From an uncultured Deferribacteres bacterium (lineage in GTDB: Bacteria > Zhuqueibacterota > Zhuqueibacteria > Zhuqueibacterales > Geothermadaptataceae): a DNA stretch of 22,899 nt. The notes beneath the pieces were generated by a model. That model saw only the letters and a list, made by a program, of their open reading frames with translations. It made no database searches and had not been told where the DNA came from. The translations under genes were made by a program, and so were the position numbers. The stretch is from positions 1 to 22,899 of the forward strand of contig CAXHAT010000134.1 of the NCBI GenBank assembly GCA_964014485.1. Reading direction: 5' to 3'. Below are positions 1 to 22,899 of the stretch, in pieces (positions within the stretch are counted from its first letter, which is position 1; each line of letters begins with the position of its first letter).

Positions 1-58
1 ATTCAGAAGGAATCCATGTTATCGAGCGCTCGATAACATGGATTCCTTCTGAATGACA
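1..58. repeat. Perfect 54-bp palindrome, REP/RPE-like element (probably truncated by the window edge)
   Basis: 1-27 ATTCAGAAGGAATCCATGTTATCGAGC is the exact reverse complement of 28-54. The right end GGATTCCTTCTGAATGACA (40-58) matches GGATTCCTTCAGAATGACA at 8323-8341 at 18/19 positions. Confidence 0.85.
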
Positions 59-116
59 GGCGAGCTGTCCTTGACTGTGCAGACGATTTGGCGATTATAA
101 ACGATTAGGAGAAATA

Positions 117-1592
117 ATGGCGAAAGAACAGACGACGATGGAAAAAATCGTTTCCCTTGCCAAACGGCGGGGGTTCATTTTTCAATCAAGCGAGATTTAC
201 GGCGGGATTAATTCCTGTTATGACTACGGCCCGTTAGGCGTGGAATTAAAACGCAATATCAAGGAAGCCTGGTGGCGTTCGATGGTCACGGAGCGTGATG
301 ACATCGAAGGTCTCGACGCTTCCATTTTGATGCATCCGCGCGTTTGGGAAGCCTCCGGGCATGTGGGCGGCTTCACCGATCCGATGATCGATTGCCGCGT
401 GACGAAAAACAGGTATCGCGAAGATCAGCTCATGGTCTACGTCCCGAAATCCGGCGAAGGTTTGATGTACGCCTATAAAGAAAATGAGCCGGGAGCCATT
501 GCCAAAAAACTAAAAAAGGCGCGCGCCAACGCCGCCGATTTCGAAACCGTTCAAATGCCGGAAATTGACGTCGCGGAGTACGGCAGAATAGTTGGGCCGG
601 ACGCAAAAGAGCCGGGTACATTGACCGAGCCCCGTCAGTTCAACCTGATGTTTAAAACGTTCATGGGACCGGTTGAAGAAGACGCGGCGGTCGTTTATAT
701 GCGCCCGGAAACGGCGCAGGGGATTTATGTAAATTACATCAATGTTATGAACTCCGCCCGCCAGAAAGTGCCGTTTGGCATCGCCCAAATTGGCAAAGCA
801 TTTCGCAATGAAATTACGCCGGGGAATTTCATCTTTCGCACGCGCGAATTTGAGCAGATGGAAATGCAGTTTTTCGTTAAGCCGGAGGAAGACGAGCAGT
901 GGTTTGAGCACTGGAAGGAGTTGCGGTTGCAGTGGCATCAAAGTATCGGCATTCGAAAATCGAAACTGCGCTTCCACGAACACGACCATGGCGAGCTGGC
1001 GCATTATGCCAAGACCGCCTTTGATATCGAGTACGAATTTCCATTTGGCTGGCAAGAATTGGAAGGCATTCACAATCGGACGGATTTTGATCTCAGCCGC
1101 CACGCTGAGTACAGCAAAAAGGATTTGAGCTATTTCGATCAGTCTGAGAACAGGCGTTACACGCCTTATATTGTCGAGACTTCCGCCGGTTGCGACCGCA
1201 CGCTTTTGACCTGCCTTGTCGACGCTTATGAAGAGCAGGAACTGGAAAAAGATTCGCGCACCGTGCTTCATCTCTCGCCGAAAATTGCGCCGATTAAGGC
1301 CGGTATTTTCCCGCTGCTTAGAAAGCAAGGTTTGCCGGATGTTGCGCGCAAAATCCAGAGTGATTTAAGCAAAAAATTTCAGGTTTTCTACGACGAAGGC
1401 GGGGCCATCGGCAGGCGCTACCGCAGAATGGACGAAGCGGGAACGCCTTTCGGCATAACGGTCGATCACCAAACGCTGGAAGATCAAACCGTGACCTTGC
1501 GTGAGCGCGATTCGATGGAACAAACACGCGTCGCCGCCGACAGGCTCGCGGGAGTTCTCGAAGAAAAGATGCAGCATTTTGAACGGGATTAA
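117..1592 (+). CDS. glyQS: Glycine--tRNA ligase, alpha2 homodimeric type
   Basis: Motifs KRRGF..SEIYGG..YDYGPLG, ASGH, RPETAQG, FRNEITPGNFIFRTREFEQME, ELEGIHNRTDFDL and a C-terminal anticodon domain (IGRRYRRMDEAGTPF). AGGAG RBS at 107-111. Confidence 0.97.
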   Translation: MAKEQTTMEKIVSLAKRRGFIFQSSEIYGGINSCYDYGPLGVELKRNIKEAWWRSMVTERDDIEGLDASILMHPRVWEASGHVGGFTDPMIDCRVTKNRYREDQLMVYVPKSGEGLMYAYKENEPGAIAKKLKKARANAADFETVQMPEIDVAEYGRIVGPDAKEPGTLTEPRQFNLMFKTFMGPVEEDAAVVYMRPETAQGIYVNYINVMNSARQKVPFGIAQIGKAFRNEITPGNFIFRTREFEQMEMQFFVKPEEDEQWFEHWKELRLQWHQSIGIRKSKLRFHEHDHGELAHYAKTAFDIEYEFPFGWQELEGIHNRTDFDLSRHAEYSKKDLSYFDQSENRRYTPYIVETSAGCDRTLLTCLVDAYEEQELEKDSRTVLHLSPKIAPIKAGIFPLLRKQGLPDVARKIQSDLSKKFQVFYDEGGAIGRRYRRMDEAGTPFGITVDHQTLEDQTVTLRERDSMEQTRVAADRLAGVLEEKMQHFERD

Positions 1593-1759
1593 CCTTAATT
1601 TCTCTTTAGTTTTTGCACAGAATTATTATATTCACGACTTGTCAATCGATGAACGTATTACACCTCTGAAGACGCACCAAAATTCTGCATTTGACCCGCG
1701 TGAACGCCGTTTTGCGACCAACCTAAGTTCAGATATATTTTTTGTAGAAAGGAGACTCC

Positions 1760-3046
1760 ATGAGTGAGAATACGCTGACCATAACGGATAATCGAACCGG
1801 GAAATCATACACGGTTCCAATTGAAAATGAATCCATCCGCGCTATGGCCCTGCGAGGCATTAAAGTTACTGAGGATGAATTCGGCACTTTGAGTTACGAT
1901 CCCGGATTTGTCAACACTGCTTCAACAAAAAGCACGATTACATATATTGACGGCGATATAGGCATTTTACGTTATCGCGGCTATCCGATCGAGCAAGTCG
2001 CGGAGCAGTCGTCATTTTTGGAAACCGCTTATCTTCTGTTAGACGGCGAGTTGCCAAGCCAAAGCGCTTTGGACAAATGGGTGGGTGAAGTGACTCGCAG
2101 AACCCTTGTTCATGAAAACGCCAAGAAAATTATTGAAAGTTTCCGCTATGATGCACACCCGATGGGCATGTTCGTCAGCTTGTTAGCCGCGCTTTCCACT
2201 TTTTATCCTGAGTCGAAAAAAGTTCGCGATCCCGAAGTGCGATGTTTACAAATCACACGTTTGATAAGTAAGGCGCCCACAATTGCGGCGCACATTTACC
2301 GCCACATGCTCGGTCTGCCTTTTGTTTATCCTAACAATGATCTTAGCTATACCGGCAATTTTTTGAGCATGATGTTCAAGATGACCGAGCAACAGTACAA
2401 GGTCAATCCAATTTTAGAAAAGGCTTTGGACGTTTTGTTTATTTTGCACGCCGATCACGAACAAAATTGCGGCACGGCGGCAATGCGCGTGGTTAGCAGT
2501 TCAGAAGCTGATCCCTACGCTTCGGCTGCAGCGGCGGCGGCGGCGCTTTATGGACCGCTTCATGGCGGCGCCAACGAGAAAGTGCTAAATATGCTCCGCC
2601 AGATTGGCTCCGTGGAAAACGTCGCCGAGCATGTTAAACGTGTGAAAAACGGTGAAATGCGTCTGATGGGTTTTGGGCACCGTGTTTACAAAAATTACGA
2701 TCCGCGTGCAACCATTATTAAGCAAGTCGCCGATCAAGTTTTTGAAGTGACCGGCAGAAGTCCGTTGCTGGATATTGCGCTGGAACTGGAAAGGATTGCT
2801 TTGGAAGACGACTATTTCATCAGTCGCAAGCTTTATCCGAACGTCGATTTTTATTCGGGAATTATTTACGAAGCGATGGGAATTCCTTCGGAGATGTTCA
2901 CCGTGCTGTTCGCTATTGGTCGGATGCCTGGCTGGCTGGCGCAGTGGGAAGAAAATATGGACGACAAGGAACAGCGCATTTCACGTCCGCGCCAACTCTA
3001 TCTTGGCTCAGACGTCCGCGATTTTGTTCCGATGGAAAAACGATAG
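1760..3046 (+). CDS. gltA: Citrate synthase
   Basis: YDPGF..TAS, LRYRGYPI, ILHADHEQN, LYGPLHGGANE, LMGFGHRVYKNYDPRA, LYPNVDFYSG, RPRQLY. AAGGAG RBS upstream. Confidence 0.97.
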   Translation: MSENTLTITDNRTGKSYTVPIENESIRAMALRGIKVTEDEFGTLSYDPGFVNTASTKSTITYIDGDIGILRYRGYPIEQVAEQSSFLETAYLLLDGELPSQSALDKWVGEVTRRTLVHENAKKIIESFRYDAHPMGMFVSLLAALSTFYPESKKVRDPEVRCLQITRLISKAPTIAAHIYRHMLGLPFVYPNNDLSYTGNFLSMMFKMTEQQYKVNPILEKALDVLFILHADHEQNCGTAAMRVVSSSEADPYASAAAAAAALYGPLHGGANEKVLNMLRQIGSVENVAEHVKRVKNGEMRLMGFGHRVYKNYDPRATIIKQVADQVFEVTGRSPLLDIALELERIALEDDYFISRKLYPNVDFYSGIIYEAMGIPSEMFTVLFAIGRMPGWLAQWEENMDDKEQRISRPRQLYLGSDVRDFVPMEKR

Positions 3047-3058
3047 TATGAAAGATTT

Positions 3059-3092
3059 TTCGGCGGCTAAATTGGCATTTTTAGCCGCCGAA
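3059..3092. terminator. Probable bidirectional intrinsic terminator between convergent gltA and MBL gene
   Basis: 13-bp stem TTCGGCGGCTAAA / TTTAGCCGCCGAA, followed by T-rich GTTCTTCTTT on the + strand. Confidence 0.75.
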
Positions 3093-3101
3093 GTTCTTCT
3101 T

Positions 3102-3971
3102 TCAATCCAAACTGTTAAAAACGGTTTCAATCCAGCGTTCGGTATTGATAAAGCCGGAGCCCCAGCTTTCCCATTTTGAGGGGAGTCCCGCCGATTTAAT
3201 CTCCTCCAAAGTTTTTCCCGCCTGTTTGCTTTTTGCGATCATCTCAGAAGTTTCCGCGAGCATCCCGTGATATTTCTTTAAATCTTCAATTGTGGCCAAC
3301 GGCCCATGCCCGGGGATAATTTTTGTCTCGCTTGAGATTGCGGAAATGACGCTCTCGATGTTTTTCGTCAGGCCTTGCACGCTGCCGCCGGCGTTTAGAT
3401 CGACGTACGGAAAGCGATTCACGAAAAAATCATCGCCCATGTGAACGACGTTTGACGTTTTGAAAAAAATCACGGCGTCGCCGTCCGTGTGGCCGTTGGG
3501 ATAGTGCATGACCTGGATTTCTTCGCCGTTGAAATGAAATGTCATCGCATCGTTAAACGTGATGACCGGCCACGCGCCTTCAGGCTTGGCGCCGCCGCGT
3601 GCATTTGGATCTTGCAATCGCTTTCTGACGTTGTCGTGCGCGACTATTGTCGAAATCTTGCCGAAGTATTCGTTGCCGCCGGTGTGATCGCCGTGATAAT
3701 GCGTGTTGATTAAATATTTGATATCGCCGGAATGTACGCTCGCCACTGCTGATTTAATCTGTTCAGCAAGATTTGCGAATTTGTCGTCGATCATCAAAAC
3801 GCCATCTTTTCCGGTGCAAACGCCGATATTGCCGCCGCGACCTTGCAGCATATAAATATTGTCCGTAACCTTGGAAACGGTGATCCCATTCTGTTGGTAT
3901 GCCGTCGGCGTCATAAAGCCGATTGAGAAGAGAACGCCGCAAATTGCGAGAAACGTTAGCAAAGTCTTCAT
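3102..3971 (-). CDS. Secreted MBL-fold metallo-hydrolase (cyclase/glyoxalase II-like)
   Basis: THYHGDHTGGN (HxHxDH), GHTDGD, HMGD and IPGHG motifs. N-terminal signal-peptide-like hydrophobic stretch. Confidence 0.9.
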   Translation of the reverse strand: MKTLLTFLAICGVLFSIGFMTPTAYQQNGITVSKVTDNIYMLQGRGGNIGVCTGKDGVLMIDDKFANLAEQIKSAVASVHSGDIKYLINTHYHGDHTGGNEYFGKISTIVAHDNVRKRLQDPNARGGAKPEGAWPVITFNDAMTFHFNGEEIQVMHYPNGHTDGDAVIFFKTSNVVHMGDDFFVNRFPYVDLNAGGSVQGLTKNIESVISAISSETKIIPGHGPLATIEDLKKYHGMLAETSEMIAKSKQAGKTLEEIKSAGLPSKWESWGSGFINTERWIETVFNSLD

Positions 3972-3998
3972 GCTTAACTCCGTAAAATAACTTCTTCT

Positions 3999-4027
3999 TT
4001 GAATTGCTTTCGAAAGAATGTTACTTT
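3999..4027 (+). promoter_or_regulatory. Putative sigma70 promoter for tilS-hpt-ftsH
   Basis: TTGAAT (3999-4004), 17-bp spacer, TACTTT (4022-4027) preceded by TGn. It favours a tilS start at 4066 over 4018. Confidence 0.4.
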
Positions 4028-4065
4028 GCAGTCAGAATATCAACACAGTTAAAACGAATCGCAGA

Positions 4066-5505
4066 ATGAACTCGGAGCATCGTGAAGCCGTCGAAGCGGC
4101 GGCGGCGCAATACAAAAATGCAGGCAAAATACTGCGCGTCTTTCTGGAAACCGCATCGGAAAAATGCGACGTTCGGGGCGGGAAAATTTTGCTGGCCGTG
4201 TCGGGCGGGCCGGATTCGGTGTGTTTATCTCACCTGACGTATCTTTCAATGCGCGCTTTGGATATTGAACCAAGCATTGCTCATATTGACCATAACCTTA
4301 GGGATGACAGCGAGGAAGACGCACAGTTCTGTCAAAGGCTGGCGAATTCTCTCAAATTTCCGTTTTTTCTAAAGAAAATCGATGTGAACAGCTATATGCG
4401 TGAGTGTCAGTTGAGTCTTGAAACAGCCGCTCGCGATTTGCGGCATGAAGCTCTTGAAGCGCTTGCAAAGGAAACGGGATCGGATTTCATCGCTTTTGGA
4501 CATACCTTGAACGACCAGGCCGAGACGGTTTTTCACAACATCGTTCGCGGCGGCGGCTTACGCGGCGCTGCGGGAATTCCGTACCGCTATCAAAAACGCG
4601 TCCGTCCGCTGTTGGATATAGCTAAAAATGATGTTTTAGAATTCTTGCACAATAATGACGTGGAGTATCGCATTGACGAGACCAACACGAGCCTGGATTT
4701 CACGCGTAATCGAATTCGACGCGTCATTTTTCCAGTTCTTGAAAACGAATTAAACCCCGCCGCTCAGAATGCATTACACCGCTTTTCGCAAGCCGCTCAG
4801 GAAACTGAATTGCTTTTGCAAATGCAGGCTGAAAACGCTTTTGATGACTTGATTCTTGAGCAATCGGAGAACAAAATTGTTCTTGATATTGAACGAATTT
4901 CGACCTATTTTGGCGTGCTTCGAAAGTACATTATTCGTCACAGTTTAGAAGTGCTTTCCAAGCGGCGAATTTATTTGAATTATTCAATATTGTCGCGTGC
5001 AGACGCCTTGATCGCCGACGGCCGCGTCGGCAAACGCGTTTATCTCGCGCCGCCATGTGAGCTTTTAATCGATCATGACGGGGTTGTCATTCGGAATCGA
5101 GACGCCCGAGAACTGAATCTGGAGTGTGATTTCGATGCTGAGACTGCGCTTGATGAACGCCGATCATTTTTGTGCCTCCGCATTCCCGCCCAAAAGATCG
5201 ATTTCACCAAGAATACGACGCATCTCAAGCAATTTGTTGACGCTGACAAAGTCACAGGACGGATTCGATTGCGCAATTTTGCAGCCGGGGATCGTTTTTT
5301 TCCCTTAGGCGCGGGCGGCGGCAAAAAGGTGAGTGATTTTTTTACAGACAACAAAGTTCCTCAACACCGCAAAAAGGAAATTCCGATTTTAGAGTGTGAC
5401 GCCGGGATCGTTTGGATCGTCGGCCATCGGATAGACGAAAGATTCAAGGTTACCCGTCAAACGAAATCCCTTCTACAACTGGAAATCAAGGAACGCCGCC
5501 TGTGA
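4066..5505 (+). CDS. tilS: tRNA(Ile)-lysidine synthetase
   Basis: PP-loop AVSGGPDS, HIDHNLR, ETAARDLR, HTLNDQAET, RPLL, RNRIRR, and C-terminal TilS_C (GDRF..KKVSDFF). Start chosen at ATG 4066; the ORF is open from 4018. Confidence 0.95.
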   Translation: MNSEHREAVEAAAAQYKNAGKILRVFLETASEKCDVRGGKILLAVSGGPDSVCLSHLTYLSMRALDIEPSIAHIDHNLRDDSEEDAQFCQRLANSLKFPFFLKKIDVNSYMRECQLSLETAARDLRHEALEALAKETGSDFIAFGHTLNDQAETVFHNIVRGGGLRGAAGIPYRYQKRVRPLLDIAKNDVLEFLHNNDVEYRIDETNTSLDFTRNRIRRVIFPVLENELNPAAQNALHRFSQAAQETELLLQMQAENAFDDLILEQSENKIVLDIERISTYFGVLRKYIIRHSLEVLSKRRIYLNYSILSRADALIADGRVGKRVYLAPPCELLIDHDGVVIRNRDARELNLECDFDAETALDERRSFLCLRIPAQKIDFTKNTTHLKQFVDADKVTGRIRLRNFAAGDRFFPLGAGGGKKVSDFFTDNKVPQHRKKEIPILECDAGIVWIVGHRIDERFKVTRQTKSLLQLEIKERRL

Positions 5506-6050
5506 TTGAACAAATCAAGCGTTGCACCAACGACCCCGGAAATATTATTCTGACGCGTGCGGAGATCGCCGCAAAAGTAGAAGAACTGGCGCAGCGGATT
5601 TCAGAAGATTACGCCGGGAAGACGCCGGTGTTAGAATGTGTTCTAAACGGCAGTTTTCTTTTTTACGCTGACTTGGTGCGCGAGCTTTCCATTAACTCGG
5701 AAGTGGATTTTCTCAAGATTTCGAGTTACGCCAACGCGCTCAAGTCATCCGGCGACGTCAAAATTCATAAGGCGCCGGATTGCGACATTCGAGGACGCGA
5801 CGTCATCGTCGTCGAAGATATCATCGATACTGGCCTGTCGGTGTTTTTTTTAAGAAAATGGCTTATGGAGCAATCGCCGAAATCTTTAAAGTTCGTTTCT
5901 CTATTAATCAAAAACGACTCGGCGCAAGTCGATTATGAATGTGAGTATTACGGCTTTCGAATTCCAAACAAGTTCGTAATTGGATACGGTTTGGATTACG
6001 CGCAACAATTCAGAGCTTTGCCGGATATTTACGCTGTAGAAACGTCGTAA
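5502..6050 (+). CDS. hpt: Hypoxanthine phosphoribosyltransferase
   Basis: PRPP-binding VIVVEDIIDTGLS, VLNGS, ISSY, FVIGYGLDY. The GTG at 5502 overlaps the tilS stop (GTGA). Conserved tilS-hpt-ftsH order. Confidence 0.93.
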   Translation: MIEQIKRCTNDPGNIILTRAEIAAKVEELAQRISEDYAGKTPVLECVLNGSFLFYADLVRELSINSEVDFLKISSYANALKSSGDVKIHKAPDCDIRGRDVIVVEDIIDTGLSVFFLRKWLMEQSPKSLKFVSLLIKNDSAQVDYECEYYGFRIPNKFVIGYGLDYAQQFRALPDIYAVETS

Positions 6051-6099
6051 AATCACAAGTCCGTTCATCGTCATCTTAATCAGGTAAGACAGATATATT

Positions 6100-8115
6100 A
6101 TGGACAATCAACGCAACTCATCGCAAAATCAAGGAAAGAAGCCAGGCTCGGACGAGAATTTTCAATGGTCGCGAGCGACGAAGACGCTTCTTTTTTGGCT
6201 AATGCTTTTTGTGTTCGCCATTTTTATTGCCACGCAATTTAACCAAGGTTCGCAAGAAGAAGCCGCCGTCAGCTTCGATAATTTTCTCCGGTTGTTAGAA
6301 GACAACAGAGACAACGGTTTTATCGAAAAAATCACCATCAAAGAGACGGAGCTGGTTGCAGATTTGAAAGGACTGCAAACCGTAGAAACAGCCGCCGGAC
6401 CAAGAAACGTCAACAAAGTGCGTGCGACTCTGCCGGATCGACTGACCGTTTCAGAAGCGAAAGAATGGCGAGACGCTTATCAAGTTCAGAACATCAGCTT
6501 TGAAGAAAAATCGATCTGGGGAACTTATTTGCTGAACCTGTTGCCGTGGATTTTACTCGCTGCGATTTGGCTGTTTTTTCTGCGCCGGATGCAGGGCGGA
6601 GGCGGCGCGCGAGGCATTTTCAACTTTGGGCGCTCCAAAGCGAAACTCCACGCTGATAACGAGCCGCGCGTTACGTTCGAAGACGTAGCCGGAGCCGATG
6701 AAGCCAAGCAAGAACTGCGCGAAATTATCGAATTTTTAAAAGAACCGGAGAAATTTCAAAAACTTGGCGGACGCATTCCGAAAGGTGCGCTTCTGCTTGG
6801 GCCTCCCGGAACCGGAAAAACCTTGCTCGCCAAAGCCGTGGCCGGAGAAGCGGGCGTACCGTTTTTCAGCATGTCTGGCGCGGACTTTGTCGAAATGTTC
6901 GTCGGCGTTGGAGCGTCACGTGTGCGTGATCTTTTTGAGCAAGGCAAGAAAAACGCGCCTTGCATTATTTTTATCGATGAAGTTGACGCGGTCGGTCGGC
7001 ATCGCGGCGCCGGGTTGGGCGGCGGCCATGATGAGCGTGAACAGACTTTGAACCAATTGCTAGTAGAAATGGACGGCTTTGAATCCAACGAAGGCGTTAT
7101 TTTGATCGCCGCCACCAACAGGCCGGACGTTCTCGACAGCGCGCTTTTGCGTCCCGGACGCTTTGATCGTCAAATCGTCGTCGGCGCTCCGGACATTCGC
7201 GGACGAGAAGGCATTTTGCGCGTTCACACCAAAAACATTGCGATTTCCCGGGACGTTGACTTCAAAACCGTAGCGAAGGCGACGCCGGGTTTTTCTGGGG
7301 CTGATCTTGCCAACATGGTTAACGAAGCGGCGCTTTTGGCGGCGCGTAAAAACAAGCGCATTGTCGATATGTCCGATTTAGAAGAGGCAAAAGACAAAAT
7401 CGCCATGGGCGTCGAGCGCAAGAGCATGATCCTTTCTGATAATGAGAAGCGCCTCACCGCATATCACGAAGCTGGTCACGCCCTCGTCTCAAAATTTGTC
7501 CCCGAGGCTGATCCGGTTCATAAGGTGACGATCATCCCGCGCGGACGCGCTCTTGGCGTGACCAATTATTTGCCGCAAGAAAAACACAGTCACAGCAGAA
7601 CCTACCTCACATCGCTCTTGGCGACGCTTTTAGGCGGACGTGAGGCGGAAAGGTTGATCTTGAAGGAAATAACGAGCGGCGCAGCTAGCGATATCGATCG
7701 AGCGACGGACATCGCCCGTAGAATGGTTTGCGACTGGGGCATGAGTGACAAGCTTGGGCCTCTGGCTTTTGGCAAAAAACAGGAAGAGATTTTTCTCGGG
7801 CGCGAAATCGCGCAACACCGTGATTTCAGCGAACGCACCGCGGAAATGATCGATGATGAAGTCAAGAATCTGATCGCTCAAGCTGAGAAAAATGCACAGA
7901 AGATTCTGAGCCAGAATATCGACGCTCTGCACCGCATCGCGAAAGCGCTTTTGGATCGCGAGACCATCTCTTCAGATGAACTTGAGCAGTTGGTTAACGA
8001 CATCGACCTGGCGCCTAAAAAACAAGTCAACGGAGCGGCCAAACCTGTTGCTGAAACGCAAACGGGACAAGAACCGGAAGGCGAATCAGCGGCCGAGCCG
8101 AAACAGGAAGATTAA
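6100..8115 (+). CDS. ftsH: ATP-dependent zinc metalloprotease FtsH
   Basis: Two N-terminal TM segments, Walker A GPPGTGKT, Walker [30 protein letters not shown], zinc motif HEAGH. Confidence 0.98.
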
Positions 8116-8166
8116 TTTTGTTGTTATCCCCGTCGCTGGGCGGGGAATTACGGCAAGCTTTTTTGT

Positions 8167-8422
8167 TCTGAGAGCCGAAGTAGAATTTTGAAAGTTCACT
8201 ACCTGGCACTTTTTGTATAGGCTTCTAAAACTGGCGAAAAAGGCCGGAATTGTCATGCTGGAAGCATCTTTTTTGACCTGCCCCTTGAACTTTTGAGCAT
8301 GATCTGTACTGGGCGATAATAAGGATTCCTTCAGAATGACAAGACGAGGCTTTTCGACGGCTCGAAAATGCAGTTTACAAAAAAGTGTCAGGTAGAGAGT
8401 TTGAAAATAACTTCTGCTCAGA
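8167..8422. repeat. Nested imperfect inverted-repeat element (MITE/REPIN-like)
   Basis: Paired arms: CTACCTGGCACTTTTTGTA (8199-8217) with TACAAAAAAGTGTCAGGTAG (8376-8395); TTGTCATGCTGGAAGCATCTTT (8250-8271) with AAGGATTCCTTCAGAATGACAA (8321-8342), 17/22; weaker outer pairing of 8167-8198 with 8396-8422. Confidence 0.7.
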
Positions 8423-8472
8423 GATAGAGAAAAATATCAAACTTCCAAAATCAGGAAAGTATTTAAAACGCA

Positions 8473-10053
8473 ATGACATTCGAGCTTAACGGCGGCGCCT
8501 GGCTTTTTCTGGCGCTCTGGCTCGCGGTAATTCTGACTCTCTGGAATTTTTACTCGACGAACAAATTTACAAGCAGAAATAAAATGATAGCGCTGAGCGT
8601 CGTCGTTTCACTTCTGCTTTTTTTTATATTTTTTCAATTTGTCGCGCCGGAATTTCGCAGAAGCTGGGAGCAGACTGAGAGCATCGCTATTTTCCCGCCC
8701 TTACATCAGGACGCCTCCAAAAACTATCGTTTGGAAGCGCAAAGTCTCGAAACGGCGGATGAAGTCGTGCGAATTTTGGGCGGGCGGAAATTCCCCAAAG
8801 GCAATTTTTTAGTTCCGGAGGAGATGTACGCGCCTTTTCATCCCGATTCTATTGAAAACCTTGCTTACACCAAAAAGCTGGCGGTGAATTTCCGTTACGG
8901 CGTTGTATCGACGATCTTTCCAGACGAAAAGAACTCGATGTTCAATTTCTCAATCTATGAGCTCAATCAGGGCGAGCCGGTTTTGACTGGCGATTTCAAA
9001 TTTGGCAAGGATTCAACGAAAGTAGCTGAAAATTTTGCACAGGAATTGTCAGAATTTTGGAGAACGGAACTTACGAAAGCGACGGATTCAAAAACCAATG
9101 ATAAGCGCACCCTCGAGATTCGACTGGAACGCATTAAAAAGGATCGAAAGCTTGCACTGAAAAAAACGACGACATGGCTGGCGGAAGATTCAACAAATGC
9201 TAACGCGATCAAGCATTGGCTCGAATTGAATTTTGACGACCCTGAATTTCAAGCCATGGCCCCAAAGCAACGCGAGAGTCTCAGCGGCGGCGCTTTGCAA
9301 CGCATTGCTCGATTGAGCGAGCAGGACACGACAAACCTCGGTTTCGCTCGTCTGGCTGCGGAAGGATTTTACTGGCTGGAAAAATTTAATGATGCTGCGC
9401 ATTACGCGAATCGCGCCTATGCGATTGATCCTTGCAACAGCGACGTGCTCACGACGCTTGCAAAACTGCATTTTTCGCGCTACCGTCCGTTAGGATTTGA
9501 AAACGAAACGGAGATTTACCAGCGTGCGTTGCGCTGTAATCCCGCTGCGATAAAAGCCGCCGTCGGATTGGCTTCTTCATACATCCAGAAGAATGATTCG
9601 CGCGCAGGGCAACTATTTTTAGAGCAATACACGCAAAAGTTTCCAGCGAACGTTGCGTTGCTTTCTGCGCTTGGTGAAATCTATGTATCGCGGGGTATGG
9701 CGCAAAAGATGTTTGAAACCTACGAATCGATTTTAGAATACGATCCGAGCTACGTGGAAGCGTTTTACAATCTCGGGGTCTATTATTTTAACAGTGAGAA
9801 GTTTGAAACGGCGACGCGTTTTTTTGAGCAGGCGATTGAGAAAGGCGGACACAAAAACAGCCTGCTCTACCTCGCAAGAATCGCCCAAAAAGAAGAACGC
9901 ATCGACGACGCGATTGTATTTTTGCGTCGGAGAATCGCCTTGAAAACCGGCGAAAACGACGCCTACGCCGAATCCGCGCGTCAGCAGCTTTTTGAAATCA
10001 TGGTGTCCCTGGGGAAAATCGATAGTACTGGAAAGTTGATAGAGAAGCAGTAA
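8473..10053 (+). CDS. Membrane-anchored tetratricopeptide-repeat protein
   Basis: Two N-terminal hydrophobic helices. C-terminal TPR-like units (e.g. EAFYNLGVYYFNSEKFETATRFFEQAIE, ALLSALGEIYVSRG, AYAIDP). Confidence 0.8.
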   Translation: MTFELNGGAWLFLALWLAVILTLWNFYSTNKFTSRNKMIALSVVVSLLLFFIFFQFVAPEFRRSWEQTESIAIFPPLHQDASKNYRLEAQSLETADEVVRILGGRKFPKGNFLVPEEMYAPFHPDSIENLAYTKKLAVNFRYGVVSTIFPDEKNSMFNFSIYELNQGEPVLTGDFKFGKDSTKVAENFAQELSEFWRTELTKATDSKTNDKRTLEIRLERIKKDRKLALKKTTTWLAEDSTNANAIKHWLELNFDDPEFQAMAPKQRESLSGGALQRIARLSEQDTTNLGFARLAAEGFYWLEKFNDAAHYANRAYAIDPCNSDVLTTLAKLHFSRYRPLGFENETEIYQRALRCNPAAIKAAVGLASSYIQKNDSRAGQLFLEQYTQKFPANVALLSALGEIYVSRGMAQKMFETYESILEYDPSYVEAFYNLGVYYFNSEKFETATRFFEQAIEKGGHKNSLLYLARIAQKEERIDDAIVFLRRRIALKTGENDAYAESARQQLFEIMVSLGKIDSTGKLIEKQ

Positions 10054-10062
10054 TTTCAATTT

Positions 10063-11277
10063 ATGGCAGCCCAATATACAATCCGAAAACTGTGCTTGCC
10101 GACCAAACATTTGCTTGGCGCGGAACTTGGTAAAAACGCCGCCGCTCGCGTCGATGAATTTGAGCAATTTTATAAAAACCATACGACCACGCTCAAAATT
10201 AAAGCCAAAAACGGCGAGATACCGTCCCGGTTTTTCGCGACACTCTCCTTACGCCAAATTCGTTGCTGGCAGCGAGATGCAAATGTCGCTTATATTTTTA
10301 CCAACGAGCAAACGCTGACGGAATGGAGTCGGAAACAGTCATTTTATTCTGCTGAGGAAGAAGCGTTTCTCACTGAATTGCGAGGATTTCTCAAACGTGT
10401 CAATCGGCGGACGTTTGAGATGCTGAACGAACGCTACATCTTCAAATTTGGCGGCCCAACGCGAATCATGGGCGTGCTGAACGTGACGCCCGATTCATTT
10501 CATGACGGCGGGGAAAATTTTTCTGATGCGGCGCAAGCAATCCGGCGCGGGGTGGCAATGGCGGCCAGCGGCGCGGATATTATTGACGTTGGCGGCGAAT
10601 CGACCCGCCCCGGCGCTTTGCCGGTGGATGAAGCTGAGGAAGCACAACGCGTCGTTCCCGTCATTCAAGGTTTGGCGGAAGAAGTCAACGTCCCCATTTC
10701 AATCGACACCTACAAATCTCACGTTGCAGAAGCGGCGATTCAGGCCGGCGCTACCATCATCAACGACATTAGCGGCCTACAATTTGACCCCCAGATGCCG
10801 GAAGTCTTAAAACACTATGGCGCGCCGCTCATCATGATGCACATCAAAGGCGAGCCGCGAAACATGCAGCTCAATCCGACCTATGAAAACCTCATGGACG
10901 AGTTGTACGAGTATTTCGAGGAGCGCATCGTTTTTGCTGTTTCTCGAGGTGTTGATCGTGCAAAAATCATCATCGACCCCGGCCTCGGCTTTGGCAAAAG
11001 GTTGTGGGACAATTATGAAATTGTTCAGCGGCTCTCAGAATTTAAAGGGCTGGGGTGCCCCGTGATGATCGGGCCTTCGAGAAAGTCGTTCATCGGCAAA
11101 GTATTGGAGTTGCCGCCGGAAGAGCGGCTAGAAGGGACGGCCGGGTTTGTTGCCGCCGCCGTTGGAAACAGCCACATTGTGCGCGTGCATGACGTAAAGG
11201 AAATGTTGCGCGTTGTGCAAATCGCTGATCTGCTCGCCGGAAATGTCATCGTTGAAAGCCAGGAGTTACAGCGATGA
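10063..11277 (+). CDS. folP: Dihydropteroate synthase with ~125-aa N-terminal extension
   Basis: IMGVLNVTPDSFHDGG, IDVGGESTRPG, SIDT, INDISG, IDPGLGFGK, SRKSFIG, VRVHDV. The exact start is uncertain. Confidence 0.93.
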   Translation: MAAQYTIRKLCLPTKHLLGAELGKNAAARVDEFEQFYKNHTTTLKIKAKNGEIPSRFFATLSLRQIRCWQRDANVAYIFTNEQTLTEWSRKQSFYSAEEEAFLTELRGFLKRVNRRTFEMLNERYIFKFGGPTRIMGVLNVTPDSFHDGGENFSDAAQAIRRGVAMAASGADIIDVGGESTRPGALPVDEAEEAQRVVPVIQGLAEEVNVPISIDTYKSHVAEAAIQAGATIINDISGLQFDPQMPEVLKHYGAPLIMMHIKGEPRNMQLNPTYENLMDELYEYFEERIVFAVSRGVDRAKIIIDPGLGFGKRLWDNYEIVQRLSEFKGLGCPVMIGPSRKSFIGKVLELPPEERLEGTAGFVAAAVGNSHIVRVHDVKEMLRVVQIADLLAGNVIVESQELQR

Positions 11278-12059
11278 CGCAACGGTTCACGCTATTTGAA
11301 GTTTTTTTTATTGAAGTCACGCTGATTGACCTGTTGGACGTCCTCGTCATTTCGTTTGTACTTTACCGGCTGTACTTTTTTTTGCGAGGCTCCCGCGCTG
11401 CACAAATGGCCGTCGGTTTGATCTTGATTCTCGTGTTTTCGCAAATCGCTCAATTGTTCAACATGGTTGGCATGAGCTGGCTGTTCCAAAACTTACAGAC
11501 CGTCTGGCTGATCGCTTTTGTCGTGCTTTTTCAGCCGGAGCTTAGGCGCATGTTGACGCATTTGGGGCAGAACAGGCTGGTTCGACTTTTTATTAAAGTC
11601 ACTGCGCCAAAACTGATAGATGAAATCATGCGCGCCGTCGGCACCTTGGCGAAGCACAGCTACGGCGGGCTGATTGTGATGATCCGAAAAACCGGGATCA
11701 AAAACGTCATCGACACCGGCGTGCGGTTGCAGGCGGAAGTCTCGGCGCAATTGCTCATTTCCATTTTCAACCCGCGCTCTCCTCTCCACGATGGCGCGAT
11801 TGTTATCCAGGATGAAGTTGTTGAGGCTGCGAAGTGCATTCTGCCGCTGAGCGACGACGATGACCTGGATGAAGAATTGGGCACCCGCCATCGCGCCGGG
11901 CTAGGCATTTCGCAAGAATCCGACGCATTTGTCATCATAATTTCAGAAGAGCGGGGCACGGTCAGCGTTGCCCACAACGGCAAATTGTTGCGCGATCTGC
12001 CGCTGGATAAAGTTCGGGAAATGCTGAGCCACGCCATGAATGTCGCGCCTGCGTCTTAG
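11274..12059 (+). CDS. cdaA: Membrane-bound diadenylate cyclase (CdaA/DacA, TIGR00159-like)
   Basis: Three N-terminal TM helices, FQPELRR, PLHDGA and GTRHRAG catalytic motifs, SEERG. ATGA overlap with the folP stop. Confidence 0.95.
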   Translation: MTQRFTLFEVFFIEVTLIDLLDVLVISFVLYRLYFFLRGSRAAQMAVGLILILVFSQIAQLFNMVGMSWLFQNLQTVWLIAFVVLFQPELRRMLTHLGQNRLVRLFIKVTAPKLIDEIMRAVGTLAKHSYGGLIVMIRKTGIKNVIDTGVRLQAEVSAQLLISIFNPRSPLHDGAIVIQDEVVEAAKCILPLSDDDDLDEELGTRHRAGLGISQESDAFVIIISEERGTVSVAHNGKLLRDLPLDKVREMLSHAMNVAPAS

Positions 12060-12130
12060 TCGTTATTTGGAAAGCATTGCGGGAAAAGTCGAATGCTCCG
12101 CTGCTAAACAGCTACAAATTGTCATTAAAA

Positions 12131-13147
12131 ATGCAACGATCCTTTTTAAATATTGACCTGGCCGCGATTAAAACCAGGCGCGAAAATCTGCGAAAATACT
12201 CATGCTCCTGGGGCGGCGATAATGACGACGCCCGTGGCCGCGCATTGCTTAAATCCATCCAGGATTACGGCGTTATGCAGCCGGTTACGCTTATTCAGGA
12301 AACACCGAACTCGTTCTTCATCGTCGACGGCTGGAAGAGAATTGCCGCCTTAAAAATACTGGAGCGCAAAGAAATTCCTGCTCAAACGATTCGGGCTGAT
12401 GATTCTTTTTCTAAAGAATCGAAGGCGCACTGGCTCGAATTGAACCGCCATACGCGCGTTATAAATCCGATGGAAAAGGCGTTTTTCCTAAGCAGTTTTT
12501 TGCAGGCGAACGGCGGCGATTCTAGAAAAGTCGCACAGGACTGGGCGGAAAAACTCGAAATTCCCAAAACCGCTGACGCAGTGGAAGATTTTGCCGGATT
12601 TGCAGAACTTCCTGCGGAAATCCAAAATGCTTTGGCAAATTCCGAACTGGCTCCGCACACTGCCATTCTGCTCGCGCGTTTGCAAAAGCAAGATCAACAA
12701 AAACTGTTCAGCGAAGTGCTGCAAAAATGCCGATTCTCGGTCAGCGAAAGCCGCGTTATCGTCGAGCGAATTTTGGACTTGAGCGTTATCGAAGACGCCC
12801 GCGTTAGCGAACTCGTTTCGAACAGGAAGTTTCAGGAAATTCTCTCCAGCAACAGTCTCGCGCCCAAGGAAAAGGGCAGGAAACTTTGGACGTTAGTACA
12901 AGCGTTGCGGTTTCCTGAACGTGAAAAACGGCTGCGTGATATTCGACAAGAATGTGAAAACGTCGCCGCTGCTTCCAACGGCGAAATGACGATTCGCCCG
13001 CCAAAGAACTTTGAATCAGGTGCTCTTCAATTAACGATCACTCTGGTCCAAAATCAAAGTTTGACCGAGGTGAAACGCGCCTTTGACGAGAGAAAAACTC
13101 AAGCTTCAATTGAAAAAATCCGGCGATTGTTGGGGGGCGACAATTGA
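12131..13147 (+). CDS. ParB/Srx-family N-terminal-domain protein (orphan ParB-like)
   Basis: LLKSIQDYGVMQPV...IVDGWKRIAA...EIP...NRHTRVINPMEKA and LPAEIQNAL...LAPHTAILL follow the ParB pattern. Start at ATG 12131 is uncertain (ORF open from 12077). Confidence 0.8.
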   Translation: MQRSFLNIDLAAIKTRRENLRKYSCSWGGDNDDARGRALLKSIQDYGVMQPVTLIQETPNSFFIVDGWKRIAALKILERKEIPAQTIRADDSFSKESKAHWLELNRHTRVINPMEKAFFLSSFLQANGGDSRKVAQDWAEKLEIPKTADAVEDFAGFAELPAEIQNALANSELAPHTAILLARLQKQDQQKLFSEVLQKCRFSVSESRVIVERILDLSVIEDARVSELVSNRKFQEILSSNSLAPKEKGRKLWTLVQALRFPEREKRLRDIRQECENVAAASNGEMTIRPPKNFESGALQLTITLVQNQSLTEVKRAFDERKTQASIEKIRRLLGGDN

Positions 13148-14229
13148 AGGATTTTCAACCAAAATGGCTGCGGATCGAGAAGCGCGCGCTCGATTATCCG
13201 GCGGCGCAAGACATTCTCGAAAAATGCGCCGACGTAGCGGTCGACTACATTGACGATTGGAAGACTCAGGCCGGACGCGGTTTCAGTATCAATCAGCGTT
13301 TCAAGGATGAGAAAAACGGCATCATTTTGGCGGTAAAAGACGGCGCTCTGGTCAAGTCGGTGGATCGCGATCTTTACCGCGAAAACCCGAACGAATTCTA
13401 CATCATCCACTCCATGGGCTGCCCCTATGATTGCCAGTATTGTTTTTTATTCGATTATCTGGACAATCAAATTCCGACTATCTTTGTCAATATTGACGAC
13501 ATTTTGCGCGCCGTTGAAACAACAGTAAATTCAGAAGATTTTCAGACAAAAACAGCACTACACCCGGGGGTTTTTCACGCGGGGGAGTTCTCCGACGCGC
13601 TGGCGTTTGACCATCTCACCAATCTCTCGGCGCCGTTGGTGCAATTGTTCGGGCGGCTCGAAAACGCACGGCTCGAGTTGCGCACCAAAAGCGATAATAT
13701 CGAGAATCTGCTGGATTTGGAGCATCGCGGGAAGACCACTGTTTCCTGGACTTTTTCGCCGCAAGCAACCGCCAAAAACATTGAATTTCACACCGCGAGT
13801 CTGGACGAACGGATTGCCGCGGCGAAACGCTGCCAGGAGGCGGGTTACCCGATTGGGCTTCGCTTCGATCCAATTGTTTATTTTGATGATTGGGAAAATG
13901 GTTTTGAAGACATGATTTTGTGCATTTTCGCCGAGCTTGATCCGGCGGGAATTCAAGATTGCTCGCTCGGCATATACCGCGCAACCCCCGGTTTGAACAA
14001 CATTGTGCGGCGGCGATTCCCGCGTTCAAAACTTCATCTTGGCGAAATGGAGCAAGCCGGTGACGGCAAGTATCGCTACATTCGTCCCGTCCGTGTGAGG
14101 ATGCTCAAGAAAATCTCCGCCTTGCTGCGCTCATGCGCGCCGAATCTCAAAATTGAGCTTTGCATGGAATCGCCGGAGGTGGAAGGGGCGCTTTTACCGC
14201 ATATTGAAAGGGGTGAAGTTTCACCGTAA
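13144..14229 (+). CDS. Spore photoproduct lyase (SplB)-like radical SAM protein
   Basis: CxxxCxxC motif GCPYDCQYC, then FVNIDDIL, SD..AFDHLT, LRTKS, LLDLEHRGKT, SLDERIAAA..CQEAGYPIG..FDPI, KYRY and LCMES, all resembling SplB. The TTG start overlaps the ParB-like stop (TTGA). Confidence 0.85.
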   Translation: MKDFQPKWLRIEKRALDYPAAQDILEKCADVAVDYIDDWKTQAGRGFSINQRFKDEKNGIILAVKDGALVKSVDRDLYRENPNEFYIIHSMGCPYDCQYCFLFDYLDNQIPTIFVNIDDILRAVETTVNSEDFQTKTALHPGVFHAGEFSDALAFDHLTNLSAPLVQLFGRLENARLELRTKSDNIENLLDLEHRGKTTVSWTFSPQATAKNIEFHTASLDERIAAAKRCQEAGYPIGLRFDPIVYFDDWENGFEDMILCIFAELDPAGIQDCSLGIYRATPGLNNIVRRRFPRSKLHLGEMEQAGDGKYRYIRPVRVRMLKKISALLRSCAPNLKIELCMESPEVEGALLPHIERGEVSP

Positions 14230-14242
14230 ATGTCCCGGGGGT

Positions 14243-14280
14243 GCTTTCAAACTGCTTTTTGAAGGCAGTCTCCTGAAAGC
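14243..14280. terminator. Interrupted hairpin between convergent SplB-like gene and brnA
   Basis: GCTTTCA/TGAAAGC outer stem and ACTGCTTT/AAGGCAGT inner stem. No strong U-tract. Confidence 0.4.
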
Positions 14281-14290
14281 TGTACTCAAT

Positions 14291-14566
14291 TTAAACTCGC
14301 TGGAGTTCCTTATCAATGCGTTCTTTGAGAAAGATTTTTATCAAAGATTGATACGGAACATCCCGCTTGTGCGCGATAACGCGTAGCTCATTCAGCATAA
14401 ATTCCGGCAAGCGTAGGGAAATCGTTTTCGTTGAAGGTTTCAACTTCGGGAAGGTTTGACGTTCAGCCCGATCCCAATGGACAAAATCTGTTGAATCGGC
14501 GTTTGCCCAAAATTCGCGTTCTTCTGATTCGGATTTAAACTCAGGGATTTCTTTTAATTCTTTCAT
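14291..14566 (-). CDS. BrnA/CopG-like antitoxin (ribbon-helix-helix)
   Basis: IPEFKSESEEREFW..DST N-terminus and KTISLRLP..L..IAHKRDVPYQSLIK RHH C-terminus. Overlaps the end of the upstream BrnT gene. Confidence 0.88.
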   Translation of the reverse strand: MKELKEIPEFKSESEEREFWANADSTDFVHWDRAERQTFPKLKPSTKTISLRLPEFMLNELRVIAHKRDVPYQSLIKIFLKERIDKELQRV

Positions 14567-14855
14567 AGTATTTCTTCTCTTCACGCTTAGTCATATCTCG
14601 AGCCGAGATCACTCGAATCAAAGTATTTCTTATAGCAAAGGAGATAAACAAAAAGCGGCTCTGATCAGTTCGCCCTAGAATGTAATATCGATTCTCCAAG
14701 GTGGAATGCTTTTCATCGTTCGAAACAATAAAAGGTCGATTAAAGAATACTTCTTCGCATTCGCTGTCGGTAACATCGTGGGATAGGTAGTTTTTGTTTG
14801 TATTCCCTTGATCCCAATCAAACCCTGTACACTGTTCCAGTATTTTTGGTGCCAT
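14541..14855 (-). CDS. BrnT family toxin (ribonuclease)
   Basis: GFDWD..N..KN..H.V...ECEEVF, HS..E.RY..LG.T and IRVISAR motifs. Start taken at ATG 14855. Confidence 0.9.
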   Translation of the reverse strand: MAPKILEQCTGFDWDQGNTNKNYLSHDVTDSECEEVFFNRPFIVSNDEKHSTLENRYYILGRTDQSRFLFISFAIRNTLIRVISARDMTKREEKKYYERIKRNP

Positions 14856-14858
14856 AAA

Positions 14859-14889
14859 GTATATAACAAAAATATACACGCCGTGGCAA
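14859..14889 (-). promoter_or_regulatory. Putative brnTA promoter with overlapping inverted-repeat operator
   Basis: Minus strand TTGCCA (14889-14884), then TG-T-TATATA. The inverted repeat GTATAT-N7-ATATAC (14859-14877) overlaps the -10 region, 3 bp from the ATG. Confidence 0.45.
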
Positions 14890-14994
14890 CACCTTTTTAA
14901 AACAGGCGAAAGAATAAGGCTTCAAAAGCTTTGAAAAATGATCGCTTCGAATACTGATGCTTCTAATCCAGGCAGCATTTTGATTTGCGCCGAC

Positions 14995-15507
14995 CTAATA
15001 TCGAGAATCATTGAGCAACGCGGATTTAACCCATTTCAGCGCTGCCTCAACATTGTTGAACGCTTCAATTTTTTCAGGAGCATGCCGCTCGAAGAGTTCC
15101 CTCGCTGAAACGTCAAAATTTAGCAGCCCAACCTTCTTTCCGGCCTTTAACGCAAGCGCAATTTCCGAGATTGTGCCGAGACCCGCACCGCACGCGATCA
15201 CAATATCGCTCGACAGCACGTTGATGTTGTTACGCGCGCTGCCCAGCCCGGTCAATATTGGAATATCAACAAAACGCGACATATTTTTCGCGTCTTCTCC
15301 GGGCAGAACGCCGACGACCAGACCTCCAGACGTTTTTGCTCCCCGGCTGACTGCATCCATGACGCCGGCGTTTCTTCCGCCCGACAAAACAACCCAGCCT
15401 TCTCGTGCGATTCCTTTTCCAAGCTCGAACGCGATATGTGTATCTTCTTTCGAAGCGCCCTCGCCCGGGCCCATCACGCCAATGATTGCTTTTCGTTTGA
15501 ACTTCAA
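14995..15507 (-). CDS. TIGR00725 family / LOG-SMF-like Rossmann-fold protein
   Basis: IIGVMG, ELGKGIAREGWVVLSGG..GVMDAVSRGA..GG..VGVLPG, TGLGSARNNINVLSSD, GTISEIALALK. TTG start at 15507 with AGGAG RBS at 15519-15515. Confidence 0.88.
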   Translation of the reverse strand: MKFKRKAIIGVMGPGEGASKEDTHIAFELGKGIAREGWVVLSGGRNAGVMDAVSRGAKTSGGLVVGVLPGEDAKNMSRFVDIPILTGLGSARNNINVLSSDIVIACGAGLGTISEIALALKAGKKVGLLNFDVSARELFERHAPEKIEAFNNVEAALKWVKSALLNDSRY

Positions 15508-15520
15508 TTTTGCGCTCCTA

Positions 15521-16207
15521 ATGAATGATAACGCCATCATTTCGATCATTATCCCCACCTTAAATGAAGCGAAATTTATCCGAAAAACGCTGAAAAAAGT
15601 GCAATCCCTACCTGGGAATTTTGAGTTCATTGTTGTCGATGGCAGAAGCTCAGACGGTACGGCGGAAGCGGTCGCGGAAACAGGCGTCAAGCTCGTTTCG
15701 ACTGCGCGCGGCAGAGGGCCGCAGATGAACGCGGGTGCATGCGCGGCTTCGGGAAATGTTTTGCTCTTTCTGCACGCTGATACGGCTCTGCCCGAAAACG
15801 CCTACGAATTAGTGCAAGATGCGCTGCAAAAGGAAGAAATCGGCGGCGGCTGTTTTCGGTTGAAATTTGACAGTCGTCGCCCAATGCTGCGTTTTTACTC
15901 ATTTTGCAGCCGCATTCCTTGTTCGTTTTTTCAGTACGGCGATTGCGCCTACTTTGTGCGCACCGAAATTTTTCAAGAGATCGGCGGCTTCAAATCCTTT
16001 CCATTGATGGAAGACGTCGATTTTTGGCGGCGGCTGAAAAAACGATGCAAAACGGTCGTTCTGCGTCAGGCGGTCACCGTTTCCGCCAGAAGATTTTTGA
16101 AGTACGGCGCCGTGCGTCAGCAATTACGTTCAGCTTTTCTGTTGCTGTTGTATCTGCTCGGAATTCATCCGACAAAACTGAAAAAATTCTATCCGGACGT
16201 TCGATAA
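15521..16207 (+). CDS. GT2 glycosyltransferase, TIGR04283-like (rSAM/selenodomain- or arsenosugar-associated family)
   Basis: ISIIIPTLNE, IVVDGRSSDGT, GRGPQMNAGA, LLFLHADT, YGD, GGF..PLMEDV, SARRF. True start taken as ATG 15521, not 15011. Confidence 0.85.
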   Translation: MNDNAIISIIIPTLNEAKFIRKTLKKVQSLPGNFEFIVVDGRSSDGTAEAVAETGVKLVSTARGRGPQMNAGACAASGNVLLFLHADTALPENAYELVQDALQKEEIGGGCFRLKFDSRRPMLRFYSFCSRIPCSFFQYGDCAYFVRTEIFQEIGGFKSFPLMEDVDFWRRLKKRCKTVVLRQAVTVSARRFLKYGAVRQQLRSAFLLLLYLLGIHPTKLKKFYPDVR

Positions 16208-16221
16208 TTTGGGAGAAGCGT

Positions 16222-17217
16222 ATGGCTGGAAAAACCGATTCATTGGTCAAGCCGAGTTTAGCGGAACTCATCATCTATCCTTTTCGCACGCTGTGGCACT
16301 GGACGCATTCGAATATCCACATGACCTGGCAGACATTGATCGTTTTGAAGTTTATGTTTATTCAGAAGCTTGGGCCGAACGTTTTGGATAAAACGCACGG
16401 TTGGGTGACCGGGGAAATGCGCGACGGCGAAGGCGCCGTGTGGTCCAAAAACATTGCGTACGCTTCAAAGCGCAAGGGAACCGGATTTTTGGCTGAGCCT
16501 GAAGAAGATCGTGTGATTGTTGAGCGTATTGGGAAGTTTCTGGCGGCAATGGTGCAGAAATCCGTCACTCAGGATGAAATACCGCAGGGACGAAAACGGC
16601 GCATGCCGCACGCCGTGAACTATATCCACGGGACGGTGCAATATAACGGATGCTACGCAATTTTCAATGATTTTAAAGATGCGATGGCGCACTTGTCGGA
16701 TCGTAAATTCGTGAAAGAAATGAAGCGCTTTGCACGCGAAGAAAATCGGGAGCTGACCATCGTTTTGCGCGAGCGCAAATATGACCCGACAGAGTACGCC
16801 TGGTTTTTGGCCTTTGTCCGCGCCTATTTGCCGTGGTACGCCAACGCCAATGGTCCGACCAAAAAGCGCGTTTTGCACGGCACGCCCAGTCCATACCCGG
16901 CGGTCAATCCGATCAACGGCGTTTGGATGCGGGACTTGCAGCGGCTTTATAACGGCGAACGCGAAACGCTGCTTTTGCCGCCGCTTGAACAAGGGAAATA
17001 TTTTCAGGGACAGTATCAAGGCTATCGCAAAACATACAACCTTGTGGAGCGGTTCCACGTTTGGGTGCAAGACTTGATTGTGCGCACGAAGGGATTTCAA
17101 GGCGCGCTCGTTTTTACCAAACGCGAAAAAATTGAGCCGGAAAATCTTATGAAATACAAAGAAAGCGGCGGCAAGTGGCGCTCCGGCTACGACGTGCCGA
17201 ATCCGTTTCGAAACTAA
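16222..17217 (+). CDS. Hypothetical protein (331 aa), family not recognised
   Basis: GGGAGA RBS at 16211-16216, ATG 14 bp after the GT stop, protein-like composition, and it fills the gap to the convergent gene. Confidence 0.8.
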   Translation: MAGKTDSLVKPSLAELIIYPFRTLWHWTHSNIHMTWQTLIVLKFMFIQKLGPNVLDKTHGWVTGEMRDGEGAVWSKNIAYASKRKGTGFLAEPEEDRVIVERIGKFLAAMVQKSVTQDEIPQGRKRRMPHAVNYIHGTVQYNGCYAIFNDFKDAMAHLSDRKFVKEMKRFAREENRELTIVLRERKYDPTEYAWFLAFVRAYLPWYANANGPTKKRVLHGTPSPYPAVNPINGVWMRDLQRLYNGERETLLLPPLEQGKYFQGQYQGYRKTYNLVERFHVWVQDLIVRTKGFQGALVFTKREKIEPENLMKYKESGGKWRSGYDVPNPFRN

Positions 17218-17240
17218 ATGGACACCCAGAGAGAAAATGA

Positions 17241-19292
17241 CTATTTCTCAAACATCCAACTCCAGTAGCGCTCTGCTCGTTCAGCCAAATAAGCCACATC
17301 CTCTTCAAGCACAAATCCTTCCCGGACAAGCTCTTGCGCAGCGGCGCGGACTTTTTCCAAATATTCATTTTTATTAGCATAGAGCGACGCTATCGTCTGA
17401 CGCGGATCATTGGTTCGCGTTTTTTCAGCATCGGCTTTTGGCAGAGGAATGAACGTGCCGCGAAAATCGGTCAATTCATCCTTACCGCCGGGAGTGTCAT
17501 GGCGCAAATTCCATGGCGTGTGCGTCGCCAAAGGAACGCGGACTTCGATGTTGCGGACGCCGGTTTTTTCGTTGCCGAATTTGTCGACTTGCGAAACTTT
17601 CGGGATGAATTTTTTGCCAAGAATCGGCGGCTGATTACCCACGACCCCTGCGAACCAGCGCGCGCCGTAATCCGCACGGTACGCAGTGTGGATTTTTTTG
17701 GGGAAAACGGCGTTTTTGAGCTTTGGGAAATCAACATTTTCAATGTTGACCAGCGTTCCGTCGGCGATTTTAGGGTAAGCGTTTGCCGGGGGCGTTTTCC
17801 CTTCCACCGCCCATTCGGCCAATCGAACGAGCAAGGCGCGATAGTTCACGCTGAAGTCCAGCGGGTTGCCGCGATAGACGTTTTTTTCGTTTCTTGTGCG
17901 TGGAATGCTGCCGACGAAATGCTGCCCGCTGGCGAGCATGTAAATCCGCTCATATTCAGACGGTGCGACGTCCGTTTTGCCATCCGGGGAAAGATGAATC
18001 AACGACGCGGACCTGCCCCAATATTCATAGCCCGAGTTGATGTGAAAAATTTTTGGAACGTGTCCGTCGTTGTGCATGTGCGCCAGCAGGCCGTCCGAAC
18101 GCCAGGTTTCCGAGTCTTGCTGCACCGCGCTGGTGAACGGAAAAATATCGGTCGGGTAGAAAAACGCCGAGTAGCGGTGCGCATCACGCGAGGGCTGGGC
18201 GAAGCGATGGTTGAAGCTGCCGCGCCCGGCTCCGGCTGTGATAATCATCAGGCCGTCGTACGCTTGCCGTGCCGCTTCGTCGGTGTTGAAACCCTGGTAT
18301 AAAAACATGCGCAGAAAACGTCCGGTTTGCGAAACGCCTGCCGCCAGACCGTGTTTTACGGGAAATTCAGAATCCGGATCGTATTTGGCATAAGAAATGA
18401 CGTCGCGAATCGCCGCGAGTCCCAACCCGACCACTGCCGGGTCTTTGGCGCGGTACACCAACTCATAAATCTTGCCCTCCTGGAACCCGCCTTCCAGAAA
18501 AATATGTGTTGAATCCGGCGAAACGTCACCGTCTTGTTCTCTGGCAAAGCGCCATTTTTCGCGTGGAATTGTCTGTCTTGGCGCATCGCGTCCATTGCGA
18601 ACGGTGAGTATATTTTCGGAATCACTCGGATCAAGAACGGGGTACGCGAGATGGTTGCGATGGCTGATGTGCAACGATTTGGCGGGCGCGTCCAGCGTCC
18701 AGTCTGCGCGGACGAGACCGGTGATTGGCGATCCGTCAAGATTTTTAGCGCGCGGTACGTGTAGCCGCAAAACGCCGGGACGTTCGGGCACGTCGTACTG
18801 CCAGCCGATCCAAATAACCGTCATGCCTTGCCGCATCAAAAGAGCGTTGCCGAATGCGCCTTCATCGCCGGGCGCGAGCGTGCGGCTGGTCGCACGATTG
18901 TAGTAGCGCGGCGAAAATTTGCCGCCGCGATTGCTCACTTCGACCAGTGCTACACCCCGTGATTTTTCTCGGTCGACCGGCTGTAAAACAACGAAATTCG
19001 CCCATGACTCGACCATGCCCGATTCATTTCTCGGCGCCAATTGCAAATCGACGATGCGATGATTCATGGGATTCGCAGGATCGGTCTCGAAATAAATCTT
19101 ACCTTCAAGAAGTTCGTAAGCGCCGTACTCGCCAAACGTTTTCCCGTCGAGAATGACATCGCGCTTTTCGATTTCGACGCGCTTGACTTCGGCGGAAACG
19201 GCAAAAGCGCCAAAACAGATTGCAAAAAACCACAAAAAGGGGGAGCGAGTAGATGTAAGTTTACGCTTCGATGAAGATGGATTTTGGGTCAT
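17241..19292 (-). CDS. Secreted alpha/beta-hydrolase-domain protein (Abhydrolase_10-like)
   Basis: Signal peptide (..FGAFAVSA-EV), FGEYGAYE, NRGG, WIGWQ, GLGLAAIRD, nucleophile-like GVSQTGRFLR, EYWGR..SL and HF motifs. GGAG RBS upstream. Confidence 0.8.
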   Translation of the reverse strand: MTQNPSSSKRKLTSTRSPFLWFFAICFGAFAVSAEVKRVEIEKRDVILDGKTFGEYGAYELLEGKIYFETDPANPMNHRIVDLQLAPRNESGMVESWANFVVLQPVDREKSRGVALVEVSNRGGKFSPRYYNRATSRTLAPGDEGAFGNALLMRQGMTVIWIGWQYDVPERPGVLRLHVPRAKNLDGSPITGLVRADWTLDAPAKSLHISHRNHLAYPVLDPSDSENILTVRNGRDAPRQTIPREKWRFAREQDGDVSPDSTHIFLEGGFQEGKIYELVYRAKDPAVVGLGLAAIRDVISYAKYDPDSEFPVKHGLAAGVSQTGRFLRMFLYQGFNTDEAARQAYDGLMIITAGAGRGSFNHRFAQPSRDAHRYSAFFYPTDIFPFTSAVQQDSETWRSDGLLAHMHNDGHVPKIFHINSGYEYWGRSASLIHLSPDGKTDVAPSEYERIYMLASGQHFVGSIPRTRNEKNVYRGNPLDFSVNYRALLVRLAEWAVEGKTPPANAYPKIADGTLVNIENVDFPKLKNAVFPKKIHTAYRADYGARWFAGVVGNQPPILGKKFIPKVSQVDKFGNEKTGVRNIEVRVPLATHTPWNLRHDTPGGKDELTDFRGTFIPLPKADAEKTRTNDPRQTIASLYANKNEYLEKVRAAAQELVREGFVLEEDVAYLAERAERYWSWMFEK

Positions 19293-19365
19293 TTTGAACT
19301 CCAGGAGAGAAGAATAGAGTGGACGGGAAAAACTTTTGCTTCTAAATAACAGGGTTTGCTTGATA

Positions 19366-19719
19366 CTAAAACTTAGTTCTTATTCGAATTTTCTGTTCAG
19401 TAGCGACGACAAAGTTTCCTTGCAATTTATCCCCGCATTTTTCCAGGACTTTCAGAATCATCCTCTTACGATTGGCGATTTGTTCATCTTGAAGGCGAAA
19501 AAGTAATACGCCGGCATGTTCTAAACCTGATCTATGAACCAACTCTCCGAAATCTTTGTCGTTGGTGACGACGATTCGTTTTTGTTGAACAGCTTTTTGA
19601 AGAATATCCGGATCAGCTGCGCCTACTTCCCAATCATGAACATAGATAACATCATGCCCCAAACTTTTTAGGCTTTTAGCTACGCTCTTGCCCGAACTCT
19701 CATCTACAAGAAACTTCAT
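19366..19719 (-). CDS. DUF5615 family PIN-like putative toxin
   Basis: MKFLVDE..., L...GHDV, D.DIL..A..QKRIVVTNDKDFGEL, H.GVLLFRL. Confidence 0.88.
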   Translation of the reverse strand: MKFLVDESSGKSVAKSLKSLGHDVIYVHDWEVGAADPDILQKAVQQKRIVVTNDKDFGELVHRSGLEHAGVLLFRLQDEQIANRKRMILKVLEKCGDKLQGNFVVATEQKIRIRTKF

Positions 19720-19721
19720 GA

Positions 19722-19985
19722 CTATGCTTCTTGTTCGAGCAGCGGAAAAACCTCTTCATTTTCTAAAACAAGAGAGGCGTATGCTAAGGCAGCTTTGAGA
19801 TCAACTTTTGAAAGTCCGGGATATTCATCGATAATTTCATCTTCAGACATGCCTTGAGCAAGCATTTTCAAAACGAGCCTAACTGGAATACGTGTGCCGC
19901 GAATGACAGGTTTTCCCGTCATAATTTTCGGGTTTATTGCGATACGATCCAAAAGTTCATGAAAGTTTCCGTTGTGCCCGTCCAT
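19722..19985 (-). CDS. DUF433 family putative antitoxin
   Basis: RI.INPKIMTGKPVIRGTRIPV..VL.MLAQG...EI...YP.L...D..AAL.YA. It ends 2 bp upstream of the PIN-like gene and has an AGGAG RBS. Confidence 0.9.
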   Translation of the reverse strand: MDGHNGNFHELLDRIAINPKIMTGKPVIRGTRIPVRLVLKMLAQGMSEDEIIDEYPGLSKVDLKAALAYASLVLENEEVFPLLEQEA

Positions 19986-20012
19986 TATTTTTCTCCTGTA
20001 TTGTTCCCCGTC

Positions 20013-20041
20013 ATATTACATTCGAACTGCTATAATTTCAA
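20013..20041 (-). promoter_or_regulatory. Putative sigma70 promoter of the DUF433/DUF5615 operon
   Basis: Minus strand TTGAAA (20041-20036), 17-bp spacer, TAATAT (20018-20013). Confidence 0.5.
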
Positions 20042-20052
20042 GGCAAATTCTA

Positions 20053-21396
20053 TTACATCACAAAAAATGAAAAAATAAAAGCCGTTCCCACCCCGACTAA
20101 CGCAACGATTACCGAAACCATCGTCCATGAGCGCAGGGTGTCCTTTTCCGTGAGGCCGAGATAGCGATTGACGAGCCAAAAACCGGAATCGTTCACATGG
20201 GAAAGAATGGTGGCGCCGCTGGCAATGGCAATGACCATGAGCGCAACCGCAGACGGCGAAAGCGCAAGACGATCGAGAATAGGGGAGAGAACGCCCGCAG
20301 CTGTAATCATAGCGACTGTTGCTGAACCTTGGGCGATGCGAATGACGGCGGCGAGGGCGAAGGCGAGCAGCACCGGGTGGATTGCGGAAGAAGCCATCAA
20401 ATCGGCCAACACGTCGCCAACGCCGGAATCAATCAAAACTTGCTTGAAAACGCCGCCCGCCCCGGTGATGAGAATGACGATGCCTGCCGGCTCAAGCGCT
20501 CGCGTTGTTAGGTCATTGATTTCTTCAAGCGAAACGCCGCGCTTGACGCCAAGCAGAAAAATCGCCGCCAGCGTCGCCAAAGTGAGCGCTACAAACGGGT
20601 GACCGACAAAGCCGAGAACGTTTCTCACAGTGTGTCCCTCCGCGAGCGTTGCGCCTGAAAGCGTGTTGGCGACGATCAAGAAAATCGGCAGCGCGATGAC
20701 GCCGCAGATTGTGCCGAAGCCGGGCATGTTTTCGAAAGAACGCTGCGTTTTATCATCAAAATAATCAGGGATTTTGGCGGGAATGCGTTTGGCGATATAT
20801 CTGCCGAATAACGGCCCGGCCAGAGCGGCGGCAGGCAAACCGCAAAGCACGCCCCAGAAAATGACCCAGCCAAGATCGGCGTTAATCAAATCTGCGACTG
20901 CGATTGGGCCCGGCGTTGGCGGAATGAAAGCGTGGGTTACCGCCATTCCGGCGATTAGCGGAACGCCGTAGTAGAGCAGCGAGCGTCCGGTTTTGCGCGT
21001 CAGGCCATAAAGTACCGGGGCAATGATGATGAAGCCGACGTCAAAGAAAACGGGGATCGAAACGATGAAGCCGGTCAATGTGAGCGCCCATTGTGAATTC
21101 GCTTCGCCGAATTTCGCCAGCAGCGTCTGTGCCAACCTTTCCACGCCGCCGGAAATTTCAAGCAAGCGCCCGAACATCGCGCCAAGTCCGACGACGACCG
21201 CGACAAATCCCAGCGTGCCGCCCATGCCGTTTTGTACGGATTTGATGACGTCGTCCATTGGCATTCCTGCGGCCAGGCCAACGACCAGGCTGACGAGTAA
21301 TAGGGCGATAAACGCTTGCAGTCTTATTTTGATGACCAGGAACAACAGGAGTGAAATGCCAAGGAGAGTTACGAGAATGAGGGATGAGTCGGACAT
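20053..21396 (-). CDS. GntP/GntT/DsdX family gluconate:H+ symporter-like permease
   Basis: Highly hydrophobic. AFIALL, GMGGTLG, GLGAMFG..LEISGG, IPVFFDVGF, HAFIPPTPGP, ITGAGGVFKQVL, RIAQGSATVA, SHVNDSGFW. Start taken at ATG 21396. Substrate not determinable. Confidence 0.92.
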   Translation of the reverse strand: MSDSSLILVTLLGISLLLFLVIKIRLQAFIALLLVSLVVGLAAGMPMDDVIKSVQNGMGGTLGFVAVVVGLGAMFGRLLEISGGVERLAQTLLAKFGEANSQWALTLTGFIVSIPVFFDVGFIIIAPVLYGLTRKTGRSLLYYGVPLIAGMAVTHAFIPPTPGPIAVADLINADLGWVIFWGVLCGLPAAALAGPLFGRYIAKRIPAKIPDYFDDKTQRSFENMPGFGTICGVIALPIFLIVANTLSGATLAEGHTVRNVLGFVGHPFVALTLATLAAIFLLGVKRGVSLEEINDLTTRALEPAGIVILITGAGGVFKQVLIDSGVGDVLADLMASSAIHPVLLAFALAAVIRIAQGSATVAMITAAGVLSPILDRLALSPSAVALMVIAIASGATILSHVNDSGFWLVNRYLGLTEKDTLRSWTMVSVIVALVGVGTAFIFSFFVM

Positions 21397-21826
21397 GGCG
21401 AACCTTGGGTAAATTTCAGAAACTCGTACAGATGCGATCAATGTATCCGGGAAGCGGCGCTGAAGCAATGAAAGTCGTCCTGAACTTTTGCCTTGATTGC
21501 TTGTATCTGTCCCGCAAGGTACAGTTTTGTCAGTCAGTTTGTCCCGTTCGGAGCGCGGAGATTCAAAAACTGCGGGCAAATTTCGATTGCAATCTTGTTA
21601 AATGCCGGAAGCCGTTTTCGTTCTTGGATTTTCTAAAGGCATAATTTTAAAAAGCTTAAGATGAAGTTTAGCGCAGACTTTGTCTCGTTCTCGATCTTTG
21701 TTTCGCTAGGTTTGGCGCAACCGTTCGAATTTTGGTATGGCGCTTGTAGATTGACTTGACAACTAAACGAAATCGATGCTTAAAATCGAAATAGTGAACA
21801 GGAAATCTTTACAAAGGAAAACGATC

Positions 21827-22537
21827 ATGCGTACGACTTCAATTTTGAGAAAGGCTGCTCTCTTCACTTCAGCTTTTGCGCTTTTTGTCGGTTTAAACGG
21901 CTGCCAGACCAGCGCCGGCGTTGATTCTATTTTGGAAGAAGTTGATCTTGACGGAGCGGAATTCGCCGTCTTGGAAATGGACGATGAATTGGCCGCCGTT
22001 GAAGACGCTTCTCTGACAAAATCAATGTCGCTCAACACATCCTCACCGGAAGACTATCAAACGCTCCACGAAAACCGCAAAAAAGACAGAATTAAAAAAC
22101 GCCTGAAGCGCCAGGGCCTGCACCTTGGCCGCATTTTGCGCCAACTGGAATTGACCGAGGAGCAGATGGGGCAGATTAAAGAATTTTTGCGTTCTTTCCG
22201 CGATTGCGTGAAGCCGGAAGTTATCGCGTTTCGTGAAGCCGCCCGCCCGATCATTGAAGAAGCTAACGCGCAAAGACGCGCGATCAAAACGGCGTTTGAA
22301 GAAGGCGAAATTACACGCTCGGAAGCTGAGGAACAGATCAGGGCGCTGAATGAAGCAAAGCGCACACAATTGCGCGAAGCCGCAGAAAGCCTGGGCACGC
22401 CAGAAGCCGTTTGCGCCTGCAAGCAAACTTTGCTTGACAGCATCAGCGGCATTCTCGACGCTGAATCGCAGCAGCCGGCTTTTGACGAATGGGTTGCTGG
22501 TTTGCAAGGGCCATGTTTTACGGACGCTGAGAATTAA
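21827..22537 (+). CDS. Predicted lipoprotein, helical Spy/CpxP-like
   Basis: AAGGA RBS. Signal peptide ending in lipobox LNG-C, LxLTEEQ (LTxxQ) motif, charged helical body. Confidence 0.7.
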   Translation: MRTTSILRKAALFTSAFALFVGLNGCQTSAGVDSILEEVDLDGAEFAVLEMDDELAAVEDASLTKSMSLNTSSPEDYQTLHENRKKDRIKKRLKRQGLHLGRILRQLELTEEQMGQIKEFLRSFRDCVKPEVIAFREAARPIIEEANAQRRAIKTAFEEGEITRSEAEEQIRALNEAKRTQLREAAESLGTPEAVCACKQTLLDSISGILDAESQQPAFDEWVAGLQGPCFTDAEN

Positions 22538-22561
22538 TCACTCCTCTCTCCCCCTGCTCCT

Positions 22562-22597
22562 AAAAGCCCGAAACGCTCTTTTGCGTTTTGGGCTTTT
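22562..22597. terminator. Intrinsic terminator, probably bidirectional
   Basis: Stem AAAAGCCCGAAACGC / GCGTTTTGGGCTTTT just after the lipoprotein stop, with A and T runs at its ends. Confidence 0.8.
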
Positions 22598-22777
22598 GTC
22601 GTTTATGTGCTGGACTTGGGGCAAGCTTTGAAACAATTTTAGCGATGATGGCTTTCTCCTCGTCCGCAAAACACATCCAAACGCGATATTTCGAGATAAA
22701 TTTTTGGGGAAGGTTGCCGGTGAATTCGGAACGGGTTGTCCCAAAATAAATTATTTGAACAGTGTGACAGATCGTGT

Positions 22778-22807
22778 AGTAGGGGTTCAAGATTTTGAAC
22801 CCCTACT
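22778..22807. repeat. GTAG-family REP-like palindrome
   Basis: AGTAGGGGTTCAA-GATT-TTGAACCCCTACT: a 13-bp perfect stem with GTAG...CTAC ends. Confidence 0.75.
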
Positions 22808-22899
22808 CTTTGCAACGCCGAATCGTTACTAACAGTGGGAACAGTGGCTCTTCCGGTAAATGCGTACTTATTACTCTCAGGCTCGTACACAATCTGCTC

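Follow-up and report, generated by a model that had tools for sequence, protein, structure and literature searches.

A ParB-like gene overlaps a gene for an SPL-like radical SAM enzyme

The window, by which we mean the whole stretch of 22,899 nucleotides analyzed, carries two overlapping genes on the forward strand, to which all feature coordinates below refer. The first, the partner gene (12131..13147), begins with ATG and encodes 338 amino acids comprising a ParB/Srx head, an HTH-like domain, a helical adaptor region, and a C-terminal domain. The second (13144..14229) begins with TTG and encodes a 361-residue SPL-like radical SAM enzyme of the 'His' subtype (no upstream Cys triad). ORF coordinates confirmed what an earlier note on this DNA had reported, namely that the stop of the first gene overlaps the TTG start of the second within TTGA (13144..13147); a G-rich run lies immediately 5′ of that start. 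The identical 4-base overlap is also found in loci L010, L039, L088, L146, and L183, and its recurrence argues that this is a gene pair and not one gene split by a sequencing error. An in-frame TTG at 12077 would extend the partner by 18 residues; the ATG at 12131 is preferred because positions 2-323 of the family profile map to 12134-13132. The same note saw no parA in the window and no sporulation genes nearby; the ORF list, of which 14 ORFs were compared with Pfam, likewise shows neither in the window. The host genome does carry parAB on other contigs, one canonical copy (L001) and one plasmid-like copy (L002). Scans for promoters (8 against 4.5 ± 2.3 expected) and terminators (7 against 8.2) yielded no information.

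The partner is ParB-derived and has lost the CTPase residues

Neither gene of the pair is canonical. The partner matches Pfam ParB_N (E-value 1.4e-4, 22 bits) and HTH_ParB (E-value 3e-4), both under the Pfam cut-offs, misses those of TIGR00180 (41 bits, cut-off 58) and TIGR04285 (43 bits, cut-off 315), and matches the sequences of Noc, ParB, and Spo0J structures with E-values of 2e-6 to 3e-3. Foldseek comparison of its AF2 model (pLDDT 93.8) returned Noc/ParB as top matches (E-value 5e-9), and the head (residues 1-108; 12131..12454) aligns in VIA-align with PadC (Z score of 11.6, rmsd 1.8, 97 aligned residues), tied with pNOB8 ParB and sulfiredoxin. A ParB/Srx head followed by an HTH-like domain is the order of chromosomal ParB/Noc, and part of the CTP pocket may be shared with chromosomal ParB/Spo0J, Noc, and PadC: S42, G47, R70, and N105 persist in the head, and the position of the hydrolytic Glu is taken by W68. 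In 97 partners the CTP-binding columns (Mx numbering, residue roles taken from the accessible portion of PMC13229309) are kept as follows: S68 in 77, G73 in 84, R54 in 3, R95 in 82, and N127 in 51. This retention of the cytosine-site Ser and Gly and of one phosphate Arg may permit PadC-like CTP binding without hydrolysis.

The partner differs from chromosomal ParB/Noc in several respects. The hydrolytic Gln of box I and the Glu of GERR are found in none of the 97 partners and in 18 of 18 canonical ParBs; the alignment has gaps at box I, but the QPR string is likewise in none, and the ParA-binding motif is in 0/97 against 17/18. The HTH lacks the parS-contact residues of ParB, and in the neighborhood comparison no pair locus had a parA neighbor, the parA cluster being confined to canonical loci. 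The partner also has an additional helical region and a C-terminal domain specific to its family. The former, the adaptor (residues 172-262; 12644..12916), appears related to the extension that type-B SPL-like enzymes carry at the N terminus and contributes residues 212-220 to a predicted interface with the enzyme. Two family motifs follow: R260-F261-P262 (12908..12916), in which R260 and P262 are each kept in at least 90% of 126 rows and 261-262 belong to the predicted interface, and F294-E295 (13010..13015), also in that interface, with E295 invariant in the 126 rows.

The conserved part of the partner is its C-terminal half, which can occur next to the enzyme on its own. The ParB head is wholly missing in at least seven partners that are still directly upstream of the enzyme, whereas most keep head and HTH; both counts are among the matches listed, and partial partners are possibly undercounted. 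A HMMER search gave 1,350 partner matches at E ≤ 0.001, and a word-index search recovered only the partner itself. Clustering with canonical chromosomal ParB/Noc, which the earlier note had named as evidence against its proposal, was not seen: 18 canonical rows split off with a branch support of 99 and the partner lies outside them, in a tree that is a quick IQ-TREE fallback with the window row on a long branch. With the hydrolytic residues gone from all 97 partners and the head missing from some, there is no support for a sliding clamp that hydrolyzes CTP or for the nucleotide-using enzyme that the note offered as an alternative.

The enzyme has the fold of spore photoproduct lyase and an altered active site

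Among radical SAM enzymes of DNA repair, spore photoproduct (SP) lyase serves as the reference. The window enzyme scores 137 bits against Pfam SPL (cut-off 27) and misses TIGR04070, the SplB family (143 bits, cut-off 400). Its AF2 model (pLDDT 92.8) has SP lyase as the only close structure (4FHC, Foldseek TM 0.80, E-value 6e-28), so that the fold is common to it and SplB (Geobacillus thermodenitrificans 4FHC-4FHG, 4K9R, 4RH0; TIGR04070; PF20903). Also shared with SplB are the CxxxCxxC motif, Tyr96/97, Arg273/274, and Lys309/310. The [4Fe-4S] motif here is C93/C97/C100 with Y99 (13420..13443), its Cys residues present in 192/192 and its Tyr in 188/192 type-A sequences. R279 (185/192) and K309 (191/192) are kept as well; their counterparts Arg273 and Lys309 bind phosphate in SP lyase according to the accessible text of PMC3467042.

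Other positions have changed. E148 (13585..13587) occupies the site of Cys140/141, the H-donor of SP lyase, whose Cys140 mutants give a thymine-SO2 adduct (both from the accessible text of PMC3467042), and this Glu is present in 189/192 type-A sequences. The window enzyme has no donor Cys at the Clostridium position 76, and no Cys at all within the 32 residues before CxxxCxxC. The base-contact columns Arg193, Glu268, and Tyr339 of SP lyase read Ser, Gly/Ser, and Leu/Cys, and loss of these thymine-contacting residues leaves no pointer to thymine in particular. The β-hairpin (residues 301-312; 14044..14079), the core of the predicted interface, keeps K309 and has six residues fewer than its counterpart in Bacillus SplB, with the Arg304-Tyr305 tip deleted in 20/20 aligned rows. 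Spore-photoproduct repair is unlikely for an enzyme that has lost the H-donor Cys, the base contacts, and the hairpin tip of SP lyase. C340 is kept in 173/192 type-A sequences. In gene context, Bacillus splB follows splA, whereas the enzyme here has a dedicated partner. SPL-like genes, placed in a FastTree phylogeny, occur in 102/105 good genomes of the host's own phylum, nearly always in single copy; annotated phages gave two distant matches.

The two genes form a conserved, coupled module

The partner gene is directly upstream in 95 of the 110 own-phylum genomes with a type-A enzyme. Among 151 genomes of a second phylum, 80 hold both genes, 13 the enzyme alone, one the partner alone, and 57 neither; since these phylum-wide searches scored 12-16 candidates per genome, absences are soft, and in eight of ten 'enzyme only' genomes checked a partner, whole or half, does lie immediately upstream of the enzyme. 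Adjacency is thus far beyond chance and spans phyla, as the earlier note had asked of a genuine pair. The genes are unlinked in 26 of the 80 second-phylum genomes with both and at the majority of Scalindua and Nitrospina loci, and where they are unlinked the partner is still present in 20/21 Scalindua-group and 11/13 Nitrospina-group genomes. The nearest non-close partner belongs to the same enzyme subtype in 86/91 pairs, so that partners follow enzyme subtype and not host. Against strict coupling, 16 own-phylum genomes have a partner and no type-A enzyme, nine of them with type B. Twenty genomes were rechecked with all candidates scored, and 5/5 rechecked partner-bearing relatives hold type B alone.

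The pair is a conserved, coupled module across many non-sporulating bacterial phyla. None of its named hosts is known as a spore former. A search of mostly open-access papers found none on the pair, in keeping with the earlier view of a dedicated and apparently undescribed two-gene module. SplB, ParB, and radical SAM were not found together, and SP lyase with ParB brought up a single Clostridium genome paper. The text of a ParB-fold survey (PMC12704722) contains no spore, photoproduct, radical SAM, or SplB, and its six supplements no photoproduct, SPL, radical SAM, or PF20903. Partnered SplB-like proteins of non-sporulating hosts have been described with other partners, namely DUF4130 and UDG (PMC3765255, in which 'ParB' has no occurrence) and, in archaea, NreB (PMC4929162), the latter stating that archaeal SPL-like genes have no known substrate (both papers as far as accessible).

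Predicted complex and relation of the adaptor to type-B enzymes

The two proteins are predicted to bind each other. Their complex model scored 0.74 against 0.41 for the best control, so that the interaction which the earlier note proposed to look for is predicted; the mark for such scores was reached by 116/157 solved and 2/215 mismatched pairs, counts that are only rough with custom alignments. At least 95% of the contacts recur between model runs, with a partner pLDDT of at least 86. The most conserved motifs of the partner sit on the shortened hairpin of the enzyme in this model, and the HTH region (124-133, 148-155) also makes contacts; the C-terminal half of the partner is thus predicted to grip that hairpin. 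The 0.41 came from the partner with an unrelated chain, which marks it as somewhat sticky.

A profile of the adaptor region searched over 7,374 ORFs placed 15/15 type-B enzymes in the top 20 non-family matches, above every canonical ParB, and hhalign gave an E-value of 3.6e-5 for type B against 0.26 for canonical ParB. Type-B enzymes may accordingly represent a partial fusion with the adaptor helices, a signal that is weak per sequence (hhalign probabilities of 71% and 37%). The linker of a Fusobacterium nucleosidase-SPL protein and the protein upstream at L309 had no sequence match to the adaptor profile; a structural Atlas hint (TM 0.53-0.55 on predicted models) was noted for both. A 636-aa ORF at L293 resembling a full ParB-SPL fusion was rejected because it crosses a run of unknown bases, and long N-terminal extensions at L145, L154, L294, L297, and L300 had no Pfam match there.

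Neighboring genes and an associated glycosyltransferase

One GT2 clade is distributed with the enzyme in the second phylum (both in 83 genomes, enzyme alone in 10, GT alone in one, neither in 57); in the host genome it is unlinked to the pair. It is absent from 4/4 His-subtype second-phylum and 5/5 Cys-triad own-phylum genomes, and the Scalindua group has no clade-level match; the GT2 is therefore not obligatory for the pair. The window's own GT2 (15545-16207, TIGR04283) was rejected as a member of this clade at 27-29% identity. The pair-associated GT2 resembles cell-envelope transferases, scoring under their cut-offs. Near related enzymes there are genes for GT2, for a nucleoside-phosphorylase-like domain, and for short-chain dehydrogenases; the neighborhood comparison found no DNA-repair or DNA-modification gene recurring across lineages, and an endonuclease III gene adjoins the pair in 10 metagenome loci, confined to L144-L159. 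A link to cdaA and c-di-AMP was rejected: in the four relatives whose DNA continues beyond folP-cdaA (L407, L409-L411; L408 ends after folP-cdaA) the genes that come next are unrelated, and the other pair loci searched have no cdaA.

Proposed function

The reading we favor, tentatively and with a little less than even confidence, is that the pair is a two-subunit radical SAM enzyme acting on a DNA base, with modification likelier than spore-photoproduct repair; its action on DNA we infer. The partner would stand in for the lost hairpin tip, either by keeping the enzyme bound to DNA or by offering it the base; the ParB head, inactive as a CTPase, would be an optional accessory for docking or dimerization. 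The 5′-deoxyadenosyl radical would take H from a base whose phosphate sits on R279 and K309, and with no donor Cys the base radical could be trapped as an adduct and not restored to thymine. Points against this reading are the lost thymine contacts, an HTH that lacks the DNA-contact residues and touches the enzyme in the model, the stickiness of the partner in the control, the partners found without a type-A enzyme, and neighborhoods in which no DNA-repair or DNA-modification gene recurs across lineages. According to the accessible portion of PMC13229309, phage thymine dioxygenases depend on a ParB-like activator when they act on dsDNA; mutations in its NTP site have little effect. That system (5mYOX clade C1) likewise couples an enzyme to a cognate ParB-like gene; its base-acting enzyme is a phage, oxygen-using Fe/2OG dioxygenase, whereas ours is a chromosomal radical SAM protein, and its ParB retains most of the CTP residues and is without a DNA-binding domain, whereas our partner keeps an HTH-like domain, has lost the hydrolytic residues, and can lack the head altogether (same source, in part). 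If correct, the favored reading would add a second case of ParB as an enzyme activator, on the chromosomes of several phyla.

The specific GT2 may act next in many lineages. A complete and widespread chromosomal, oxygen-independent pathway, in which a ParB adaptor-loaded SPL-like enzyme functionalizes a DNA base by radical chemistry and the dedicated GT2 glycosylates it, is an unlikely elaboration at present; if true, it would be the anaerobic equivalent of the route in which JBP/TET is combined with a glycosyltransferase, and it would be served interchangeably by partners with the ParB head, by partners lacking it, and by enzymes to which the adaptor helices are fused. We know of no substrate for SPL-like genes in non-sporulating organisms. 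A large SPL-like branch is now defined by a dedicated partner, a mutable predicted interface, an altered active site, and an associated GT2, which makes the substrate question testable.

The same two-subunit enzyme could instead repair a lesion other than SP, such as a cross-link or adduct, with C340, Y99, or a small molecule as H donor; we regard this as possible, at roughly one chance in four in our judgment. The housekeeping-like single copy of the gene, conservation of C340, the adjoining endonuclease III, and LexA sites predicted at other SplB-like genes (PMC3323433, accessible text) all favor it, but the endonuclease III link stays within one group of loci, the window enzyme has an H-donor at neither known position, and the tight GT2 link in the second phylum is unexpected for a repair enzyme.

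Somewhat more doubtful is a substrate other than DNA: the pair would make or tailor a small molecule, a nucleotide, an RNA base, or a protein, with the partner as a scaffold or itself the substrate. This reading accommodates the missing base-contact and HTH DNA-contact residues, the head-less partners, the GT2, phosphorylase-like, and dehydrogenase neighbors of related enzymes, and the sub-threshold likeness of the GT2 to cell-envelope transferases; both proteins nevertheless descend from DNA-acting families, the two phosphate-binding residues are nearly invariant, and most listed partners retain head and HTH.

A true SP lyase aided by a CTP-driven ParB sliding clamp is improbable: SP lyase is the sole close structure, CTP might still be bound, and a loop Cys of the Cys-triad subtype could occupy the Clostridium donor position, but the hydrolytic Gln, Glu, and QPR are missing throughout, TIGR04070 is missed by a wide margin, the window enzyme lacks donor Cys and hairpin tip, and the named hosts are not known as spore formers. 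That the genes are merely co-transcribed neighbors with separate jobs, as unlinked loci and orphan partners might suggest, is the least credible reading by far, given co-occurrence that survives unlinking, subtype tracking, a predicted interface on conserved motifs, and the putative partial fusion in type-B enzymes.

Conservation of a probable enzyme-adaptor pair

The partner ORF (12131-13147, + strand, 338 aa) and the enzyme ORF (13144-14229, + strand, 361 aa) share four bases, TTGA, as the earlier note had reported for a ParB-family stop and an SplB-like start. The enzyme gives a strong Pfam SPL match, and the partner matches ParB_N and HTH_ParB, both sub-threshold. AlphaFold2 models of partner and enzyme are confident (pLDDT 93.8 and 92.8, respectively); structure comparison relates the partner to Noc/ParB across about residues 1-215 and the enzyme to SP lyase over its full length (TM 0.80). 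The host genome (97% complete) holds the window copy as its only SPL-like gene, and two ordinary parAB pairs away from the window. The second of these (L002, on contig G000:C59) has a downstream ORF that we read as Rep-like, and suggests a plasmid or integrated element. An enzyme 54% identical to that of the window is encoded in a KSB1-labelled record (L005), and window DNA was found in marine metagenome runs from one study.

An SPL-like gene occurs in 144 of the 167 genomes of the host's phylum. Where the enzyme is of ordinary length (type A, 110 genomes), the partner lies directly upstream in 95, within 1.1 kb in 3 and elsewhere in 6; 6/110 are without a partner among the matches listed. A second phylum, that of the deltaproteobacterium-labelled record G204, was sampled as 151 genomes and contained both genes in 80, the enzyme only in 13, the partner only in 1 and neither in 57, counts that include related and hence non-independent genomes. 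In the 80 with both, the partner is directly upstream in 50, directly downstream in 2, near in 2 and unlinked in 26. We also scored 67 loci from named genomes, each with 1.3 kb or more of upstream DNA: the partner was directly upstream in 29 (labelled Spirochaetota, Planctomycetota, Nitrospinota, Elusimicrobiota, deltaproteobacteria or unclassified bacteria), nearby in 4 and absent from the vicinity in 34. The last are mainly Scalindua and Nitrospinaceae, where the partner was found elsewhere in 20/21 and 11/13 genomes searched, respectively, partial matches counted. The adjacency thus reaches beyond the host's lineage, and the pair is real and cross-phylum. Within the host genome the pair is preceded by folP-cdaA, a position that it does not occupy in four relatives.

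The dihydropteroate synthase of the window (10063-11277, + strand) has an N-terminal extension of ~130 aa beyond the Pfam domain, and its length and N terminus are similar in 5/5 relatives. Immediately 3' of the pair is a BrnT toxin with a CopG/BrnA-type antitoxin (14291-14879, - strand) of lower G+C content (about 44%).

Departures from SP lyase and ParB

The earlier note had called the enzyme SplB-like; the fold bears this out, but by its defining features the protein is no classical SP lyase. Its score is 143 against a cut-off of 400 for true SP lyase. Alignment to Bacillus velezensis SplB replaces Cys141 by E148 and Arg194 by S201 and loses Glu269 and Tyr340, with Arg274 and Lys310 retained; the hairpin is six residues shorter, Arg305-Tyr306 being among those missing. 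Residue conservation was scored over 192 sequences. Excerpted text of PMC3467042 describes the SP lyase Cys as the H donor, proposes that the hairpin tip helps to flip the lesion out, and assigns base contacts to Arg193/Glu268/Tyr339 and phosphate contacts to Arg273/Lys309. From these residues, the phosphate site survives, with base recognition, flipping and H return altered.

The partner is likewise no ParB clamp in the usual sense, and falls outside ParB/Noc by its defining features. Compared with 18 canonical ParBs, the hydrolytic Gln, the hydrolytic Glu and the ParA motif are each found in 0/97 partners, which argues against a CTP-hydrolysing clamp. In a quick tree, the canonical ParBs are separated off by a branch of support 99. 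The cytosine-site Ser is kept in 77/97, the Gly in 84/97 and one phosphate Arg in 82/97, with residue roles taken from the excerpted text of PMC13229309. Since S42, G47, R70 and N105 are present in the window partner, it may bind a nucleotide without hydrolysing it. For the head, PadC is one of several structures that tie as best match.

The conserved portion of the partner is C-terminal (motifs R260-x-P262 and F294-E295). Ten of the 13 'enzyme only' genomes of the second phylum were looked at closely. Seven have a directly upstream gene matching the C-terminal half only (L041, L296, L302-L306), six of 168-208 aa and that of L296 inside a 494-aa frame. L308 has a full partner overlooked by the genome search, and no partner was found upstream of the enzyme in L307 and L309.

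Enzyme subtypes and a likely partial fusion

Three enzyme forms were found. The Cys-triad form (88/192 sequences) has 3 or 4 added cysteines ahead of the cluster motif; the 'His' form (28 sequences including the window enzyme, local support 91) is without the triad; and type B (424-491 aa), with the triad and a ~110-aa N-terminal extension, is nested inside the Cys-triad group (support 100). Partners follow the enzyme subtype: with close kin excluded, the nearest partner had the same subtype in 86/91 pairs. In hhalign, the type-B extension matches residues 175-231 of the partner with E 3.6e-5 and a probability of 71%, as against E 0.26 for canonical ParB, and all 15 type-B proteins are in the top 20 non-family matches among 7,374 ORFs; by this comparison the extension is likely a partial fusion with the partner.

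In the host's order (29 genomes), a genome mostly has either type B alone (18) or the His form alone (6); two have both forms and three have neither. Because 8/9 other members of the host's family have a match and all of these are type B, the host genome probably exchanged one form for another. Nine genomes have a partner beside type B alone (5/5 rechecked were confirmed), which counts against strict coupling. Intact His-form partners occur at L229-L231, in genomes whose sole enzyme is type B. Type-B enzymes of L193-L208 (e.g., L193:3566-4864) combine a fused helical extension with Gln at the Cys140 position; similar proteins are mainly from Campylobacterota in Atlas.

Predicted complex

The interaction that the earlier note had envisaged is predicted: the pair scored 0.72, 0.74 and 0.74 against 0.00, 0.00 and 0.41 for controls. 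The score mark is reached by 116/157 solved and 2/215 mismatched pairs, counts that are only rough with the alignments used here. Runs agreed in at least 95% of contacts, with partner pLDDT of at least 86. Recall of a similar complex is unlikely, because, judging by their titles, all six SP lyase structures among the matches listed lack a partner protein. On the enzyme side, the predicted interface is formed by the shortened hairpin with its flanks (residues 289-319); on the partner side, it takes in the fused helix and the two conserved motifs (residues 212-220, 261-267, 293-297 and 333-337). Conservation, head-less partners and the partial fusion, three separate lines, agree with this interface, an agreement added by the window. 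The model supports binding, and we consider a physical partnership highly probable.

The best explanation of a probably bound enzyme-adaptor pair, held tentatively and with a little less than even confidence, is a two-subunit radical enzyme acting on a DNA base, with modification likelier than spore-photoproduct repair. A nucleic-acid substrate is likely, and modification is modestly favored over repair. The pair would work similarly in design to ParB-activated phage thymine dioxygenases, but is not a member of that family by the defining features in the excerpted text of PMC13229309. No earlier description of the pair was found in the literature searched, one likely source lying outside that search.

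GT2 and other neighbors

A GT2 glycosyltransferase clade, which a gap in scores separates from other matches (E up to 8e-97 inside the clade, 8e-71 or weaker outside), is often directly upstream of the pair, and in L295 forms a fusion with a second copy of the partner. With a profile seeded mostly from this same second-phylum sample, GT2 and enzyme co-occur in 83 genomes (enzyme only 10, GT2 only 1, neither 57). Among 70 enzymes scored there, GT2 accompanies 62/64 with the triad and 0/6 without it; four absences in His-form genomes were confirmed. GT2 was absent from 5/5 fully scored Cys-triad genomes of the host's phylum, and the Scalindua group gave weaker full-length matches only. The host has a single ortholog, unlinked to the pair (G000:C48:30290-31153, - strand). 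The window adds the triad-less subtype and its weak GT2 link.

A different GT2 in the window, of TIGR04283 (arsenosugar-type), overlaps by 4 bases a 337-aa ORF without a match in Pfam or NCBIfam (15545-17217, + strand), and a SLOG gene (TIGR00725) lies divergently upstream. In Fusobacterium (L314:2098-3969) the SPL-like enzyme carries a fused nucleoside-phosphorylase-like domain, and a short-chain dehydrogenase comes next; at L309:2199-4820 the order is similar, with the genes separate. Ten metagenome loci (L144-L159) have an endonuclease III gene close to that of the enzyme. An enzyme subclade (L037, L038, L139, L140 and L143) is preceded by a gene of 105-117 aa, whose product by eye resembles a sterol-carrier (SCP2) domain.
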